Below, in pieces: positions 1 to 64,000 of a DNA stretch of 64,000 nucleotides. Numbering within the stretch: position 1 is the stretch's first letter; the number at the start of each line of letters is the position of its first letter. The stretch is from an uncultured Bacilli bacterium (lineage in GTDB: Bacteria; Bacillota_I; Bacilli_A; RF39; UBA660): the NCBI GenBank assembly GCA_947629255.1, contig CANRDF010000001.1, forward strand, positions 758 to 64,757, given 5' to 3'. Under the pieces are notes generated by a model that was not told where the DNA came from, searched no databases, and worked only from the letters and a program-made list of their open reading frames with translations. A program made the translations under genes and the position numbers.

Positions 1-109
1 AACCCCCATACCTCCTGCCATACCAATTCCAAGGCCAATCATCATATTTTTCATTCTTTTCACCTCATTTATAGTATGTTCAAAACTACTCTCTTTATCT
101 TTCCAATCC

Positions 110-2302
110 TTACCAAATCTCTTGCAAACGGTTTAATAAACTTGTTTTTCGATCATTTGAATAATTATTATAAATAGACATTAAGAAAGCTTCTTTCTCC
201 CCAATTAAAATTAAACATTTCTTGGCTCTGGATACTCCTGTATAAATAAGCTTATTATATAGCATCATATTATAATTTTTAGTAAGTGGAAGAATCACAA
301 TTGGAAATTCACTTCCTTGACTTTTATGAATGGTAATTGCATAAGCATGTTTAATACTTGCTAAATCAGATGTTTGATAAATGACTTTATTTCCATCAAA
401 ATCAATGACAATCTCTGTATGTTTTTTAGGTAAAATGACTTCTTTAATGGATTCAATATACCCAATATCACCGTTATAAACATTGGCATCTGGGTTATTC
501 ACGAGTTGTAACACTTTATCTTTTTCACGATAGATAGTATCGAAGTAAGCAACTTCTTTTTTATCTTCACTTTTCGGATTAAAAATTTCTTGTAATAAAA
601 TATTTAGATTATCAATTCCATTTTCTCCCTTATACATTGGAGCAAGAACTTGAATTTCTTCCACTTTAAGTCCTTTTTCTACACTTCTTTCCACAACTTC
701 TTTAAGCATTTTCTTTAAGTTTCGACTACTACAATTTAAGAAATTATAATCGTCTTTTTTTTCTAAATAAGCATCACTTAATTTTTGTTCTTTAATTTCT
801 TTGGCTAATATTGGAATATAAGAATTTTCACTTTGGCGATAGATAGTTTCTAAAGATGTATAAGGAAAAAGTTTAGAATTTACTAAATCATTCAATATGA
901 GCCCTGCTCCCACACTAGGAAGTTGGAATGTATCTCCGACTAATATCACTTGAGCTGTATCATCAATTCCTTTTAATAAAGAAGAAAATAAATGCGTATC
1001 AATCATACTTGTTTCATCGACAATAATAAGTTTATGATGATTTTTATTGTATTCATTCACCCCAAAATCATTGGTTTCTTTATTCCACTTTAAATAACGG
1101 TGAATGGTCATCGAAGGTAAATTCGTACTCATCGCAAGTTTCTTCGCGGCCCTTCCTGTCGGGGCAATTAAGGCAATAGAATTTAACGTATCAATCGGTG
1201 ATAATTTATAAATATCAATATAAAGCTTTGTAATCGCATTTACTATCGTTGTTTTTCCTGTTCCTGGTCCTCCGGAAATAATTGAAACTGGATTTTTTAA
1301 AGATGTTTCAATCGCTCTTACTTGGTCTACATTATAATTCACTCCCAAAAATTCTTGTAGGTCGTCCATTTTATCACTTAAATTTTTTAATTCTTTTGTA
1401 GGATGTCCCATCATTTTCTTAAGAATATGCGCGATATCCACTTCCATCTCATAGTATTTTGTTAAGTAAATCTGATCCCCATTTAAAACCACATCACCTA
1501 CTTCTTCTAATTCTTTTAAAGTATCAACTAAAGCACTTTCTTCTAAACAAATCTGAAATTGAGTTTTTAAGGCACTTAATAAAGTATCTTTATCATAATA
1601 AATATCTCCACTTGTGGAACTAATGACTTCCATCGCTTCTTTCATGCATTCCCTTATTCTTACTTTATCATAGGAATCATGCTTACTTAAAAAGATTTTA
1701 TCCAGTTTACTAAAAGGAACATAGTCCTTCATTTTATAAATATTTTCTTCAATGATTACTAAAGTTTTATCTTGATAAATTTTCACGAGTTTTGTAGCTT
1801 CTGCCATGCTAAATCCTAAATTTTTTAATGTAATTAAGGTATCATCCACTTGAGAATATGAAAGAACACTTAAATAAATATTCGTTGCTTTCTTCTCTGT
1901 CATGTTAGGAACGGTAAATAAATTATTTTTGTTTTCTTTAATTAATTTTAAAGCATCTTCCCCTAAAGTATCAACAATTGCTTTCGCTGTCTTATACCCG
2001 CACCCTTTAATTAAAGGACTGGATAAAAACTCTATGATTGCATCTTTTCCTTCAGGCATCTTTTTTTCATAACTTTGAAACTTAAATTGATATCCGTAAC
2101 GTTCATTTTTACCATATTCGCCATGTAATATATAAGTGTCTTCTTCATTTGCATCGGCAATTAACCCTGTAATGGTAATCGTTTTATGAATTAAATCTTC
2201 TAATTCACTTTCTTTGGCATCTTTCACTTTAAAAACACCCACAAAAAAACCAGATTCACTTGCATAGATTTTGTTACGAATTTTACCTTCAATTGTTTGC
2301 AT
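110..2302 (-). CDS. recD2: RecD2-like ATP-dependent DNA helicase (RecD/TraA family)
   Basis: 730 aa. Walker A GGPGTGKTT and Walker B IIVDETSM. Size and architecture fit RecD2. Confidence 0.85.
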   Translation of the reverse strand: MQTIEGKIRNKIYASESGFFVGVFKVKDAKESELEDLIHKTITITGLIADANEEDTYILHGEYGKNERYGYQFKFQSYEKKMPEGKDAIIEFLSSPLIKGCGYKTAKAIVDTLGEDALKLIKENKNNLFTVPNMTEKKATNIYLSVLSYSQVDDTLITLKNLGFSMAEATKLVKIYQDKTLVIIEENIYKMKDYVPFSKLDKIFLSKHDSYDKVRIRECMKEAMEVISSTSGDIYYDKDTLLSALKTQFQICLEESALVDTLKELEEVGDVVLNGDQIYLTKYYEMEVDIAHILKKMMGHPTKELKNLSDKMDDLQEFLGVNYNVDQVRAIETSLKNPVSIISGGPGTGKTTIVNAITKLYIDIYKLSPIDTLNSIALIAPTGRAAKKLAMSTNLPSMTIHRYLKWNKETNDFGVNEYNKNHHKLIIVDETSMIDTHLFSSLLKGIDDTAQVILVGDTFQLPSVGAGLILNDLVNSKLFPYTSLETIYRQSENSYIPILAKEIKEQKLSDAYLEKKDDYNFLNCSSRNLKKMLKEVVERSVEKGLKVEEIQVLAPMYKGENGIDNLNILLQEIFNPKSEDKKEVAYFDTIYREKDKVLQLVNNPDANVYNGDIGYIESIKEVILPKKHTEIVIDFDGNKVIYQTSDLASIKHAYAITIHKSQGSEFPIVILPLTKNYNMMLYNKLIYTGVSRAKKCLILIGEKEAFLMSIYNNYSNDRKTSLLNRLQEIW

Positions 2303-2345
2303 TTTACAACACCTACTTTATTGTATCACAAAAGAAAAAAGATTA

Positions 2346-2738
2346 TCAACTGTGATAACCTAATAAGTAAAGTCGGTAGACAATATCATCATAATAGGTA
2401 CTAATATTCACGTCTCCTCTCATCTTGGCTTCGTTTACTCTTGCCCATAACTGATAAAGGGTATTATATTCCTCTATTCTTGCATTCCGAACTTCTGCTT
2501 TTTTATCTTCATTAATTTTACTATAGTAATCATTTAAACATTTCATGATATATTGGTCCAAAAGAGCATAATTTACTCTTCCAATAGATACAACTTCTCT
2601 TCCCTGATTTCTTTCAGCAGGTCTTTTCGTAGGAATTTTAAAATCATGATTCAAATTAACGGAAATAATCCCTTTTGTTACTCCATTATCAAGCCATTCT
2701 AATGATTTATTTGTCGCATTTTGAAACATTTCCATCAC
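2346..2738 (-). CDS. hypothetical protein
   Basis: 130-aa ORF with good coding periodicity. No recognisable motif. Confidence 0.4.
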   Translation of the reverse strand: MMEMFQNATNKSLEWLDNGVTKGIISVNLNHDFKIPTKRPAERNQGREVVSIGRVNYALLDQYIMKCLNDYYSKINEDKKAEVRNARIEEYNTLYQLWARVNEAKMRGDVNISTYYDDIVYRLYLLGYHS

Positions 2739-2784
2739 CCTATTTTATCTCTAAAGATATTGTATCAAACTTCTTCCAAAAAAT

Positions 2785-4077
2785 CTATCCTAAACTCATC
2801 TTTTCTAGAACCTCACCTTTTAACTGTTTCCCATCATTCTCAGTAATATGCACTTTTACCATCGTATTATTTGGAATTTCTTCTTTTACAGAAACTCTTA
2901 AATAGTTGCTTGTAAGGCCTGTACTGACTTCCCCACTTTTTTCAATCAACACTTCTAAATCTTGACCAATAAATTTTTTAGCATAAGATACTTCTAGTTC
3001 TTCGGATAACTCGCATAAAACATGAGAACGTCTTTTTTTCTCTGTGTCACTTACTTGAACTTCTTCTGGAGCTTTGGCAGACACCGTTCCATCTCGTTTC
3101 GAAAATGGAAAAACATGAATCTTACTAAAAGCAAACTTTTTCGAATTTTCTACTGTTTCTTCAAATAACTCATCGGTCTCATAAGGATGACCTACTATAA
3201 TATCGGTTGTAATGGAAACATCCGGACGAATCTCCCGAATTTCTTTTAATTTATCTTCAAAATATTTTAAATCATATTTACGATTCATTTTCTTTAAAAC
3301 TTCATCACTGCCTGCTTGTAAAGGAATATGAAAATGATTACAAATCTTTGGATTATGACGAAGTTCTTCCATAAATTTTTCATTGAGTTCAGTCACTTCA
3401 ATCGAAGAAATACGAATTCGTTTTAAATTTTCTAATTTACTTGCTTCATGAATTAAATCGGTTAAATCATAAGGAGTTCCAAGTCCATAAGACCCCGTAT
3501 GAATCCCTGTTAAAACAATTTCTTGATGACCATTGTTCACAAGACTTTCCATTTCTTTTAAAGCTACATGAAAGTCTTTACTTCTTGGTACTCCTCTTAC
3601 AAAAGGAATAATACAATAACTACAGAAATTATTACATCCATCTTGAATTTTCACAAAAGCTCTAGTATGAGTTGTAAACTTATAAACTTCCATATCTTCA
3701 AAAGGAAGTTCCCTCGTTTCATTAAAAATAGTAATTGGTTGATGATTTTTTTGATAATCTTCTATAAGTTCTACAATTTGACTTTTATCTTTATTCCCTA
3801 GTAAAATATCGATTCCCATTGTTTGATAAAGAGTATTTTGATTTTCTGAAGAACACCCACATACAACGAGAATAGCACCCTTATGACGATTACGAAAACG
3901 TTCGACCATCTCTTTTGATTTATGGTCAGCTACATTCGTCACCGTACAAGTATTGACAATAATAATATCTGGACTTTCTTTATCATAAACATATCCATGT
4001 TTCAAAAGTTTTTCTTGCATCATTTCTGATTCATAAGTATTTACTTTACAACCAAGAGTATAAATATAAAAGGTCAT
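2785..4077 (-). CDS. radical SAM tRNA methylthiotransferase, MiaB/RimO/MtaB family (MtaB-like by size)
   Basis: N-terminal MTTase domain (YTLGCKVN). Radical SAM CxxxCxxC motif (CNNFCSYC) and a C-terminal TRAM-like region. Start moved to ATG 4077 (MTFYIY), which has an AGGTGAGG RBS; the ORF-track start is a GTG. Confidence 0.8.
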   Translation of the reverse strand: MTFYIYTLGCKVNTYESEMMQEKLLKHGYVYDKESPDIIIVNTCTVTNVADHKSKEMVERFRNRHKGAILVVCGCSSENQNTLYQTMGIDILLGNKDKSQIVELIEDYQKNHQPITIFNETRELPFEDMEVYKFTTHTRAFVKIQDGCNNFCSYCIIPFVRGVPRSKDFHVALKEMESLVNNGHQEIVLTGIHTGSYGLGTPYDLTDLIHEASKLENLKRIRISSIEVTELNEKFMEELRHNPKICNHFHIPLQAGSDEVLKKMNRKYDLKYFEDKLKEIREIRPDVSITTDIIVGHPYETDELFEETVENSKKFAFSKIHVFPFSKRDGTVSAKAPEEVQVSDTEKKRRSHVLCELSEELEVSYAKKFIGQDLEVLIEKSGEVSTGLTSNYLRVSVKEEIPNNTMVKVHITENDGKQLKGEVLEKMSLG

Positions 4078-4129
4078 ACCCCTCACCTCGTTTCCTTATT
4101 ATACAAAAATTTTATGTAAAAGAAAAGAG

Positions 4130-4699
4130 CTATAAAGCCCCATCATTCAGTAATTCATTTAACTTTTGTAAAGTTTTTAAAAATTCTTCTTCTTTTTCAT
4201 AAGTAAACAGACTTACCGGTTGCTCACTTTCCATTTCCACTTCTACCTTAGGTTCTTTTGGAATGAGTTCTACTGGTAATTTTTCAGATGGTTGTATGGA
4301 TATTTTTTTCACAGGAATTAAATCATCTACCATCATTTCTTTATCATAGTTAATCACATTTTGACTTGATTTGATTAATTCATCATAACTAATAATCGCT
4401 CTTTTTTCTTGTTCTTCTTCATAGGTTGTCATATCAGCCAAAGGTTCTGGATTTTCATCAATGGTATTTACAATACTTTGTAAATCAAGTTCATCGTTCA
4501 CTGGTTCTTTCACAATATCTTGTGACTCTTCTAATTCTTGTTCTTCTAACTTTTCAAACTCTTCTTCTCTCATTACATAGATTAAAGATACAATAAGCAT
4601 AATTAAAGTAATGACAGCAAAATATAAGATATAATCAACCAAGGAGAGACTGGTAACTAAACTCCATATATCAACTAAAAAATTTAACATTCTAATCAC
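4130..4699 (-). CDS. hypothetical membrane-anchored acidic protein
   Basis: One N-terminal TM segment followed by a Glu/Asp-rich region. Confidence 0.45.
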   Translation of the reverse strand: MIRMLNFLVDIWSLVTSLSLVDYILYFAVITLIMLIVSLIYVMREEEFEKLEEQELEESQDIVKEPVNDELDLQSIVNTIDENPEPLADMTTYEEEQEKRAIISYDELIKSSQNVINYDKEMMVDDLIPVKKISIQPSEKLPVELIPKEPKVEVEMESEQPVSLFTYEKEEEFLKTLQKLNELLNDGAL

Positions 4700-4784
4700 C
4701 TGCTACCTATAGTTTACCAAAAACTAAAAAAAATAGTCAAGGAAATTGACTACTTTACAAAGCAATATACACAAATTTAACAGA

Positions 4785-5999
4785 TTATTTACTTTCAATC
4801 ACATAAGGATTATCCATCGTTCCAAGTCCTGTAACCTTTACTTTCTTGGCTAATGTAATGACAGGTCTTACAAACAAACCACTTGATTCTGAAATGTCTC
4901 TTGTTAAAGATCCATCAGGTGAAACCGCAATATAAGAGATGTTATTGTTTTCTTTTTTATTTGGAGTCATGGTCCACCAAGATGCCTGAAGGGAATCTTT
5001 ATACAAATAGTAATCTTTGTTTTCTATTGTATCTCCTCCAGCAAACATCACTTCATCGGCAGTAAGTAAGGCCACTTTTTCGGATAACGTTGTTCCTCCA
5101 CAAGCATTTGTTGGCATTTTCTCATCAAAGATTCGGATATTTGATAAATATTCAATACGATTATTTTCATCTGTTAACATACTATCATCATAACAATACA
5201 AAGTACTTACAATTTGCGAGTCCACACTTCCTAAGTAATTTTCATACCAAGTATTTAAATACTCTTTCACAAGGGAGTCATTAAAAGCATAAGGAGTTTC
5301 ATTGTTTTCTTCTTTCATCTTCACTAATTCTTCCGAAGTATTATTTAACACTAATTTGACAGTTTTATCTTCATTAATTTTAACAATTCGCCATAGAAGC
5401 CCTGCGAATGATACATAGTTATTTTCTACATTTCCATGAAAGTAATACATCGTTCCATATTGTTCTAATTTTTCAATTAAACCTATGGCACTAGCATCTT
5501 CGGTCGTTTCTTGACTAGCCAAAATCGTACTTGCAAATGTCTCATCCATTTCATCAATATCTGTTTCAATCTCAAATTTTAAATCAGAATTAAGAGGATT
5601 ATTCACACTTAGATAATAACGATGTGTTTCCATTGGTTTTAACTCATAACGACTCACAATCACAGTTCGTGATAAATTACTTTCAATTGTTTCAAAATCT
5701 TCATTTGTTGAGGTTACTTTGTAAGTCACTCCATCGGTACTTCCAGAAATATTTGTTAAATGAACATAATAAAACATGGGATCACTAGACTGATTGGTAA
5801 TTGAAAACTCTAATATATTTTTACCTAACTGATAACTTTTCCCAGATAGATAATTCACTGATAAATCATCATTGACATAGGTATAGCCTAAAGAATCTTC
5901 TTGTCTTCCTAAATATGCTTGATATTGTAACAAGATAAAGACACATAAAACCATTCCACAAATAATAAACATTAATGATACTCGATATTTTTTACGCAT
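4785..5999 (-). CDS. secreted/membrane-anchored protein, paralog of the SipW-type signal peptide family (C-terminal NPY motif)
   Basis: N-terminal KK + TM. WRI(V/I) core motif and C-terminal MDNPYVIESK shared with the 860- and 461-aa paralogs. Own TTGACA-17-TATACT promoter at 6023-6051 (minus strand). Confidence 0.55.
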   Translation of the reverse strand: MRKKYRVSLMFIICGMVLCVFILLQYQAYLGRQEDSLGYTYVNDDLSVNYLSGKSYQLGKNILEFSITNQSSDPMFYYVHLTNISGSTDGVTYKVTSTNEDFETIESNLSRTVIVSRYELKPMETHRYYLSVNNPLNSDLKFEIETDIDEMDETFASTILASQETTEDASAIGLIEKLEQYGTMYYFHGNVENNYVSFAGLLWRIVKINEDKTVKLVLNNTSEELVKMKEENNETPYAFNDSLVKEYLNTWYENYLGSVDSQIVSTLYCYDDSMLTDENNRIEYLSNIRIFDEKMPTNACGGTTLSEKVALLTADEVMFAGGDTIENKDYYLYKDSLQASWWTMTPNKKENNNISYIAVSPDGSLTRDISESSGLFVRPVITLAKKVKVTGLGTMDNPYVIESK

Positions 6000-6098
6000 T
6001 TTATTCGTCGCCCCTATCCTAATTACAGTATACGAGCAAATTTTATGCTTGTCAATTTAAGAAATGCTTATTCTACAAAGATTTAACAAAAAAAAGCA

Positions 6099-7310
6099 TT
6101 ATTTTGTTTTGACAACTAAATAATACTTCTTTTTTCCACGGCGAATGATATTATATTTTTTGCTCTTTAAAACCATATTTTCATCTTGGACAATTTCTCC
6201 ATTCACACTGATGGCACGACCACCAAGGAACTCTCTTGCTTCTCGTTTGGAAGAGGCAATGTTATGATTGACTAAAAAATCAATTAACGGAGCACTTTCA
6301 TATTCTACCTGAGGAACTCCTTTAAAAACAGTCTCAATTTCTTCTTCGGTTAAATTTTTCACATTCCCTGTAAACAAACTATTTGATACTTCTTCAGCAT
6401 GAAGGTATTCTTGCTCTCCATGTAAATCGGTAATGATTTCTTTTGCAAGTGTTTTTTGAGCAAGTCTTTGTTCAGGTGATTCTTTTTGAATTTTTTCAAT
6501 ATCTTCGATTTCTTCTTTCGATAAGAAAGTTAATTTCTTTAAATAATCAATCACAAGTTCATCATCGGTATTAATTAAATATTGATATAATTCATAAGAA
6601 GATGTTTTATTTTTATCAAGCCATAAAGCATTTCCTTCGCTTTTCCCAAATTTATTTCCATCTTTATCTAAGACAAGAGGCATGACAAGTCCGTAGACTT
6701 CTTCCCCAGTTTTCTTTTTGACTAAGTCAACACCTGCTGTAATATTTCCCCATTGGTCACTTCCCGCAACTTGTAAAGTACAACCTTCCGTTTCATATAA
6801 ATGAAGAAAATCTAGGGCTTGCATAATCATATAAGAAAATTCGGTATAAGTAATTCCTGTTTCTAATCTTCTTCTTATAATATCTTTATCTAACATATAA
6901 TTCACATTAAAGTATTTTCCATAATCTCTTAAAAAATCAATAAAATTAATTTCTTTACTCCAATCCCAGTTATTCACAATTTCAAATCCAAAAATATCTT
7001 TTGCTTGACGAGATAATCCTTCCACATTTTTTTCAATTTCTTCAACAGATTTCATTTCTCTTTCGGCACTTGGTTTAGGATCCCCAATTCTTCCTGTCGC
7101 ACCACCAATCAAAAGTAATGGACGATGCCCAGCTTTGGCTAATCTCTTACAAATCAAAAATGAAGAATAATGCCCAATATGCATAGAATCTGCCGTGGGG
7201 TCTGTTCCAATATAAAAAGTAAGTCCTCCTTTATTTAACTTCTCAATAAGTTCTGGAGAAGTAATGTCTTTCACAAGTCCTCTCCACTGTAAATCTTCAT
7301 ATACTGTCAT
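6099..7310 (-). CDS. tyrS: tyrosine--tRNA ligase
   Basis: HIGH motif (MHIGHYSSF) and KMSKS-like KFGKS. C-terminal S4 domain. Start set at MTVYEDLQWRGL (ATG 7310). Confidence 0.92.
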   Translation of the reverse strand: MTVYEDLQWRGLVKDITSPELIEKLNKGGLTFYIGTDPTADSMHIGHYSSFLICKRLAKAGHRPLLLIGGATGRIGDPKPSAEREMKSVEEIEKNVEGLSRQAKDIFGFEIVNNWDWSKEINFIDFLRDYGKYFNVNYMLDKDIIRRRLETGITYTEFSYMIMQALDFLHLYETEGCTLQVAGSDQWGNITAGVDLVKKKTGEEVYGLVMPLVLDKDGNKFGKSEGNALWLDKNKTSSYELYQYLINTDDELVIDYLKKLTFLSKEEIEDIEKIQKESPEQRLAQKTLAKEIITDLHGEQEYLHAEEVSNSLFTGNVKNLTEEEIETVFKGVPQVEYESAPLIDFLVNHNIASSKREAREFLGGRAISVNGEIVQDENMVLKSKKYNIIRRGKKKYYLVVKTK

Positions 7311-7335
7311 ATGTAATTTTCCTCCCATAATAAAT

Positions 7336-7393
7336 AAAAAAATTCTATGTCTAGGGACGAATCAAATCCGTGGTACCACCCTAATTCATAGAA
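7336..7393 (-). terminator. T-box terminator/antiterminator helix of the tyrS leader
   Basis: Stem TTCTATG...CATAGAA flanks the T-box sequence and is followed by a U-run on the minus strand. Confidence 0.75.
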
Positions 7394-7470
7394 CGCATTC
7401 TATCTTTATTTTGCTTAACGCGCATAAACGATTTGATTTCCGTTGGTTGTAAGGCAACATCATCAATCAA
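7336..7470 (-). promoter_or_regulatory. T-box riboswitch leader for tyrS (Tyr specifier UAC)
   Basis: Conserved T-box AATTAGGGTGGTACCACGG lies on the minus strand at 7368-7386. Candidate specifier loop ccUUACAacc is at 7449-7452. Sits upstream of tyrS, the canonical arrangement in Firmicutes. Confidence 0.8.
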
Positions 7471-7477
7471 CAAATTC

Positions 7478-7506
7478 ATTTTAACAAAAGTTCTTACCCA
7501 TGTCAA
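7478..7506 (-). promoter_or_regulatory. sigmaA-type promoter of the tyrS leader
   Basis: Minus strand reads TTGACA (7501-7506), a 17-nt spacer, then TAAAAT (7478-7483). Confidence 0.5.
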
Positions 7507-7569
7507 ACTCTTTCTATTAAAACAGCAAAAAAGAGTAAATTTGAAAAAAATTTCTTCGCAAAGCAAATT

Positions 7570-9110
7570 TGATATAATACTACCATAAGAAGGTAGGTTT
7601 TCTAAGAGTATGTGTGAAGAGTTAAAAAAAGAAATAGAAGAAAGTCAAAATTTAGGAAGAAGAGAAAGAAAAATAAAAGAAAGACAATTGCAAAAGAAAT
7701 ATAAGGATAAAACAATAAGAATCAAGTTTGGAAAAAAATTTACTAAATCTCCTGGCTTAAGTAGAGAACAACAAAGAGAATTATTAAAAGATAAAAACTT
7801 ATTAAATGAATTAAGAAAAATTATCAAAAAATATTTTCCTGATTTAATGTCTTTATTTTCTAAACTTACGGATAAAAGACACAAAAGTTATGTTACTTAT
7901 AAAATGAGAACAATTATTATGACTAAATTGTTTGCTTTACTATGTGGTATTACAACTATGACAGGCATTAATGATGAATTTCATACAGAAGAAGCAATTG
8001 AAAATTTATCTAAAATTTGTAATCAAGAATTAAAAGAAATACCTGATTGGCAAACAATACAGGATGTGATAGAACAATTAGATTATAATGAGATTGATGA
8101 TATTAGAAAATATATGTTTAAAGCTTTACTTAGAAGTAAAATGTTTGATCGATTTCGTTATAATGGTTGTATTCAATTAATTGTAGATGCTACAGGTCTT
8201 ACTGCTTTAGACTATAACTTAAATGGCAATTGTTTAACGAGAACAAGAGATGGGAAAACAAAATATTATAAATATGTTTTAGAAGCCAAAGTAGTATTCG
8301 GCAACATGCTTATTAGTATTGATTCGGAATGGATTGAAAATAACAATTTCAATAATGAAAAAGATAAACAAGATTGTGAAACAAAGGCTTTTAAAAGAAT
8401 GGCACCTAGAATCAAAAAGAATTATCCTAAATTAAAGTTTATTATTACAGGAGATGCCTTATATGCAACTACTCCTATGATTAATCTTTGCCAAGATAAT
8501 AACTGGCATTATATTTTTAATCTTAAGAAAGATCGATTAAAAAATATTTATGAAGAATTTGAAGATAACATCAATTATGAAAATGAAGTTTCTAAAGAAA
8601 ATTATTTTTTATCTTCTAATATTTTATTTAAAGATAATAAGATTAATGCTCTTCGATACATAGAAGTAAAAGAAGATAAAACAACCGTTTTCAATTATAT
8701 TACTGATTTATCCGTAGATACTTATAACATTGAAGAGATTGTTAAGATGGGTAGACGTCGTTGGAAAATTGAAAACGAAGGTTTTAATGAGCAAAAGAAT
8801 GGAACTTATAAAATAAGTCATTTATGTAGCAGATTTGAAAATGCATTAAAGATTCATTATCTATTTATACAAATTGCTCATACCATTAGACAATTACTAG
8901 AATTGGGTTCTTTGGTTGTTAAATCCATAAAAAGATATGTGAAGAAAAAAGAAATAAGCAAAGATATCACCCACACGCTTATTTCTTCCAAAATCACAAA
9001 TCTAGAAAGTTTAGATTTAAACTTTCAATTAAGATTTGATGATTAGATTATACTACTAAATTTGACCTTTGAAAACTAGTGTGGGTGATATTTTTATAAT
9101 TTTGATTTTT
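7570..9110 (+). mobile_element. IS element carrying an IS4-superfamily DDE transposase (boundaries approximate)
   Basis: Single transposase ORF with an extended -10 (TGaTATAAT, 7570-7578). Terminal repeats not confidently identified. atactac occurs at 7577 and 9055. Confidence 0.45.
7610..9046 (+). CDS. DDE transposase (IS4/IS1634-like)
   Basis: 478 aa. C-terminal RRRWKIENEGFNEQK resembles the IS4-family R-x3-E-x6-K signature. Lys/Glu-rich N-terminus. Confidence 0.7.
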   Translation: MCEELKKEIEESQNLGRRERKIKERQLQKKYKDKTIRIKFGKKFTKSPGLSREQQRELLKDKNLLNELRKIIKKYFPDLMSLFSKLTDKRHKSYVTYKMRTIIMTKLFALLCGITTMTGINDEFHTEEAIENLSKICNQELKEIPDWQTIQDVIEQLDYNEIDDIRKYMFKALLRSKMFDRFRYNGCIQLIVDATGLTALDYNLNGNCLTRTRDGKTKYYKYVLEAKVVFGNMLISIDSEWIENNNFNNEKDKQDCETKAFKRMAPRIKKNYPKLKFIITGDALYATTPMINLCQDNNWHYIFNLKKDRLKNIYEEFEDNINYENEVSKENYFLSSNILFKDNKINALRYIEVKEDKTTVFNYITDLSVDTYNIEEIVKMGRRRWKIENEGFNEQKNGTYKISHLCSRFENALKIHYLFIQIAHTIRQLLELGSLVVKSIKRYVKKKEISKDITHTLISSKITNLESLDLNFQLRFDD

Positions 9111-9118
9111 TGCATGCC

Positions 9119-9208
9119 TTAATTTATGCGAAAAAAAACTTTATGATCTTTTTTATCTTTAATTTTCATAAAGTTTTCTTTTTTAAACTAATTTACTCTT
9201 TTTTTCTG
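9119..9208. repeat. ~90-bp direct repeat copy 1 (contains a bidirectional terminator hairpin)
   Basis: About 95% identical to 14756-14843. Contains the inverted repeat AAAACTTTATGA-N18-TCATAAAGTTTT flanked by A8/T-runs. Confidence 0.8.
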
Positions 9209-9221
9209 TATTAAAAAATGA

Positions 9222-9246
9222 GATAGTTGATAAACGTCAACTATCT
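9222..9246 (-). terminator. rho-independent terminator of the 9308-9769 gene
   Basis: GATAGTTGA-taaacg-TCAACTATC, followed by a T-run on the minus strand. Confidence 0.55.
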
Positions 9247-9307
9247 ATGTGATCGACATGAATCTAGACTATTTTTTCATGTATAGGTTATAAAGTGAAC
9301 AAAGATA

Positions 9308-9769
9308 TTAATTCATTTTCTTAGATAAAATTAAATTTTCTTGAGATAAATCTTGATATTCTTGAAGCGTTTCTTCCCAAGACTTTCCAAAGTGTTGATC
9401 TTTATATTCCGTAATTGTTCTTTCAGTCACTTCTTCTCTAGAAAAAATACTATTTTCAGAAATATTTAATTTATTTTGACAAATATAGAAGAGAAATAAT
9501 GAAGCATCTTGCATTCCTTCTAAAGTATAAGAATATTTACGATCCATCAAAAGAACATTCATTCGAAGTAATGGAAGTTTCATACCAGTAACAATTTCAG
9601 TTACATATTTTTTATGAAAAAATTTTTCATTCACAATAAGATTGTCGACAACTTCTATCGCATCTTGTTGAAAAATTCCATGACAGCAATGATAATAATT
9701 ATCGTTTTCCCGTGCTTCTTCCAAATTTTTGGGTCTACACAATTTCATTTTATATAACATCTTTTTCAC
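9308..9769 (-). CDS. hypothetical protein (bacteriocin-cassette associated)
   Basis: 153-aa ORF inside the repeat-bounded cassette. Confidence 0.4.
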   Translation of the reverse strand: MKKMLYKMKLCRPKNLEEARENDNYYHCCHGIFQQDAIEVVDNLIVNEKFFHKKYVTEIVTGMKLPLLRMNVLLMDRKYSYTLEGMQDASLFLFYICQNKLNISENSIFSREEVTERTITEYKDQHFGKSWEETLQEYQDLSQENLILSKKMN

Positions 9770-9822
9770 CCGAGAATTACAGTATCACAAAAAAAATAAA
9801 AAATCAATCAAATTTAAATGCA

Positions 9823-10758
9823 TTATGATCTATTATTGTTTTTTTGCTCCACTTTCTGAATTACTGTTAGTATAATTAAAAAGATTGTCGCGAGAATAAG
9901 TAAAAACCATATATTTTTGCTTAACGCATTCATGAAATAATTAATAAATGTATTAGCGCTCTCCCATTGATTCATTAAAAAGTCTTTTCCAATAGTTCCA
10001 ATCATAATTTCAACAAAAACAAAAAGGAAAATATAAACTAAAATAGTATTTTTTAAATAAAGAATATATTTTTTAGAATGAAAATGAAGACATACCAAAC
10101 AAAACGCACTTATAAGGAGAACGCTTAAAGCAACACAAATATAAGTTGTACTCATAAACATTTTTAACAAACCTGTCACATCTTTTAAAGTAATATTTTG
10201 ATATACAATAATATTTCCTTCTTCCATCTTTTTTAAGAATACATTCGCAGTCGGGAAAAAATTCATGACTTCTCCTGCATACTCATGAATAAAATTCACA
10301 ATCTTTTGTTTATCTTTCTCTGAAAAAGATTTATGATTCTCTTGTAATTTGGCATCAATCACATAAAAATTATCAGTGGCCAATTGAATCAAATCATCTT
10401 TTGTAATACTTGCTTTATCTTCTTGATAAATGATATAGTTTAAAACATCATAAGTATATTTACCAATAAAGTTCTTGGTCGCTTTACTGTTTAACACAGA
10501 ATCAATTGTATCAGAAGGAATAGATAAAAATTCTAAGAATTCTCGCATTTCCTCAATAAAAACAGGTTCTTTCCCGTAACGATCCTGTAGCAAAAAAGAT
10601 AAATCATTATTTTCAATATTAGATACAATTTCGCTTTCTCGTAAATTCCACTTTAAAAGAAAAGAAATAGTTAAAAAAATACTAGCACTTAATATGATAA
10701 TAGATAAAAAAACAGATACGATTTTCTTTCCCATTTCCATCACCTTCTTGTTCTTCAT
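9823..10758 (-). CDS. polytopic membrane protein (candidate immunity/accessory protein)
   Basis: 311 aa with an N-terminal TM and a C-terminal TM cluster. Sits in the bacteriocin cassette. Confidence 0.45.
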   Translation of the reverse strand: MKNKKVMEMGKKIVSVFLSIIILSASIFLTISFLLKWNLRESEIVSNIENNDLSFLLQDRYGKEPVFIEEMREFLEFLSIPSDTIDSVLNSKATKNFIGKYTYDVLNYIIYQEDKASITKDDLIQLATDNFYVIDAKLQENHKSFSEKDKQKIVNFIHEYAGEVMNFFPTANVFLKKMEEGNIIVYQNITLKDVTGLLKMFMSTTYICVALSVLLISAFCLVCLHFHSKKYILYLKNTILVYIFLFVFVEIMIGTIGKDFLMNQWESANTFINYFMNALSKNIWFLLILATIFLIILTVIQKVEQKNNNRS

Positions 10759-10861
10759 TCATTTTATCACAAGTTTTTTTGTTTGTCATTCTATATCGTA
10801 TTTATGGGACGAAAGCCGAATAAAATACATCAAAATGAGAAAATTACTACTAGGTGATAGT

Positions 10862-11299
10862 ATGAATTTTGAAAGGATTCGTTTTGTAAGAGAAATGCTA
10901 GATCTTTCTGGGAGACAACTTGCTAAAAAGCTAAACTTAACAAAATCAACTGTCTCAAGATGGGAAACTGGAGAAAAAGTAATTCCTTTAAAACATCTCA
11001 TTACTTTATGTAATGAAACGATGATCAGCCTCGATTTTGCTTTAGGATTATCTAATGATCGATCCAAAATCACAGAAAAAAGAGAATTAGATCCAATATG
11101 GATTGGGAAACATTTAAAAATTCTAAGAGAACAGAAGAAAATTACTCAATCAGAATTAGCCAAACTTTTAAACACATCTCAATCAACAATATCATCTTAT
11201 GAAAGTGGGAAAACGACAATACTGACTGCATTTCTTTATTCCATTTGCAAGCGTTATAAAGTATCTGCAGATTGGATTTGTGATAATAATGAATCTTGA
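10862..11299 (+). CDS. tandem-HTH XRE-family transcriptional regulator
   Basis: Two Cro/C1-type HTH units (LAKKLNLTKSTVSRWE and LAKLLNTSQSTISSYE). Start at MNFERIRF with RBS AGGTGA. Paralog of 46515-46952. Confidence 0.75.
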   Translation: MNFERIRFVREMLDLSGRQLAKKLNLTKSTVSRWETGEKVIPLKHLITLCNETMISLDFALGLSNDRSKITEKRELDPIWIGKHLKILREQKKITQSELAKLLNTSQSTISSYESGKTTILTAFLYSICKRYKVSADWICDNNES

Positions 11300-11349
11300 A
11301 ACTGCCGTTCTCCTGGTATCATTGTAACACACATCACAATAATATACAA

Positions 11350-11378
11350 GAAAAAACTAGAAAAATTCTAGTTTTTTT
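11350..11378. terminator. bidirectional terminator between the convergent regulator and bacteriocin operon
   Basis: CTAGAA-aaa-TTCTAG flanked by A6 and T7. Confidence 0.5.
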
Positions 11379-11535
11379 AGCAAAAATTTTTTTTCACAAA
11401 GCGACTTATGGCAGACCCAAAAGCACGACCAAGTTCAAAAATTTTTTGAAATCCATCAACAATTGCATTTACCATACTTGCTGTGATGGATGCGCCTCCC
11501 TCAATTTGAAGAAGTTCCTGAGAGTTTAATTTCAT
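11377..11535 (-). CDS. double-glycine-leader bacteriocin precursor peptide 2
   Basis: Manual translation gives (MEN)MKLNSQELLQIEGG|ASITASMVNAIVDGFQKIFELGRAFGSAISRFVKKNFC. The leader fits the LSxxELxxIxGG consensus. RBS AAAGGA. Alternative start ATG at 11544. Confidence 0.75.
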   Translation of the reverse strand: MKLNSQELLQIEGGASITASMVNAIVDGFQKIFELGRAFGSAISRFVKKNFC

Positions 11536-11550
11536 ATTTTCCATTCCTTT

Positions 11551-11691
11551 CTATTTGTTGCATTTGAGTGGTCTTGTGATTCCATCTAAGAAACCACCAA
11601 GAAATGAAATGACGCCTGCGATCACTCCACCAATTACGAGCCAGCTTACTCCACCACCATAAGTGGCTAAGAGTTCCTCTTTTTCCATCAT
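11551..11691 (-). CDS. double-glycine-leader bacteriocin precursor peptide 1 (GxxxG-rich)
   Basis: Manual translation gives MMEKEELLATYGG|GVSWLVIGGVIAGVISFLGGFLDGITRPLKCNK. Strong RBS AAAGGAGGTGA. ATGA overlap with the upstream ORF. Confidence 0.75.
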   Translation of the reverse strand: MMEKEELLATYGGGVSWLVIGGVIAGVISFLGGFLDGITRPLKCNK

Positions 11692-12158
11692 GGGTCTTCA
11701 CCTCCTTTCAAGGTTTTGATAAGAATTTCCATAAGGCTTTTCTTATCTTCAATTAAAGTAACATCAATCGTTTCTTTATCGTAAAACTCAAGTTTAGGAA
11801 TTTCTAAAGAAACGGTTTCATAAGCGACATTTTGGATCACTTCTATACTTCCAAATTCTTTGACTTTCAAAGAATATTTTTTTGATTTGATCCATAATTC
11901 ATTACTTTCTTTTAAATTTTTTGCATGAGAATATGGCATCAAAACTTTTAAAGTACAATCATTCTTCTTACATTCATATAAACCTTGCAAAGGAATTGTT
12001 TCTTCAATTTTGTAGAAGAACAAAAGACTAATACAAAAAAGAAATAAAAGTAAGAAAAAAATTAAAAATTTTAACTTTGTTTTTTGATGTAACAAGGCAT
12101 ATATGTTATACTGTGGATTTTTTGTTTGCAAATGTAATCTTCCTTTCAAATAAATCAC
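11688..12158 (-). CDS. membrane-anchored small protein of the bacteriocin operon (possible accessory/immunity)
   Basis: 156 aa with one N-terminal TM. Overlaps the transporter 3-prime end and peptide 1 start (translational coupling). Confidence 0.45.
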   Translation of the reverse strand: MIYLKGRLHLQTKNPQYNIYALLHQKTKLKFLIFFLLLFLFCISLLFFYKIEETIPLQGLYECKKNDCTLKVLMPYSHAKNLKESNELWIKSKKYSLKVKEFGSIEVIQNVAYETVSLEIPKLEFYDKETIDVTLIEDKKSLMEILIKTLKGGEDP

Positions 12159-14145
12159 TATGATCTTTATGACTAATATAAATAACGGTTTTCCCCTTTA
12201 ACAATTTTCGAATTCCCCCAATAATCTTCACTTCCATCGAATCTTCCACTTCACTTAAAACTTCATCGAGTAAATAAACACTTCCCTCTTTCATTAGAGC
12301 CCGAGCAAGTAATATTCTTTGTCTTTCTCCACCAGACAAGGAAGAATCATTAATGAATGATGCATAACGAAGAGGCTTTTTACTTACAATCGATTCAATC
12401 TCACAAGCCCGACAAACCTCATCAAAATGTTTACCTTTTTCACTACCCATTAAAATATTATCTTCAATAGTTCCCGCGACAAAAGACTCGTTTTGACTTA
12501 AGTAAATGACGGAAGAACGAATCTCAGACAAAGTATAATCTTCTAAATCTTTTTCTAAAAAAGTAATTTTTCCCATATAATCCGTAAGTTCTCGATGCAA
12601 AATTTTACACAAAGTACTTTTTCCACATCCACTCGGTCCATCTAAGAAGACATGTTCTTTCGCTTTCACTTTAAAACTAAAATCAACAATACTTTCTTTG
12701 ACATCATTATAAGAATAACTAATATGTTTTCCTTCAATACTTGGAACAGGAATCACTGATGTAGTCTTCACTTCTTCTTCCTTAAGTTCCATCGTTTCAC
12801 TTAATTTTGAAAGAATCCCTTTCATATAGTAAAATCTTGGCAATAAATCTGTAAGTTCTTTTAAAGGATTTATAAAATACAAATATAAACTTTGAAATAA
12901 AAGAAAATCATAAATAGTTAAAATGTTATCTTTCACTAAAATCATTCCATATGTCATTAAAAGAAAGAACAAGATTTCTAAAAAGTTTTCCCTGATAAAA
13001 TCAATCACAAAAGCATGACTTTTTTCTTTCGTATTTAAAATCACGGTTTCACAAAGACGTTCTTCCATGGTTTGAATCGAGTATTCTGTTAAATTTAAGT
13101 TTTTCATACTCGGATAAAGTTTGATTTTTTCCATAATAAATTCATTCCATTTAGTATTATTTTCCATTAAATGTTTTATAATTTTATAGTAATACCTTGA
13201 AGTAAGAGAACTAATGACACAGTAAAGAAACATACCAAGAACGACAACCAGAGTGAGATGATAATCTAAGAAAAACAAAAGAACTAACGAAGAAATACCA
13301 AGAATTCCTTCAAGAAAAAATGTTATACAAATCTGAATAAATAAGTCTTTTACATTTTTTGCTTCTTCAATTCTTGTAATGATATCTCCTTCATGAAAGC
13401 TTTGAAATTTTGGCATGGGAAGTTTTAATAAATGAGAAACAAATGAATAAAGATAAGTTACTTCTACATTTCGATTTAGTTTCAATTCCATTTTTCCTTT
13501 TCCATAAGTAAAAATACATTTGAGAATTGTAAATCCTAAAAAGATTCCAACAAAAAGCCAAAACTGTTGATTCGAAAACAAAGGAGTATATTCCATTCCA
13601 ATTTTTAAATAAAAACTCGAAAGAATCGAAAGAACAGAAATCATAAGACTTAAGAAAACAATGACAAAAATATTTTTCTTTTCTCTTTTAACAATCTCCA
13701 TCACATGTTTTAAAACACTTTTCTCTTTTGGAATTCTAGGAATATAAGTTCTTGGAATGGCCACTAAAACTATGCCATCCCATATGGTTTGTAATTCTTT
13801 CTTTAAAACTTCTCTTTTTCCAGAAGACGGATCCATAATCGTTACACTTTTTTCACTAATTTTAGTTAAAACAACAAAGTGCTGCATTCCATTTGGTAAT
13901 ACAAAATGAAGAATGGCTGGAAGCGGAATTTCTTTTAAATGATTCATATCACTTTTTTCGCCAAAAGAATCAAATTGATATTTCTTTAACGTTTCCACTA
14001 AATGATAAGCAGTCGTTCCATTCTGATCAGTATAAGTATCTTCTTTTAATTTTTCAATAGGCACATATCCATGATAAAACTCTATAATATAGAGAAGACA
14101 TGTTACTCCACAATCTCTAAAATCTCGTTGTACAATCGACTTCAT
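12106..14145 (-). CDS. bacteriocin ABC exporter with N-terminal C39 peptidase domain
   Basis: C39 catalytic Cys (RDCGVTC) and His (HFVVL). Six-TM region, Walker A GPSGCGKST, LSGGERQR signature, LLDE Walker B. Confidence 0.88.
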   Translation of the reverse strand: MKSIVQRDFRDCGVTCLLYIIEFYHGYVPIEKLKEDTYTDQNGTTAYHLVETLKKYQFDSFGEKSDMNHLKEIPLPAILHFVLPNGMQHFVVLTKISEKSVTIMDPSSGKREVLKKELQTIWDGIVLVAIPRTYIPRIPKEKSVLKHVMEIVKREKKNIFVIVFLSLMISVLSILSSFYLKIGMEYTPLFSNQQFWLFVGIFLGFTILKCIFTYGKGKMELKLNRNVEVTYLYSFVSHLLKLPMPKFQSFHEGDIITRIEEAKNVKDLFIQICITFFLEGILGISSLVLLFFLDYHLTLVVVLGMFLYCVISSLTSRYYYKIIKHLMENNTKWNEFIMEKIKLYPSMKNLNLTEYSIQTMEERLCETVILNTKEKSHAFVIDFIRENFLEILFFLLMTYGMILVKDNILTIYDFLLFQSLYLYFINPLKELTDLLPRFYYMKGILSKLSETMELKEEEVKTTSVIPVPSIEGKHISYSYNDVKESIVDFSFKVKAKEHVFLDGPSGCGKSTLCKILHRELTDYMGKITFLEKDLEDYTLSEIRSSVIYLSQNESFVAGTIEDNILMGSEKGKHFDEVCRACEIESIVSKKPLRYASFINDSSLSGGERQRILLARALMKEGSVYLLDEVLSEVEDSMEVKIIGGIRKLLKGKTVIYISHKDHSDLFERKITFANKKSTV

Positions 14146-14264
14146 AAAAATATCCTCCTATATATATATTCAAGAAAAAGTGCCAATTTCCTTTTTTTTT
14201 ATGCAAATTTCTTCAAAAAAGTTAAAAATTTTACATTCTGTTTACGTTTTTGATTATTTTTATC

Positions 14265-14340
14265 ATTCTTCTTTACATTTTGCATACGCTACATAAAAGT
14301 GTAAAGAAAAAGTAAAGAAATTGTTCTTTACTCATCTATA
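14265..14340. promoter_or_regulatory. repeat-rich putative operator/promoter region upstream of the bacteriocin operon
   Basis: Four copies of TTCTTTAC/GTAAAGAA in alternating orientation, including the palindrome CTTTACATTTTG..CAAAAGTGTAAAG. A T9 tract sits at 14195-14203. Confidence 0.4.
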
Positions 14341-14348
14341 TTTTTTTA

Positions 14349-14657
14349 CTATTTTTCTTTTAACTCTTCAATTGTCTCTACGGATAAACCTGTAATTCTA
14401 GAAATTTTTTCTATTCCTAGCTCATGAATTTCTTCTAACATATTCTTAGCTATCTCCCTACGTCCAGCGTCAAGTCCTTCTCCATAAAAAACATTTTTAA
14501 GATTCTCTTCCCAATTGTAGATTTTACGTAACTCTTTGTCTTGTCTTAAATCAATTGGACTTGTTGCTATCGTCATTAAGTCATCATCTCCTCTTGCAAT
14601 TTGCTTTCTTTTCTTCTCTGATGTTTCTTGCATTAACCATAAGTGTCTTAGTAGCAA
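14349..14657 (-). pseudogene. remnant of an Rpn-family (PD-(D/E)XK) putative transposase, C-terminal fragment only
   Basis: C-terminus EGLDAGRREIAKNMLEE..ISRITGLSVETIEELK matches the conserved Rpn/YhgA tail. The ~220-aa N-terminal nuclease domain is absent. Confidence 0.45.
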
Positions 14658-14755
14658 ATCGTAATTTATAACATTATAATAATATACTTTAGTAACTTGT
14701 CAAGTCTTAGAATAAAGATTTCTATATCTTTAGAAAAAATTCTTTTTTGTTTTTT

Positions 14756-14843
14756 TAATTTATGCGAAAAAAAACTTTATGATCTTTTTATCTCTAATTT
14801 TCATAAAGTTTTCTTTTTTAAACTAATTTACTCTTTTTTTCTG
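14756..14843. repeat. ~90-bp direct repeat copy 2 (bidirectional terminator hairpin)
   Basis: About 95% identical to 9119-9208. Lies immediately downstream of the 860-aa gene. Confidence 0.8.
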
Positions 14844-14890
14844 GATTTATGGCTGAGTAGTAACGGGCTTTTTCGCATCATATTCATCTT

Positions 14891-17473
14891 TCATTCCACT
14901 AATTCTAACTCATATGGGTTTTCATAACTTCCATCTTTACCATTATCTTTTATTTGAACATTTTGTTTCAAATATAAGGTAGGTCGAATCGCATTGGAAT
15001 GATTTGGGCCATATCCTTTATAACTGGGGTAGGAACAATGAACAAATCCAGTATTGGTCATTTGAAAAACATATGCATTCCCCGAGAAGAAATATGAAAC
15101 CGACAACATCCACACATTATCAGAGATATCAGTCGAATATAGCCAATCATGTTCCTCACAACTCGTATTATAATCACTTAAATCAGTTTCTAAGCAAGAA
15201 TCTCTAACTGCTCCCCCTGCCGCATAACCATAGTCACTTGGATACATGACGGCAATGCTATGGAATAAATTTTGGTCTAATTCACCATTCGCATCCTTGG
15301 TATTTTCTCTAGTCCAATAAGAAGTCGAAGCTTTGTTGGGTATAATGTTGCTTCTCTCCCATTTATAAAAGGTAGGAGTATTATCATATCCATAACCCAT
15401 GATAGCACCTGTGTCCCAAATAATTTCTTCGTCTATCATGTTTGTATCACTTAAAGTTGAATAATACGTTTCATTTAAATACCGCATCAAATCTGAATCA
15501 GTCCAGTCAGTGTGAGAGGAATCAGAATCCCATTGCCGATTTCCTATACTATCATTGCTAATTATTTTGAACCTTTTTTCAGTGGTTCCAGTTGATGTTT
15601 GGACATTCACAAGTCCTATAATTCTCCATAATTCATTGTTAAATGTTAAATAATTATGAACATAATCTGTACTACTGTCTGTGTAGTTATCTCCTGCATA
15701 ACGGCATTCATTCTTTTTCCAAAATTCTATGCTAATATCTGAATGTTCTACCATATATAAGCCATTTCCTTCTGTTACAATAGGAACATTTTTAATTGGA
15801 GATACCAAGATTGTTTTGGATGTTTCATTTGCATTTCCAGATTCATCTGTTACTTTTACAGTGATGGTGTAATTCTCACATGGTATAACTGAAAATTTAT
15901 GACTATTTTCTCCATTTTCCCAGTTTCCTTCATCTATTTTATATTCATATGATTGAATTCTTGTCTCTTGATCTGCACTTTTACTTGCATCTGCTAGGAT
16001 TGTGTTTCCATTGGAACTTAATTGTAAATCGACTGTTGGTGGAGTTACATCTATATAAGATATTTGAATAGAACTGTGAGTTACATTGTTATATGCATCT
16101 TTGGCATAAACATAATAAGTTCCATTTTCTGTTACTGGGTAATCTGCATTATAACTTTTTGGATTGCCGTCTATTGTTATCCATGTTTCTGGGTCTTTTG
16201 CTTCTGTCATCACTTGATATCCAAATAATCCTGCTTTTTCATCACTTAAATTGATATGGATTTTATCACTTTCTCCCCAAGCAGTTAAATCATTTGTAAG
16301 AGTAATTGTTGGTGGTTTTTTATCAATAATATCTGTACTATATTTCATTGAACTTGTGTGTCCCAAAGCATCTTGAGCAAATATATAATATATTCCATTA
16401 TCTTCTATTGTTTGATTTACTATATAATCATTTTGAGTTTTCTCTACACTTTCCCATTCACTTGGTGGAGCTGGGGTACTTTCTGATAACAACATAATTG
16501 GTGTTAAATCTTCTTTGGTGATTTGATATTTTACTAAGCCACTTTGAGAATCTTTTAGGGTTATTGTTAATTCTACTGATGTATGATTGTCTTTTTGTTC
16601 ATATTTAATATCTGGTCCTACTGTATCAATCTTTGTCACTTCAAATTCTTTTTCTTTTATATTTCCCATTTCATCTTTTACCGAAAAATAATATTTTCCT
16701 AATTTTGTAAAATCTTCTGTAATTTCAAATGTTGTATTTTTATCACTAATTGGTTTCCAATTTTGAGTTTCTTGCATTTGACTTATTTTATATTCTATTA
16801 ATTTATACTTTTCACTAACTGCTTTTAAAGTGATACTCTCACTTTTTTCATTATATTCTGCTGTATTTGAGTTAGCACTTAATATAATATTATTTTCTAA
16901 TTGCTCTGTTGTTTTATATGTTGCTACGACTGTAATCTTACTTTTAAAGTAAGCATTCATAACTTCTTCGATGGGTGGTGTTTCCTCATCTAACCATAAT
17001 CTTAAATGGTAAGTTACACTTTGATTTTGCCCATCTAATATTCCTGTTGTTAATCTATGAGACTTAGTTGCATTTTCTAATGTTTCTTTGACGCTTTCAT
17101 AATCACTTAACACTAATGGCGTTCTATCGTCAAGTTGAACTTTTAGATATTTTTCTGGTAAAAGTTTTTGTTCTTCTTCTAATTGTAATGTTTCCAGATT
17201 TACTTGATAGGTTAAAGAAGTAGGACATATATTGGTAATGGTAAATTCGTATGGAGTTAATTCTTCTCCTTCTTCATCTGAAATCGGAAATGCTTTTTGT
17301 AATGAAATAGGATTTTTCTCATCTGTTAAAGTGACTTTAAAACAACTAGATGCAAGCGTATCATTATCCATTTGAGAAAGTCTAAGTTCCCAGAACGCAT
17401 AAGTCACTCCTACTACACTTAATAATAATATACTTAATCCTAAAATAAATAAACTTGTTTTCTTTCTTTCCAT
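14891..17473 (-). CDS. large secreted surface protein with SipW-cognate-type signal peptide and Ig-like repeats
   Basis: N-terminus KKTSLFILGLSILLLSVVGVTYAFWE resembles the TasA/camelysin signal. Repeated TVGPD/PPTITL/TPPTVDL modules. C-terminal WRIIGLVNV...NPYELELVE homology with the 461-aa paralog. Confidence 0.6.
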   Translation of the reverse strand: MERKKTSLFILGLSILLLSVVGVTYAFWELRLSQMDNDTLASSCFKVTLTDEKNPISLQKAFPISDEEGEELTPYEFTITNICPTSLTYQVNLETLQLEEEQKLLPEKYLKVQLDDRTPLVLSDYESVKETLENATKSHRLTTGILDGQNQSVTYHLRLWLDEETPPIEEVMNAYFKSKITVVATYKTTEQLENNIILSANSNTAEYNEKSESITLKAVSEKYKLIEYKISQMQETQNWKPISDKNTTFEITEDFTKLGKYYFSVKDEMGNIKEKEFEVTKIDTVGPDIKYEQKDNHTSVELTITLKDSQSGLVKYQITKEDLTPIMLLSESTPAPPSEWESVEKTQNDYIVNQTIEDNGIYYIFAQDALGHTSSMKYSTDIIDKKPPTITLTNDLTAWGESDKIHINLSDEKAGLFGYQVMTEAKDPETWITIDGNPKSYNADYPVTENGTYYVYAKDAYNNVTHSSIQISYIDVTPPTVDLQLSSNGNTILADASKSADQETRIQSYEYKIDEGNWENGENSHKFSVIPCENYTITVKVTDESGNANETSKTILVSPIKNVPIVTEGNGLYMVEHSDISIEFWKKNECRYAGDNYTDSSTDYVHNYLTFNNELWRIIGLVNVQTSTGTTEKRFKIISNDSIGNRQWDSDSSHTDWTDSDLMRYLNETYYSTLSDTNMIDEEIIWDTGAIMGYGYDNTPTFYKWERSNIIPNKASTSYWTRENTKDANGELDQNLFHSIAVMYPSDYGYAAGGAVRDSCLETDLSDYNTSCEEHDWLYSTDISDNVWMLSVSYFFSGNAYVFQMTNTGFVHCSYPSYKGYGPNHSNAIRPTLYLKQNVQIKDNGKDGSYENPYELELVE

Positions 17474-17520
17474 ATAAAAATGAACCTACTTTCTATCATA
17501 AGTTCATCATATAACATATA

Positions 17521-17531
17521 CCCCCCCCCCC
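17521..17531. repeat. C11 (G11 on coding strand) homopolymer in the promoter of the 860-aa surface-protein gene
   Basis: Eleven consecutive C, 48-58 nt upstream of the ATG. On the minus strand it sits between TTGACT and a TATAT-like -10. Confidence 0.85.
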
Positions 17532-17574
17532 ACAAGTCAATACTTTTTTATATTTTTTTGCGTTTTGTGGTGTA

Positions 17575-18714
17575 TTATTCTTCATTTTTTTTCATGAAAC
17601 TTAATTTTTCATATACCATTTTAAAATAAAGTAAAAATTTATTTATTTCATCTGTTGTTGTTAAATGAGAAAAACTAATTCTTAATGTACTAGAAGCTCT
17701 TTTTAAATCATTATACATTGCCATAACCGAAGTTGATATCTCTCCACTTGCACATGCCGTATTCGTACTTACATAAACTTCATGTTCTTCTAAGGCATGC
17801 AAGAACGTTTCAGCTTTCATATCCATTAAAGAAATATTTAAAATATGCGGAATACAAATATTAGAGTGATTAATTAAAACTCCATCATATTTTTTTAAAT
17901 CTTCTACAACTTTATCATTTAATCTTTTGATAAAATTTTCTCTTTTATCTAAATCTGTTGTTGCAAGACGAATCGCTTTCGCGAATGCTACAATTAACGG
18001 TACTGGTGGTGTTCCAGGATTTAATGTGTTGGTATGTCCACTTCCATATAATAAAGGTGTTAATGGCACACGACTATTTTTATATAATAAACCAATCCCT
18101 TTTGGTCCATAGATTTTATGAGCTGAAACACTTGCTAAATCCACATCATGAAAATTCACAGGAACTTTTCCTAAAGCCTGCGTCATATCACTGTGAAAGA
18201 AAGTTTGATTATTTTCTTTTTTAATCACTTGCCGAATCATTTTTAAAGGTTGTCTTATTCCAGTTTCACTATTGACAGCACAGATGCTTACTAGAATCGT
18301 ATCTGGTCTCATTTTCTTTTTTAAATCTTCAAAATCAATTAAACCATCTTCTTTATTATCAACATAACTAATCTCAAAACCAATACTTTCTAGATATTTA
18401 CAAATTTCATAAATAGAAGGATGCTCTAGTTTCGATACTATAATGTGATTTCCCATTCGCATATTGGCTAAACTGGTTCCAATAAGTGCTAGATTATTGG
18501 ACATCGTCGCTCCACTCGTAAAAGTAATTTCACTTTCTAAGACATTAAAGGTATCACTAATTTGTTTTATTGCACTGTGAACTAAAGCTTTGGACTTCAC
18601 ACCTAAACTATGAATGGAATTTGGATTTCCTGAAAAATCTCTTGTACTTCTAATATAAGACTCCAAAACATCATAATTCACTGGTGTTGTTGCACTGTAA
18701 TCAAGATAAATCAT
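17575..18714 (-). CDS. cysteine desulfurase (NifS/IscS/NifZ family, class V aminotransferase)
   Basis: PLP-lysine motif SAHKIYGPKG. 379 aa. Adjacent to ezrA, as nifZ is in B. subtilis. Confidence 0.85.
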   Translation of the reverse strand: MIYLDYSATTPVNYDVLESYIRSTRDFSGNPNSIHSLGVKSKALVHSAIKQISDTFNVLESEITFTSGATMSNNLALIGTSLANMRMGNHIIVSKLEHPSIYEICKYLESIGFEISYVDNKEDGLIDFEDLKKKMRPDTILVSICAVNSETGIRQPLKMIRQVIKKENNQTFFHSDMTQALGKVPVNFHDVDLASVSAHKIYGPKGIGLLYKNSRVPLTPLLYGSGHTNTLNPGTPPVPLIVAFAKAIRLATTDLDKRENFIKRLNDKVVEDLKKYDGVLINHSNICIPHILNISLMDMKAETFLHALEEHEVYVSTNTACASGEISTSVMAMYNDLKRASSTLRISFSHLTTTDEINKFLLYFKMVYEKLSFMKKNEE

Positions 18715-19339
18715 TTTGATTCCCTCCTAACAATATATCACGAATTTGTAACCAACTGACAACTCTTCTTACACCACGTTCTTCGAGTTCTTCTCTTGTA
18801 AACTCACGATTATGTAGATGGTCTAATAAGAGTTTTGTTTCTCCATAACCTTTTAAATTTCCAAACTTATCATCAATTTTAATATCACACATAATCAAAT
18901 CTTTACTTCCTGTTAAAATGATTTTCTTAGGGTCAATAAAAGGTAAGTTCTTTCTAATCCATTCATATTTATATTTTGCCATGATGCTACTTTCATCTAT
19001 TCTTCTTTTATCAACAAAAGCTGAAACAATATAGATATCATACACTTCATTTAATTCTTGAATGACGGAGATGGCATCAGGCAAGGCCTTAGCATGTTCA
19101 TAAACATTAACATTTTGATAAAAATAATCTAAAAACTTTTCACGTTTCTCTTCAGGAATGATATCTTCTACAAAATAGGTTTCGATATCTTCATACTGAT
19201 AATTCGTTCCCATGAATTTATTTACTTCTTCTAAATAACTGGGAGAACATATGGTTTCATCTAAATCAATCATCAACTTCTTCTTCATGTTAAGCTCCCT
19301 GATACTCATCCAATAATTTTTTATAGATACCTGGTTCAA
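18701..19339 (-). CDS. HAD-superfamily 5-prime(3-prime)-deoxyribonucleotidase-like hydrolase
   Basis: DxD motif LMIDLDETI at the N-terminus. Confidence 0.5.
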   Translation of the reverse strand: MNQVSIKNYWMSIRELNMKKKLMIDLDETICSPSYLEEVNKFMGTNYQYEDIETYFVEDIIPEEKREKFLDYFYQNVNVYEHAKALPDAISVIQELNEVYDIYIVSAFVDKRRIDESSIMAKYKYEWIRKNLPFIDPKKIILTGSKDLIMCDIKIDDKFGNLKGYGETKLLLDHLHNREFTREELEERGVRRVVSWLQIRDILLGGNQNDLS

Positions 19340-21020
19340 TCACATTAATCGCATGAATGGCTTGTTCTAAAGAATTTTTAAAATCGCCATGATAAAAAGA
19401 CACTTCTGCTTTAGATAGTCCAATATCCACTTCTTTATTGACTGGTCTATAACGATTTCCATAAACAATTGCTGTCTCAGCCATTTTGGCGGTTTTTACA
19501 ATTTCTTTGGTTGTATTATAAACTTTTAAAACTAAGTCTCTTGCCGTATCCACTCTTGTATTTAATACCTTAATTGAAATTGGTGTTTTCTCTAGTTCAG
19601 CAACCATATTTTGAATGGCTTCCGTAGCTTCACCAAGTTCCACAAAGTAATGCTCAGGAACGACTGGTAATTTGAAAGACTTAATTCCCATTTTAGCTTT
19701 TCCTAAAATATCTTTCATTTCAGTAAGTTGTTCTCTTGCTCTAATCTCATCTTCTTTTAAACTGCCAAGTGTTCTTAAAGCGACATCTAATTTTTCTTCT
19801 GTTCTTCCCACTTTAATATTCAAAAGTTCCATTTCTTTTCCTAAATGAGAATAAGAATTTTTCTTTGTTCTTCCATCTTCCACAATGTCATCATATTCCC
19901 CATGTTCACTAGCAAGTTCTTCTTTAATTTGGAAAACGACTTCCACATCTTCATCATTTAAGTCATAACTATATTTGATATCTTTCAGTTTCTTTAATAA
20001 AGCATTGTTGATTTTTGTAAGTTTTGTAATCTTAATTAAAATACTTCTTGTATAATCTCCATAAATCTTACGGGCAATTTTTTCTTTATCAAAATCATTA
20101 TAAATAGAATCAAAATAATCTAACATCGTTTTGAGTTCAAAGATGGAGTCTTCAATATTTAAAACATTTAATCGTTGGAAAATCTCGGTAATCTTTTTAC
20201 TAGACTCGGTAACATTATAAGGAATATTTAGATAATCTAAGTTGTATCCTTCCCCTTCCATTTTCTTAGAAATCGCGGTGATGTCAGCGATTCTTTTAGG
20301 AATGACATTTTTTCCTAACATAATAATGGTTGGAGCTTCTTCAATCACGAGTTTTAAATTGCCTATTAAATCATCAATGGCTTTCACAATCTTACTCACT
20401 TCTTGATATGACTTCTTCTCCATTAAAGTTTCAAAAGTTCCAAATAGTTTATCAACGTTTTCAAATTGAAGTTCTAAAGGTCCACTTACTAAAGTGTATT
20501 CTGTTTTCTTACTTTGATATTTTTGCAAAATCTCTCTGTAATTTGCTTTTAACTTCGTAATGGTATCCCGATTCTTTTCTTCACTTAATGTAATCTCTTT
20601 AATTTCATCAAGTAAATAATTGGCTTTCGTTTTGACATAGTAAAGCTCAAGTTCTATTGCCGATAGTTTTTCTTTTAATTCTTTATAGTTTTGTCCAGCA
20701 TATAAGTCTTCTGCTTCTAAAAGTTCATCAGTCACTTTTGGAACATCTACTTCTTTAATGGATTTAAACTTATCTTGCCATACTTTTAAAGAATCTTTCA
20801 TATCACTATCTTGTACAAGAGGCTCCACTTTATTTAATTCAGCAATTAAATTCGCTGATACCACTAAATTTTTATCTCTTTCTAATTCATCAATTTCTTT
20901 TCGATAATTCTTTTTATTTTTATGATTTAACAATACTAAAACACCAATGATACTTGCAATCGTTATCACATAATATAAAATTCCTAGAATGATAAGCAAT
21001 TCTTTACTCATCATAACCAC
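19290..21020 (-). CDS. ezrA: septation ring formation regulator EzrA
   Basis: 576 aa with an N-terminal TM anchor and a long coiled-coil remainder. Synteny with the cysteine desulfurase. Confidence 0.7.
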   Translation of the reverse strand: MVMMSKELLIILGILYYVITIASIIGVLVLLNHKNKKNYRKEIDELERDKNLVVSANLIAELNKVEPLVQDSDMKDSLKVWQDKFKSIKEVDVPKVTDELLEAEDLYAGQNYKELKEKLSAIELELYYVKTKANYLLDEIKEITLSEEKNRDTITKLKANYREILQKYQSKKTEYTLVSGPLELQFENVDKLFGTFETLMEKKSYQEVSKIVKAIDDLIGNLKLVIEEAPTIIMLGKNVIPKRIADITAISKKMEGEGYNLDYLNIPYNVTESSKKITEIFQRLNVLNIEDSIFELKTMLDYFDSIYNDFDKEKIARKIYGDYTRSILIKITKLTKINNALLKKLKDIKYSYDLNDEDVEVVFQIKEELASEHGEYDDIVEDGRTKKNSYSHLGKEMELLNIKVGRTEEKLDVALRTLGSLKEDEIRAREQLTEMKDILGKAKMGIKSFKLPVVPEHYFVELGEATEAIQNMVAELEKTPISIKVLNTRVDTARDLVLKVYNTTKEIVKTAKMAETAIVYGNRYRPVNKEVDIGLSKAEVSFYHGDFKNSLEQAIHAINVIEPGIYKKLLDEYQGA

Positions 21021-21108
21021 CTTATCCTCATAAAACTATTTTATCATATTTTATGAATTAAAAAAGACTTTTTTCGACAAAATACGTGATTTCCTAGAAA
21101 TATATTTT

Positions 21109-24100
21109 TTAAGATTTGACACTTTTACTTTTCTTATGCATCCATTTATCGAAGAATGCGAGTAGCTCTGGAAGTAGTAAAACCGTAAGAATCGTAGAGC
21201 ATATTGTTCCTTCGGATATAGTAATACAAATTTTAGAAGTCACTGCAGAGCCAATAAAACCAACAACTAAAGTGACAAGCGTGAGTATCGAAGAACTTGT
21301 AAGAATGGTGTGAATTGATTTTTGATATGCTTCGATAAGAGAGTCTTTGACAGAATACTCCTTTCTTGCTTCTAAATAATAGGAAGAATAAAGAATCGCA
21401 TAGTCAATGGTCGCACCCATCAAAATACTTTGGACAATGAGTAAGGAAATAAAGTACACACTTCCACTGAATGATAAAATTCCCATTGTCATATAAACCG
21501 CAGTTTGAATTAATAAAACAAGTAGAATTGGTAAAAAGAATTTTTTAAATGTAAATAGAACAACCACAAAAATAAATAAAATGGTTAAAATCGTGATAAA
21601 GTTTAATTCAGCTGGAAAGCTTTCATTCATTTCATAAGCCATAGAAGAGTCGCCAATCACATAAACTTCTTTGTCCTTCCAATCCGTCTTTAGTTGTTTT
21701 ATCCAATCAAAAGTTTCTGTTGTTTCTAATGGATAATGAGTATTTAAAACAACTCTTGAGTATTTATCTCCAACTAAAAGGTCTCTTGCATCTTGAATGG
21801 TATCTTTAGAATCTAAGATATCTTGTTTTCTTTCCTCATTTATAAAATCTTTGAAACGAGAGTCTGCTAAAATTTCTTCATTTAAGTAACGAACAAATTC
21901 CTCTAAGGTAAGTGTATAAGATTCATTATAAGTTTTATCACTTCCATAATAAATGTAGAGTAAGTCAATAAAATCTTTTGTCACATCTTGAGATAATACA
22001 GAAACTTTCTCATAAAGTTCATCTTTCGTGTAAGCGGTTTTTGTCTTTGCATCATTTATAAGGCTTTTCACAATATTTAATTTTTGTCTTTTTTCATTTG
22101 TAATCTCACTTGAATCCACATCATTTAATAAAAATGTTACAAAGTTCTGATAAGAAATTTGGACACTCGTTTTTCTTACATCAATATCATATTTAGATAC
22201 CAAAGCCTTCATTTGGGATACAGGCACAGAAAAAAGATTTGAGAGCTCACTTACTGTATAACTTTTATTTTCTAAAACACCATTCACAACTTCATTTAAT
22301 AAACGAATCGATGACTTTTGAGTTTCGTTCATCTCATTTTTTAATGTTTCCCCATCAAGGTTAGTGGATAAAAAGTTTAAAAACTCTTTAAGTGAAGTTT
22401 TAACACTTCCCTCATTTAACAAATAAAGAGCATAAATGTTTTTAGTCATTCCTTCATCCATTTGAAAAATGTTCGCTATCTCTTGATAAGAATAAGAAGT
22501 TTTAGAAAGAGTACTAGACATCATGAAATAAACTTTTTGAAGCATTTCATTTGGACTCACTTCATTCAAGTAACTCACAAGTTCATAAGGAGATACAGTC
22601 CAATTCTTCGATTCCCCACTTGCTTCTTCCATCAAAGTGTATAAAGTAAGTACGTCATTTCCATCTCTTTGTAAGAAACTTTGTATTTCCCTAGCTTGAT
22701 ATTTTGTTTCATCTTGAAGAAGTTCTGGATGAGCTTCAAATAAGTTCTTCCATTCTGTAAATGTTGAGTCATCAACATACCCTGCTTGCTCTAAAGTTTG
22801 CACTCCCATATAAATTTCTTTCCAAGAATAGGCTTTTCCATGGTCATGACTTAAAAAGTAACCTAGATAAGCCTGATGAATTTCTTCTTTATTTTGATGC
22901 AAGTATAAAGCCATTTCATCTTCTTTGATAGGTTTCTGTATTTTTTCCACTTCCGAATATTCTTTTAAGAGAATGATATTCTGTTTTTCCTCTTCACTTA
23001 AAGAGGAAGCATAATTTTCATTTGTTAAAATATTATCGGTTAAAAACGTCATAAAATCTGGTAAAAGAATTTTTTCTTCTCGTTCTGTTTGAGTCAAATA
23101 ATAAAGATATAAAGAATGCATGCTACTCTCATCTATTCCTAAATTTTTTGATAGTTCTTGTTCTGCCTTTTTTTCTGTAAGTAATGTTTTATCTAAATAT
23201 TTTGTTAGTGGTTCAAGCTCTTTCGAGTAATCTTTTGCATAAGACAAGAACTCTTGTAATGTCACTTTTGGTAAAGTTTGTTTCGAATGATATAAAGTGA
23301 ATAAATCTTTTACTGTTTCTCCATTTAATTCAAACATGTTTGCTATCTCATTTACGGAACGTAACTTCGTATTTTGAGTAATAAGTGCCTCTAGTCGATC
23401 AATATTTGCTTTCATGGCTGGTGTCACATGAGAATCCATGGATTCATTAGAATAAACTCTCTCTTTAATAAATTGAATAAAATCTTCTACAGGTATTTTG
23501 TTTTGTTCCTCCTTATTATAATAGTGATAATAAACAATTTTTAAAAGATATTCTTCCACAATTTTATCATCTAATTCTTTTAGTTTATCTTGCATAACAA
23601 GGACTGTGTAAGGATGATTTAACATGGATCCATAGCATAACACATCTTGAATTCTTTCATTTTCTTCTAAAAAATTACAATAAGCACTCATTTCATTTTC
23701 TAAATCATTAGAATAAAGAAGTGCAATTTGGTTGTTGACTGGAAAAACTTGTTCCACTGCATTGGTATCTGAATCTGTATATAAAATCTGTAAATTTCCT
23801 TTTAAAAGAAAACTACCCACAAAAATAAGAAGAAATAAACAGACTCCAATCACACGATGACGATAGGCAAAAGCCCCTAACTTTTCTAAATGAAAGACAG
23901 GACTTTTTTTCTTAGTTTTAGTAATCCATGTATCAAAAGTAAGAAGTAAAAAGGGAAGACATGTAAAAATGGCAATTAAACTAAACAAAACACCTTTAGC
24001 AAGAACGAGTCCTAAATCTTTTCCAATGGTAAAACTCATGAAGACTAAAGCAAGTAAACCAACAATCGTTGTAATAGAACTACTGGAAATCGTTAAAAAG

Positions 24101-24873
24101 GAATCTTTTAAAGCATTTTTCATCGCGGTTACTTTATCACTTGTTTTTTCCTTTTCTTCTTTATAACGGTTCATAAGCATAATCGAATAGTCCATGGAAA
24201 GAGCAAGTTGTAAAATCGCTACGATAGAATTGGTAATACTAGAAATCGATGGAAAGAAAATATTCGTTCCTTTATTTAATAACACAGCCATTAAAATAGC
24301 AATTAAAAATAGAATTGGTTCTAAATAAGAATCACATAGTAAAATGAGAATGATTAATGCGCAGAAAATGGCTAAAGCGACAATCCAAGTGGGTAAAACC
24401 ACTTTGTATTCTTCATAAACATCGCCACTCATCGCAATATCATATTCTTTATAAGTTTGACTGACTTCTTCAAAAACACTTTTCGATACAGAAGAGTCCT
24501 TTGGTTCATCAATGGTGAGTGTAAATAATGTATATCCGTCTTTGTTGTAATCTTCAGTAGTATCATACTCTACTGTCACATGTTCTATTTCTTCTAAATG
24601 ACTCATAATCTCTGTTTTTTCTGTATCCGTTAACTCATGAAACATGACATTTAAAGTACTACTATCACTTGGAAATTCTTGATCCATCAAATCCTTTCCT
24701 ATATGTGTCTCTGAAGTCTCAGGTAAATACTTCATAATGTCACGATTGATATTCACTTTACTCGATAAAAAGGCACAGAAAAGACAAAGCAAGACAAAGA
24801 AAGAAAATACATACCCTCTTTTCTCGACAATAAAATCAGTTATTTTTTTCATAAGCCTCTTCCTTTCAAACAA
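21109..24873 (-). CDS. MMPL/RND-superfamily membrane exporter
   Basis: 1254 aa with two TM clusters (~150-330 and ~1060-1230) around large extracytoplasmic domains. Divergent from a TetR regulator. Confidence 0.65.
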   Translation of the reverse strand: MFERKRLMKKITDFIVEKRGYVFSFFVLLCLFCAFLSSKVNINRDIMKYLPETSETHIGKDLMDQEFPSDSSTLNVMFHELTDTEKTEIMSHLEEIEHVTVEYDTTEDYNKDGYTLFTLTIDEPKDSSVSKSVFEEVSQTYKEYDIAMSGDVYEEYKVVLPTWIVALAIFCALIILILLCDSYLEPILFLIAILMAVLLNKGTNIFFPSISSITNSIVAILQLALSMDYSIMLMNRYKEEKEKTSDKVTAMKNALKDSFLTISSSSITTIVGLLALVFMSFTIGKDLGLVLAKGVLFSLIAIFTCLPFLLLTFDTWITKTKKKSPVFHLEKLGAFAYRHRVIGVCLFLLIFVGSFLLKGNLQILYTDSDTNAVEQVFPVNNQIALLYSNDLENEMSAYCNFLEENERIQDVLCYGSMLNHPYTVLVMQDKLKELDDKIVEEYLLKIVYYHYYNKEEQNKIPVEDFIQFIKERVYSNESMDSHVTPAMKANIDRLEALITQNTKLRSVNEIANMFELNGETVKDLFTLYHSKQTLPKVTLQEFLSYAKDYSKELEPLTKYLDKTLLTEKKAEQELSKNLGIDESSMHSLYLYYLTQTEREEKILLPDFMTFLTDNILTNENYASSLSEEEKQNIILLKEYSEVEKIQKPIKEDEMALYLHQNKEEIHQAYLGYFLSHDHGKAYSWKEIYMGVQTLEQAGYVDDSTFTEWKNLFEAHPELLQDETKYQAREIQSFLQRDGNDVLTLYTLMEEASGESKNWTVSPYELVSYLNEVSPNEMLQKVYFMMSSTLSKTSYSYQEIANIFQMDEGMTKNIYALYLLNEGSVKTSLKEFLNFLSTNLDGETLKNEMNETQKSSIRLLNEVVNGVLENKSYTVSELSNLFSVPVSQMKALVSKYDIDVRKTSVQISYQNFVTFLLNDVDSSEITNEKRQKLNIVKSLINDAKTKTAYTKDELYEKVSVLSQDVTKDFIDLLYIYYGSDKTYNESYTLTLEEFVRYLNEEILADSRFKDFINEERKQDILDSKDTIQDARDLLVGDKYSRVVLNTHYPLETTETFDWIKQLKTDWKDKEVYVIGDSSMAYEMNESFPAELNFITILTILFIFVVVLFTFKKFFLPILLVLLIQTAVYMTMGILSFSGSVYFISLLIVQSILMGATIDYAILYSSYYLEARKEYSVKDSLIEAYQKSIHTILTSSSILTLVTLVVGFIGSAVTSKICITISEGTICSTILTVLLLPELLAFFDKWMHKKSKSVKS

Positions 24874-24998
24874 AAATCTAATTTATTTTACGAGAATCTA
24901 TAGAAAAAAGACACGACAAATAAGAGTACATTGTATAAATTTAGACAATGTTTATTTTTTTGTTAAAATATGTTATGATAATTCCCGGAAGTGAGATT

Positions 24999-25538
24999 AT
25001 GAAATTACAAGGAACCAATCGTTCTTCGAAAAAAACAATCGAACTGATTAAAAAAACTTTTGCCGAACTCATTGAAGAGAAAAAAGAAATTCATTCTATC
25101 ACCGTTACGGAACTTACGAAACGAGCGGATATTACAAGAGGAACTTTCTACTCTCATTTTGATAGTATCTATGAAGTTGCATCAGAATTAGAAAGTGAAA
25201 TCTCAGAGCAAATTTTCCATTCGATGACTACCATTCAAAACATGGAAGATATGAAAGAATACATTTGTAATATTTTTAAGTATATTAAAGAAAATGAAAA
25301 TATGTATTTCAAACTTTTAAATGCCGAGAACTCTATGCATTTTACCAACCGTTTATCTAAAAAAATTGTGAGTGTTTTAAAACAGAATTTTACTTCTTCT
25401 CCAACCCTCAACATTTATTTTTTTACAGATGGCACTTTAGAACTCATTATTCGTTATTTTAAAAAAGAAATTACAGAAGATTTAGATACGATTGAAGCTT
25501 ATGTCATCAAAATGGCCAAATATTTTTTCTTTAAGTAA
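24999..25538 (+). CDS. TetR/AcrR-family transcriptional regulator
   Basis: N-terminal HTH ITVTELTKRADITRGTFYSHF. Start set at MKLQGT with RBS GGAAGTGAG. Confidence 0.8.
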   Translation: MKLQGTNRSSKKTIELIKKTFAELIEEKKEIHSITVTELTKRADITRGTFYSHFDSIYEVASELESEISEQIFHSMTTIQNMEDMKEYICNIFKYIKENENMYFKLLNAENSMHFTNRLSKKIVSVLKQNFTSSPTLNIYFFTDGTLELIIRYFKKEITEDLDTIEAYVIKMAKYFFFK

Positions 25539-25543
25539 TTTCT

Positions 25544-25999
25544 TTATAAATCTAAGTCTTTTTCTATTTGTTTGATATCTTCTAAAGTTAAAACTTCAGG
25601 ATTATAAAAAATATCAATGAAAACATCTCTGTCATCTTTTTGAGGGTCATAGTTCCCTTCAGCTTTTTCTATTCCTTTTTTCTCAAAAAGCGTGTCGATA
25701 CCTGACATATAACAATATTCACAACACAAATTTTTAATTTCTAATCGGTCACATGCTAGCTTTCCCTCAAAGTGTTTATCAAATGCAAGCAAGACTGATG
25801 GTCCTTTGATATGATTTAAAAACAAATAAATTTCCAACCGAATTCTATATGCACTGATAAGGGATGGTTCATAAGTAACCTCTATTTTTATCGTTTCATT
25901 GTTTTCAATAGACACTTCTTGAATTCCTTCCAAAGATAATAAGTAACTTTGAAGTTCTTGATGTCCCCAACTATGCAATACAAATGTGACTTTTGCCAT
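25544..25999 (-). CDS. hypothetical protein
   Basis: 151-aa ORF with a CCEYC motif. No family recognised. Confidence 0.35.
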   Translation of the reverse strand: MAKVTFVLHSWGHQELQSYLLSLEGIQEVSIENNETIKIEVTYEPSLISAYRIRLEIYLFLNHIKGPSVLLAFDKHFEGKLACDRLEIKNLCCEYCYMSGIDTLFEKKGIEKAEGNYDPQKDDRDVFIDIFYNPEVLTLEDIKQIEKDLDL

Positions 26000-26289
26000 A
26001 TAGAATCACTCCTTCCCTTCTTTATAAAAGGTGAATTAAAGATATGGTGGTTTATACTTATCATATTGAATAGAATAAATATCTCTTTTTCTTCAAAATA
26101 TTCATCAGTCCTATTATATCACTTATTTTCTTAAGAATCTTTATTTTTCATAAATTGTTCATATTTTAAATTTTCACGTTTTAAATTTTGAAATTTTCAA
26201 AATTTTCAAAATTTGACTTTTTTTTAGGGTCATATTATACAATAGTATTATGTTTTTGTGATAATTTTAATTGATAAGGAAGTGAAAAA

Positions 26290-26969
26290 ATGAAAAATGA
26301 ACAGATTATATATATTTCTTTAGATGATAGTGGAAAACTTAATAATAATGAAAAATATTTAGTTTATGCAGGTTTGGTTTTTACTAATAAACAAGAATTA
26401 GAAAAATTTAAAGCCACTTATAAAGAAATCAGAAACCAAATTGCTTCAAAAAAAATATATAAAAATATTAGTGAACTTAAAGGATTTATAGATTAAGATT
26501 TTTAAGATTTATTTATAAATATGATACTGTAGGATTAATTGTAGATAATTCTCAAATAACGAAACAAGATATTTTATTTAGTAAAGATGCCAGAGGAAGA
26601 TATAAAGATTATATTATAAAATCATTAATAAAAGAAATTGTTGTTCATTTAATAAATGATAAAAAAATCAATCCATATCAACCAGTTGTTTTAATTATAA
26701 ATATGGACCAAGAAAGTGCAAAAACAAATGGAAGATACAAATTGGACGAAGGAATATATGAAGAATTAGTAAAAGGAATTGTAAATTTCAACTATGGTAC
26801 TAAAACAACTCCTATATTATTTAGCTCTTTGGTAGTTAAAATCTATACTCAAAACTCAAAAGATAGTATTATAATTCAAGCATCAGATATTATCGCAAAT
26901 AATATTTGGAGAACCATGATGAGAAATAACAAAGTAGCAGGAATTAATATAATAAAATATTTTCCATAA
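26290..26969 (+). pseudogene. DUF3800-like gene disrupted by a frameshift
   Basis: N-terminus IYISLDDSGKL is DUF3800-like. The frame-1 ORF ends at 26496; frame 0 is open from 26481 to 26969. That is a single-nucleotide indel signature in 26481-26496. Confidence 0.45.
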
Positions 26970-27162
26970 AAAAAGTGGATTGCTCCACTTCCCAGTTTAT
27001 GTGGTGTATATACATACACTTAGTCCACAGACCAACATAAATCTGTCCACCTTGACAAAGCACAAAGTGCTCTCGGTACAAACAATATATCAAAAAATAT
27101 ATTATTTGTCAAATATAGCATATGCAAAAATTTGTATAATATGTATTATTTATTAAAATAAA

Positions 27163-27190
27163 ACAAACCCTTGTAAATAAAGGTTTGTGA
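27163..27190 (-). terminator. terminator downstream of tRNA-Met
   Basis: CAAACCTTTATTTACAAGGGTTTG followed by a U-run on the minus strand. Confidence 0.6.
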
Positions 27191-27198
27191 ATTATCAC

Positions 27199-27275
27199 TG
27201 GTAGCGAGGGTGAGGATCGAACTCACGACCCCACGGGTATGAACCGTGTGCTCTAGCCAGCTGAGCTATCTCGCC
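27199..27275 (-). tRNA. tRNA-Met (anticodon CAU), elongator-like
   Basis: Cloverleaf folded by hand. Anticodon arm ACGG-UUCAUAC-CCGU identical to the Bacillus elongator tRNA-Met. Encoded CCA. Confidence 0.8.
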
Positions 27276-27335
27276 ATAAGCAAAGCTATTGTATCAAATT
27301 CTTTTTGTTTTGACAACACTTTTTTGCAAAAAAAC

Positions 27336-27701
27336 TTAAATCCAACGTGCAATTCTTATTTTTCTTGTTGAATTTTCTAAATAATTATCAAAAATATGAA
27401 TAATACTTTCCACAATGGCTCTTAATATATCTGTACATGTCTTTTTAACTTTGACATGAACAATCTCAGTTCTTAGTTCTCTACGAAAAGCATAATCATC
27501 CATATAACGACCTATGACATAATCTAAATCACGAATACATTTGACTTCATCACTATTCTGGATATTCGCTTTAAAAATATAATCTTTATAAACTCGAATG
27601 AGTTGTAAACTAATTTTATCATCTTTTGCATATTCAAAATTAACAATACGATTGAAATTTGGGCAATAATTTAAAACTTCTCTATTGTTTTCTACTACCA
27701 T
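27336..27701 (-). CDS. hypothetical protein
   Basis: 121-aa ORF. The perfect palindrome GTATCCTAATATAAGGATAC (27711-27730) lies just upstream. Confidence 0.4.
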   Translation of the reverse strand: MVVENNREVLNYCPNFNRIVNFEYAKDDKISLQLIRVYKDYIFKANIQNSDEVKCIRDLDYVIGRYMDDYAFRRELRTEIVHVKVKKTCTDILRAIVESIIHIFDNYLENSTRKIRIARWI

Positions 27702-27821
27702 ACTGCTTCCCTACCTTCTGTATCCTAATATAAGGATACATCAATTTTCACAAAAAGGCAAGAAAAAATCGGAAAAAAATGGAAAACGTGCTATAATAAA
27801 TTTAGAAAGATTGGGGTTCAT

Positions 27822-28787
27822 ATGAAAAAGAAAAAATTGAAACTTAAAAAGCAAGCTTATTATATTTTTGCAGGAATTGTTGTTATTATTGTTGGAATTG
27901 TTTTGGGAATCAACTATTATAATGATGCAAAATATAAAGAAACGATGGAATATAAACTGATGGAAAAAGGTTATACTCTAGAACAAACTAAGACTTTGCA
28001 AGAAAAATTATCTGAGACAGAATTAACAACCATTTTAGAAAAAGAAAAAAATGATCAAATTTTAGATTTTCTAAATCAAAAATATTTCTTGTTTAAGAAC
28101 TTAGATACTTATATGGAATATGCGGAAGAAGAAGAGGAAGAAGATTTAGCTAAAGTTGTTGCAATCGTAAATGTTCATGCAAATTTAAAATGGTACGAAG
28201 AAGAATATGAGTCGGATACTTCTTTAAATGAACAAATGATAGTAAATAAGTTTTATGCTTTAAAAGAAGATTACACTCCAGAAAATATTTCAGTGATTCC
28301 TCTTACCTATTCTTATGGAGAAGAAGGAGACAATCTTTTAATTGATTATGCCTATGATGAATTTTTAAATTTATGGCAAGCTGCTAAAGAAAAAGGATAT
28401 TATTTAATGGTGACTTCAAGCTACCGAGATTATGCTTCTCAAAAAGAAATCTATGATGACTTAAAAAAATCACAGGGTGAAAAAGCAGCTGAGAGTATCG
28501 CGGCAAGACCAGGACATTCGGAACATCAAACCGGACTTGTAGTAGATATGACAAGTACCACTGCTCCATCAGGAACCGAATTTAAAGACAGCGAAGAATA
28601 TAAATGGTTAAAAGAAAATGCTCATAAATATGGCTTTATTGAAAGATATCCAGAAGGAAAAACATATCTTACAGGTTATGAACCAGAATCATGGCACTGG
28701 CGATATGTAGGAAAAGAAGCCGCGACGACTTGTTATGAAGAACAAATCACTTATGATGAATACTATGCTTATTACATAGAAAAATAG
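27822..28787 (+). CDS. D-alanyl-D-alanine carboxypeptidase, VanY/M15B family, membrane anchored
   Basis: N-terminal TM. Motifs SYRDYASQ and ARPGHSEHQTGLVVD (SxHxxGxAxD). Confidence 0.8.
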   Translation: MKKKKLKLKKQAYYIFAGIVVIIVGIVLGINYYNDAKYKETMEYKLMEKGYTLEQTKTLQEKLSETELTTILEKEKNDQILDFLNQKYFLFKNLDTYMEYAEEEEEEDLAKVVAIVNVHANLKWYEEEYESDTSLNEQMIVNKFYALKEDYTPENISVIPLTYSYGEEGDNLLIDYAYDEFLNLWQAAKEKGYYLMVTSSYRDYASQKEIYDDLKKSQGEKAAESIAARPGHSEHQTGLVVDMTSTTAPSGTEFKDSEEYKWLKENAHKYGFIERYPEGKTYLTGYEPESWHWRYVGKEAATTCYEEQITYDEYYAYYIEK

Positions 28788-28813
28788 AGATTCACAACTA
28801 ATCTCTATTTTAT

Positions 28814-29299
28814 TTATTCAAAAAAACTACTAATGTGCACGGTAGAAAAATTAGAATTCTCCATCACATGATTTAACACACGAACTGTATCATCAATCAT
28901 TACAAAGTATTTGGATTCTAAATCAGGATATTTCTTTTGTATTTTTTTCATCACGTCCAACTTTTCATCATCATGATGAACTAAAAATACATGATTATTT
29001 AAGATTCCATAGTTTTTAGAACAAAAATGAATCTTTTGCTGCAATTCTACATCATTACATCCTTTGGTCACTACATAAACTTTTGACATATCTTTGGTTT
29101 TTAAAAATCTTTGAATAGTTTTGTTTGGTCTCATTTGATCATAGAAATCTGTGGTTTGTAACATTTCATTCCATTTTTCATCATCATAGTAATAATGATT
29201 GTATTCGCCAAGTTCTAAAGGAGCAAGAACTCCATCGACATCAAAGAAATAAATGGTTTGATCACTTTCCCATAGTTCTTTGATTTTACTTTCTACCAT
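28814..29299 (-). CDS. HAD-superfamily 5-prime(3-prime)-deoxyribonucleotidase-like protein
   Basis: YFFDVDGVLA DxDGV motif. Confidence 0.55.
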   Translation of the reverse strand: MVESKIKELWESDQTIYFFDVDGVLAPLELGEYNHYYYDDEKWNEMLQTTDFYDQMRPNKTIQRFLKTKDMSKVYVVTKGCNDVELQQKIHFCSKNYGILNNHVFLVHHDDEKLDVMKKIQKKYPDLESKYFVMIDDTVRVLNHVMENSNFSTVHISSFFE

Positions 29300-29780
29300 A
29301 ATCGTCTCCTACCCTCTGTAATTTCAATACTTCATGATCTTCCTTAGCCATCACTTCTTGTAAATATTCTTTAATATAAGAAAGTCTTTCTACTTGAATA
29401 ATTCTATCAGATTCTGTTTTCACTTCTGGAACCCAAGTATTTAGTAAAAGTTCAAACCAAGAGGCAACTATATGACGATGGCAAAACTTATCTGGTTGTT
29501 CATAACAAAGTAGTACAGAACCATCTAGTTCTTCATAAACTTCTTGAGGATTTAATTTGGATAAAACTTGTTTATAATATTCTTCAATATAATAATGGTT
29601 GTTCTCTTCTTCAGAAATCACTCCAATATTTTCATGCCAAATTTTCCATAAGCCTAATTTAGGTGCTAACTTAGGATAGCACTCTCCTATGTAATTCGCA
29701 TCTTTTCCACGATTTCCAGAAATAGCAACCGGTTTATATTTATTCGAATTCCAATTTTCATGACAACTCGTTAAAATCAT
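29286..29780 (-). CDS. hypothetical protein (DUF488/YeaO-like pattern)
   Basis: Pattern LAPKLGLW...LLCYEQPDKFCHRHIVASW resembles DUF488 proteins. Confidence 0.35.
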   Translation of the reverse strand: MILTSCHENWNSNKYKPVAISGNRGKDANYIGECYPKLAPKLGLWKIWHENIGVISEEENNHYYIEEYYKQVLSKLNPQEVYEELDGSVLLCYEQPDKFCHRHIVASWFELLLNTWVPEVKTESDRIIQVERLSYIKEYLQEVMAKEDHEVLKLQRVGDDYGRK

Positions 29781-29851
29781 TTTTCATCATTCCTTTACTA
29801 CTTCTATTATAACGCGAGAATAATAAAAAAGATTATTTTTTTAAATTTAAT

Positions 29852-31174
29852 TTACAAAGATAATGTATATGGTTTTTCTTGACTACCATCCTGTCCATTA
29901 TCTACAATTTTAATACTTTGTTTTAAATACAAAGAAGGATATGTTTGTAAAGCATGATATGTACCATTACTTGTATAAATAGATAAATTAGGATCTATTC
30001 CATAAGCGTATATATTCCCATCATTTCTAGATGTAATCGTCCATATGTATTTAGAATTTGGCTTTATCCAACTGCTATTATAGCATTCTAAACTATACGT
30101 ATCATTCGATTGTATATTAAACAATATTTTGGATAAGCATGCATCTCGTCCTTCCTCTCCTCCATCTGTTGTATATCCATAATCACTAGGGTAAATAAGC
30201 CCTACCCCATGAAAAATTGCAAAATTACTATTTTCTTTATTCCAAACAATTGCTTGACCATTATAACTATTACTGCCACGTTCTTTTTCATATAAATCAT
30301 TTACATAACTATTTACTCGCATTCCATATCCTGTATTCCAAGAAATATCTTCATCAATCATATCATGTGATAAAGAATTTAACCCTTTTATTTTTTCACT
30401 ACCATCAAAATTACATACACTTTCAGTCTTATCACTAGTATTCCAACATTCTCCACTTTCACTATTATAATAAATTCCATTTAACATTTCCATAAGACTC
30501 GATTTTGTCCAATCATTATTGTCATCTTTATCCCAAGCAAAAGATCCAATACTTTCATTTCTAACAATTTTTACTCTTTGTTCTATTGTATTATCTTCAT
30601 CTATCATGACATTCACAAGTCCTATGATGCGCCAATCTTCATCATTAAATTTAATATAATTATTTGGATTTGTCCCCGCATAACGCCATTCGGTTTGCTT
30701 AAATCCCTCATCTAATGAACTATCTTCATGTTTGACTTCATAAAGTCCATCTCCACTGGTCACGGCTTTCACTGGTTTTCCTAAAATAAAAGCACCTTTC
30801 ACAAAATATAAATTACATTTCGTTCTTGACGTAGTCATTCCACTTACATGTACTGTATAATCTTCGGTTAAAGATACATGAATCTTTTCATCATCCTGTC
30901 CATTTATTCCACAGTAACTTGCATCTTCATCTAATATATATCCGCTATGAATTTGAGGCATTTCTTTTTGAATATTGTTATCCACATAAAAAGCAAAGTA
31001 AATGTTTCCTGGATCTTCCAATGTTCCATTAATCACATTTTGATTTGTTTTCACTTCAAAAATAGCAAATGTTCGATATAAAACAACTCCACTTACTAGC
31101 AAAATACAGATAATCGTAAATACTATAATTCCAAATTGTTTATGATTTCTTTCTTTAAATTTTTCTAGCCTCAT
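29852..31174 (-). CDS. secreted protein with SipW/TasA-like signal peptide (paralog family; C-terminal EKPYTLSL)
   Basis: Start at MRLEKFKERNHKQFGIIVFTI...LYRTFAIFEV...NGTLED. WRIIGLVNV block shared with the 860-aa protein. Own promoter TTGACA-17-TATACT. Confidence 0.6.
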   Translation of the reverse strand: MRLEKFKERNHKQFGIIVFTIICILLVSGVVLYRTFAIFEVKTNQNVINGTLEDPGNIYFAFYVDNNIQKEMPQIHSGYILDEDASYCGINGQDDEKIHVSLTEDYTVHVSGMTTSRTKCNLYFVKGAFILGKPVKAVTSGDGLYEVKHEDSSLDEGFKQTEWRYAGTNPNNYIKFNDEDWRIIGLVNVMIDEDNTIEQRVKIVRNESIGSFAWDKDDNNDWTKSSLMEMLNGIYYNSESGECWNTSDKTESVCNFDGSEKIKGLNSLSHDMIDEDISWNTGYGMRVNSYVNDLYEKERGSNSYNGQAIVWNKENSNFAIFHGVGLIYPSDYGYTTDGGEEGRDACLSKILFNIQSNDTYSLECYNSSWIKPNSKYIWTITSRNDGNIYAYGIDPNLSIYTSNGTYHALQTYPSLYLKQSIKIVDNGQDGSQEKPYTLSL

Positions 31175-31280
31175 ATCCTCACCTACTATTTCAAGTATAT
31201 TATTTTTAAAGGTATCTGTCAAGTACCATATTATCATTTTAAAGGTATTTTCGTAGTACCCTTATGTTAGGTGAAAGAAA

Positions 31281-31496
31281 ATGAAAGTGACATCAGAACA
31301 TTATAAACCAGAAGAAATGTTTAAAATTTTACGAGAATGGTCAGGACTTACTCAAGAAGAGTTTGGAAATTTAATTGGGAAAAATGGTCGTTCTTGGGCA
31401 AAAGGAATTGAAAGAGGCATCAATCGTTTCTATTTTTCTGATATCTATGACATTGCCAAAAAGTTAAATATTACTATTACATTCGAAAAGAAATGA
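31281..31496 (+). CDS. small XRE-type HTH protein divergent from the SipW-signal paralog
   Basis: 71 aa with LTQEEFGNLIGKNGRSWAKGIERG. RBS AGGTGA. Paralog of 36368-36586. Confidence 0.6.
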   Translation: MKVTSEHYKPEEMFKILREWSGLTQEEFGNLIGKNGRSWAKGIERGINRFYFSDIYDIAKKLNITITFEKK

Positions 31497-31862
31497 TTCT
31501 ATACTATTATTTCGAAACAAGCAAAAATATTACATATTGACACACGTCTAATGTTTCGTTATAATAAATTTGTTACAAGTAGTAATTGACTGCATTGTGA
31601 AGAGATACTCGAGGAACATATGAGTCAGTCTAAATTATATGTCATGAATAGCATTGTGAAGAACTTTGTTTTGAGGAACATATAAGTCTATTCGTTAATT
31701 TTTAAAGATGGCATTCCGCTTAGATAACTTTTACAAGAGTAGAAATACTTTTTACGGTATTGTTTCAATACAATATTATGACAAGTGCTGTTAGGCATTC
31801 TACTAAGGTTAGTCATTGACTATCCTTTTTGTTTATAAAAATTCCTTTTTTTGCATTTTAAA

Positions 31863-31885
31863 AAGCCTTACTCCAAGGCTTTACA
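31863..31885 (-). terminator. terminator downstream of tRNA-Arg
   Basis: AAGCCTT-ggagt-AAGGCTT followed by UUUU on the minus strand. Confidence 0.6.
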
Positions 31886-31892
31886 TTCAATC

Positions 31893-31969
31893 TGGTGTCT
31901 TGGATGAGATTCGAACTCATGACCTTTAGCTTCGGAGGCTAACGCTCTATCCAACTGAGCTACCAAGAC
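31893..31969 (-). tRNA. tRNA-Arg (anticodon CCG)
   Basis: Cloverleaf folded by hand. Acceptor GUCUUGG/CCAAGAC, anticodon loop CUCCGAA, encoded CCA. Confidence 0.8.
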
Positions 31970-32039
31970 ACAAACACATTATAACAAAATTTTGTACTTT
32001 TGACTACATTTGGTGATAAAATAGTAATGGTGATATCAT

Positions 32040-32579
32040 ATGAAAGTTATATTTTTAGATAAAGACGGTGTTTTAAATAGTAAGAATTATTTAATGAAAG
32101 AACAACAAATAAGAAATGCATTTAGTAAAATTTTAAGAACAGAAGAAGATAAAATACGTTATGAAATGTTTTCCATGAATCCAAAATGTCTTCATTGTTT
32201 AAAAGAAATTATTTTAGAAACAGGATCTTTCGTAGTTCTTACAAATACAGATCGTTTTAATGAATACTTTCAAAGATTTTTAGAAATGTGTAAAATTCCT
32301 ATTTATGGAGTAACTCCTTATCTAGGAAACAAAAGAAATTTAGAAATTGACGCTTATTTAAAAGAACATCAAGAAATTACAGATTATATTATTCTAGATG
32401 ATGAAGAAAAAACTTTTTCGGAAGAACAAAAACTTCATTTAATTCAAACCGATTCTTATTTAAAAGGAAATGGTTTAAAGGATCAAAATGTAGAAGAAGC
32501 CATTTCTTATCTTAATGGAATACAAAGAAAAAAAGAGCTTTCGCCCTTTAGAATAACCTCAAAATATCCTGAATGGTAA
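32040..32579 (+). CDS. HAD-superfamily phosphatase (subfamily IIIA-like)
   Basis: N-terminal FLDKDGVLN motif. Confidence 0.55.
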   Translation: MKVIFLDKDGVLNSKNYLMKEQQIRNAFSKILRTEEDKIRYEMFSMNPKCLHCLKEIILETGSFVVLTNTDRFNEYFQRFLEMCKIPIYGVTPYLGNKRNLEIDAYLKEHQEITDYIILDDEEKTFSEEQKLHLIQTDSYLKGNGLKDQNVEEAISYLNGIQRKKELSPFRITSKYPEW

Positions 32580-33591
32580 TCACGACCATGAGAAGCATGA
32601 GCAATGCAAAACCAATCATTGTACAAACATTTTCAAACTTTGCATTAATTTTGCTTCCTTTTATTTTCTCTATAATCATAAAGAACACATGTCCACCATC
32701 AAAAGCTGGGAACGGTAAAATATTAATAAATCCAACATTGATAGATAAGAATGCCGTGATATAGATAAGTTGTTGAATTCCATATTGGACACTTTGGTCA
32801 ACGACTTGATAAATTCCAACAGGTCCAGATAAATTACTTACAGAAACTTGTCCACTGATAAGTCCCCAAACAGTAACAGCCATGGAACAAATGACATCCC
32901 AGAATTTCCGGAAAACGAATCCAATGCTTTGTAAGAAGCCTTTTGGAGCCGTATTATCCATTTGAATTCCAAAAACTTTTCTCTCTTCCCCATCTTCTTC
33001 TACTGTTTTTGGTGTAATTTCAAAAGTCTTGGTCTCCCCATTTCTTTCAATTTCAAATTCATAAACCCCATCGGCATCTTTATAATATAAATAAATTTGT
33101 CCGACATCCCATGAATCAAAATGATGTCCATTAATCGCTGTAATTTTATCGCCATCTTGTAACCCTACTTCCATCGCAGCTGAACCCTCTTGTACATCTA
33201 ATATGGTAGGATTAGAAGACGTTGGTCCCCAAATAAGTGCCATAACGAAAAGTAATACTAAAGCAAGAATAAAGTTGTTCATAACACCAGCCACAAGAAT
33301 GACTAAACGTTGATACCATGGACGATTACATAAAAATTTTTCTTTTTTGATTTCAGAATCATCCTCGTAAATCTCTCCAGCCATTTGCACAAATCCACCA
33401 ATCGGAAATGCACGAATATTATAATAAATTCCATCTTTTCCTTTGTGTGAGAAAATAACTGGTCCCATTCCGATGGAAAACTCATAAATATATACTCCAC
33501 AAGTCTTTGCCCAAATGAAATGTCCAAATTCATGAACTAAAATAATTATTCCTAAAATTAAGATAAATAATAATAAACTAAGAATCCACAT
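32548..33591 (-). CDS. rseP: site-2 protease RseP/RasP (M50 zinc metalloprotease)
   Basis: HEFGH zinc motif in the first TM, a PDZ-like middle region and a C-terminal TM. Downstream of cdsA as in Firmicutes. Confidence 0.85.
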   Translation of the reverse strand: MWILSLLLFILILGIIILVHEFGHFIWAKTCGVYIYEFSIGMGPVIFSHKGKDGIYYNIRAFPIGGFVQMAGEIYEDDSEIKKEKFLCNRPWYQRLVILVAGVMNNFILALVLLFVMALIWGPTSSNPTILDVQEGSAAMEVGLQDGDKITAINGHHFDSWDVGQIYLYYKDADGVYEFEIERNGETKTFEITPKTVEEDGEERKVFGIQMDNTAPKGFLQSIGFVFRKFWDVICSMAVTVWGLISGQVSVSNLSGPVGIYQVVDQSVQYGIQQLIYITAFLSINVGFINILPFPAFDGGHVFFMIIEKIKGSKINAKFENVCTMIGFALLMLLMVVITIQDILRLF

Positions 33592-33600
33592 TTTTATCGC

Positions 33601-34395
33601 CTAAAACCCTTTCCATATCATAAATGCGAGAATTACAAATAAGAAACTATCAAACCGATCTAATATTCCACCATGTCCTGATATTAAATTAGAAAAATCT
33701 TTAATGTCATTTTCTCTTTTAATTTTACTGAATAACAAATCTCCAAATTGACTTATGACAGATAATACGAAACTCTGTAAAAGTATTCCTACTATATTTT
33801 GGTTACTAATGAGAAAATAATACAAAACAGTTGGTCCGATTGTTCCAAATATTGCTCCCCAGATACAACCCGCATAAGTTTTGTTTGGACTAATCACTGG
33901 TGTAATTTTTTTATGGCCAAACCATTTTCCCATCAGCATAGCAAAGATATCCGTAAATATTGGTATTGATAAAATATAACAAAGTAAATATAAATTTTCA
34001 TTTCTAAGAACGAGAACCGAGTGAAATGAGATTCCCAAAAAGACCAATACACCCATTAAATAAAAAGCATCTTTCGTTTCATAATCTCCCTTTTTATATG
34101 GAAACAATGTTGGAAGTAAAAAGACAAAACTGAGTATAGCAAGAACCACCCCTGGAATTCCATTAATCGTATCAAAATTATAAATGACTAAAAAGAATAA
34201 AGCACACATAGCAACTAAAACAATACCATTAGGAATCTTAGAATGACTTTGTTTTAAATCAATGATTTCTTTCAGTGCAAGCAAAGATAGAATACCGATA
34301 GCTATTGTAAATGCTCTTCCACCAGCAATAAATAATGGGATCAAAATAAGAGCTAGAACAATTGCACTAATGACTCTTTTTAACATAAGCACCAC
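33601..34395 (-). CDS. cdsA: phosphatidate cytidylyltransferase
   Basis: 264-aa polytopic protein. C-terminal signature SxxKRxxxxKDxxxxxPGHGGxxDRxD-like (KIKRENDIKDFSNLISGHGGILDRFDS). Confidence 0.85.
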   Translation of the reverse strand: MVLMLKRVISAIVLALILIPLFIAGGRAFTIAIGILSLLALKEIIDLKQSHSKIPNGIVLVAMCALFFLVIYNFDTINGIPGVVLAILSFVFLLPTLFPYKKGDYETKDAFYLMGVLVFLGISFHSVLVLRNENLYLLCYILSIPIFTDIFAMLMGKWFGHKKITPVISPNKTYAGCIWGAIFGTIGPTVLYYFLISNQNIVGILLQSFVLSVISQFGDLLFSKIKRENDIKDFSNLISGHGGILDRFDSFLFVILAFMIWKGF

Positions 34396-34471
34396 CTATT
34401 AAAAGTATACTATGATTCCCCAGTTTATTCAACTATTGACATAAAAACTTTACAAAATTTACTTTTTGCAA

Positions 34472-36271
34472 TTATGGAGTAAGGATAAGTCGAAAAGTAT
34501 TTCCTATACCTGCTATACCACGAGCACCCATAAATGTGCTAATTCCCGATTCACTTCCATGACTCATACTTCCATTTCGAAGAAACCACGGAAAATCTGA
34601 ATAAATAAAGTATGCCATATCAGCAAAATAACTACTTATGGATTGTGTAAGATTTTGACCATAACTATACTGAATGGTATAAAAAGGACCAGTCTCTTTT
34701 GTAGCATCCCCTAAATGTCCTAAGAAATAATTTTTCTCAGTGGTACCAAATTCGTATAAATCATAATATTTACTTTGAGGCATAAGTAATCCATCTTCTT
34801 TTTCTCCATCCATTTTAGAATAGGGACCATTAAATCCAGAATTTGTAGTAGAATTAATTCCCGTAGTAGGTGTTCTATTAGTAAGAGAAGATTGCATAAC
34901 CCCCATAACAAATTCTCCTGCTCCTCCAGACATATCATAAATTCCTGAATAATTTCCTGTTGTGCTTGATTCCATGCTTAACGGATTATAATAATTATAA
35001 CTATAGTTCCCATCCTGATTGATTTTCACATTTTCGTATTTATTACATTCTTCATTTGATGCTGTATATCCACAAGTTGCATCTTTACTTGCAGAATATC
35101 CTGTTATATAATTACCATTATTATTTAATCTTACTTCTTTACATTCTGTTTCACTGCATCTACCATATTTGGAATAAGTCAAATAGAAAACTGCACCCCA
35201 TTCTGTGTTTTTCATCATATGACTATCTAAATCCCGTAAATAATTATAAGAATTATAAAATGCATGAGAAATATCGATAGATCTCCAACTATAAGTATTA
35301 GGTTTTATTTGAATAGCGGAACTATTTAACACATTATAATTTTCAATGAGTGTTGTTCCAGTTTCAAATTTGCCGACCCACATTCCATTTGCATGAAAAG
35401 AGACAAAAGCAGGATGAGTCAGCCAATCATTTTGTTGAGTACCAGTCGATAAACCAGAATCTACAGTTTCATAGACTATTTTATATGGATTTTTTAAGCC
35501 TAAATTTGGAACACTATCGTTGTTTGAATGTACGCCTAAAGAAGTTCTGTCAGAATAATTATTATATGTACTTTCACTTTCTTTTAATTGATATCTATAC
35601 CTTGGAATCCACACAAAATAACTTTCAATATCACTTTCGGGTATTTCTTGTCCAGATGCATAATTATCTGACACACCATCTTTAAGTATCACGGCATTTG
35701 CCCATTGTTTATTGGCATAATTATACCATTCATCCGTAATATCTGCTTTTATGACTTTTCCACCATAATTTTGCAAAGCATTTATGTATTCTACATCACT
35801 TGGCTTAGCATTATTCATAATTTGAACTGGGACAAGTCGTCCATTTCCAAGATCTGGTATAGCACCGTTTAATTCTGAATCCTTATAAATTTGTTTGAAA
35901 TAAAGATAGCATTTTGTTTTCGTAGTAGAAACATTTTTAATTTCTATACTCCAATTTTCATAATCCCAATTAACATTACTTACCTGTTTGTCATTTAATA
36001 AATCTACACAATAACTAGAACTTGTATCTAATGAATAACCTTCTCCTTTTTTAGGAGCTTCTTTTACTATGCCATCATCTTTATAAAAAACAAACTCTAA
36101 ATCTCCCATGTCCCCTACTTTTCCTTTAATCACATTTTGATTTGTTCTTACTTCAAATATCGCAAATGTTCTATAAAGTATTACTCCACTAACTAGTAAA
36201 ATACATGTTATTGTAAACACTATGATCCCTATTCTTTTGTTATCTCTTTCTTTAAATTTTTTTAATTTCAT
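34472..36271 (-). CDS. secreted protein with SipW/TasA-like signal peptide (paralog family, divergent C-terminus)
   Basis: N-terminal 100 aa nearly identical to the 461-aa paralog (MKLKKFKERDNKRIGIIVFTI...LYRTFAIFEV). Promoter TTGACA-17-TATAAT. Confidence 0.6.
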   Translation of the reverse strand: MKLKKFKERDNKRIGIIVFTITCILLVSGVILYRTFAIFEVRTNQNVIKGKVGDMGDLEFVFYKDDGIVKEAPKKGEGYSLDTSSSYCVDLLNDKQVSNVNWDYENWSIEIKNVSTTKTKCYLYFKQIYKDSELNGAIPDLGNGRLVPVQIMNNAKPSDVEYINALQNYGGKVIKADITDEWYNYANKQWANAVILKDGVSDNYASGQEIPESDIESYFVWIPRYRYQLKESESTYNNYSDRTSLGVHSNNDSVPNLGLKNPYKIVYETVDSGLSTGTQQNDWLTHPAFVSFHANGMWVGKFETGTTLIENYNVLNSSAIQIKPNTYSWRSIDISHAFYNSYNYLRDLDSHMMKNTEWGAVFYLTYSKYGRCSETECKEVRLNNNGNYITGYSASKDATCGYTASNEECNKYENVKINQDGNYSYNYYNPLSMESSTTGNYSGIYDMSGGAGEFVMGVMQSSLTNRTPTTGINSTTNSGFNGPYSKMDGEKEDGLLMPQSKYYDLYEFGTTEKNYFLGHLGDATKETGPFYTIQYSYGQNLTQSISSYFADMAYFIYSDFPWFLRNGSMSHGSESGISTFMGARGIAGIGNTFRLILTP

Positions 36272-36367
36272 GTGAATCACCTATATATTCCCATTCGTTC
36301 TGTATGGATTATAATCAAATTATACATTCATATTGTATGCTTGTCAAGAAAGGATGAAAGTATAAAT

Positions 36368-36586
36368 ATGAAATTTATTGCAAATGATTACTCAGAAAAA
36401 GATGTCATGAAATTTTTAAGGGAAGGAACCGGACTCATTCAAGAAGAGTTTGGAAAAAGTATTGGTCTTAGTGGGATGACCATTCAAGGATATGAAAGAG
36501 GAATTAGAAATTATACCTTTAAAACATTTATGAAAATCATAAAAAAACATGGTTATACAGTAACCATTGAAAAAAAGAAGAATTAA
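36368..36586 (+). CDS. small XRE-type HTH protein divergent from the SipW-signal paralog
   Basis: 72 aa from MKFIANDY, with LIQEEFGKSIGLSGMTIQGYERG. Aligns with 31281-31496. Confidence 0.55.
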   Translation: MKFIANDYSEKDVMKFLREGTGLIQEEFGKSIGLSGMTIQGYERGIRNYTFKTFMKIIKKHGYTVTIEKKKN

Positions 36587-36614
36587 GTTAAACTGGCTCA
36601 AAAGCTTCTTTTTT

Positions 36615-39248
36615 TTATTTTTTAATAAGTTTTCTTACTTGAACTTCCTCTTTATCTAAAATAATTGCATTCGTTAAATCAAATTTTTCATTAACTCTAG
36701 GATCATCACTTAATATGACACGGCAACCTGATAAATTGCCTTTTGTCTTTATTAATTCTAATTTAGGATGCTTAATTTTATTTAAATCAATAAACGCATA
36801 AGTTTTTCTTAAATTGGCCCCATTTATATTAACATCTGTAAAATCTTTACCACTTAAGTCTAAACCTTCCAAATTACAACTTCTTAAACTACGAAAACTG
36901 ATTTTTTGAGGGTCAATATGAGCATTCGTTCCTTTTAAATTAGCGCCCTCTAGGTAAAAGTGTCCAAAATCTATTTTACTTAAATCTAAATTTTCAAAAT
37001 TGGTATATGATAAATCCCAATCACAACTCTCCTCTATAGTTAGTATATTTATATGAGCACTTGTATTTTTTAAATTGGCCCCGGTAATACAAACATCTTT
37101 AAAATCTGCTTTAGATAAATCAAGTCCTTCTAAATTAGTACCTTCTAAACTTTTTTCACACACTTTTTGAGGATTAATATGAGCATTCGTTCCTGATAAG
37201 TTTGCACATTTTATCTCACAGCCCGAAAAATTTTTGGAAGCCATAGGAACATTCCTCAGATTTACATCTATTAAACATTTTTTAAAAACACACTGTGGAT
37301 CTATATTTACAAGTGTATTTACAAAACTTGCACCTTTTATCATCGTATGATTAAAATTTGCTTTTTGAAGATTACAACCTTCTAAATTACAGTTTTCTAC
37401 TGAATTTTTTGCAAGCGTTTGAGGATTGATAGGAGCATGAGTATTTTTTAAATTCGTATTTTTTAAAATGGCTCTTGAAAAATCAGATTTTGATAAATCA
37501 AGTCCTTCAAAGTTACAATCTGTAAAATTTTTATAACGCATCTCTTTTGGATCAATATGAGCATTTGTTCCTTTTAATTTTGTTTTATATAGTTTTATTT
37601 TTGAAAAATCCACATTCGATAAATCTATATCTGTAAAATCAACTTCCGAAAAATCTTGTTGAAGAGCTTTTTCCATCCCAATTTTTTGAATAATGATTTC
37701 TTTTTTATCAGCATAACTTGCAAAAAGTAAATTAGGACAAGTTGGAGTTAAAATACATTTTCCGTCACAAAAAACAAAAAAATCTTCTGTATAAGGATTT
37801 TGCATGATAAAACAATTTTCTATATTGCTTTTTACATCATGATTGATAAATACTTCTCCTGGCACTATGTAAGCAAACGTATCTTTTAAATTTGTTTCTT
37901 CTAAATATACCCCTGCAAAGGACACATGGGATAAGTCTAAGCCTTCTAAATTGCATCTTCCTAAACTTTTATTAAGAATTTTTTGAGGATCAATATGTGC
38001 ATTTGTTCCTTTTAAGTTTGCACCTCTTATTTGTACATCTGTAAAATCAGCTTCTGATAAATCAAGGCCTTCTAAATTGCAGTCTTTTAAACTTTGTCCT
38101 ACCACTTTTTGTGGATCTATATGAGATCCAGTTCCTTTTAGATTAGATCCTTCTATATCACAACCTGTGAAATCTTTACCACTTAAGTCTAAGCCTTCAA
38201 GATTAGCATAAGATAGTCTTTTATTTTCAATCGTTTGAGGATCAATGTGTGCACCCGTGTCTTTTAAATTTGCCATTTCTATTTCACAACCAGTGAAATC
38301 TTGCCCACTTAAGTCTAAGCCTTCAAGTTTTGCCAAAGCTAGACTTTTTCCTGCAATCGTTTGAGTATTAATATGTGCCCCTGTATTTCTTAAATTAGCT
38401 CCTACGATCCCAACATCTGTAAAATCTACAGTAGATAAATCTATACCGCTTAAATCTGTATATTCAAAATTTTTGCTGTTAGCTTTTTCTATTCCAATTC
38501 TTTGAATGACTTCTTCTTTCGCTTTTCCTAAATAAGAAAGTGGTCTTAGTCGAAGCTGAATTTGTTTTACTTTCTTCCAAATTGATGTATAAAAAATACT
38601 TTTCTCTTCGATTACTTCCACTTTTGTTTCTTTTTCTTCGATAGAAATTATATCTTGTTTGGTAGAAAAAAGATAATCTTCTAAAATAGTCTCTAATGTA
38701 TAATTTTCTAAATGTGCTGGTAAAGAAAGAAGACTTGATTTTCCATAACTTTGAATACTTTCTATTAAATATGGAAATTTTTTTAAATCTTGATAATAAT
38801 TTATATATTCTTCCTTGTCTTCTTGATAATCTTTCATAATTTTTTTAAGAAGCAAATTGTGAAAACGCATATAAATATCTTTTTGAAGATTCATATTTCC
38901 AAAAGTTAAGACTATTTTTTCTAATTTGCTTTCGATAATATCAAATTTTTCTAAATTCACATCTAAATTCCAATCTTCAGTTAAATGAATAAGTTCTAAA
39001 AATAAAATATAAATTTCTAAATCCATTTCTAGTTTCATGAGTTCTACAGATAGCTCTGTTTCTGGATTTCCATAGTGATTTAGAACTAAACTTCCTTCTT
39101 TTTGTTCTTGTTCTTTTTTTAATTTATAACTCGAAATCAACAAATCTAATTTCTTACTTTCTTTTTCAAGCGAAACAGAGTATGTTTTTAATTCTTCTAT
39201 CACTGTTTTTAAATACTCGATTTTATTGATATTTTCCATTTGTAACAT
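36615..39248 (-). CDS. pentapeptide-repeat protein with N-terminal coiled-coil domain (paralog 1)
   Basis: Start MLQMENINKIEY with RBS GGGAGG. More than 15 copies of the 40-aa unit CNLEGLDLSxxDFTxxxIxGANLKGTNAHIDPQK. Conserved C-terminus GCRVILSDDPRVNEKFDLTNAIILD. Confidence 0.7.
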   Translation of the reverse strand: MLQMENINKIEYLKTVIEELKTYSVSLEKESKKLDLLISSYKLKKEQEQKEGSLVLNHYGNPETELSVELMKLEMDLEIYILFLELIHLTEDWNLDVNLEKFDIIESKLEKIVLTFGNMNLQKDIYMRFHNLLLKKIMKDYQEDKEEYINYYQDLKKFPYLIESIQSYGKSSLLSLPAHLENYTLETILEDYLFSTKQDIISIEEKETKVEVIEEKSIFYTSIWKKVKQIQLRLRPLSYLGKAKEEVIQRIGIEKANSKNFEYTDLSGIDLSTVDFTDVGIVGANLRNTGAHINTQTIAGKSLALAKLEGLDLSGQDFTGCEIEMANLKDTGAHIDPQTIENKRLSYANLEGLDLSGKDFTGCDIEGSNLKGTGSHIDPQKVVGQSLKDCNLEGLDLSEADFTDVQIRGANLKGTNAHIDPQKILNKSLGRCNLEGLDLSHVSFAGVYLEETNLKDTFAYIVPGEVFINHDVKSNIENCFIMQNPYTEDFFVFCDGKCILTPTCPNLLFASYADKKEIIIQKIGMEKALQQDFSEVDFTDIDLSNVDFSKIKLYKTKLKGTNAHIDPKEMRYKNFTDCNFEGLDLSKSDFSRAILKNTNLKNTHAPINPQTLAKNSVENCNLEGCNLQKANFNHTMIKGASFVNTLVNIDPQCVFKKCLIDVNLRNVPMASKNFSGCEIKCANLSGTNAHINPQKVCEKSLEGTNLEGLDLSKADFKDVCITGANLKNTSAHINILTIEESCDWDLSYTNFENLDLSKIDFGHFYLEGANLKGTNAHIDPQKISFRSLRSCNLEGLDLSGKDFTDVNINGANLRKTYAFIDLNKIKHPKLELIKTKGNLSGCRVILSDDPRVNEKFDLTNAIILDKEEVQVRKLIKK

Positions 39249-39299
39249 AAGAAGACCTCCCTGCAAGCTTATTATAACAAAGTACCATAAATTTTCAAT

Positions 39300-39323
39300 A
39301 AAAAACGAATCTTTGATGACTCG
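39300..39323 (-). terminator. conserved terminator (copy 1 of 4) after the PHP gene
   Basis: CGAGTC-loop-GATTCG with a G-U wobble, then a U-run. The TTGAAA-N16-TATAAT promoter of paralog 1 follows. Confidence 0.6.
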
Positions 39324-39348
39324 CTGTTTATATTTCGTAGAATAAAAT

Positions 39349-40236
39349 TTATATCTTTTGTACTTTATTAATCCAGTCTTGAATAAAACTAGCAGGAATA
39401 TTTAAATTCTTGTCTTTTCCTGTTCCCATTTCTATATCTGGTTTTGTTTTTGCGTGATAATCCGAACCACCAGAAATATATTTATGATATTTATGAGCTA
39501 AATTTTTAATCAACTCACGTTCTTCTAAAGAAAATAAAGGATATTCTGCTTCAACACCATCTACATTAGTTGTTGCTAAAATAGTTTCTATTGTTTGTTG
39601 TTTATTATCAAAAGGATATAAAAATGGATGGGCTAAAAATGCTAATCCTCCCGCGTCATGAATTCTATCCACAACTTCTTTGATAGTTAAGAAATGAACC
39701 GTTTCATCATAATAGAAAACGCTATGCCTATTACTCGCGTGCATTCTAAAAAAACCAGTAGCCGTGAAATTTCCATATTGTTTAATTAATTCCTCATTGT
39801 CTTTATAACTTAGAATTTCATTTGCTATGACAAAAGATGCCCATTGTTTGGTTGGATCATTCCGATCAATATATAAATTCTCTTTGTTAAATTTAAATCC
39901 CAATTCTTCAATTTTCTTTGTGAATGCTTTTAATGCTTCATTTTGTAATGTTTCTTGATCAATTTGATGAATTTTTAATTTTTTATAATCTATTCCATAT
40001 GCGAGTATTTCTATTGGAACATGTTCATAAACTGCTTTCAGTTCCGATCCTGGTATAATCATACCAGAAAATTTTTCTCTTAAACTTGGATTTTCCTCAA
40101 GTTCTTGATAAGCCGCAACTTGATCATGATCCGTAATGGAAATGATCTCAAGTTTTTGATTTTCTGCATTACTTAAAAGTTCTGCTAAACTATCTGTTCC
40201 ATCTGAATAATTTGTATGCATATGCAAGTCGATCAT
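39349..40236 (-). CDS. PHP-domain metal-dependent phosphoesterase
   Basis: N-terminus MIDLHMHTNYSDGTDS. Only 28 bp after the paralog 2 stop, with its own RBS. No terminator in between. Confidence 0.75.
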   Translation of the reverse strand: MIDLHMHTNYSDGTDSLAELLSNAENQKLEIISITDHDQVAAYQELEENPSLREKFSGMIIPGSELKAVYEHVPIEILAYGIDYKKLKIHQIDQETLQNEALKAFTKKIEELGFKFNKENLYIDRNDPTKQWASFVIANEILSYKDNEELIKQYGNFTATGFFRMHASNRHSVFYYDETVHFLTIKEVVDRIHDAGGLAFLAHPFLYPFDNKQQTIETILATTNVDGVEAEYPLFSLEERELIKNLAHKYHKYISGGSDYHAKTKPDIEMGTGKDKNLNIPASFIQDWINKVQKI

Positions 40237-40264
40237 TTTATTTACCTCTTTCTTTTCATTTCTC

Positions 40265-42196
40265 TTATTTAATCATTTTTTCAATTGAGCTTTCATTTAA
40301 AATCGTTGCATTTGTTAAATCAAATTTTTCATTGATTAAAGGATTATCATTTAATATGATACGGCATCCCGACAAATCTCCTTTTTTCGTTAAATATTTT
40401 AATGTTTCATAACAATAACGAATTTTATTTAAGTCAATGAAAGCATTTGTTTCTCTTAAATTAGCTCCGTATATAGAACAATATGTAAAATCTGCACTAG
40501 ACAAATCAAGGCCTTCTAAATTACAATAATCTAAAATTTTTCCTTGAACTTTTTGAGGGTCAATATGAGCATTGGTTCCTTTTAAATTGGCTCCACCTAT
40601 ATAACATTTTGTAAAATCTTGACTACTTAAGTCAAACCCTTCAAAATTGACACCAGATAGATTTTTCTCCTTAATGGTTTGAAGATCAATATGAGCATTT
40701 GTACCTTTTAGATTGGCTCCTGATATATCACAATCCGTAAAATCGGCATTTGACAAATCAAGTCCTTCTAAGTTACAATTTCTTAAACTTTTCTCTTCCA
40801 CTTTTTGAGGATCAATATGTGCATTGGTTCCTTTTAGATTAGCTGCTCGTATAGTACAGTCGGTAAAATCTTGACTATTTAAATCTAAGTTTTCGAGATC
40901 GGTATGGTATAAATTTTTTCGTTTCACAGTTTGCGGATTAATATGTGCTCCGGTATTTTTTAAATTAGCTTTTGAGATGTCAACATCTGTAAAATCCGCA
41001 CTCGACAAATCAAGCCCTTCTAAGTTACAACCTTCTAAACATTTCCATTTTGCTTTTTGTGGATCTATATGAGCATTTGTACCTTTTAAATTTGCTCCCA
41101 TAATCTCACAACCCGTAAAATCCTGATGGCTTAGCTCTAATCCTTCAAAATTGACTTCAATTAATCTTTTCAGAGCAATAGTTTGAGGATCAATAAAAAC
41201 TTTGGCATTTTTTAAATTAACTCCTTCTATATAAACACCTGTAAAATCCGCATTAGAGAGATCTAAACCTTCTAAATTGCATCTTCTTAAATCTTTATTA
41301 TAAATTTTTTGAGGATTAATACGCGCAGATGTATTACTTAAATCACAACGAAAAATCCATGCATCAGTAAAGTCTACAGTAGATAAATCAATACCACTTA
41401 AATCTGCATCTCTAAAATGTTTTGATTTTGCTCTTTCTACTCCAACTCTTTCAATAACTGCTTCTTTTGCTTTTCTTAAATAAGCAAGTGGAATCATTTC
41501 AGATTGAATTCTTTTTAATGTGCTCCTAAACGAAGTATGAGTAGAACTCTTTTCTTCTTTCACTTCGACTTTCGTCTCTTTTTCTTCAATAGAGATGATT
41601 TCTTGCTTAGTAGAACAAAGATAGTCTTCTAATATAGTCTCTAATGTATAATTTTCTAAATGTTCTGGTAAAGAAAGAAAATTTGCTTTTCCATAACTTT
41701 GAATACTCTCTATTAAGTATGGAAATTTTTTTAAATCTTGATAGTAATTTATATATTCTTCTTTTTCTTCTTGATAATCTTGAATGATTTTTTTAAGAAG
41801 CAAATTATGATAACGTTTATAAATCTCTTTTTGAAGATCCATATCCCCAAAAGTTAAAACAAGCTTTTCTAGTTTGTTTTCAATAATATCAAATTTTTCT
41901 AAATTCACATCTAAATTCCAATCTTCTGTTAAATGAATCAGTTCTAAAAATAAAATATAAATTTCTAAATCCATTTCTATTTTCATGAGTTCTACAGATA
42001 ACTCTGTTTCTGGATTTGCATAAGAACTTAAAACCAAACTTCCTTCTTTTTGTTCTTGTTCTTTTTTTAATTTGTAATTTGAAATTAATAAATCTAATTT
42101 TTGACTTTCCTTTTCGAGTGAAATAGAATATGCTTTTAATTCTTCTATCACTTTTTTTAAATATTCTATTTTATTTATATTTTCCATTTGTAACAT
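40265..42196 (-). CDS. pentapeptide-repeat protein with N-terminal coiled-coil domain (paralog 2)
   Basis: N-terminal ~230 aa nearly identical to paralog 1. Same 40-aa super-repeats and C-terminus. Confidence 0.7.
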   Translation of the reverse strand: MLQMENINKIEYLKKVIEELKAYSISLEKESQKLDLLISNYKLKKEQEQKEGSLVLSSYANPETELSVELMKIEMDLEIYILFLELIHLTEDWNLDVNLEKFDIIENKLEKLVLTFGDMDLQKEIYKRYHNLLLKKIIQDYQEEKEEYINYYQDLKKFPYLIESIQSYGKANFLSLPEHLENYTLETILEDYLCSTKQEIISIEEKETKVEVKEEKSSTHTSFRSTLKRIQSEMIPLAYLRKAKEAVIERVGVERAKSKHFRDADLSGIDLSTVDFTDAWIFRCDLSNTSARINPQKIYNKDLRRCNLEGLDLSNADFTGVYIEGVNLKNAKVFIDPQTIALKRLIEVNFEGLELSHQDFTGCEIMGANLKGTNAHIDPQKAKWKCLEGCNLEGLDLSSADFTDVDISKANLKNTGAHINPQTVKRKNLYHTDLENLDLNSQDFTDCTIRAANLKGTNAHIDPQKVEEKSLRNCNLEGLDLSNADFTDCDISGANLKGTNAHIDLQTIKEKNLSGVNFEGFDLSSQDFTKCYIGGANLKGTNAHIDPQKVQGKILDYCNLEGLDLSSADFTYCSIYGANLRETNAFIDLNKIRYCYETLKYLTKKGDLSGCRIILNDNPLINEKFDLTNATILNESSIEKMIK

Positions 42197-42247
42197 ATAA
42201 TCACCTTATCTATCTCTATTATAGCAAAGAACAGTATATTTTCAAAT

Positions 42248-42273
42248 AAAAAAAACGAATCTTTTATGACTCG
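42248..42273 (-). terminator. conserved terminator (copy 2 of 4)
   Basis: Same element as 39300-39323. Confidence 0.6.
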
Positions 42274-42303
42274 TTATATTGAATAAATTTTTTTCTTAGT
42301 TAT

Positions 42304-43335
42304 TTATTTAACAAGTTTTCTTGTTTGTACTTCTTCTCTATCTAAAATAATCGCATTTGTTAAATCAAATTGTTCATTAACTCTAGGATCATCACTTAAT
42401 ATAACACGACACCCTGATAAATTACCTTTTTTTATTCTTCCTAATTCTAATTCTGTATTGAATTCATAATAATATCGTTTGATTTTATTTAAATCAATAA
42501 ATGCATCAGTTTGTTCTAAATTAGCTCCATATATATTAACATCTGTAAAATCTGCATCCGATAAATTCAAGCCTTTCAAATTACAATTTCTTAAACTTTG
42601 ATATTCGATATTTTGAGGATCTATATGAGCATTGGTATCTCTTAAATCGGTGTCATAAATAGACACACCTGTAAAATCCGCACTCGACAAATCAATTCCT
42701 TCTAAATTACAACAGAATAAACTTTTCCTTTGAACTTTTTGAGGATTAATATGAGCATTCGTTCCCCTTAGATTAGCTCCATCTATGTCACAATCTGTAA
42801 AATCCGCACTCGACAAATCAAGTCCTTCTAAATTACAATATCTTAAACATTTTTCTCTCACTTTCTGAGGATCAATATGCGCATTCGTTCCTTTTAAATT
42901 AGTATTAAAAATGAGTACATCTGTAAAATCTTGAGTGCTTAGGTCTAATCCTTCAAGATTGGCATCATATAGAGTTTTCAAAAAAACAGTTTGAGGATTA
43001 ATAAAAGCTTTTGTATTTTTTAAATTAGCTCCTACTATTCTAACATTGTTAAAGGAAGCTTTAGAAAGATCTATTCCTTCTAAATTACAATCTCCTAAAT
43101 CTTTTTCATACACTTTTTGAGGGTCAATATGCGCATTGGTGTTTTTTAAGTTACACTCTACTACATTTACCCTTGTAAAATCTACAGTAGACAAATCAAT
43201 GCCACTTAAATTCTGCCTGAAAAAAAATCTGATTTTCGCATCGTCCAATCCAATTTTTTGAATAACTGCCATCTTAGCTTTTCCTAAATAAGGCAAAAAC
43301 GTTAATAGATACTGAAGCTTTTTAATATTTTCCAT
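42304..43335 (-). CDS. pentapeptide-repeat protein, short form lacking the N-terminal domain (paralog 3)
   Basis: 343 aa. Starts MENIKKLQY..LGKAKMAVIQKIGLD, then the same repeats and C-terminus. Confidence 0.7.
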   Translation of the reverse strand: MENIKKLQYLLTFLPYLGKAKMAVIQKIGLDDAKIRFFFRQNLSGIDLSTVDFTRVNVVECNLKNTNAHIDPQKVYEKDLGDCNLEGIDLSKASFNNVRIVGANLKNTKAFINPQTVFLKTLYDANLEGLDLSTQDFTDVLIFNTNLKGTNAHIDPQKVREKCLRYCNLEGLDLSSADFTDCDIDGANLRGTNAHINPQKVQRKSLFCCNLEGIDLSSADFTGVSIYDTDLRDTNAHIDPQNIEYQSLRNCNLKGLNLSDADFTDVNIYGANLEQTDAFIDLNKIKRYYYEFNTELELGRIKKGNLSGCRVILSDDPRVNEQFDLTNAIILDREEVQTRKLVK

Positions 43336-43390
43336 AAGATAACCTCCCTATGAGTCTTATTATAGCAAATAATCATGAATTTTCAACTAC

Positions 43391-43415
43391 AAAAAAACGA
43401 ATCTTTTATGACTCG
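43391..43415 (-). terminator. conserved terminator (copy 3 of 4)
   Basis: Same element as the other copies. Confidence 0.6.
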
Positions 43416-43443
43416 TTATATTGAATAAATTTTTTGTTAGCAT

Positions 43444-44364
43444 TTATTTAACCAGTTTTCTTACTTGTACTTCCTCTCTATCTAAAAGAATCGCATTTGT
43501 TAAATCAAATTGTACATTAAATTGAGGATCATCACTTAATATGACACGGCAACCCGATAAATTGCCTCTATTTATAAATGATAATCCTAACTGAACTCCT
43601 ACTCGGAATCCAACTTCTTCGTCATCGTCTCGTTTTATTTTATTTAAATCAATAAGCGCATCGGTTTCTTCTAAATTAGCTCCGTATATAGAACAACCTG
43701 TAAAATCTGCATTCGATAAATTCAAGCCTTTTAAATTACAATGATTTAAACTTTTTGCTCTCACTTTTTGAGGTTCAATATGAGCATTGGTTCCTTTTAA
43801 ATCTGTGAAATCAATCCACACATCTGTAAAATCTGCATTCGATAAATCTAAGCCTCTTAAATTAGTTTTTCTTAAATTTTTACCATATATCTCTTGAGGA
43901 TTAATATGCGCACTCGTTCCTTTTAAATTAACCCCTTCTATAGAACAATCTGTAAAATTTGCATCCGATAAATCTAAACCTTCTAAATTACAATATCTTA
44001 AACTTTTTACTCTTACTTTTTGAGGATCAATATGCGCATTAGTTCCTTTCAAATTAGTATCAAAAAAGAGTACATCTGTAAAATCTTGAGTGCTTAGGTC
44101 TAATCCTTCAAGATTGACACAAAACAAGGTTTTACCAAAAACAGTTTGAGGATCAATATGAGCAAAAGTATCCCTTAAATCACATTCAGAAATCCATACA
44201 TTTGTAAAATCTACAGTTGACAAATCAATACCCCTTAAATTCTTACTGTGAAAATCTCTGCTTTTCGCATTATCTAATCCAATTTTTGAAATCACTTCCA
44301 TCTTAGCTTTTCCTAAATAAGGCAAAAACGTTAATTGATACTGAAGCTTTTTAATATTTTCCAT
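43444..44364 (-). CDS. pentapeptide-repeat protein, short form (paralog 4)
   Basis: Start MENIKKLQYQLTF with RBS GGGAGG. Same repeats and C-terminus. Confidence 0.7.
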   Translation of the reverse strand: MENIKKLQYQLTFLPYLGKAKMEVISKIGLDNAKSRDFHSKNLRGIDLSTVDFTNVWISECDLRDTFAHIDPQTVFGKTLFCVNLEGLDLSTQDFTDVLFFDTNLKGTNAHIDPQKVRVKSLRYCNLEGLDLSDANFTDCSIEGVNLKGTSAHINPQEIYGKNLRKTNLRGLDLSNADFTDVWIDFTDLKGTNAHIEPQKVRAKSLNHCNLKGLNLSNADFTGCSIYGANLEETDALIDLNKIKRDDDEEVGFRVGVQLGLSFINRGNLSGCRVILSDDPQFNVQFDLTNAILLDREEVQVRKLVK

Positions 44365-44422
44365 AATCAAAAACCTCCCTATGGGTCTTATTATAAACAA
44401 AGAACCATATATTTTCAACCAT

Positions 44423-44450
44423 AAAAAAACGAATCCTTTTATGAGACTCG
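44423..44450 (-). terminator. conserved terminator (copy 4 of 4), serving hbs
   Basis: Same element, immediately downstream of hbs. Confidence 0.6.
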
Positions 44451-44462
44451 CTTTTCTTATTC

Positions 44463-44735
44463 TTATTGAACAGAATCTTTTAATTTCTTTCCAACTTTGA
44501 AACTAACAACTTTCTTTGCTGGAATTTTCATAGTTTCGCCAGTAGCTGGATTACGTCCTTCTCTTGCATCACGTTTTTTAACAGAGAATTTACCAAAACC
44601 TACGAAAGTAATATCTTTTCCTTTCTTAAGTCCTTCCTCTACTGTAGCGAAGAATGCATCTAATGCACGTCCTGCTTGAGCTTTGCTCATTTCTGCTTTT
44701 TCAGCAACTGCGTCAATAACGTCTTGTCTTGACAT
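44463..44735 (-). CDS. hup: DNA-binding protein HU
   Basis: 90 aa. GFGKFSVKKRDAREGRNPATGETMKIPAKKVVSFK is the canonical HU arm. Confidence 0.92.
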   Translation of the reverse strand: MSRQDVIDAVAEKAEMSKAQAGRALDAFFATVEEGLKKGKDITFVGFGKFSVKKRDAREGRNPATGETMKIPAKKVVSFKVGKKLKDSVQ

Positions 44736-44796
44736 TTTTTATACCTCCCTTTCAAATTTCATAAGGCCGTATTACCTTACACATTAAAAGTAACAG

Positions 44797-44823
44797 AAAA
44801 TAGAAAGAAATGCAAGAAAAAAT
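44797..44823 (-). terminator. terminator downstream of spoIVA
   Basis: AAATGTGC-loop-GCACATTT followed by a U-run. Confidence 0.55.
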
Positions 44824-44847
44824 GTGCATTTTTCGCACATTTTTACA

Positions 44848-46326
44848 TTAAATGACAAATGCAATCAAGTTACTTGACCCTTTGTTTACAATTTTTGTCA
44901 CGGTTTGAGACAATTTATAACGAGTATTTTCAGGCATAATGGAAAGTTTGGCTTGAATTCCTTCTTTTACAATCACATCTAAACTACGTCCAAAGATTTC
45001 ACTTTTCCAAATACTAGATGGATCTGTTTGATAGTCTTTCATTAAATAGTTAATAAGTTCTTTACTTTGAAGTTCAGAACCAATAATAGGTTCAAAGGTA
45101 CTTTCGACATCGACACGCATTAAATGAATACTACTAGCAACCGCTTTTAACTTCACACCATAACGATTTCCTTGTTTAATAATTTCTGGAGTCGATAACT
45201 TCATATCTTTTAAGGTTGGAAAAACAATACCATATCCTGTTGTTTTGGCAGATCTTAATGCTTCTTTTAGGCCATCTAGTTCTTCTTTTCCTTCGGCATA
45301 AGTCGTGAATACTTTTAGGAGTCCCGCTTTACTTGTCGCAGCGTCTCCCACTAAACTCTTTAAAACACTTTGATAAAGAGCATCTTCACTTTCCAAACGA
45401 ATCGATACAATTCCATTTGCAGTATCTAAGTTACTAATATAAGCTTTAGAAATGATTTCGGAATCGGTAAAATGACTGATGATGTTTTCCACATCTCTTA
45501 CTTTAGAGACACTTCCAACACTTTCTTTAATTTTTTCTAAATAATGCTTTTTAATCTCATGAGTATTGGATAACACATGAACCCATTCAGGAATATCAAT
45601 TGCAATATCCATGACAGGAAATTCATATAAAGCTTCTTTTAAAATATTTAGTATTTCTGGTTCTTCCATCTCTTCGACATTTATAGGTAGAACTGGAACA
45701 TTATAAGTATTACTTAAGTTGTCTTTTAAAGCTCTTGTACTATCGGCATTTGGCTTACTACTATTTAAAACAATAATAAAAGGTTTGCCAATTGCCATTA
45801 ACTCACTGATGACTTTTTCCTCGGCATCTAGATAATCTTCTCTTTTGAGCTCGCCAAAAGAACCATCAGTTGTTACTACAATTCCAATCGTAGAATGATC
45901 TTTAATCACTTTTTCTGTTCCAATCTCAGCTGCTTCTACAAAAGGTACGGAATCATTGAACCACGGTGTTTTAATCATTCTTGGGTTCCCATCTTGGTCT
46001 TCATATCCAACTGAATTTGGAATGACAAATCCTACACAATCAACAAGCTTAATATCAGCTTCAAAATCATCCACTTTAATTTTAGCACCAGAAGATGGAA
46101 CAAACTTAGGCTCTGTTGTCATAATGGTTTTACCTTGAGCACTTTGAGGAATTTCATCTAAACAACGCTTCTTTTCATATTCATCTGTAATATTCGGAAC
46201 CACTAAGTTTTCAATAAAACGTTTAATAAAGGTACTTTTTCCTGTTCGAACGGCTCCGACAACTCCTAAATAAATTTCTCCATTTCCACGTTTGGCTATG
46301 GATGACAATAATTCTTTCTTATCCAT
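44848..46326 (-). CDS. spoIVA: stage IV sporulation protein A
   Basis: 492 aa. N-terminus GEIYLGVVGAVRTGKSTFIKRFIENLVVPNI matches the SpoIVA Walker A region. spoIVA-hbs synteny as in Bacillus. Confidence 0.88.
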   Translation of the reverse strand: MDKKELLSSIAKRGNGEIYLGVVGAVRTGKSTFIKRFIENLVVPNITDEYEKKRCLDEIPQSAQGKTIMTTEPKFVPSSGAKIKVDDFEADIKLVDCVGFVIPNSVGYEDQDGNPRMIKTPWFNDSVPFVEAAEIGTEKVIKDHSTIGIVVTTDGSFGELKREDYLDAEEKVISELMAIGKPFIIVLNSSKPNADSTRALKDNLSNTYNVPVLPINVEEMEEPEILNILKEALYEFPVMDIAIDIPEWVHVLSNTHEIKKHYLEKIKESVGSVSKVRDVENIISHFTDSEIISKAYISNLDTANGIVSIRLESEDALYQSVLKSLVGDAATSKAGLLKVFTTYAEGKEELDGLKEALRSAKTTGYGIVFPTLKDMKLSTPEIIKQGNRYGVKLKAVASSIHLMRVDVESTFEPIIGSELQSKELINYLMKDYQTDPSSIWKSEIFGRSLDVIVKEGIQAKLSIMPENTRYKLSQTVTKIVNKGSSNLIAFVI

Positions 46327-46514
46327 TCATAATCACCTATTTCCATATTATGATAGAAAAATAAAACTATTCCTCTGTTCAAAAACAAAATTTTGTATTA
46401 TAATAATGTTGTAAACGCGAGAAAAAGTGAAAAATTATCATTTTTTAATCATATACAACCACTACTACTCGATTATTTCACTTTCTTTTGCGAAAATAGA
46501 TGTAGGTGATAAAA

Positions 46515-46952
46515 ATGAATTTTGAAAGGTTAAGACAATTAAGGAACCTAGAAGGAATTACTCAACAAAATATTGCTGATGTACTTCACGTTCAACGTGC
46601 AACTTATGCAGGTTGGGAAACTGGAAAGGATATCATGCCACTTCGACAATTAAATAAGATTGCCAATAATTATAAGGTAAGCTTAGACTATGTCACTGGA
46701 TTATCAAATGATAATCGTAAGATGAAAAGTAAAATTGGCGATGTGATTGATGTTAATTTAGTTTCTGAAAACTTAAAGAAAACGAGAAAATCTAAAGCCT
46801 TAACTCAAAAAGCAGTTGCAGATGCTCTTCAAACAACTCAGTCTAATATTCATAAATATGAAACTGGAAAATGTTTGATTACAACTGTTTATGCTTTAGA
46901 GTTTGCAAAACACTTCTCATGTTCCTTAGATGACTTATTAGGAAGAAAATAA
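46515..46952 (+). CDS. tandem-HTH XRE-family transcriptional regulator (paralog of 10862-11299)
   Basis: Two HTH units. MNFERLRQL start with the same RBS context (TAGGTGATA...ATGAATTTTGAAAGG). Confidence 0.7.
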   Translation: MNFERLRQLRNLEGITQQNIADVLHVQRATYAGWETGKDIMPLRQLNKIANNYKVSLDYVTGLSNDNRKMKSKIGDVIDVNLVSENLKKTRKSKALTQKAVADALQTTQSNIHKYETGKCLITTVYALEFAKHFSCSLDDLLGRK

Positions 46953-46979
46953 GTAGAGACTTCAAAATCTCTACTTTTT

Positions 46980-47222
46980 TTAAAACATTTTTTCGACTCC
47001 TTTAGGAACTTTATCTTGGGTAATCGTTTCAATAATCTTATCTTCTTTTTCTTTAGAAACAGTTTTCCCAGTCATTTTACTTAATGTCGCGATCACTTCT
47101 CTTAATGTTGCTTCATCTTTCATGTTCCCGTTTTGAAGTTTCTCGGCCAAAGATAGAATGGTATTCTTATCGACTTTGGTCTTTTTTTCAACTTTTTCAA
47201 AAAAATGGTCTCCGAATTCCAT
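46980..47222 (-). CDS. SpoVIF-like small sporulation protein
   Basis: 80 aa, MEFGDHFFEKVEKKTKVDKNTILSLAEKLQNGNMKDEATLREVI... RBS AGGTAGGTG. The 116-aa ORF-track start is rejected. Confidence 0.5.
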   Translation of the reverse strand: MEFGDHFFEKVEKKTKVDKNTILSLAEKLQNGNMKDEATLREVIATLSKMTGKTVSKEKEDKIIETITQDKVPKGVEKMF

Positions 47223-47464
47223 AAAACACCTACCTAATGATATTTTATGAAAGGGAAACCATTTTGTGTTAGTCCATTTTTTGTTCTGATTCATTTTGGA
47301 TTTTGAAAGGAGTGTCCGCCTCAATAACATTCAAGTTTGGACTAACAGTCGCTTTTTCTAAGTGACTGCAACCTATTTTAACGGTCTTAAATCCTTTTTT
47401 CAAGAGAAGATTTTGACAAGTTTTGTATTCTATTATCGAGTATTGTCGAAGATTGTCGAAAATG

Positions 47465-48766
47465 TTATTCTTCTTTATTTTTAAATTTTAAAATAATAGG
47501 TGTACCCGTTAAATCAATGTTTTCTCTAAGTTTATTTTCTAAATATCTTTCATAACTAAAATGTACGAGTCCTTTGTCATTTACAGAAAACGTAAACTTT
47601 GGAGGTTCACTTCCCTCTTGACTTACAAAATAAATTTTTAATCTTCTTCCTCTGTAAGAAGGAGCTTCATGTAAGTTTGTGGCATCTTCAATAATACTAT
47701 TTAAAGTCGATGTTGGAATTTGTTTTTGATGATTTTCATAAGCAGAGATGATTTCAGGCATTAATGTCGAAATTCTTTTTTTGGTTTTGGCCGATAAAAA
47801 GACGACTTTAGCATAAGTTGCAAACTGAAACTCATATTTTAATTTTTCTTTCCAAGTTTTTAAGGCATTTTCATCTTCTACAGTATCCCACTTATTCACA
47901 CAGATGACTAAGGCTTTTCCAGATTCAATCGCCATACCTGCGATATGCTTATCATGTTCAATGATTCCTTCCTCGGCATCAATCACAAGAACACAAACGT
48001 CACTTCGTTCAATCGCTTTTAAACTTCTTAGTAAACTATATTTTTCAATCGATTCATAAATTCGTCCTTTTTTACGCATCCCAGCCGTATCAATCATGAT
48101 GTAATCTTCCCCGTGATACTTAAATCTTGTGTCTGTGGCATCCCTGGTCGTTCCTGCAATATCACTGACAATCGCTCGTTCTTTATTTAAAATCGCATTA
48201 ACTAAACTGCTTTTTCCAACATTTGGTCTACCAATGAAACAAAACTTACAAATTTGTTCTTCTTCCTCTGTATCTTCAGCTAAGTCTTCTGTGATTTTGT
48301 CAAGTAAGACATTCACACCTATTTTATGCGCGGCAGATACAGGTATAACATGTTCAAAGCCAAGTTCATAAAAACGATAGATTTCTTCTTCCCTTTTTTC
48401 GTTATCGATTTTATTGACTACGACAATCACTTCTTTGTTTGTTTTATGAAGTAAATCACGAATTTGATAATCACTTTGATTAAGTTCTGTCTTCCCATCG
48501 ACTACGAATAAAATTAAATCGGCCTCATCAATCGCAAATGTTGCTTGAGCCAAAATATCTTTTTGAAAATTATCTTCCCCAAACTCTAACCCACCTGTAT
48601 CAATGATATGAAATGTTTTATTTTTATAAGTCACAGTCCCATAAATACGGTCTCTCGTAATTCCAGGCATATCTAAAATAATCGATTTATCTTCACCAAC
48701 AAATCGATTAAACAAACTCGATTTTCCAGTATTTGGTCTTCCTATCAAACACACTGTTTTCATCAC
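47465..48766 (-). CDS. der: ribosome-biogenesis GTPase Der (EngA)
   Basis: Two tandem GTPase domains (GRPNTGKSSLFN and GRPNVGKSSLVN) plus a KH-like C-terminus. Confidence 0.92.
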   Translation of the reverse strand: MMKTVCLIGRPNTGKSSLFNRFVGEDKSIILDMPGITRDRIYGTVTYKNKTFHIIDTGGLEFGEDNFQKDILAQATFAIDEADLILFVVDGKTELNQSDYQIRDLLHKTNKEVIVVVNKIDNEKREEEIYRFYELGFEHVIPVSAAHKIGVNVLLDKITEDLAEDTEEEEQICKFCFIGRPNVGKSSLVNAILNKERAIVSDIAGTTRDATDTRFKYHGEDYIMIDTAGMRKKGRIYESIEKYSLLRSLKAIERSDVCVLVIDAEEGIIEHDKHIAGMAIESGKALVICVNKWDTVEDENALKTWKEKLKYEFQFATYAKVVFLSAKTKKRISTLMPEIISAYENHQKQIPTSTLNSIIEDATNLHEAPSYRGRRLKIYFVSQEGSEPPKFTFSVNDKGLVHFSYERYLENKLRENIDLTGTPIILKFKNKEE

Positions 48767-48819
48767 ACGTCACCTCGAATAAGTTCTTATTTTATCAAAA
48801 AGTAACTGAATTGTAAACT

Positions 48820-49296
48820 TTAACATGCTCTTTCAGGTCTTTGAACACACACGATTTGTCCATTTTGTCTTGGACTTTCCCCACTGTTACAAACTCTAAC
48901 TTCTTCATCACAGGCATCTTTTAATGTTGTATTCGTTTCAATAAAGAAAGCATATGCACGATTATTGTTTAAATAAATTCCAACTACATTATCATCCATA
49001 CCGTCTCCTGTAAAAGGATTTTCTATATAAAAATCGTCATGATCTTCTTTACTTGTAATTCCTTGAGTTACCAAATCTTTCACAGTTAAAGCTTTATAAC
49101 AACTTGTTGACAATTGACTTAAATGTCCATCTCCCCAACGTTTGGCATCAGATATAATCATATCTACTTTTTCACAATACATATTTTTTTTAATACTATT
49201 TGATATTCCAATGGCACTTGGAACTGCAATGGTTGCAAGTAAACCAAGTATTACAATGACTGCTAGAAGTTCCACTAAAGTAAATCCTTTATTCAT
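48820..49296 (-). CDS. prepilin-type N-terminal cleavage/methylation domain protein (type IV pilin/pseudopilin-like)
   Basis: MNKG|FTLVELLAVIVILGLLATIAV class III signal. C-terminal Cys pair (CNSGESPRQNGQIVC). RBS AAGGTGAG. Confidence 0.75.
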   Translation of the reverse strand: MNKGFTLVELLAVIVILGLLATIAVPSAIGISNSIKKNMYCEKVDMIISDAKRWGDGHLSQLSTSCYKALTVKDLVTQGITSKEDHDDFYIENPFTGDGMDDNVVGIYLNNNRAYAFFIETNTTLKDACDEEVRVCNSGESPRQNGQIVCVQRPERAC

Positions 49297-49368
49297 TATT
49301 CTCACCTTAGTTTAATATTAACATGAAAAGAAAAAAAAGTAAACCTACGCAGTTCTAACTTCGTAAAT

Positions 49369-50664
49369 TTACATTTTATTTTTGTTTAAACGCATTTTAA
49401 CACGATTTGCTTCTACTACCTCTTCTTTAAAACCCAATTTTTTATAGAAAGAAATTGCATAGTGATTTTCGCATCTTACCCATAAGTAAATAGAAGTATT
49501 GGGATGATGTTCCATAATACTCTTTAAAATACGAGTCCCTATTCCACAGTAACGGAAACGTTTTTCAATAAATATTTCTTCTAAATAAAGCTCATCTTTT
49601 ACCATATAATATCCAATAGTTCCAATCACATCTTTATCGTGTAAAATCATTTGATAATCTTTTAAATGTTTTGGAGTTTCATTACTAACAAAGGCTTCTT
49701 TTTTTTCTTTGTCTTCTTTACTGAAAGAATCATCTAAAACAGATTTCAATCGATATTCTTCTATTTTTTCTAAATCTTCCTTACTTGCTTTTCTAAGAGA
49801 ATAAGACTCATCCGGATTCACATGAATTTGAATATACCAAATCCGATCATCAAAAACTCTTAACCGATTCTCTGCTTCATGAATATGTCGATGACTTTTT
49901 AAAAGAGACATATTTGGATCCATACTCACTTCTGCATCCAATTTATAATACGTTCCAAATTTTAATACTTTCAATTTATCAACCCGACGAATTTCCGGAC
50001 TTTCTAAAAGAATGTCTTTGATTTGATTTAAATATTCTTCATCACTTTCTTGTTCATCTAAAATAGAACTTACATTTTCTTTTAAAAGTTCAAACCCAAT
50101 TTTTAAAATAAGTAACCCGACAAGTAACATAGCTACAACATCGGCATACTTAAATATTTCAATTTTTTTGGCAATTTGCATAAATAAAATAGAGACAAAA
50201 ACAACCACAGAACTAAACACATCTGTACGACTTTCATAACCACTTGCAAGTAAAATACTATTTTTCTCTTTCTTCCCTACCCGAATAATATAAGAAGATA
50301 AAAGATATTTCATAAAAATCGTAATAAAACTGACAATCGCGACTAATATACTAGGAATTTGTATCTCTTTGGTAACGGCATGAATAATCACGGTAATACC
50401 TAATATTAAAATTACAACGGATATAACGATACTAGTCATATATTCAATTTTACCATGTCCATAAGGATGCCCATCATCCGCGGGTTTCTTTGATAGTTTA
50501 TGTCCTATCATCGCGACTAAATCGGTAGAAAGATCACTGAAAGAATGGATACCATCGGCGATTAAGGCTCCACACTCCCCAATCACTCCAGTCATCACTT
50601 TAAAAATGGATAGAAAAAGATTGGTAAAAAAACTAATAAACATTGTTTTAGATACTACACTCAT
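49369..50664 (-). CDS. cation diffusion facilitator (CDF) transporter fused to a C-terminal GNAT acetyltransferase domain
   Basis: N-terminal CDF TM domain (HSFSDLSTDL, HPYGHGKIEY). The C-terminal ~130 aa carry the GNAT motif RYCGIGTRILKSIMEH. Confidence 0.65.
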   Translation of the reverse strand: MSVVSKTMFISFFTNLFLSIFKVMTGVIGECGALIADGIHSFSDLSTDLVAMIGHKLSKKPADDGHPYGHGKIEYMTSIVISVVILILGITVIIHAVTKEIQIPSILVAIVSFITIFMKYLLSSYIIRVGKKEKNSILLASGYESRTDVFSSVVVFVSILFMQIAKKIEIFKYADVVAMLLVGLLILKIGFELLKENVSSILDEQESDEEYLNQIKDILLESPEIRRVDKLKVLKFGTYYKLDAEVSMDPNMSLLKSHRHIHEAENRLRVFDDRIWYIQIHVNPDESYSLRKASKEDLEKIEEYRLKSVLDDSFSKEDKEKKEAFVSNETPKHLKDYQMILHDKDVIGTIGYYMVKDELYLEEIFIEKRFRYCGIGTRILKSIMEHHPNTSIYLWVRCENHYAISFYKKLGFKEEVVEANRVKMRLNKNKM

Positions 50665-51124
50665 TTTGATTCACTCCATTTTCAGTGTATTCCATTTTTT
50701 CTCTTTTGTCTATAGAATTTATCCTATATTTGTTTTTAATTTCTTCTAAACCATGCAAATGCCCTACTCCATAAGTTAGCATTGCTTCATGATAACGAAT
50801 GAGTAAGTTTTTATCTACTAAATAAAGAAAATATATTTTTTTACATATCCGAGCATAATCTTGAAACATCTCATAAAGTTCTTTTCTTTCATTCTTACTT
50901 GCCCACTCACTTATCTTTGTTGCATTTTCAAAACCATATTTTTGACAAGTTCGAACTTGTTCATATTTTTCTCCATCTACACTTAGGAAGGTCTCGTTTT
51001 CTATCGTTCCAATCACAACTGAAACAGGAACAAAGTCATAGATGTCATCACTTGCCATTGTTTTTAAATAAATCGTAGCAAAGTAAAGTTTATCCATAAC
51101 ATCACCATCTAATAAATACCACAA
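50648..51124 (-). CDS. hypothetical protein
   Basis: 158-aa ORF. Start ambiguous. Confidence 0.35.
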   Translation of the reverse strand: MWYLLDGDVMDKLYFATIYLKTMASDDIYDFVPVSVVIGTIENETFLSVDGEKYEQVRTCQKYGFENATKISEWASKNERKELYEMFQDYARICKKIYFLYLVDKNLLIRYHEAMLTYGVGHLHGLEEIKNKYRINSIDKREKMEYTENGVNQNECSI

Positions 51125-51216
51125 AAAGAAACAAATAACTAGTCTTGTATTTTACAATAAAATATGTTACCCCCAAAAAAGAGAGTAACATTTATAAACG
51201 AATGAGACAAACTTGC

Positions 51217-52650
51217 TTAATCTTTGGTATTTTTCGAAATAGAATAAGTAATATCTTTTTTACTAGGTCCCTTTAACCAAGTTCCATCGATAGAAAAACG
51301 AGATGCATGACATGGACAATCCCATGTTTTTTCAATTTCATTATAAATTAAAGTACATCCCATATGTGGACAAGTTGTTAAGACCGTATACTCTTTTCCA
51401 TCTTCGGAAACGGTAGCTAAACTTTTTCCATTCTCTCGAAAGAACTTTATATTTTTAGGATACCATTTTTTTCTTTTGAAAATTTTATTTTGAACCATTC
51501 CTATAGTATTCGATAAAACATTGATTGGATATTGTCCAAGTGTAGCCAAGTTCATTTTTCGATAAGGGTCAAAAGTACTAGCATATTTGTTTTCTTTATC
51601 ATTTAATAAATCTTTTAAAATGATACTTGCAAGAACACTGTTTGTCATTCCCCAAGTATTATATCCTGTTGCTAAGTAAAGTTGGTCTTTAATTTTTCCA
51701 ATAAACGGCAAAGAATCTGCAGTCATAATATCTTCATTTGACCAAAGATATTTTGGTTTAGAATCTCCTACTACATTTTCAAAATTCTTTTTATCATTTA
51801 ATTTCACACAGATGTTATGAGATTCACTAAGAATCAGTTCGTAGACTTCTTTCTTATTATCATAGTATCTTTTGGATACAACAGGATGCCCAGTTGTAAT
51901 AAAAGTTTCTTTTTTATTTAAGTCAATTAAATTGCCCATAATATAAGATTTTTCAATATAAGTTCGAATAGGAAGAAAAAATGGGAACAATTCAAAAGGA
52001 TAATGACACGCAAGAATGACCTGTTTTGCTTTTATCGTAACATCTCCTTTACAAAGATAGACTCCATCTTTTTCTTCAATCTCAGTAATTTTGGTATGTT
52101 CATAAATTATTTTTGTTTTACTTGCAATACTCGCGACAGTTTGAAGATATTTTAAAGGATGAAAAACATAAGTATCACTTACTTGAATCCAATTTTTTTC
52201 TTTTGTGACAGGAATATTCTGACTTTTCAAAAATTCATATTCTTCTTCTAATTCTTTATCTTGCGAATACACCTTAGAAGTCACATTTTCAAAATCACAA
52301 TCAATCTTCTCTTTTTTAATAATATCTTTGATTGTGTGTATGGCAAGACGTTGTGACTCTAAATAATCGATTGCTGCTTTTTCACCCACTAATTTTTTAA
52401 TTTTTGAATACATAATTCCTTGTAAATAATTAATTTTCGCGGTTGATCTAGACGTTACTCCATGTCCAATTTGATTTCTTTCTACTAAAACAACTTTCTT
52501 TTTTGAATCTTTTAATTCATAAAGTAAAGAAATGCCTGTCATTCCTCCACCTATAATAAGTATATCAGTATCGATATTTTCTTTTAATGTTTTATACTTG
52601 GTTTCTTCGATATCTTTGAACCAAATACTTTTTGTTTCCATATTAATCAC
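51217..52650 (-). CDS. FAD-dependent oxidoreductase with C-terminal Rieske [2Fe-2S] domain (YhfW-like)
   Basis: N-terminal GGGMTG dinucleotide-binding motif. C-terminal CPHMGC...CPCHASRF Rieske motifs. Confidence 0.75.
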   Translation of the reverse strand: MINMETKSIWFKDIEETKYKTLKENIDTDILIIGGGMTGISLLYELKDSKKKVVLVERNQIGHGVTSRSTAKINYLQGIMYSKIKKLVGEKAAIDYLESQRLAIHTIKDIIKKEKIDCDFENVTSKVYSQDKELEEEYEFLKSQNIPVTKEKNWIQVSDTYVFHPLKYLQTVASIASKTKIIYEHTKITEIEEKDGVYLCKGDVTIKAKQVILACHYPFELFPFFLPIRTYIEKSYIMGNLIDLNKKETFITTGHPVVSKRYYDNKKEVYELILSESHNICVKLNDKKNFENVVGDSKPKYLWSNEDIMTADSLPFIGKIKDQLYLATGYNTWGMTNSVLASIILKDLLNDKENKYASTFDPYRKMNLATLGQYPINVLSNTIGMVQNKIFKRKKWYPKNIKFFRENGKSLATVSEDGKEYTVLTTCPHMGCTLIYNEIEKTWDCPCHASRFSIDGTWLKGPSKKDITYSISKNTKD

Positions 52651-52819
52651 CTTTACTAATATGCTGCTATTTTCTTTTTTTAAACTTTATATTATTTTTT
52701 TACTTATTTTGGTAACACCTCCTAAGCACATAAATTTTCATTTTTGGGGCAAAAAAATGTCCCCCTTAAACTATAATTTATACTAACAAAAAAGTATTAG
52801 AAAAGCAAGAAAAAAGATC

Positions 52820-54199
52820 TTATTTTTCAGATAAATCTTTTTCTAAATTTTGAGCAAGTTCTTTAAAATGCATATCTCTACTTGCTTTGACTAAAATTGT
52901 ATCTTCACTTTCTACATAATCTATTAAATGACTTCTTAATTTCTCAGTGGTATCAAAATGAAAAATCTTATTTTGATCATAGCCATTTTGAATTGCTGAA
53001 TCCATAATATATTTCGTGGAATCTCCGCATAAATAGATGGCGTCCATGGATAAAAGAGTTTCTAAAGAGCCAATTTTTCGGTGAATTTCTTTTTTAAAAT
53101 CTTTCATTTCTAAAATATCACCAAGAACGGCAATTTTTCTTTTACCTTTGTAATCTTTTAAAATTTGTAAAGCACTTGTCACAGCTTCTAAATTAGAATT
53201 ATAACTATCATCCATTAAAGTAATCCCATTTTTTAAAGAAACAATTCGCATACGGTTTCCTGATAACTCAATTTTTTTTAAACGATTTTGAATATCCACA
53301 TTTGATACTCCTAAAAGAGTTCCTACTGCTACAGCAAGTAAGCTATTTAAGACAAATACTTTTCCCATCACGGGAACAGTTACTTCATAAGTTTCATTTT
53401 CATGATCAACTTCATAGGTACTTGAACCGACTTCTAATTTCACATTTTTAGCTAAAAAGTCACTTTCTGTATCAATTCCACATGTAACAATGTTATAACT
53501 TTCTAAATCTAACTTTGATAATAAATCATTATCGTTGTTAATCACTAAAGTACTTCCTTTATCCATTCCTTCTAAAATTTCTAATTTAGCTTTTAAAATA
53601 TTTTCTCTAGAACCAAGAATTCCGATATGAGCTGTTCCAATATTAGTGAATACTGCCATGGTAGGTCTTGCAATATGAGTTAAAACACTCATTTGACCAA
53701 AATCATTCATTCCCATTTCTATGACAACAACATCCTCGTTTCGATAAGATAAAAGAGTAAGAGGTAAACCAATTTGACCATTTAAGTTCCCAATGGATTG
53801 TAAAACTTTATATTTCGATTTTAAGATCTCAGCAATCATATCTTTGGTACTTGTTTTGCCTGCACTTCCTGTCACTGCTATTACAGGAACATCTATAACA
53901 CTTCTTACATATTTAGCGAGGTCTTGAAGAGCTATTACACTATCTTTCACTAAAATAATGGGAACACTTTCTTGTACAGTTTCATTATAAGAATCTAAAA
54001 TACAAGCACACGCACCCTTTTCTATCGCTTCTTTAAAAAATTTATTTCCATCAAAGACTTCCCCTCGAATTCCTACATAACAATCTCCTTTTTGAATCGT
54101 TCTTGTATCCTTAGAGTAATTTTCAATTTCTAAATTTTCATCACCCGATAGTAAAGTTCCATGACAAATTTGAACAATTTTTTTTAGTGTTAATTTCAT
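52820..54199 (-). CDS. murF: UDP-N-acetylmuramoyl-tripeptide--D-alanyl-D-alanine ligase
   Basis: Mur ligase P-loop TGSAGKTSTKDM. Size and domain order fit MurF. Start at ATG 54199 with AGGAG RBS. Confidence 0.8.
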   Translation of the reverse strand: MKLTLKKIVQICHGTLLSGDENLEIENYSKDTRTIQKGDCYVGIRGEVFDGNKFFKEAIEKGACACILDSYNETVQESVPIILVKDSVIALQDLAKYVRSVIDVPVIAVTGSAGKTSTKDMIAEILKSKYKVLQSIGNLNGQIGLPLTLLSYRNEDVVVIEMGMNDFGQMSVLTHIARPTMAVFTNIGTAHIGILGSRENILKAKLEILEGMDKGSTLVINNDNDLLSKLDLESYNIVTCGIDTESDFLAKNVKLEVGSSTYEVDHENETYEVTVPVMGKVFVLNSLLAVAVGTLLGVSNVDIQNRLKKIELSGNRMRIVSLKNGITLMDDSYNSNLEAVTSALQILKDYKGKRKIAVLGDILEMKDFKKEIHRKIGSLETLLSMDAIYLCGDSTKYIMDSAIQNGYDQNKIFHFDTTEKLRSHLIDYVESEDTILVKASRDMHFKELAQNLEKDLSEK

Positions 54200-54298
54200 A
54201 CATATCAACTCCTACTAAAATATTACACATTATTTTTTATAATATTTCTGGTTTTTTACTCAAAAGTTTGATATATTATACTTTGTCGAGGTGAATAT

Positions 54299-54739
54299 AT
54301 GATAGAAAGTAAAGAAAGCATATGTGAGTTCATAATTTTAATGTATGAAAGATTTTTAGACTTATATAACGAAAAAATTGTTTATACAGATATAAATCAA
54401 GAAAATAATTTCATATTAGAATCTTATGAAATATACATTGCTAAAGTAATTCAAAAATTAGTTCCATCTTTAGTTGTAGTTATGTTTCAAAATGGACATT
54501 ATGGATACTTAATTAAAAATGTTGTTTTAGATTTTTATGTAAATCCTACTTATGATCAAAAATACACTATAATTACAGATATGGAATTTGAATTTCTTCA
54601 AGGTAATTCACTAGGAAAATGTGATCCTCTAAGAAATAAGGTTTGGAATACCTTAGAAAGTGATTTACTAAAAGATGGTACCATTCTTATTGAAACTGTA
54701 AAACATCGTTTTTTCAAGAGAACAAGAATTTTAAAATAA
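54299..54739 (+). CDS. hypothetical protein
   Basis: 146-aa ORF. Confidence 0.35.
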   Translation: MIESKESICEFIILMYERFLDLYNEKIVYTDINQENNFILESYEIYIAKVIQKLVPSLVVVMFQNGHYGYLIKNVVLDFYVNPTYDQKYTIITDMEFEFLQGNSLGKCDPLRNKVWNTLESDLLKDGTILIETVKHRFFKRTRILK

Positions 54740-54767
54740 CATGAAAAACAATCATGTTATTTTTAAT

Positions 54768-56654
54768 CTATAAAGGTAAATAATTTGTCATTTTTAAACT
54801 TATATTTCGAGTAAAAGGATAATTATAACTACTAATATCAGTAATATATGGAGCCACGACAACCATACTATATTTAGGATTCTCTCTTGGATAGTAAAAA
54901 ACAACGGTGGAATTAATAACAGGAGTATCTACAACTCCATCTTGATCACTATCATAGAATGTTTCACTGGTTCCTGTTTTACCAACCGCATTTAAGGCAG
55001 CACTCACATAACTAGAAGCTGTTCCTCCATGAAATACTTGATAAAGCCCTTCGGTAATTCGATCATAGTAACTAGCATCCATTTGAATTTGATTTAAAAA
55101 CACATTGGATTCCTCTTTTTTGATTCTTAAAGCATATCGATTTCCATAATTAGCAATTGTATTAATATATTGAAGTAAACTTATCGGAGTATAGGTGTCA
55201 TATTGACCGATCGCAAAGTTTAAAAGAAGGTCTCCAGCAATTGTCGTTCCTTTCATACCTGTTTGTTCATTTGGATAATCAATTTCCGTTAAATTTCCAA
55301 GTCCATAACTAGAGAATATATCACGGTAACGTGCAAAGTCTTTTTCAGTCACATCAAATTTCATATTGTAAGAATAGTTTTGACCAGTAGATTGAATTGC
55401 CGTTAAAAATTGAAAGTAATTCGAACTGGTTCGCAACGCGGTAATATCATCGACATATCCTAGTGAAGTATAAGAGCATTTGGAAGGTTCACTGTAAAGC
55501 TTCACACAAGAATCTAATACTCTTTTGCCAACCGTAATTCCCCCACTTAAGTACCCAACTGTACTACTCGCTCCCTTTACCACACTTCCCATCGCATATG
55601 AAGAAGTAAGAGCCGTGATCGTGATATCTTGATATTCGCCATTATCCATTCTCCTTAGTCCCGTCATAGCAACAATACCACCAGTCATCGGGTTTCCAAT
55701 AAAAGCATAAGCTTCTTTAAAGTATTTAGCACTTGGTTTTTCATGAGCAAGTTCCATCTCTTCTTTCATCGCTTTTTCAAGTTCCAACTGAACATCAATA
55801 TCTATATTTAAAGTAATGTCTTTGCCAGGAATTTCTTCCTCTAATAAAGTAAGCGTGTTATCAGAATTTAAAAAATATTTAGCTTTTTTGCCACTTAACT
55901 CTTTTTCATAAACTCTTTCAAGACCACTTACTCCCACGGTATCACTGATAAAATAGCCATTCTCTAAAAACTCACTTAATCTTTCTTCTGGTATACTTCC
56001 AATACTTCCAAAGATACTTTTTAGGGTATCTCCATAAGGATAACTTCTTTTCGATGTCACTTTTACTGACAGACTTGGAATTTCAAGTTCTAAAATTTCC
56101 GCGACAAAATCATCACTTACATTCTGAAATAAAAATTTATCTTGATAACTGTATCCTTCTTGCATTTTGATATATAAAAAAATAATTTTTTGTTCTTCAG
56201 GTGAGTAAGTGATCAAATCTTCAGTGATTCTTTCCCATTTCAACTTATTAATATCTTCATTGGTTAGTTTTCTTTCATCCCAAAGACGCCACTCCTCTTC
56301 GGTAATTAAATTTTTTCCGTTTGAATTGGTAGCTAAATAATAATTTTTTAAATCTTTTTCACTTAAATCCACTTCTTCTACAAAACTAGATAGGCATCCT
56401 GCTATTTTAAGCTCTTCTTCGGTTGTCACACCTACATCCTTATGATAAACAATGTTTAAAATACCTTCGTTATCTACTAGAACTTTTCCATTTCGATCTA
56501 AAATTCTTCCTCTTGGTGTTGAATCTCCTAAAATAATATTTTCGGTTTTCTCTTTTAAAAGATTTGTATAATAATCTTTATGATTTAAATTTAGATTTAA
56601 TAAAACACCAGAAAATGTGAGAAATAAGCATGTTAAGAATAATTTGAATTTCAT
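54768..56654 (-). CDS. class B penicillin-binding protein (transpeptidase)
   Basis: N-terminal TM. SxxK (GSVVK) and KTG (GKTGTSE) motifs. Confidence 0.8.
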   Translation of the reverse strand: MKFKLFLTCLFLTFSGVLLNLNLNHKDYYTNLLKEKTENIILGDSTPRGRILDRNGKVLVDNEGILNIVYHKDVGVTTEEELKIAGCLSSFVEEVDLSEKDLKNYYLATNSNGKNLITEEEWRLWDERKLTNEDINKLKWERITEDLITYSPEEQKIIFLYIKMQEGYSYQDKFLFQNVSDDFVAEILELEIPSLSVKVTSKRSYPYGDTLKSIFGSIGSIPEERLSEFLENGYFISDTVGVSGLERVYEKELSGKKAKYFLNSDNTLTLLEEEIPGKDITLNIDIDVQLELEKAMKEEMELAHEKPSAKYFKEAYAFIGNPMTGGIVAMTGLRRMDNGEYQDITITALTSSYAMGSVVKGASSTVGYLSGGITVGKRVLDSCVKLYSEPSKCSYTSLGYVDDITALRTSSNYFQFLTAIQSTGQNYSYNMKFDVTEKDFARYRDIFSSYGLGNLTEIDYPNEQTGMKGTTIAGDLLLNFAIGQYDTYTPISLLQYINTIANYGNRYALRIKKEESNVFLNQIQMDASYYDRITEGLYQVFHGGTASSYVSAALNAVGKTGTSETFYDSDQDGVVDTPVINSTVVFYYPRENPKYSMVVVAPYITDISSYNYPFTRNISLKMTNYLPL

Positions 56655-56720
56655 AAGGATTCACCCTAAAATTAGTATTTCTTTTTTTTCTTTTTTCATA
56701 CACTAGTTATAGGTGGTATT

Positions 56721-56981
56721 ATGTATAATTTAGTTAAAAGATACATGGATAATTTAACCATAGACCAAGTTCGTGATTTTGCAATCAAGAATAATGTGGA
56801 ACTTAGCGAAGAGGAACTCACTTTTACGTATGATTTTGTGAAAAAAAATTGGGAACTTATTTTCAGAAATCCCAATTTATTTAATTTAGAACGTTATAAA
56901 GATCGTTTTAGTGAAGCAAACTATCAAAAAATTCAAAAACTTATTCAATTCTATTATCAAAAATATGGTTATTTATTATAA
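56721..56981 (+). CDS. small conserved protein (DUF2624-like)
   Basis: 86 aa. Pattern similarity only. Confidence 0.35.
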   Translation: MYNLVKRYMDNLTIDQVRDFAIKNNVELSEEELTFTYDFVKKNWELIFRNPNLFNLERYKDRFSEANYQKIQKLIQFYYQKYGYLL

Positions 56982-57027
56982 GTATCCTGTTTTATTTAAA
57001 AATGTTTCTATTCTAGGAAGCATTTTT

Positions 57028-57936
57028 TTATGACTTATCATATATATCTAAAATATCTTCTAATAATTTTTCATTCCATTTTTTTTCGCGTATCATTTTA
57101 ATTTCAAAAAAATATGGTGGAAATAATCTTTCTTTATCTTCCCAAGTATGTCCCACATAAGGTGTTTCTAATATTTTAGGAACATCTTTTAATTTTTCTT
57201 CATAAATGACATTTAATAAAGCATCAAAGCCAATAGTTCCATATCCAATATTGGCATGTCGATCTTTATGAGAACCTAACTCATTCTTACTATCATTAAT
57301 ATGAATGCAACCTATCTTTTCAAGACCAATTTCTTTATCAAATAAATCTAGATATTCTTTAAAATTTACAATGGATACTCCTGAATCATTCAAGTGACAG
57401 GTATCTAGACAAACACCAATATCATGTTGAACATTTTGAATGATAAATTTGATTTCTTCTAAGGTACAACCACATTCAGTTCCCTTACCTGCCATTGTTT
57501 CTAAAAGAATTTTACATTGAACACTCTTTTCTAACACTAAATTTAAAGCATCTGCGATATTTTGTAAAGCTGTGTCTCTAGGCATTCCTACCGCACTTCC
57601 TGGATGGAGTACTAAATAATGTATTCCTAGAGCATCACATCTACTTAATTCTTGCTTTAAAAAATTAATACTAAACTGCCATTTTGAATCATCAGTACGA
57701 TTGGCAAGATTAATAATATAAGGTGCATGGCAAATGACATTTTGAATATCAATTCCATTTTCTTCCATATATTTTTTTGCTTCAGTAAGTAAATTCAAAT
57801 CAATTTCTTTTCGCATTGTATTTTGAGGAGCACCTGTATAAAACATAAATGTGTTTGCTCCATAAGAAACCGCTTCTTTTGCACTTCCAAGTAATTGATC
57901 ACTTTCAAAAGATACATGACTACCAATAATTAACAT
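57028..57936 (-). CDS. nfo: endonuclease IV (AP endonuclease family 2)
   Basis: TIM-barrel motifs HAPYIINLA, LVLHPG, HLNDS. Confidence 0.85.
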   Translation of the reverse strand: MLIIGSHVSFESDQLLGSAKEAVSYGANTFMFYTGAPQNTMRKEIDLNLLTEAKKYMEENGIDIQNVICHAPYIINLANRTDDSKWQFSINFLKQELSRCDALGIHYLVLHPGSAVGMPRDTALQNIADALNLVLEKSVQCKILLETMAGKGTECGCTLEEIKFIIQNVQHDIGVCLDTCHLNDSGVSIVNFKEYLDLFDKEIGLEKIGCIHINDSKNELGSHKDRHANIGYGTIGFDALLNVIYEEKLKDVPKILETPYVGHTWEDKERLFPPYFFEIKMIREKKWNEKLLEDILDIYDKS

Positions 57937-58017
57937 GACTACACCAACTTTCTTAAATATTATAAATCATAAATAAGAAAATTCCAATTATAATAATTAG
58001 ATTATTAGTGTAAATTA

Positions 58018-58920
58018 TTATAGTGATTTCTTATAAGCGACATCTAATATGTTTTCTTTACGATACTGAATTGATTTTTTTAAATATTCTTTCTTCTTAT
58101 CAGACAAAATAGACATTTCATCAATTAATTTAAATATTGTCTCTAAATGAATTTTAGGTACAATTCGAAGCACAGCTTGATTTAATTCTTCTATATTTTT
58201 CTGATAAAACTGTTTGTACGTTAGTTTTTCTCCTTTATATTTATAAATAGGATGAATATTATAAGCAACATCTTTAAAAAAAGGTTCTTCCTCTAATGCT
58301 CTTTCAATATCACTTTCACTTAATAAAGGATTTAAAGAAGATCCACAGTCATAGACAGGGGCAAAAGAAAGATTATTCTCTTTTAAAAGAAATCCCCAGT
58401 TAGAAAGATGGCGATCTGTATTGCCAATTAATGTATCGACCACAAACATATTCCAAAAACTATCCTTGATTTGAGAGATATTCACTTGAAAGGAACTTGA
58501 TAAACTTTTTAATACATCATAAATATCATTTATATCTGTGGTAAAGTGCCTATCCATATTCGTGATGCTATTTGATAAAGAAGAAAATTCAATTAATTTT
58601 GTTTTTTCATCTGTAAAGTCTTTACAAGCAACCACGTTCTTTTCTTTCCATAAAGATTTAGAATCCATTGGTTCTATATATTTTCCTAGTAAAACCTCTT
58701 GAACATCTATTCCAATTTCTTTAAATATTTTGCATCCTAAGTACTCAGAATCAATATTATTCACATAAGATAAACTTACGTTTTTTTCACGAACAGGGTC
58801 TGGAAATTTTAATAAATAGACTTCTCCCTTATAAAAGATTTTCTTCTTTTTCTCTGAACCACCATAATCACAAAACAATTCTTTAGAATTAGTAAAATCT
58901 ATCATACAATTAACCCCCAA
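58018..58920 (-). CDS. HipA-like serine/threonine kinase domain protein (short, HipT-like size)
   Basis: Catalytic-loop-like NTDRHLSNWGFLL and APVYDCGSS match HipA C-terminal motifs. 300 aa. Confidence 0.55.
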   Translation of the reverse strand: MGVNCMIDFTNSKELFCDYGGSEKKKKIFYKGEVYLLKFPDPVREKNVSLSYVNNIDSEYLGCKIFKEIGIDVQEVLLGKYIEPMDSKSLWKEKNVVACKDFTDEKTKLIEFSSLSNSITNMDRHFTTDINDIYDVLKSLSSSFQVNISQIKDSFWNMFVVDTLIGNTDRHLSNWGFLLKENNLSFAPVYDCGSSLNPLLSESDIERALEEEPFFKDVAYNIHPIYKYKGEKLTYKQFYQKNIEELNQAVLRIVPKIHLETIFKLIDEMSILSDKKKEYLKKSIQYRKENILDVAYKKSL

Positions 58921-59192
58921 AAGAAATTTTTTAATTCTTCATTTTTTGCTGAGGATAGCTCCCCTGTTACTACTTCGGCTTTCATTGAAATACATAAATC
59001 ATAAATGGCTTGTTTCAATTGATAATACAATGCACTATCTTCTTCATTTAATTTATAATCTCTATTTTTTCTTTTTACATTTTCTATATCTTGTTTAATC
59101 CATTTGGAAAGATTGGAATTTAAATATTCTTCTATTTGTTTTTCTTCTTTTTCTAAGCGCATTTTACTCACTTCCTTGCTTGCATTATACAA
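58902..59192 (-). CDS. small protein overlapping the HipA-like gene (candidate partner/antitoxin)
   Basis: 96 aa, charged. 19-nt overlap with the kinase start. Confidence 0.35.
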   Translation of the reverse strand: MYNASKEVSKMRLEKEEKQIEEYLNSNLSKWIKQDIENVKRKNRDYKLNEEDSALYYQLKQAIYDLCISMKAEVVTGELSSAKNEELKNFFWGLIV

Positions 59193-59251
59193 TAGTTTTT
59201 GTTGTCTTACAAGTTTTAAATAAATAATGATCTATCAATCACATTTTCATT

Positions 59252-59881
59252 TTATATTTTTAAATGTCGTTTCATCACTATATTTCGTCCTAATTCAGGA
59301 TTAGTTATATATTCCTTCATTTCATCTTTTTCTATTTCTTCAAAAATATAACTTCCATATTTTACTATGTCCTTTATATCGTGATAGTATCCTGTATGTA
59401 CATAACATTTTTTTACATGCTCAAGTTGATTCATTAAAATTGTTTCAAAGGAAAGTGTAGTAAAATAAACATCATAAGCAAATTTCGTTACATCTCTTTG
59501 TTCATAAAAGAAAGCAAAGAATGGACAATAAGTCATGACTCGATTTCTTATATCAAATTGACCTAAAATTCTTTTTTCTGGGTCACTCATTTTTTTCCCA
59601 CCATCTACGATATCTTTTTCTAAAAATTCTTCTCTTAGGTTACATCCACCCATCCCTTTTATAGGAGTTCTATAAAAAGGCAAATTTCTAAATTCTTTTA
59701 AAGAAGCAGGATCATCAAAATTGTATTTTTTTAAATCCTCTGGAGAAATATACTTTAAAAAGAATCTTTCTTCATCTATTTGATTTTTTCTTAATTTTAA
59801 AATACTTGTAAAAATATCTTTTTTTAAAGAAAGTTCATATTTTTCAACAGATACTATATCATCTCTAAATAAATTGGGCAT
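59252..59881 (-). CDS. hypothetical protein
   Basis: 209-aa ORF. Confidence 0.35.
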   Translation of the reverse strand: MPNLFRDDIVSVEKYELSLKKDIFTSILKLRKNQIDEERFFLKYISPEDLKKYNFDDPASLKEFRNLPFYRTPIKGMGGCNLREEFLEKDIVDGGKKMSDPEKRILGQFDIRNRVMTYCPFFAFFYEQRDVTKFAYDVYFTTLSFETILMNQLEHVKKCYVHTGYYHDIKDIVKYGSYIFEEIEKDEMKEYITNPELGRNIVMKRHLKI

Positions 59882-59951
59882 ATTTTACACCTCTTTCTTC
59901 TTATTTATTTAAGTTACTACTTTTTTCATTTTTTTTCAACTATTAGTTGTC

Positions 59952-60614
59952 TTACTTACATCTTTTTAAAATGTTTTTTTCTTGATTATCTTTGATCATT
60001 AAGAAATCAAAACAGTTAGGATACATATTTTCAACAATCGTTTCATAAGAAAAAGTACAATCTATTTGACGATCTCCCAATTTATTTGGATTTGCTACAT
60101 AAAATTCATGGTTTTTGAGATTTACGCTTGTAATCCCAATATAATGTCCTCCATTTGAAAATGTTTTCAGATACGTTTCTTTCCAAGGACCCACACAAAC
60201 CATAGCCATATATTCATTTTTTATCATATCAAAAACCAGTTCTTTTTTTAATTCTGGATGCTCATAGCTTAGTTTAATTAATTTATAACTTACATTACAT
60301 ATTTGTTCTTCATTCAAACGTTGTAACAGATAAATAAAAGCAATATCTCTTGTTCCCAATCGATTCATTGTTCTATCATTATAAAAATCCATTGGATATC
60401 CATATTCATCTAAAAGCATTTTTTTTGCAATATCCTCAGGTGTTAAATTATAGCCTAAACTTGATAAAATGGTAGCCATAGTTGTCGGTCCACATCCATG
60501 AGAATCGATTCGCCAATCTTTTATATTTTCTAATCCTCCATATGTATATTGTTTATATCGTATTGTTTCTTTTCTACCAAATTCATTTTTTGATATCACA
60601 TCATAATGTGTCAT
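59952..60614 (-). CDS. C39-like (Peptidase_C39_2) cysteine peptidase domain protein
   Basis: HGCGPTTMATILSSLGY motif. Start MTHYDV with RBS AAAGGGTGAG. ATGA overlap with the upstream NlpC/P60 stop. Confidence 0.6.
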   Translation of the reverse strand: MTHYDVISKNEFGRKETIRYKQYTYGGLENIKDWRIDSHGCGPTTMATILSSLGYNLTPEDIAKKMLLDEYGYPMDFYNDRTMNRLGTRDIAFIYLLQRLNEEQICNVSYKLIKLSYEHPELKKELVFDMIKNEYMAMVCVGPWKETYLKTFSNGGHYIGITSVNLKNHEFYVANPNKLGDRQIDCTFSYETIVENMYPNCFDFLMIKDNQEKNILKRCK

Positions 60615-61124
60615 TTTCTCACCCTTTCTAAAATATAAGAATCGGCAAAAATATCTTTGTAACCGACAAGTACTTTTTGCCAATATTCATTTTTATTAAA
60701 ATCACTCACCACAACTTTCCCTTTTACTCTTGAACTATGAATAAATACAGAATTTTCTAAATAAATGCCACAGTGTCCAGGATATTTGTTATCTTCTTTG
60801 GGTGCAAAGTCATTTAAAGATTGACGATGAAAAAATAAAATATCGCCTTTTTGAATATGTTCTATTTCTTTTAAAGAACTTGCTTCATCAAATAAAATGT
60901 TTTTTCCAATGGAACTTGTCATAATTTTGGTGGTCGTTGAAAGCCCATATCCATTTTCATAAATATTTATATTTAAGACTTCATGATAAACATACCAAAT
61001 GAGACCTGCGCAGTCAAAAGTATCTGCACCATGCTTGTTATGCTCATATTGTTTATAATGTTGTAATAAAGCAAGCTTTACTATTTGATTTCTTAATTCT
61101 ATTTCTAAATTATCTGTTTTTCAT
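60611..61124 (-). pseudogene. NlpC/P60 (C40) peptidase gene with a frameshift in the A5 tract after the start codon
   Basis: Catalytic DCAGLIWYVY and HCGIYLENSVFIHS are in one frame with no start codon. ATG AAA AAC AGA TAA is offset by 1 nt. Confidence 0.55.
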
Positions 61125-61325
61125 CACTCCTACTCTTTTTTATTTTTAATAAAAACAATGAAATTTTAATTTATGATAGAAGACAAGAATACACTTTTTC
61201 ATGGGAATCACCTTCTAAAACTATTACAGATACTTTATCACATTATTTTTGAAAGTCAATGATTTCTATTTGGAGTTACTACATGTCATGCTGTTTAATA
61301 TTTTTATTGTGTATATTACGTTAAA

Positions 61326-61362
61326 AATTAAAAAAGACTGACGCACCATAGTGCTTGTCAGT
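61326..61362 (-). terminator. terminator downstream of the AAA+ ATPase gene
   Basis: ACTGAC-N14-GTCAGT followed by a U-run on the minus strand. Confidence 0.5.
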
Positions 61363-61475
61363 TCTGAACTTCAATAACATTTTATCCTATTTATTATGTT
61401 TTGACAAATATTTTTAGACCACATATTTTAAATCGTCATATTTTTTCATATATTTGAATATTATTTTTTATCAGA

Positions 61476-63347
61476 TTATTTCTTCTCTAATACTCTTTTT
61501 CTTTCTGCAAGTCTTGCTTCTGCGATTAATTCTAATCTTGATTCGTCATCACGAGTCCATAATGTATCAAATATGGCTACAAACTCTGCACCTAGTTTTT
61601 CTATAAAGCTTCTTACTTTCTCCATATTTTCTTCATCAACTTGAGATAGTCCCGTTGTGGTTGCATATCTTGAAGCTGTATTTAGAGATTGGACATATTT
61701 CTCGTTATAGTTTCCACTTAGGACATCTTCTAATGTGATCACTTCTTGATTACAAAACTCTACAAACTCTTTTGTAATATCTTCTCCTACTAAGGCTCTT
61801 AACATTTCTGGATTTTTTGTTTGATATAACATTTTTGATGCCATTTCCCATTTCCTTGGATCTGCATTTGGTTTTTCTCCATCATATTTACTTCTTAAGG
61901 TTTCTCCTTTTTTATAAGCAATGTAAGCATATATCGCTGGATGTATATGATGTTCACTTGCCCATTTTAACCAATTTTCTGTTGTTGTTTTGATATATAC
62001 ATGGGCAAACCGATTAAATAATGGTTCTGCTAATTGATTTGCTGATAAGGAATCTTTCATCTCATTTCCTGCGGCTACAATTCTTGCATTTTCTGGTAAT
62101 TTCCATATCCCATTCACTTCTTTATCTAATATGATATTAAAAGCTATTCCTTGAATACTTGGTAAAGCATTTGTAAGTTCATCAAAGAAAACAATATGGA
62201 GTTTATCGGGTTCTGCTTCACATTTTGCTTCTAATTTTTTTAACCATGTTGGTTTTACATCAATCATTTCTCCTTTTTCAGAATTATAAACACTTTTTCC
62301 ATTTAAGCTGTCTGGTGTTGCATTTCTTAAATAAATAATTGTACTATCAGGATCTATTTGTTTTACTCTTGCACTTTTTCCTTCGCTAGATGGTCCATGT
62401 AAAAATACAGCTACTCCACTTTCAATAGCTCCTTTTATAATATCTTCTTCACTCACTTGTTTAAAATTTAATCCATAAGGATTTCTTCTTTTTTCAATTT
62501 TTATTTGTTCCTCTTTTAAAGACACATTTTGAAATAAATCTTTTACCATATATTTATTTAAATATGTATACATTTCTGTTTTTTTAAAATCACCATTATA
62601 TTTTTTATCAGGTGTATGAAATCTGATTCCACCCAAAATTCCTCTTTTGCATATTAAAGTTTTTGATTTATCATCAATTAACCATCTAACAGGAGAAACT
62701 TCTACCCAAACATGATCTCCATTTTTATATTCTTCCCCGTTTGATAATAGGAAATCAGTTCCCTTATAACTAGTATAATTAGATCTTGCTTGAACTCTAA
62801 TAAATTTGTGTCCTCTGTATTCGTATTCATCATAAATAACAGATTGAAAAGATTGGTGACCATCATCATAATCTGCTGAATCAAAAGTATAATTTCTACC
62901 TGTTTTTTGTATATTGTTATTTTGATATTCTTGTTCTAATAATTTTTGTACTTTAGCCATTGGAACACATTGAGGATATTCTCCAAATTCAACTTCTTCA
63001 CATCCATTATAACCCTTCACTCTGTTTTCAAAAATTGAGTCAAAGATTACAGAGTTTTTTATAACTGGACGAATACAATTAATACGTGACTCTCGAGACA
63101 CAGCGTATCTTTTTCCATTGCTACCCACGCCATAAACATCACCTTCATTATCGGAAGACCGTGTATAATACCGACAAGTACGACATCTATAAGTATCAGT
63201 ATCATTCCAAGCGCCACCCGTTAAAATTACTAAATCTGTGATGAGTGACATAGTTCCATATTTTTTTAAAACATCTAATTGTTTGTCTCCCCAAATTTCT
63301 TCTTCAGAAAGTAAAGTTAATTCTACATCAGAATTCATACAACCCAC
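61476..63347 (-). CDS. AAA+ ATPase (AAA_5/MoxR-like core) with a large N-terminal Cys-rich domain
   Basis: Walker A GPSSEGKS and Walker B HIVFFDELTNA. N-terminal 300 aa contain CRTCRYY. Confidence 0.6.
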   Translation of the reverse strand: MGCMNSDVELTLLSEEEIWGDKQLDVLKKYGTMSLITDLVILTGGAWNDTDTYRCRTCRYYTRSSDNEGDVYGVGSNGKRYAVSRESRINCIRPVIKNSVIFDSIFENRVKGYNGCEEVEFGEYPQCVPMAKVQKLLEQEYQNNNIQKTGRNYTFDSADYDDGHQSFQSVIYDEYEYRGHKFIRVQARSNYTSYKGTDFLLSNGEEYKNGDHVWVEVSPVRWLIDDKSKTLICKRGILGGIRFHTPDKKYNGDFKKTEMYTYLNKYMVKDLFQNVSLKEEQIKIEKRRNPYGLNFKQVSEEDIIKGAIESGVAVFLHGPSSEGKSARVKQIDPDSTIIYLRNATPDSLNGKSVYNSEKGEMIDVKPTWLKKLEAKCEAEPDKLHIVFFDELTNALPSIQGIAFNIILDKEVNGIWKLPENARIVAAGNEMKDSLSANQLAEPLFNRFAHVYIKTTTENWLKWASEHHIHPAIYAYIAYKKGETLRSKYDGEKPNADPRKWEMASKMLYQTKNPEMLRALVGEDITKEFVEFCNQEVITLEDVLSGNYNEKYVQSLNTASRYATTTGLSQVDEENMEKVRSFIEKLGAEFVAIFDTLWTRDDESRLELIAEARLAERKRVLEKK

Positions 63348-63365
63348 CCTTCTATTTTTTTATCA

Positions 63366-64000
63366 TTATTTTTTTCTTTGATATAACATATCATGATTAA
63401 GAGAATATAATTTATCTAATTGTTCTTTATTTATTTGTATTACTTTTCCACCTTTAGGATGAATTTTCCTTACTCCAAAAACAATCCAAATCACATCCAT
63501 AGGAATATCAGGCATATTTGCCCATCCATCGGTAAATATGATCTTATTTTCTACTCTTCTAGTAAATGCTCGAACTGCTACATTAAAGTCAGTTCCTCCT
63601 CCACCTTCAAATTTCATATTTTCAATATCTTCTTCCGTTCTTATTTCATGAAATCCATAAAACTCTGTATCAAAACAACCAACTTTTACTTTTGAATGTT
63701 GTAAGATATTTTTACATTCTCTTAAAAAATTCTTAAGTAATAATTCATCTATTGATCCACTTGTATCTAAGACAATTTCTGTTTCTGGTCTAGGTTGTTC
63801 TTCTAAGTTCGCACTTACAACACCATCTTCAATATACGCATTTTTGTAAGACCAATCAACATCAAATTGAATTGCTTCTCTTAAAACATATCTCCAATCA
63901 ATAATTGGTTTAGATTTTCCTATATCATTTATGATTCTTTGTTCTCTATTCGTAGATGTTCCAGCTTCCATTACTTGCTCTATTAAAACTTGTTTTAATG
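63366..64000 (-). CDS. von Willebrand factor A (vWA) domain protein, N-terminus beyond window
   Basis: MIDAS DTSGS...GGGTD motif. The ORF runs open to the window edge. Confidence 0.6.
   Translation of the reverse strand, partial: LKQVLIEQVMEAGTSTNREQRIINDIGKSKPIIDWRYVLREAIQFDVDWSYKNAYIEDGVVSANLEEQPRPETEIVLDTSGSIDELLLKNFLRECKNILQHSKVKVGCFDTEFYGFHEIRTEEDIENMKFEGGGGTDFNVAVRAFTRRVENKIIFTDGWANMPDIPMDVIWIVFGVRKIHPKGGKVIQINKEQLDKLYSLNHDMLYQRKK

What the first reader, a model, noticed from the sequence alone, without database searches (positions are those of the whole stretch)
36615..44418. Tandem array of four paralogous pentapeptide-repeat proteins with 40-aa super-repeats and an embedded PHP phosphoesterase
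Four consecutive minus-strand genes (877, 643, 343 and 306 aa) are built from iterations of CNLEGLDLSxADFTDCxIxGANLKGTNAHIDPQKVxxKSL. That is eight pentapeptides, about two beta-helix coils. All share the identical C-terminal tail GCRVILSDDPRVNEKFDLTNAIILD. The two long forms add a near-identical 230-aa coiled-coil N-domain, and none has a signal peptide. A PHP phosphoesterase is co-transcribed with paralog 2. Pentapeptide proteins (Qnr, MfpA, McbG, AlbG) act as DNA mimics protecting topoisomerases. A multi-paralog cytoplasmic array is compatible with an undescribed toxin-defence, anti-phage or variable effector system.
Basis: partly seen in the sequence, partly recalled or inferred. Interest (0 to 1): 0.82.

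Follow-up and report, generated by a model that had tools for sequence, protein, structure and literature searches.

The report
Fast-evolving pentapeptide-repeat gene array
An uncultured gut bacterium carries four side-by-side, independently transcribed copies of an unusual pentapeptide-repeat protein built from 42-residue units with one hypervariable face; the family is new and rapidly changing, its function is unknown, and the PHP enzyme gene inside the array is most likely a bystander.

Summary
The core observation holds. Four minus-strand paralogs (877, 643, 343 and 306 aa) match Pfam Pentapeptide, and a PHP gene lies 28 nt behind paralog 2. Three details need correcting:
- The super-repeat is 42 aa (126 nt), not 40. 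One "pentapeptide" per unit has 7 residues (TNAHIDP).
- The C-terminal tails are similar (56-83%), not identical. They form the family's solenoid end-cap.
- The N-domain is a compact all-helical domain, not an evident coiled coil.

Each paralog has its own terminator, promoter and ribosome-binding site.

The family is confined to low-GC gut Bacilli/Clostridia metagenome genomes. The N-domain has only 27 cluster representatives among 1.84 billion.

A sister genome has three paralogs instead of four and different repeat numbers, although its flanking proteins are 95-100% identical. Another genome has at least ten genes in a row.

Variable residues sit at the same eight unit positions across lineages (dN/dS about 1.3-1.6, against about 0.2 elsewhere).

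PHP is a widespread housekeeping-type gene, linked to the array only in this lineage. No known defence, phage or toxin partner was found. One distant relative lies between parE and parC.

Verdict: a new variant of pentapeptide-repeat protein, probably a diversifying binding scaffold. Its mechanism is unproven.

The parts
43444..44364 (-). Paralog D, 306 aa. Short form: start-cap helix, 5 x 42-aa units (aa 42-251, nt 43612-44241), C-terminal cap.
   Evidence: ORF, gene call on an identical contig, PF00805 at 76.9 bits, units.
44390..44418 (-). Promoter-like site for D (TTGAAA-17-TATAAT, 11 of 12), followed by GGGAGG.
42304..43335 (-). Paralog C, 343 aa. Short form: start-cap helix, 6 x 42-aa units (aa 42-293, nt 42457-43212), C-terminal cap.
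43359..43417 (-). Intergenic module D->C: terminator-like hairpin (43417-43396) plus T-run, then promoter-like TTGAAA-16-TATAAT with TG extension (43386-43359).
   Evidence: A 45-nt stretch is 100% identical to the C->B module (family D8).
40265..42196 (-). Paralog B, 643 aa. Long form: N-domain aa 1-195 (nt 41612-42196), disordered linker aa 197-234, cap helix plus 8 x 42-aa units (nt 40397-41494), C-terminal cap and helix (nt 40268-40396).
   Evidence: AF2 model mean pLDDT 86.3 and 94-98 in the repeats. DSSP mapping.
42218..42275 (-). Intergenic module C->B: terminator-like hairpin (42275-42254), then promoter-like site (42245-42218).
39349..40236 (-). PHP-domain phosphoesterase, 295 aa, TrpH/YciV-like. 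It lies 28 nt after B with only an AAGAGG ribosome-binding site, so it is probably co-transcribed with B. Judged a bystander housekeeping gene.
   Evidence: PF02811; NCBIfam RNase RNM and 3',5'-bisphosphate phosphatase below cutoff; PDB relatives 9etk, 7ug9, 3e0f, 2yb1; more than 2,000 homologs and unrelated contexts elsewhere.
39271..39325 (-). Intergenic module PHP->A: terminator-like hairpin (39325-39304), then promoter-like site (39298-39271).
36615..39248 (-). Paralog A, 877 aa. Long double-module form: N-domain (nt 38664-39248), module 1 with 5 units (about nt 37827-38543), internal end-cap plus new start-cap (about nt 37569-37826), module 2 with about 6 units (about nt 36750-37568), C-terminal cap.
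   Evidence: The ortholog in L004 is 94% identical.

Best explanation
The locus is a tandem expansion of a lineage-specific subfamily of cytoplasmic pentapeptide-repeat proteins from an uncultured low-GC gut bacterium (Bacilli, near 'Ca. Ventrenecus').

Shown:
- Each gene is its own transcription unit, with a terminator hairpin, a sigma-A-like promoter and a ribosome-binding site.
- Each protein is modular. A start-cap helix (LxYLGKAKxxVIxKIG) is followed by 5-8 copies of a 42-residue unit and a conserved end-cap (GCRVIL...FDLTNAIILD plus a terminal helix).
- The long forms add a unique roughly 195-residue helical N-domain through a disordered acidic linker.
- The 42-residue unit is eight pentapeptide-like faces, one of them lengthened to 7 residues (T-N-A-H-I-D-P).

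Predicted by AlphaFold2 with high confidence:
- Each unit makes two solenoid turns, of 20 and 22 residues.
- Regular beta-ladders form on only one side. The other side carries 3-10 turns.
- This geometry superposes better on LRR solenoids than on Qnr or MfpA rods.

Inferred mechanism:
- The core is under purifying selection.
- About eight outward-facing positions per unit, mostly on the beta-ladder face, evolve as fast as or faster than silent sites.
- Gene number and unit number change between near-identical genomes.
- I therefore read the proteins as non-enzymatic binding scaffolds that present a diversifying recognition surface. They most plausibly act as stoichiometric binders, decoys or neutralisers of other macromolecules, such as toxins or DNA-handling proteins.
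- The PHP gene is a housekeeping phosphoesterase that the expanding array has enclosed. It is not a functional partner.
For: Identity:
- PF00805 at 77-203 bits.
- PDB sequence hits and Foldseek top hits are all pentapeptide proteins.

Anatomy:
- Period 42; unit consensus.
- AF2 pLDDT 94-98 across the repeats.
- DSSP bridges only at unit positions 1, 16, 21 and 38, with 3-10 turns at 31-33 and 35-37.

Autonomy:
- Four 11-of-12 promoter matches and three hairpin terminators at the paralog boundaries.
- No recurrent neighbour gene in 24 non-redundant loci.

Turnover:
- Syntenic sister locus L004 has 3 paralogs rather than 4. B's counterpart there is 171 aa (about four units) shorter.
- C and D are only about 59% identical to their positional counterpart, while flanking proteins are 95-100% identical.
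- Arrays of at least 10 genes and tandem pairs occur elsewhere.

Selection:
- Gene-wide dN/dS is 0.31-0.33, against 0.003-0.09 for the housekeeping flanks.
- Variable positions defined from distant members (9, 16, 18, 19, 35, 36, 40, 41) give dN/dS 1.26-1.62, against 0.19-0.27 for the rest.

PHP as bystander.

Rarity: N-domain found in 27 of 1.84 billion cluster representatives.
Against: - No binding partner is identified, and no experiment bears on function.
- The hypervariable-face argument is near saturation, so a ratio above 1 is not statistically established. It is equally compatible with a simple lack of constraint on exposed residues.
- The LRR-like geometry rests on one AlphaFold model built from a 15-sequence alignment. 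I could not inspect coordinates.
- Foldseek still ranks pentapeptide structures first by local similarity.
- Pentapeptide proteins with a proven mechanism are mostly topoisomerase protectors, and one relative sits in a parE-parC cluster. That favours the more specific rival below.
- At 306-877 aa the proteins are large for typical immunity or decoy proteins.
Confidence: 0.45

Rival explanations
1. Qnr/MfpA/AlbG/McbG-type topoisomerase protectors. The acidic solenoids mimic DNA, bind gyrase or topoisomerase IV and rescue it from poisons. Multiple paralogs would cover different poisons or the two enzymes.
For: - Pentapeptide family membership.
- Foldseek hits to QnrB1, AhQnr, MfpA and AlbG at probability up to 1.0.
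- Repeat regions are acidic, pI 4.5-5.0, except A's second module at pI 7.0.
- A predicted C-terminal helix could mediate the tail-to-tail dimer seen in Qnr and MfpA (this is inference).
- Family member P0009 lies between ParE-like and ParC-like genes, with its stop codon 11 nt before the ParC-like start.
Against: - Qnr, MfpA and all allele-specific NCBIfam models score 3-10 times below cutoff (for example Qnr 79 against 240, MfpA 63 against 360).
- The proteins are 1.5-4 times longer than Qnr or MfpA, and half carry an extra N-domain.
- Topoisomerase adjacency is seen in 1 of about 35 loci. That member's N-terminal region is unrelated to the window's. The L008 gyrB is 2.7 kb away across infC, rplT and efp.
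- Fast diversification of a surface is unexpected for a ligand as conserved as gyrase.
- There is no poison biosynthesis cluster or mfpB-like GTPase nearby.
Confidence: 0.2
2. An operon-like toxin-defence, anti-phage or effector system in which the PHP phosphoesterase is the catalytic partner and the repeat proteins are sensors or adaptors.
For: - PHP is probably co-transcribed with paralog B (28-nt gap, no promoter or terminator).
- The arrangement is conserved in the sister genome L004.
- PHP dN/dS (0.19) is somewhat higher than that of the core housekeeping flanks.
Against: - PHP homologs are absent from the other loci of about 35 that hold family members.
- PHP has more than 2,000 homologs of constant length. 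Its 58-73% identical orthologs lie in unrelated contexts with no pentapeptide genes.
- PADLOC gave no hit for any of the seven proteins tested, apart from weak HTH matches.
- No relatives of the N-domain form on viral contigs (the scan used N-domain peptide patterns only).
- No recurrent neighbour family.
Confidence: 0.05
3. Strings of orphan immunity-like proteins against polymorphic toxins from competing bacteria, analogous to EsaG/TsaI arrays. This is a specific version of the best explanation.
For: - Tandem, non-identical, signal-less paralogs with their own promoters.
- Copy number and sequence turn over between close relatives, and shared intergenic modules could support unequal recombination.
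- The pattern matches what is described for T7SS immunity genes in Firmicutes (PMC9484751, abstract).
Against: - No toxin, LXG/WXG or T7SS gene lies next to the array in the window or in the other loci.
- The proteins are far larger than known immunity proteins.
- The large polymorphic-toxin survey does not mention pentapeptide immunity proteins.
Confidence: 0.15
4. Structural or regulatory cytoplasmic scaffolds with an ordinary cellular role, for example in sporulation or cell-cycle processes. On this reading the expansion reflects relaxed constraint and slippage-prone repeats rather than conflict.
For: - The array lies between housekeeping and sporulation genes (spoIVA-hbs on one side, cdsA-rseP on the other).
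- Other members also sit among housekeeping genes.
- Overall dN/dS is below 1.
- A cultured Aneurinibacillus has a single short member.
Against: - Copy number differs between near-identical genomes, so no single paralog seems indispensable.
- Variability is concentrated at defined outward positions and conserved across lineages.
- The promoters look sigma-A-like rather than sporulation-specific (a consensus match only).
Confidence: 0.15

Closest known systems
Canonical pentapeptide-repeat proteins (Pfam PF00805; e.g. Np275/Np276, HetL, Rfr23/Rfr32, designed beta1 solenoids)
   Same: - A(D/N)LXX-type pentapeptides with strong profile matches.
- Best PDB sequence hits and best Foldseek hits.
- An N-terminal capping helix, as in HetL (PMC8145042).
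- Multi-copy families of unknown function are known in cyanobacteria, with more than 30 in Nostoc PCC 7120 (PMC8145042).
   Different: - A strictly periodic 42-residue super-unit, with one 7-residue face carrying the invariant A-x-I-(D/N)-P-Q signature.
- Known proteins instead have 20-residue coils interrupted, if at all, by isolated loops (PMC8145042).
- The predicted geometry is LRR-like.
- The genes form tandem arrays with their own promoters.
- The N-domain is unique.
Qnr / MfpA / AlbG / McbG topoisomerase-protecting pentapeptide proteins
   Same: - Cytoplasmic, acidic pentapeptide proteins.
- A C-terminal helix is predicted.
- One distant relative is embedded in a parE-parC cluster.
   Different: - All family-specific models fall below cutoff.
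- 306-877 aa, against about 180-220 aa.
- No Qnr-type loops.
- Low TM-scores.
- Rapidly diversifying and multi-copy.
- No poison biosynthesis or mfp conservon context.
Leucine-rich-repeat solenoids (Roco LRR, internalins, YopM, SDS22, designed LRRs)
   Same: - Roughly 20-22-residue turns.
- One regular beta-ladder side carries the variable residues, and the opposite side carries 3-10 turns.
- Such repeats are typically used as diversifying recognition surfaces (general knowledge).
   Different: - No LRR Pfam family matches at E <= 0.01.
- The sequence is clearly pentapeptide-derived.
- Two alternating turn types make one 42-residue unit.
Tandem strings of T7SS immunity paralogs in Firmicutes (EsaG, TsaI; PMC9484751)
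   Same: Tandem non-identical cytoplasmic paralogs, with evolution apparently driven by recombination between neighbours.
   Different: - No sequence relationship.
- No adjacent toxin or secretion genes.
- Much larger repeat proteins.
TrpH/YciV-type PHP phosphoesterases (RNase AM; 3',5'-nucleoside bisphosphate phosphatase Cv1693) - for the embedded gene only
   Same: - PHP domain.
- Best NCBIfam and PDB relatives.
   Different: - Scores lie far below the equivalog cutoffs (95 against 375; 77 against 400).
- The substrate is unknown.

Membership tests
Pentapeptide-repeat family (Pfam PF00805 / PRP superfamily) | At least eight contiguous A(D/N)LXX pentapeptides; passes the Pfam gathering score. 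| tested here: met
   203.5, 147.1, 107.5 and 76.9 bits against a cutoff of 20.2.
Pentapeptide-repeat family (Pfam PF00805 / PRP superfamily) | [quoted passage not shown] | tested here: inconclusive
   - The AF2 model is confident, but coils alternate between 20 and 22 residues with 3-10 turns.
- Foldseek ranks pentapeptide proteins first, but with TM <= 0.37.
- This is a prediction only; coordinates were not inspected.
Qnr / MfpA / AlbG / McbG topoisomerase protectors | Score at or above the curated NCBIfam cutoff for the family. | tested here: not met
   Qnr 79 against 240; MfpA 63 against 360; QnrA-E, S, VC alleles 34-70 against 425-500.
Qnr / MfpA / AlbG / McbG topoisomerase protectors | About 180-220 aa rod of 8-10 coils that dimerises through a C-terminal helix and mimics DNA in size and shape. 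| tested here: not met
   - 306-877 aa with 10-24 coils and extra domains.
- A C-terminal helix is predicted.
- Dimerisation was not tested.
Qnr / MfpA / AlbG / McbG topoisomerase protectors | Genetic link to topoisomerase genes, a topoisomerase-poison biosynthesis cluster or the mfp conservon. | tested here: not met
   - None in the window.
- Only 1 of about 35 family loci, L039, is embedded between parE- and parC-like genes.
Qnr / MfpA / AlbG / McbG topoisomerase protectors | Binds gyrase or topo IV and protects it from poisons. | not testable with these tools
   Needs biochemistry or MIC assays.
Leucine-rich-repeat proteins | Match to an LRR sequence profile (LxxLxLxxNxL). | tested here: not met
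   No LRR family among Pfam hits at E <= 0.01. The similarity is structural only.
Known anti-phage defence systems (PADLOC-DB) | Any component matches a defence-system model. | tested here: not met
   No hits for A-D, PHP or the 602-aa neighbour. The HTH protein gave only weak generic matches. The NCBIfam HalA hit has E 0.0013, 18 bits against 250.
Polymorphic-toxin immunity gene strings | Adjacency to a toxin or secretion locus, or homology to a known immunity family. | tested here: not met
   No such genes in the window or related loci. Only the tandem-paralog pattern is shared.
TrpH/YciV PHP phosphoesterases (embedded gene) | PHP domain plus an equivalog-level score for RNase RNM or the pAp phosphatase. 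| tested here: inconclusive
   PF02811 passes (34.9 against 26.4). RNase RNM scores 95 against 375 and the bisphosphate phosphatase 77 against 400.

The most novel reading that the evidence does not exclude
The family is a bacterial, cytoplasmic, LRR-like variable recognition repertoire that evolved from pentapeptide repeats. On this reading, arrays of independently expressed solenoids have a hypervariable beta-ladder face that diversifies by substitution, unit gain and loss, and recombination between neighbours. They would recognise and neutralise changing foreign molecules such as toxins, phage proteins or DNA-targeting enzymes. That would be an innate 'binder library' in uncultured gut Bacilli.
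Probability: 0.15. Interest if true: 0.8.

Novelty: new variant of a known kind. Interest (0 to 1): 0.5.

Why it matters
- Most pentapeptide-repeat proteins, tens of thousands of sequences, have no known function. The only well-understood mechanism is DNA mimicry at gyrase.
- This family shows a different evolutionary behaviour. It forms tandem arrays of up to ten or more genes, gene and unit number turn over quickly between near-identical genomes, and variability is confined to one face.
- It also shows a different predicted architecture: a periodic 20+22-residue double coil that resembles LRR solenoids.
- If the prediction holds, the pentapeptide fold can be re-tooled into a diversifying recognition scaffold. 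That would give a concrete, testable handle on what non-Qnr pentapeptide proteins do.
- Practically, it warns against annotating such genes as quinolone-resistance (Qnr-like) determinants in gut metagenomes.

Tried and rejected
- PADLOC, PHROGs and a viral-contig scan for a defence or phage link gave nothing specific. The viral scan used N-domain peptide patterns only, so it tests the N-domain form rather than the repeat family.
- N-domain function:
  - Pfam found nothing even at E <= 5.
  - A PDB profile search found nothing.
- Topoisomerase adjacency across all fetched loci (91 in all, including 47 from the metagenome scan): only L039 qualifies. The L008 gyrB hit was rejected because infC, rplT and efp intervene. 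P0009's N-terminal region is not homologous to the window's N-domain.
- An all-against-all search for recurrent neighbour genes in 24 loci found none. The best was a cation-efflux gene in 4 loci.
- PHP as a partner was rejected after looking at three orthologous contexts.
- The polymorphic-toxin survey (PMC3482391) does not mention pentapeptide proteins.
- The first metagenome scan, with the broad alignment A3, failed because no stretch was conserved enough. It was redone with A4 and returned few close relatives, mostly on short contigs.
- Rfam and tRNA scans found nothing in the array.
- I considered a secretion signal or TM segment in the shared tail or N-terminus. It was rejected on hydropathy, and because the tail is the family-wide solenoid end-cap.

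Full report
**1. What is in the sequence**

The region 36615-44418 holds five minus-strand genes. Promoter-like sites sit directly on or beside the upstream TTG codons of the first and last ORF, so translation should begin at the ATGs at 39248 and 44364. This gives four paralogs:
- A, 877 aa
- B, 643 aa
- C, 343 aa
- D, 306 aa

A 295-aa PHP protein lies between B and A. An independent gene call on an identical metagenome contig gives the same lengths.

All four paralogs match Pfam Pentapeptide far above threshold (77-203 bits against 20.2).

Upstream of the array are hbs (HU) and spoIVA. Downstream are a small XRE regulator, an unannotatable 602-aa membrane-anchored protein, cdsA and rseP. The array therefore sits between two housekeeping blocks, with no mobile-element genes nearby.

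The genome has about 30% G+C. SpoIVA is 89% identical to that of 'Candidatus Ventrenecus stercoripullorum'. The nearest genome record is an 'uncultured Bacilli bacterium' MAG labelled 'Lapin' (which I read as rabbit).

**2.

- **Period.** The super-repeat is 42 residues, not 40. Self-identity peaks at offsets 42, 84 and 126 (25-40%, against about 10% at offset 5). Motif spacing is 42, and DNA repeat spacing is 126 nt.
- **Unit.** Written in pentapeptide register, the unit is N-L-E-G-L | D-L-S-x-A | D-F-T-D-V/C | x-I-x-G-A | N-L-K-G-T | N-A-H-I-D-P-Q | K-V-x-x-K | S-L-x-x-C. One face per unit is therefore two residues longer and carries the near-invariant A-x-I-(D/N)-P-Q signature.
- **Tail.** The C-terminal tail is similar, not identical (56-83% over 45 aa). 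Its L-x-G-C motif is nearly invariant across the wider family. The model shows it as short strands plus a terminal helix. It is the solenoid's end-cap rather than a special signal.
- **N-domain.** The N-domain of A and B is 83% identical. It is predicted to be a compact helical domain (pLDDT 90, pTM 0.84), joined by a disordered linker (residues 197-234, pLDDT below 50).
- **Paralog A.** A is a double module with an internal end-cap and a second start-cap.

**3. Transcription units**

Each of the three intergenic gaps upstream of A, B and C holds, in order:
- a G+C-rich hairpin with a T-run,
- a TTGAAA-16/17-TATAAT site (11 of 12 matches),
- a GGAGG-type ribosome-binding site.

The HU-D gap holds a similar hairpin that the scan did not call, then the same promoter-like site and ribosome-binding site.

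The hairpin modules after D and after C are 100% identical over 45 nt. Only PHP lacks such a module. It follows B by 28 nt with a ribosome-binding site.

The units are therefore D, C, B+PHP and A. These are consensus matches and sequence-based inference, not expression data.

**4. Predicted structure**

AlphaFold2 on B, with a 15-sequence family alignment, gives mean pLDDT 86 and 94-98 across the repeats.

Mapped onto the eight units, beta-bridges occur only at unit positions 1, 16, 21 and 38. Short 3-10 turns occur at positions 31-33 and 35-37. Each unit is therefore two turns, of 20 and 22 residues. A regular ladder forms on one side, and the other side is irregular.

The two structure searches disagree:
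- Foldseek against the PDB ranks pentapeptide structures first (designed beta1 solenoids, QnrB1, AhQnr, MfpA, AlbG, Np275/276), with E-values down to 2e-8. However, the TM-scores are poor (at most 0.37) and rmsd is 11-18 A.

My reading is that this is a pentapeptide-derived solenoid whose periodic two-residue insertion changes the geometry towards an LRR-like form. This is a prediction. I could not inspect coordinates.

**5. Distribution**

A search of 5.8 billion proteins finds only about 25 close relatives, all unnamed metagenome proteins. Everything below them is generic pentapeptide protein.

A scan of 185,579 species-representative genomes finds 32 loci, nearly all low-GC gut MAGs labelled uncultured Bacilli, Tenericutes or Clostridia. 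The 42-residue signature is present in about 30 loci with 23-36% G+C.

A single 177-aa member with three units occurs in cultured Aneurinibacillus aneurinilyticus. The unit is therefore older than the arrays.

A profile of the N-domain finds 27 cluster representatives among 1.84 billion. Nearly all are fused to the same cap-repeat-cap modules.

**6. Turnover**

The syntenic locus in the sister MAG (L004) has the same flanks with three paralogs instead of four. Identities between the two loci:

| Gene(s) | Identity |
|---|---|
| Flanking proteins | 95-100% |
| A | 94% |
| PHP | 91% |
| B | 78%; the L004 counterpart is 171 aa (about four units) shorter |
| C and D against their positional counterpart | about 59% |

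Other genomes also show expansion:
- One MAG with a 'Lapin' label has at least 10 family genes in a row.
- Others have tandem pairs or several dispersed copies.
- The sample that holds an exact copy of the window also holds a fifth N-domain paralog at another locus, on a contig of similar coverage.

**7. Selection**

Gene-wide dN/dS between the window and L004:

| Gene(s) | dN/dS |
|---|---|
| A and B | 0.31-0.33 |
| PHP | 0.19 |
| Der, SpoIVA, HU, CdsA, RseP | 0.003-0.09 |

Within the unit, amino-acid entropy is highest at positions 9, 16, 18, 35, 36, 38, 40 and 41. Defining variable sites independently from distant members gives 9, 16, 18, 19, 35, 36, 40 and 41, which is 7 of 8 the same. With that independent set, dN/dS is 1.26-1.62 at the variable positions and 0.19-0.27 elsewhere.

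Divergence is near saturation. The safe statement is that these outward positions are unconstrained or under diversifying selection, while the core is strongly conserved. Most of them lie on the face that forms the regular beta-ladder. That is the arrangement LRR proteins use for ligand binding (inference and general knowledge).

**8. The PHP gene**

It belongs to the TrpH/YciV group of PHP phosphoesterases. Its homologs number more than 2,000, nearly all 295 aa long. In three other genomes its 58-73% identical orthologs sit in unrelated housekeeping contexts with no pentapeptide genes. Among about 35 loci with family members, PHP is adjacent only in the window's own lineage. It is best seen as a housekeeping gene enclosed by the expanding array.

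**9. Tests of the functional proposals**

- **Defence, phage or effector.** PADLOC found nothing. PHROGs matched only generic pentapeptide families of unknown function. No viral contig encodes the N-domain form; that scan used N-domain peptide patterns only. No neighbour gene recurs across 24 non-redundant loci.
- **Topoisomerase protection.**
  - Every Qnr, MfpA or allele model is far below cutoff, and the sizes and architecture differ.
  - The repeat regions are acidic (pI 4.5-5.0, except A's second module at pI 7.0).
  - One relative (P0009, L039) lies between ParE-like and ParC-like genes, 11 nt before the ParC-like start. I read those genes as topo IV from the PVQRR-type N-terminus; that rests on my own knowledge.
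  - It is the only such case, and its N-terminal region is unrelated to the window's.
  - This is a lead, not a test.

**10. Conclusion**

The finding is real and undescribed, but it is a new variant of a known kind. It is a pentapeptide-repeat subfamily with a 42-residue double-coil unit, an LRR-like predicted geometry, a unique N-domain, and a habit of forming fast-changing tandem arrays in uncultured gut Bacilli.

The best-supported mechanistic reading is a non-enzymatic binding scaffold with a diversifying face (confidence about 0.45). The Qnr/MfpA-type role (about 0.2), an immunity-string role (about 0.15) and an ordinary housekeeping scaffold (about 0.15) remain open. The PHP-centred system idea is largely refuted.

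Noticed in passing
window 34472-36586: A 602-aa protein with an N-terminal membrane anchor (34472-36280, minus strand) has no hit in Pfam (even at E <= 5), NCBIfam, PADLOC or PHROGs. It is paired with a small XRE-type HTH gene (36272-36586, plus strand). A perfect 12-of-12 sigma-70 consensus site (36347-36319, minus strand) lies just upstream. The sister locus L004 has a second HTH plus related-protein pair (17623-19198), so this is another small paralog family beside the array.
   Followed up: partly
window 36615-39248 vs L004 9995-12628: Paralog A has dS of only 0.10 against its ortholog, while flanking housekeeping genes have dS 0.33-0.52. Of 50 amino-acid changes, 36 fall in the second repeat module. 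The 5' half of A looks recently exchanged or converted between the two lineages.
   Followed up: partly
L016 / L036 (MAG Lapin-008 bin25), L036 1-12603: At least ten consecutive family genes (265-878 aa) lie on one strand, next to a RecD2-type helicase gene. Their repeat units come in 42- and 53-residue versions.
   Followed up: partly
L039 5436-12135: A 527-aa family member (P0009) sits between a ParE/GyrB-like gene and a ParC/GyrA-like gene. A truncated-looking sugar-transferase gene lies before it, and only 11 nt separate it from the ParC-like start. This is the only topoisomerase-linked member found.
   Followed up: yes
L091 310-4741: In the same metagenome sample as the exact copy of the window, a fifth N-domain paralog (P0003, 519 aa) lies between a ClpC-like ATPase and trigger factor/Lon. 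A ToxN-type toxin gene (abortive infection, ToxIN family) lies just upstream of the ClpC-like gene.
   Followed up: no
L026 882-1415: Cultured Aneurinibacillus aneurinilyticus ATCC 12856 encodes a single 177-aa protein with three 42-residue IDPQ-type units, in a housekeeping context (Asp23/DAK/DegV/RecG). It could serve as a tractable model for the unit.
   Followed up: no
window 46506-46952 and 46980-47330: A two-HTH XRE-type regulator (148 aa, 100% identical in L004) and a SpoVIF-family gene sit between der and spoIVA. The organism is evidently a spore-former, although related MAG records are labelled 'Tenericutes'.
   Followed up: no
L037 17833-21386: A Cas9 gene lies about 6.5 kb downstream of a tandem pair of N-domain family members in a 'Tenericutes' MAG. 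There is no sign of a functional link.
   Followed up: no

Follow-up and report, generated by a model that had tools for sequence, protein, structure and literature searches.

To our knowledge, bacterial chromosomes hold very few +1 recoding sites, and that of prfB is the only widespread one. The compensation in translation of indels fixed in the DNA is a recognised class of frameshifting (Atkins et al. 2016, PMC5009743); an example is given by the G-run mutants of herpesvirus thymidine kinase, in which the indel is tolerated because low-level shifting gives enough product, while the protein made without a shift is of no use. Restarts following an early nonsense or frameshift mutation are classical in lacI and T4 rIIB. 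Reinitiation is effective only across very short distances (Huber et al. 2023, PMC10666635). In this work we have analysed a window of 64,000 nt of chromosomal DNA from an uncultured gut Bacilli bacterium (29.6% GC, genetic code 11, with genes for RecD2, PBP2B and an MMPL transporter), in which the gene of an NlpC/P60 (C40) peptidase, here called P60, lies one base out of frame with its sole canonical start. Our results indicate that this gene is probably neither dead nor a switch but is read by an unusual translation step, since non-standard translation is implied when a +1 indel close to the start has become fixed and the gene still evolves like that of a working enzyme.

On the minus strand, the start region of P60 reads AGGAGTG ATG AAA AAC AGA TAA TTT. 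As described in the initial annotation, the only start is that of ATG AAA AAC AGA TAA, one base out of the catalytic frame: the ATG (61124-61122) opens a 0-frame mini-ORF of four codons, MKNR* (61110-61124, minus strand), which ends at the TAA at 61112-61110 and, base 61121 excepted, is identical across the 14 ingroup contigs considered below. The catalytic frame (60611-61120, minus strand; 169 codons plus TGA, Pfam PF00877) follows the stops TGA 61126-61124 and TGA 61123-61121, continues with AAA(61120) ACA GAT AAT TTA GAA and stays open to the TGA at 60613-60611. Its first in-frame ATG, GTG or TTG is Met68 (60920-60922, minus strand), located 3' of the catalytic Cys of the DCAGLIW motif. The statement that the frame containing DCAGLIWYVY and HCGIYLENSVFIHS has no start codon is correct for ATG, GTG and TTG before Met68, and for these alone, because an in-frame ATA at codon 7 (61100-61102, minus strand) is a start codon permitted by table 11. 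This near-cognate triplet, a candidate reinitiation codon, lies 7 nt past the stop of the mini-ORF, directly precedes a conserved ELR motif and is invariant in the ingroup and in its sister lineage.

Removal of one A from 61121-61117 restores the reading frame, in agreement with the initial annotation, and yields a protein of 170 aa that begins MKTDNLEIELRN and matches Pfam PF00877 (NLPC_P60) over residues 25-155 (E=1.8e-15; 57.2 bits vs a cutoff of 23). In an alignment of 24 sequences C38 (FDCAG), H117 (PGHCGIY) and H129 (FIH) are invariant, and the Cys codon shows a synonymous TGC/TGT polymorphism within the lineage. Sequence matches in the PDB were obtained with LytE (8i2d, 1.5e-6) and MepS/Spr, and by similarity to LytE and MepS the product is a putative peptidoglycan endopeptidase-type enzyme. 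P60 shares with B. subtilis LytE and E. coli MepS the NlpC/P60 catalytic domain and the conserved Cys-His-His positions; unlike them, it is a single 170-aa domain, in which inspection revealed neither a signal peptide nor a wall-binding repeat, and it is paired with a cytoplasmic-looking Peptidase_C39_2 protein and has a micro-ORF in front.

The partner gene, C39_2 (59952-60614, minus strand; 220 aa), has its own Shine-Dalgarno (SD) sequence, AAAGGGTGAG, and matches Pfam PF13529 over residues 37-177 (38.1 bits vs a cutoff of 24); it received no NCBIfam, PHROG or PADLOC name, and inspection of its sequence revealed no signal peptide. Its start overlaps the stop of P60 in the ATGA at 60614-60611 (minus strand), so that the overlap with a C39-like peptidase is confirmed, the partner being Peptidase_C39_2. 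The product does not qualify as a bacteriocin-processing C39 peptidase proper, a type that is fused to an ABC exporter or works with one and acts on a double-glycine leader substrate, as it is a stand-alone protein. The sole peptidase-domain ABC transporter in the window lies about 46 kb away (12106-14145, minus strand); it is a true-C39 bacteriocin-type exporter of the Mbov_0121 family, unlinked to C39_2. The C40 and C39 pairing, previously called unusual, is real. It is confined to a subclade, C39_2 adjoining P60 only in the members of the micro-ORF subclade L005 and L009, at 72-74% identity, and in the sister L037, with a degraded copy in L007, and it is absent from most loci of the family.

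The initial annotation had proposed a comparison with related genomes, and this showed the extra base to be fixed in the lineage and the sister to be intact. The ingroup consists of 14 other contigs (L001-L004 and L039-L048), which represent 12 haplotypes and 12 or more samples, have an nt identity of 96.5% or above and were taken from many ENA analyses, three Logan runs and one DRA run. All 14 carry the extra base and the length of the A tract never differs. Base 61121 is polymorphic, being A in 10 sequences and C in 4 (ATG CAA AAC AGA TAA). The sister lineage L037/L038 (88.7% nt identity, protein P0126) reads GGAGTG ATG AAA AAA GAT AAT. Compared with the sister and the family, which reads ATT AAA GCA/ACA GAT, the base is extra in the A5 run at 61117-61121 (minus strand; AAA|ACA), after the third codon (GGAGTG ATG AAA [A] ACA GAT AAT), and the N-termini MIKTD and IKTDNL (P0064, P0104) identify AAA ACA GAT as the ancestral reading. 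Since the extra base is shared by all the ingroup contigs and the sister is intact, the insertion is real and derived, and it has reached fixation in a clade of species level. The indel is also older than the diversity that surrounds it, because common polymorphisms flank it at 12-40 nt on both sides. A sequencing error in the A tract, the event that was to refute the initial annotation, or an error of assembly in the window record is refuted: the single-base nature of the lesion is all that speaks for it, and the same lesion recurs in assemblies of SPAdes, MEGAHIT and Logan type that were made independently from many samples and in at least two studies.

Every public gene call for the lineage is a fragment of 103 aa that lacks the catalytic Cys, the near-identical database proteins being only calls from Met68 (P0054, P0090 and cluster members). 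Many database calls of the family are likewise N-terminally truncated, and together these calls mean that annotation pipelines systematically mis-describe a selected gene family. A scan of JGI metagenomes gave no close relatives, and the best match in a scan of GTDB genomes, where the species of the window is not represented, was 64% identical.

The A5 run had also been viewed as the site of a phase switch, in which slipped-strand changes would turn P60 on and off. P60, a gene of the surface or cell-wall type, resembles the phase-variable contingency genes in that a short run of A close to its 5' end holds a frame change of one base. Loss of one A restores the frame, and the sister has an in-frame A6 run. 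However, contingency loci are built on tracts of about 7 or more units, and a homopolymer as short as 5 is not hypermutable; the tract of P60 is too short, interrupted in 4 of the 14 contigs (CAAAA) and also broken by C61116, and its length differs in none of them. Phase variation is consequently very improbable.

We classified all the polymorphism inside the frameshift-bearing clade by its codon effect. The start-less N-terminal part (66 codons, 61120-60923) contains 9 synonymous and 6 non-synonymous changes (pN/pS 0.16), none of them at a second codon position, with no stops and no indels, and the C-terminal 103 codons contain 15 and 11, respectively (pN/pS 0.17). For the whole gene (24 synonymous, 17 non-synonymous) a spectrum-matched permutation gave p<5e-5; for the N-terminal part alone, with the observed mutation types placed at random positions, p was 0.002 and the probability of finding no stop 0.06. 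When the same sites are read in the other two frames, pN/pS rises to 0.6-1.7 and stops are included. Pairwise diversity in the N-terminal part is 0.0086 for piN and 0.072 for piS, with an upstream intergenic pi of 0.051, piN thus being 6-8 times below the other two; P60 has no indels, and the upstream spacer has suffered about 6 indel events. C39_2 shows 36 synonymous and 15 non-synonymous changes and one stop in the ingroup (pN/pS 0.10). Codon-level purifying selection on a part that has no canonical start, inside the frameshifted lineage, speaks against a disabled gene, and we consider it quite likely that P60 is still selected and translated. The initial interpretation, in which the gene was disabled or phase-switched, was mostly wrong.

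Could P60 nevertheless have been inactivated in the ancestor of the lineage, the apparent constraint being due to recency or to recombination with functional alleles? The catalytic Cys has no canonical route of translation, and the population is recombining, as shown by the C allele at 61121, found on two different backgrounds, and by L048, whose C39_2 resembles that of the sister; some polymorphisms could therefore come from unsampled intact alleles. The operon partner is broken by the nonsense mutation K150* in L001 and L002 (locus position 1407, window 60167) and is split by a frameshift in L047 (960-1623), a contig with 2.5x coverage; since the two K150* contigs also carry C at 61121, the CAA haplotype may be decaying. 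The Pro of HGPDTFDC, usually conserved, is A, S or P inside the lineage, and mid-gene frameshifts occur in the family members L024 and L026. Yet the unreachable part is as constrained as the remainder of the gene, an intact allele, which might serve as donor, is absent from all 14 sampled strains, polymorphisms lie close to the indel on both flanks, and amino-acid replacements derived with respect to the family consensus are not in excess, with 6 in the frameshifted clade vs 11 in the intact sister. Taken together, these data make a pseudogene unlikely.

How, then, is the catalytic frame reached? Because of the one-base insertion after codon 3, ribosomes that start at ATG 61124 are in the wrong frame. 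We propose that the fixed +1 indel is compensated in translation by an early +1 ribosomal shift, a reading to which, on the sequence evidence, we assign a probability of about 0.4, and by which the enzyme would still be made at a low level. With fMet on the AUG and codon 2 (AAA or CAA) entering the P site, the ribosome would skip one A and read on from AAA(61120) ACA GAU into the MKTDNLEIELRN product, and ribosomes ending P60 would couple into C39_2 through the ATGA overlap. The shift would be favoured by the transition from initiation to elongation, where +1 slips are commonest, and by a GGAG that precedes the shift codon by only 5 nt, an arrangement that resembles that of prfB. It has been shown that the ribosome is most +1-prone at the second codon (PMC6335274). 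The SD-like AGGAGTGAT (61123-61131, minus strand) abuts or overlaps the GTG/ATG start; its GGAG ends 2 nt before the ATG and 5 nt before codon 2, and 1 nt in front of codon 2 there is a GUGAU. In all 14 contigs the frameshift has been kept while the downstream frame is under purifying selection (pN/pS 0.16-0.17), at a depth that is only that of a species.

As in prfB, a short 0-frame ORF meets a stop a few codons after its start, a +1 shift is needed, the +1 frame encodes a conserved protein, an SD-like element precedes the shift codon by a few nt, and re-pairing in the P site is possible (AAA_A in the window variant). P60 differs from prfB in several respects: at the candidate shift codon the A site does not hold the stop, the GGAG spacing is 5 nt instead of 3 nt, the SD is the initiation signal of the gene itself, the shift would take place at codon 2-3, there is no evident autoregulatory logic, and the site is limited to one species-level lineage and one independent case. 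Compared with the thymidine kinase mutants, which it resembles in tolerating an indel in the DNA, P60 lacks a long homopolymer, and its case is known from population genetics alone. Re-pairing at AAA_A is possible in 10 of the 14 sequences, but CAA_A, present in the other 4, re-pairs poorly; a simple tRNA-Lys slip fails for these variants because CAA cannot re-pair cleanly as AAA does. A slow A-site codon is missing in the window, where the A-site codon is AAC, not rare in tRNA terms and decoded by the same tRNA as AAT, and the stop comes two codons further; UAAU is a strong terminator, which counts against the shift. No stimulatory RNA structure was found, the 5' region folding no better than shuffled sequences (z=-0.6); this same fold, and a search of 60500-61600 in which no Rfam family came near threshold, led us to reject a cis-regulatory RNA.

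The database homologues of P60 are proteins of 160-175 aa, 55-67% identical, that start MIK(A/T)(N/D)..ELR.KIIKLALLQ. Their start region, compared at 27 GTDB loci from MAGs of uncultured gut Bacilli, Tenericutes and Erysipelotrichaceae, is strongly conserved as GGAGTG ATT AAA GCA (A/G)AT, its nucleotide conservation (ATT, GCA) being above what coding alone requires. The motif GGAGTGAT is conserved across the family and, judged by its sequence contexts, is a bona fide Shine-Dalgarno sequence: in L016 it is the normal SD of the micro-ORF, with a 4-nt spacing, and in L052 that of the P60 ATG, with a 6-nt spacing. In most members a GTG start overlaps the SD and ATT lies 2 nt further. There is no ATG, GTG or TTG at the start region in L009 (GGAGGG ATT), L018 (GCG ATT), L053 (GGGGGAG ATT) or L016, the last of which has neither a canonical start nor the ATT. 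P60 begins at an ATG near residue 4-5 in L052 and at a TTG at residue 11 in L053; in L049 (~1450-1500) codon 3 has become nonsense (GTG TTT TAA) and a new ATG is found 12 codons downstream, at residue 15. These alternative starts imply that the N-terminal residues, about 14 in number, are dispensable. Separately, the rumen-MAG homologues in L024 (3001-3508) and L026 (3001-3488) are split mid-gene by frameshifts, either because the assemblies are wrong or because these are true pseudogenes.

A second, independent +1 base occupies the same alignment column in L050/L051 (~1440-1500), two nearly identical loci from two studies that read GGAG UG AUC AAC [C] GCA AAU ACA and whose 0 frame closes after nine codons; as in the window lineage, 5 nt separate the SD from the candidate shift codon. 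The 0-frame A-site codon that follows AAC is CGC, used 0.3 times per 1000 in the long ORFs of the window and the rarest codon examined, and a rare codon in the A site is the classical hungry-codon arrangement for +1 shifting. The L050 lineage shows no diversity. A hop between Asn codons (AAC to AAU, +7 nt) is geometrically possible in both lineages; we know of no precedent for such a hop without an adjacent stop. In a wider and rather doubtful form of the proposal, the SD fused to the start (GGAGUG AUU AAA) would make early ribosomes shift +1 efficiently at codon 3 throughout the family, in which canonical start codons are dispensable time and again, and for this reason no fewer than two independent insertions, that of the window lineage and that of L050/L051, would have become fixed at that column. 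If this were true, it would be a start-proximal, SD-driven recoding site of a kind not described before; the shift might keep the amount of a potentially lytic enzyme very low, and may be tied to the upstream micro-ORF.

The variable starts bear as well on termination-reinitiation, in which ribosomes would end the MKNR mini-ORF at the UAA (61112-61110) and restart at the AUA 7 nt on (61102-61100) to give (M)ELRNQIVKLALLQ, shorter by about 6 dispensable residues. The ATA is in frame, invariant and just 5' of the ELR motif; the starts of L049, L052 and L053 argue for a dispensable N-terminus, ATT seems to serve as the start in L009, L018 and L053, and the A/C polymorphism at 61121 would be silent in such a model. 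As in the restart systems of lacI and T4 rIIB, a very short ORF ends a few nt before an in-frame near-cognate codon, the 7-nt gap fitting the short range of restart (Huber et al. 2023, PMC10666635), and the ATGA overlap of P60 and C39_2 is the standard coupling arrangement. In contrast to those systems, the restart codon of P60 would be AUA, a very weak initiator, with no SD at a suitable distance. The model leaves without explanation why two independent insertions fell in the same column, and as ATA is frequent among the codons of a genome with 30% GC its presence may be due to chance. We find reinitiation, the main functional rival of the shift, rather unlikely, and we retain the early +1 shift as our preferred reading. 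P60 is a natural case at codons 2-3 with population-genetic support for function and with a second independent occurrence at the same position, and both cases would offer a tractable system to study how the reading frame is maintained at the transition from initiation to elongation, and the role of SD spacing.

Other readings were tried and rejected. Under genetic code 4, with TGA as a sense codon, the catalytic frame gains only GAG TGA TGA up to a TAG and no start, and the long ORFs of the window have no in-frame TGA and use TGG. A -1 shift leads into a frame that hits a TAG. Transcriptional slippage needs a run of roughly 8-9 nt, far above the A4/A5 runs present here. The window holds no second copy of P60 from which a paralogue could have converted the gene. 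Phage origin was discarded as there are no IMG/VR relatives and the PHROG matches are only to generic tail-lysin domains, and a role as a defence system as PADLOC gave no match for P60, C39_2 or the neighbour of 209 aa.

The transcript that carries these genes probably starts at a promoter-like TTGACT-16-TAAAGT with a TG extension (61232-61259, minus strand), assigned by consensus match only; along it the order would be micro-ORF, P60, C39_2 and the gene of the 209-aa protein. The micro-ORF (61146-61202, minus strand) encodes the 18-aa peptide MKKCILVFYHKLKFHCFY behind a canonical SD, GAAGGTGAT, at 61215-61207. A micro-ORF stands just 5' of P60 also in L005, L007, L009, L014, L016 and L037, and the consensus M[KR]KCI..YH[HKQ]LKF[DNHQ]C (18-21 aa) is maintained with synonymous codon changes across seven lineages; possible roles are those of a leader peptide, an arrest peptide or a small Cys/His peptide. 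By eye only, and with no call from the terminator scan, a hairpin and a T-run can be seen at about 61365-61326.

Immediately upstream of the operon lies a MoxR/VWA-like pair, formed by a VWA-like DUF2201 protein and, following it, a 623-aa protein (61476-63971, minus strand) with a C-terminal AAA ATPase (PHROG 1297, 3.7e-50) and an N-terminal region of 300 aa. A HipA_C-like kinase of 300 aa (58018-58920, minus strand) gave a match in PADLOC to PDC-M03A, a candidate defence family (1.5e-32). The gene begins within the last bases of an upstream 96-aa ORF (58902-59192, minus strand), with which it may form a toxin-antitoxin or defence pair. Elsewhere in the window, two very large pentapeptide-repeat proteins of 883 and 643 aa are encoded at 36615-39266 and 40265-42196 (minus strand).

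Follow-up and report, generated by a model that had tools for sequence, protein, structure and literature searches.

A MoxR-like ATPase paired with a metallopeptidase-vWA protein has been described in N4-like (Schitoviridae) and jumbo phages (Iyer et al., 2021, PMC7824862). Related combinations are found in the DGR-associated vWA-MoxR (VMAP) ternary conflict systems of cyanobacteria, gammaproteobacteria and Thiohalocapsa (Kaur et al., 2020, PMC7159879; Doré et al., 2024, PMC10907252). Like the family described here, these bring together a MoxR-class ATPase, a vWA protein and peptidase activity in one operon, an adjacent DGR hypermutates the domain with which one component binds its ligand, and the components are predicted to be cytoplasmic, with a sensor role proposed. 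Until now, DGR-diversified MoxR-vWA systems have been linked to multicellular bacteria, and the DGRs of the gut have mostly been read as serving phage receptor-binding or surface proteins. Among the DGR targets themselves, tentaclins and other DUF6273 proteins are known from gut phages (PMC10743442, PMC11792537), AAA ATPase–C-type-lectin targets from CPR bacteria (cited in PMC10907252) and 'Midasin/P-loop' targets from the study of Wu et al. (2018, PMC5758913).

The locus considered here lies at the end of the window, as we call the whole 64-kb stretch of DNA that was analysed. It is a variant, not seen before, of the known MoxR-vWA and DGR-MoxR-vWA kinds, and with a probability of roughly 45% we read it as a cytoplasmic sensor-ATPase/vWA-protease conflict module of fixed specificity, represented here with two paralogues and with a function that we infer. 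Its features are as follows.

63366..64000, minus strand: 3′ part of the vWA gene (last ~210 codons), running past the window edge; DUF2201 VWA-like, Pfam
61476..63347, minus strand: ATPase copy B, an N-domain of ~290 aa fused to a MoxR/AAA_5-like ATPase, followed by a C-terminal region that is helical; open reading frame and PHROG 1297
62478..63347, minus strand: N-terminal domain, aa 1 to ~290; a mobile module
63165..63185, minus strand: CRTCRYY, aa 55–61, just 5′ of the VR-equivalent
63057..63158, minus strand: VR-equivalent, aa 64–97, SSDNEGDVYGVGSNGKRYAVSRESRINCIRPVIK; from alignment with the VRs of L002, L016, L033 and L045
62373..62396, minus strand: Walker A, GPSSEGKS, aa 318–325; sequence reading
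62178..62195, minus strand: Walker B, IVFFDE, aa 385–390; sequence reading
61330..61366, minus strand: terminator-like hairpin followed by a U-run, ~110 nt past the ATPase stop; RNA fold

The reading frame of the vWA ORF (63366-63971) is open up to base 64000, and hence only the end of a gene of ~611 aa is inside the window. Sequence past base 64000 was supplied by contig L001, which is 99.8% identical to the window. The ATPase ORF (623 aa, intact) starts 18 nt after the vWA ORF. Its start is likely the ATG at 63338, giving a protein of 620 aa, and this form is identical to P0272. A 68,318-bp NCBI contig carries both P0272, the window ATPase, and P0271 (copy A), which is outside the window. 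From the sequence, the gene order is read as ATPase copy A, small protein, vWA protein, ATPase copy B and terminator, and the window ATPase is taken to be the second, tandem copy, placed downstream of the vWA gene. An earlier note on this DNA had the vWA gene directly preceding the ATPase; this is true of the sequence but is not the register of the operon, which in 76 related genome loci runs ATPase, ~130-aa protein, vWA protein. The vWA gene is present in 71 of these 76 loci and the small gene in 59, while at least two full ATPases occur in 11. The 72%-identical relative L007 has the same ATPase-small-vWA-ATPase layout as the window. That the operon continues past the window was rightly foreseen: L001 gives the full 611-aa vWA gene, and copy A lies beyond the edge. 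A suitable annotation of the window gene would be 'tandem second copy of a sensor-ATPase in an ATPase / small / vWA-peptidase operon'.

The vWA gene was correctly recognized in the earlier note as bearing a MIDAS. DTSGS, GGGGTD and TDG are present, the ORF matches Pfam DUF2201 (VWA-like) with 59.8 bits against a cut-off of 26.4 (E 3.8e-16), and DTSGS, GGGGT and TDG are invariant in the vWA alignment (A7). In the full gene of L001, DUF2201_N is matched with 124.5 bits (E 7.9e-36). The protein thus consists of a DUF2201_N zinc-peptidase domain (HEVCHIAFDH), a long linker rich in Q, S, N and E, and the DUF2201 vWA domain with the MIDAS; the peptidase domain and linker fall beyond the window and were read from L001. 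The HExxHxxxxH and MIDAS residues are invariant among 13 homologues, one of which is from a phage. The product of the third operon gene, of ~130 aa, aligns with aa 301–450 of the ATPase core (hhalign probability 86%, E 4.8e-6), and in this alignment Walker A is absent. The small protein is therefore probably a P-loop-less, inactive paralogue of the ATPase core. The N-terminal HExxH peptidase domain, this third component and the role of the ATPase N-domain as a DGR target in relatives were all overlooked in the earlier reading.

The window ATPase retains Walker A (GPSSEGKS), Walker B (IVFFDE), sensor-1 AAGN (425–428) and R446. Conservation was judged on alignments of 13 and 25 sequences: G318 and S320–K324 of Walker A and F387, D389 and E390 of Walker B are invariant in both alignments A2 and A3, and sensor-1 AAGN and R446 are likewise invariant. 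More than 2800 homologues were found, mostly of ~640 aa. With Pfam AAA_5 it scores no more than 15.1 bits (E 0.024), short of the cut-off of 22; in the relative L061 the score is 18.6 bits across the whole profile, and phage homologues pass the cut-off with 25.6 and 24.0 bits. The link of the window protein to the class is thus indirect, via PHROG 1297 ('ATPase'), which matches aa 302–595 with an E value of 3.7e-50. The MoxR/AAA_5-like core proposed in the earlier note is borne out by the motifs and PHROG 1297, on a weaker footing than stated, and the protein is assigned, from PHROG 1297 and the phage homologues, as a probable MoxR/AAA_5-class AAA+ ATPase. Sequence and profile searches of the PDB with the ATPase gave no meaningful match, and the full-length AlphaFold model from the 25-sequence alignment was unusable (pLDDT 41). 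No hydrophobic segment was found, the top Kyte-Doolittle 19-residue average being 1.0–1.3, and the operon products are predicted to be cytoplasmic.

The general MoxR plus vWA(MIDAS) architecture, with Walker A, Walker B and MIDAS motifs intact, is also that of housekeeping chaperones for metal cofactors or complex maturation, such as RavA-ViaA, CbbQ-CbbO, NorQ-NorD, CoxD-CoxE or the chelatase type. Such a role is very improbable here. NCBIfam was empty for the ATPase, small and vWA proteins, and no Pfam signature of these families was detected; there is no conserved client gene, and the flanks differ from lineage to lineage, even among close relatives (enolase and FemAB; gyrase and YlbD; Fic and LysR; nfo). 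A peptidase domain, a hypervariable N-domain, a DGR link, sporadic distribution and variable copy number also speak against it. The operon is small and horizontally scattered. The view that this vWA-AAA+ pair is not a housekeeping one has therefore held up, with no chelatase, RavA-ViaA, CbbQ/O or NorQ/D signature and with variable flanks.

The N-terminal domain of ~300 aa reported previously does exist (aa 1 to ~290), but CRTCRYY is not its motif. In homologues this segment aligns with GRTGWVY or GRTSWFW, and the cysteines are missing from the conserved columns. A zinc or redox role was rejected because the cysteines are not conserved, and CRTCRYY is, as judged from these columns, a lineage-specific accident. 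The N-domain is widespread, with matches in 1592 clusters at 50% identity (E<=1e-3). As a mobile module it also occurs by itself, as tandem copies or joined to repeats of other kinds; P0120, P0006 and P0115 contain two copies. It weakly matches Pfam DUF6273 and Fib_succ_major, both C-type-lectin-like DGR target domains, although the similarity to DUF6273 is slight, with 4 of 68 family members matching (best E 2.9e-4). The AlphaFold model of the domain is of high confidence (pLDDT 93.7) and found no match in PDB or BFVD with Foldseek; sequence and profile searches of the PDB gave no meaningful match either. These similarities suggest a domain of the ligand-binding type, distantly related to DUF6273 and putatively C-type-lectin-like.

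In many relatives from gut bacteria, the N-domain of the ATPase is diversified by a DGR. Of the 55 loci whose upstream sequence is long enough, 15 have the reverse transcriptase (RT) directly upstream, in the arrangement Avd-TR-RT, with the VR at aa ~64–105 of the ATPase. In 13 loci, nearly all mismatches between TR and VR are at adenines of the TR (e.g., 12/12, 14/14 and 10/10). Four strains have identical TRs and different VRs, and of the positions at which L002 differs from L009, 12 fall in the 100-nt VR and 11 in the remaining 1829 nt. The RTs carry LGNQSSQ and YMDD, and the Avd-like ORF upstream matches NCBIfam DivGenRetAVD (E 1.9e-5).

The window itself is without a DGR, and the argument for a hypervariable sensor therefore holds there only by homology. 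A tblastn search of the 64-kb window with the RTs of relatives gave nothing better than E 4.7, and by blastn no second copy of the N-domain DNA, as expected of a TR, is present in these 64 kb; contigs reached via the 209-aa neighbour and P0273 begin 81 nt upstream of copy A. Upstream of copy A in L001, a peptide KFKMCLL* resembles the C terminus of the L002 RT; it was rejected as an RT remnant, the likeness being judged chance because the two do not align as DNA. Copy B of the window has 8 differences from that of L001, all outside the VR-equivalent, and only 1 of 23 falls in this segment in the comparison with L028. The 3′ end of the segment reads AATTGTATTCGTCCAGTT in the window versus GGCGCCGTCCGCCCAGC in DGR-linked members. 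The GC-rich 3′ recognition sequence has decayed, and the segment is static in this lineage.

Tandem paralogues are a second route of diversification in the family, combining near-identical motors with divergent N-domains. In L007, L008 and L076 the motor halves of the paralogues are 100% identical, while the DNA identity of the N-domains goes down to 42%–72%. In the window genome, 33 of the 44 differences between copies A and B fall in the N-domain, and the two N-domains are 11% divergent. The window lineage appears to use the paralogue route only, with two paralogues, a fixed VR-equivalent and neither RT nor TR in view.

The 64 kb lacking RT and TR, the decayed recognition sequence, a frameshift in the adjoining NlpC/P60 gene and near-identical ATPase copies, typical of recent duplication, could also be what is left of a DGR target locus that was duplicated by unequal recombination and now decays, non-functional and unselected. 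We consider such a relic distinctly unlikely. In three independent assemblies (the window, L001/L089 and L028), the ORFs of the small gene, the vWA gene and both copies of the ATPase are intact and keep every catalytic motif; the differences between the copies are concentrated in the N-domain with the frame kept, and L007, a relative of 72% identity, has the four-gene layout too.

The N4-like and jumbo phage pair is among the closest known systems. The ATPase cores are homologous, with 25%–30% identity by tblastn in addition to the PHROG 1297 match, and the peptidase-vWA proteins are homologous over their full length, with HExxH and MIDAS kept (BLASTP E 1e-31). The gene order of the N4-like phage nACB1, namely ATPase, small ORF and DUF2201_N/DUF2201 protein, is like the bacterial one. 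The phage ATPases, of ~370 aa, are without the 290-aa N-terminal domain, the small ORF of nACB1 has no detectable similarity to the bacterial small protein, and only the bacterial vWA proteins have the long low-complexity linker. Unlike the phage pairs, the bacterial modules sit on chromosomes, often occur in several copies and are often linked to a DGR. The downstream ORF of the PA5oct type, considered as a candidate phage vWA gene, is not a vWA homologue.

For the jumbo-phage pair, a role in virion assembly was proposed by Iyer et al. (PMC7824862), so a chaperone-protease role without a defence function is conceivable for the bacterial proteins. The module might then be a domesticated assembly system of phage origin or a cryptic-prophage remnant, in which a MoxR chaperone and a vWA-metallopeptidase cochaperone mature or process a particular set of proteins and the N-domain is a mere substrate adaptor. 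Besides the shared gene order, the matches of the ATPase half to PHROG 1297 and of the vWA protein to PHROG 1314, the homologues of the ATPase half in 709 phage records and the faint resemblance of the adjacent NlpC/P60 fragment to phage lysins agree with this proposal. It is nevertheless unlikely: the flanks of L002, L082, L083 and the window hold no phage structural, integrase or replication genes, none of the phage homologues covers the N-domain or reaches 80% of the query, and the N-domain profile gave no confirmed match when it was run against viral contigs. Hypermutation by a DGR and arrays of divergent paralogous adaptors would also fit poorly with one fixed client.

Compared with the VMAP systems, in which the variable C-type-lectin/FGE domain is C-terminal on the vWA protein or on a separate target, the variable domain of the present family is N-terminal and fused to the ATPase itself. 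No VMAP domain turned up in Pfam scans of all operon proteins, the third gene being the apparently inactive AAA paralogue. As its peptidase the family has a zincin joined to the vWA protein rather than a trypsin- or caspase-like effector, and the hosts are gut Bacilli and Clostridia with small genomes rather than multicellular bacteria; the window member also differs from the DGR-associated VMAP systems in having no DGR. Tentaclins continue with Ig-like domains and are proposed to be virion surface proteins (PMC10743442, PMC11792537), whereas the present N-domain leads into an AAA+ ATPase, with no indication of secretion. The CPR targets, as far as they are described in PMC10907252, likewise combine a DGR-diversified binding domain and an AAA-type ATPase in one polypeptide; by that description they are set apart by the opposite domain order, with the ATPase upstream of a C-terminal VR, and by another RT clade and other hosts, and a vWA-peptidase partner is not reported in it.

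In the conflict-module reading, the N-terminal DUF6273-related domain would be the specificity determinant and bind a ligand that varies; most likely this would be a protein from an invading phage or another mobile element. The MoxR-like AAA+ ring, into which the inactive small paralogue may be mixed, would turn binding into ATP-driven remodelling. The vWA protein would then dock via its MIDAS and bring the tethered HExxH metallopeptidase, which could cut either the bound ligand or a host target. A wider and more doubtful proposal is that unicellular gut Firmicutes have in this family an immune-like system not yet described: a lectin-like, hypervariable sensor would be mounted directly on a MoxR-type motor, the motor and its dead paralogue would license a vWA-tethered zinc protease on an invader protein, and repertoires would be somatic, by DGR, or germ line, by paralogues, the window being the germ-line form.

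In this family, a domain targeted by DGRs is carried by a cytoplasmic AAA+ motor, and the hosts are gut commensals with small genomes. The simple core of three genes is also found lacking a DGR, the window being an example, and phages have it minus the sensor domain. This gives a compact, comparable series of motor alone, motor with fixed sensor and motor with hypermutable sensor, which could be used to test whether MoxR-vWA-peptidase modules are effectors triggered by ligands. The practical points for the window itself are modest.

The hairpin at 61330..61366 (−12.1 kcal/mol, z −2.35) probably ends the operon and sets the NlpC/P60 gene apart; its stem is bulged, and for this reason it was missed by a consensus terminator scan. 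The peptidase and HipA-like genes beside which the module had been placed do exist, but they are not conserved partners. The module has the NlpC/P60, C39-like and HipA-like genes beside it only in near-identical strains (L001); they were found in 0 of the 76 scanned genome loci (L006–L081). These three and the 209-aa and 96-aa genes were rejected as operon members, since they are absent from all other loci and the hairpin lies between. PADLOC-DB v2 defence models gave no match for the ATPase, small protein or vWA protein, which speaks against the conflict-module reading; the HipA-like neighbour, unrelated to the module, matches the PADLOC candidate PDC-M03A. The neighbouring NlpC/P60 gene is frameshifted, and its fragment has a weak match to phage tail lysin families. 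An Rfam scan of the window returned two tRNAs only, both distant from the locus.

All genes of interest lie on the minus strand of the window (GC ~30%). Its edge holds the tail of an operon that contains two ATPase copies, A and B:

63366-63971, minus strand: 3′ part of the vWA gene; Pfam DUF2201 (VWA-like), 59.8 bits, cut-off 26.4.
61476-63347, minus strand: ATPase copy B, a 623-aa ORF 18 bases downstream of the vWA ORF.
61330-61366, minus strand: terminator-like bulged hairpin, then a U-run; -12.1 kcal/mol (RNA fold).

The vWA ORF contains the MIDAS elements DTSGS, GGGGTD, and TDG, and its frame is open up to base 64000, which indicates that the gene is truncated by the window edge. The ORF of copy B is preceded by a GAAGGG ribosome-binding site (RBS); its true start is probably the ATG at 63338, giving a protein of 620 aa. 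An earlier note had described a vWA and AAA+ ATPase pair here. Indeed, both ORFs are present with their motifs, which in copy B are Walker A (GPSSEGKS), Walker B (IVFFDE), AAGN, and a conserved arginine; the AAA domain call itself is less firm, since the sole Pfam match, AAA_5 at 15.1 bits, is sub-threshold. The ATPase assignment rests on PHROG 1297, which matches aa 302-595 (E 3.7e-50), and gains support from phage homologues that pass the AAA_5 threshold. The hairpin and U-run probably mark the end of the operon.

DNA past the window edge was supplied by an ENA contig (L001) with 99.8% identity to the window across 5.3 kb. As the note had anticipated, the operon continues past 64000, and this near-identical contig yields copy A, a small gene, and the full vWA gene. 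The order is an AT-rich promoter-like leader, copy A (614-617 aa), a 131-aa gene, a 611-aa gene, and copy B, which corresponds to the ATPase gene of the window. In the 611-aa product, a long linker rich in Q, S, N, and E connects DUF2201_N (the HExxH peptidase domain; 124.5 bits) to DUF2201. Among the sequences clustered with the window protein at 90% identity are P0272 (the exact 620 aa) and P0271 (copy-A type); both are encoded on one 68,318-bp NCBI contig, so the window's own genome carries both ATPase copies.

To place this layout, one genome per species was scanned, giving 76 loci with ORFs annotated by Blast. The hosts are mostly uncultured gut Bacilli, many of them known from rabbit-gut MAGs, and Clostridia; a few loci come from Muribaculaceae bins. 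The recurrent order is ATPase (~640 aa), small protein (~130 aa), and vWA protein; the small gene occurs in 59 of the 76 loci, the vWA gene in 71, and tandem ATPase copies in 11. One locus, L007, matches the window's A-small-vWA-A layout exactly. The statement that the vWA gene precedes the ATPase thus holds for the window sequence and fails as a description of the operon, being an accident of viewing its tail alone. The operon structure and its conservation are clear. Variants were also seen. L021 (2328-16620) is a tandem array in which two small-vWA sets accompany five or more full ATPase genes; no reverse transcriptase (RT) is visible at the locus. L034 (407-9869) encodes an RT, ATPase, small protein, and vWA protein, then three more ATPase copies at 98-100% identity, four in total. 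A Clostridia-type sub-clade (~50-55% identity; L061, L063, L065-L067, L069, L070, L072-L074, L077, L078, L080, L081) has no small P-loop-less paralogue; its ATPase genes have stops that directly overlap the vWA start, and its vWA proteins are shorter (369-451 aa) with little linker.

The N-terminus of the ATPase is a discrete module of ~290 aa. Searched alone among 1.8 billion representative proteins, it matched 1592 clusters at E<=1e-3, many of them stand-alone proteins of 280-330 aa. It is present twice in the homologues P0120, P0006, and P0115, and is fused in others to DUF4116, LRR, or pentapeptide repeats. A confident AlphaFold model from a 68-sequence alignment (pLDDT 93.7, pTM 0.91) found no counterpart in PDB or BFVD with Foldseek. 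Links of the module to known families are confined to weak Pfam scores for Fib_succ_major (P0120, E 1.2e-5) and DUF6273.

In relatives, this module is linked to a diversity-generating retroelement (DGR). Among 55 genome loci with >=1.5 kb of upstream sequence, 15 encode an RVT_1 RT of 338-372 aa on the same strand, ending <400 nt from the ATPase start. These RTs carry YMDD and LGNQSSQ, the latter of the GxxxSQ form, a recognised DGR signature. Upstream of the RT, an 80-100-nt template repeat (TR) copies a segment within the ATPase N-domain, the variable repeat (VR). In 13 loci the mismatches between the two fall almost exclusively at adenines of the upstream copy (10/10, 12/12, 12/12, 10/10, and 14/14; others 11/12). 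The TR is identical in four strains that have four different VRs, and across five strains TR adenines account for 21 of the 26 variable columns. Between loci L002 and L009, the 100-nt VR has 12 differences and the other 1829 nt have only 11; L002 also has an Avd-like ORF before the TR (NCBIfam DivGenRetAVD, E 1.9e-5; Pfam bAvd, E 0.01). Taken together, the ATPase N-domain of the relatives is the target of an active DGR. In L034 the TR sits off the locus. In L062 (8173-8332), an in-frame TGA at a TR adenine within the VR (AAATAATCC to AGATGATCC) splits the ATPase gene in two and looks like a self-inflicted knockout through mutagenic retrohoming.

The VR equivalent in the window protein is aa 64-97. 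CRTCRYY (aa 55-61), put forward as a motif by the earlier note, lies just 5′ of it; relatives have GRTGWVY or GRTSWFW at the aligned position, without conservation of the cysteines. Within the 64-kb window an RT is lacking (best tblastn E 4.7), and the N-domain DNA occurs just once. The VR equivalent shows no difference from L001 copy B, and 1 of the 23 differences from locus L028 falls inside it. Where DGR-linked members typically have a GC-rich 3′ VR end, GGCGCCGTCCGCCCAGC, the window has a decayed form, AATTGTATTCGTCCAGTT, and both L007 copies are decayed likewise. The metagenome contigs L001 and L089, which are independent of each other and belong to the window's lineage, begin at an identical base 81 nt upstream of copy A, which suggests an assembly-breaking repeat there (such as an IS, an extra gene copy, or some other element). 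No sequence sign of a DGR was found for this lineage in the 64-kb window or on contigs reaching 81 nt upstream of copy A, and over that span the window copy appears to be a less striking, DGR-free form.

The operon could be a decaying relic in the window's lineage. This is improbable: judged from sequence, ATPase and peptidase keep their catalytic motifs, and the MIDAS site is likewise intact. In the vWA protein, HExxHxxxxH and every MIDAS residue are invariant among 13 homologues, including that of phage nACB1. Copies A and B of the window genome differ at 44 residues, 33 in the N-domain (11% thereof) and 6 in the ATPase core. The tandem paralogues of L007, L008, and L076 have motor halves 100% identical in DNA and N-domains of 42-72% identity. 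The N-domain therefore looks like the diversifying part even without a DGR. The peptidase-vWA linker (L001, 2700-3500) is extremely Q/S/N/E/K-rich and internally repetitive, and its length differs widely among loci, so that the full-length protein ranges from 369 to 761 aa.

The small protein matches the ATPase's own AAA core (aa 301-450) in profile-profile comparison (probability 86%, E 4.8e-6), lacks a P-loop, and has DID where Walker B has DE; with moderate support, it is read as a catalytically dead paralogue of that core. No component has a hydrophobic segment, which predicts a cytoplasmic system. By analogy with what has been proposed for MoxR-vWA ternary systems linked to a DGR (PMC7159879, PMC10907252), the N-domain would be a ligand sensor, an AAA+ ring, which may incorporate the small paralogue, would transduce binding, and the MIDAS-docked vWA protein would bring the zinc protease as effector, perhaps in conflict with phages or other mobile elements. 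This reading is held tentatively, at a probability of about 0.45. The N4-like Acinetobacter phage nACB1 has the same order as the bacterial operon (ATPase, small ORF, peptidase-vWA), and jumbo phages have a MoxR and metallopeptidase-vWA pair for which a role as assembly chaperone was proposed (PMC7824862). A phage-type chaperone-protease without a defence role is accordingly conceivable, if unlikely. The module's neighbourhoods are neither housekeeping nor prophage, and they differ among close relatives, where the module may be flanked by enolase and FemAB or follow gyrase and YlbD. A housekeeping MoxR-vWA chaperone is the most doubtful of these readings.

DGR-diversified MoxR-vWA systems are known in cyanobacteria, gammaproteobacteria, and purple sulfur bacteria (PMC7159879, PMC10907252), and DGR targets are likewise known that belong to DUF6273 (gut phages) or are AAA-lectin proteins (CPR bacteria). 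In the searchable literature, outside which most subscription journals lie, no paper combines DGR with DUF2201, and among texts mentioning DUF2201, DUF6273, or DGR and MoxR, four features are undescribed and so apparently new: fusion of the variable domain to the MoxR-like ATPase itself, at its N-terminus; a third component that is a dead AAA paralogue; hosts that are unicellular gut Bacilli and Clostridia with small genomes; and paralogue arrays as a parallel route to diversity.

The peptidase and HipA-like genes, which the earlier note mentioned as lying beside the pair, are mere neighbours. The NlpC/P60, C39-like, 209-aa, 96-aa, and HipA-like genes accompany the module solely in near-identical strains and were ruled out as parts of the system. 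The NlpC/P60 gene (60611-61130, minus strand) is disrupted. Its annotated ORF has 103 aa; the 66 codons 5′ of it continue its frame and supply the catalytic-Cys part (FDCAGLIWYVY) without a start codon, and a good RBS and ATG (MKNR*) lie one frame off beside an A-run, indicating a frameshift near the 5′ end. L001, nearly identical, aligns gap-free and has the same frameshift, which rules out a one-off assembly error. The HipA_C-like kinase (300 aa) scores against PDC-M03A, a candidate defence protein in PADLOC (E 1.5e-32), and the 96-aa ORF overlaps the start of its gene; the two (58018-59192, minus strand) are a possible toxin-antitoxin or defence pair, adjoining housekeeping nfo and independent of the ATPase-vWA operon. 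Two tRNA genes (27202-27275 and 31896-31969, minus strand), likewise unrelated to the operon, are the sole Rfam matches in the 64-kb window.
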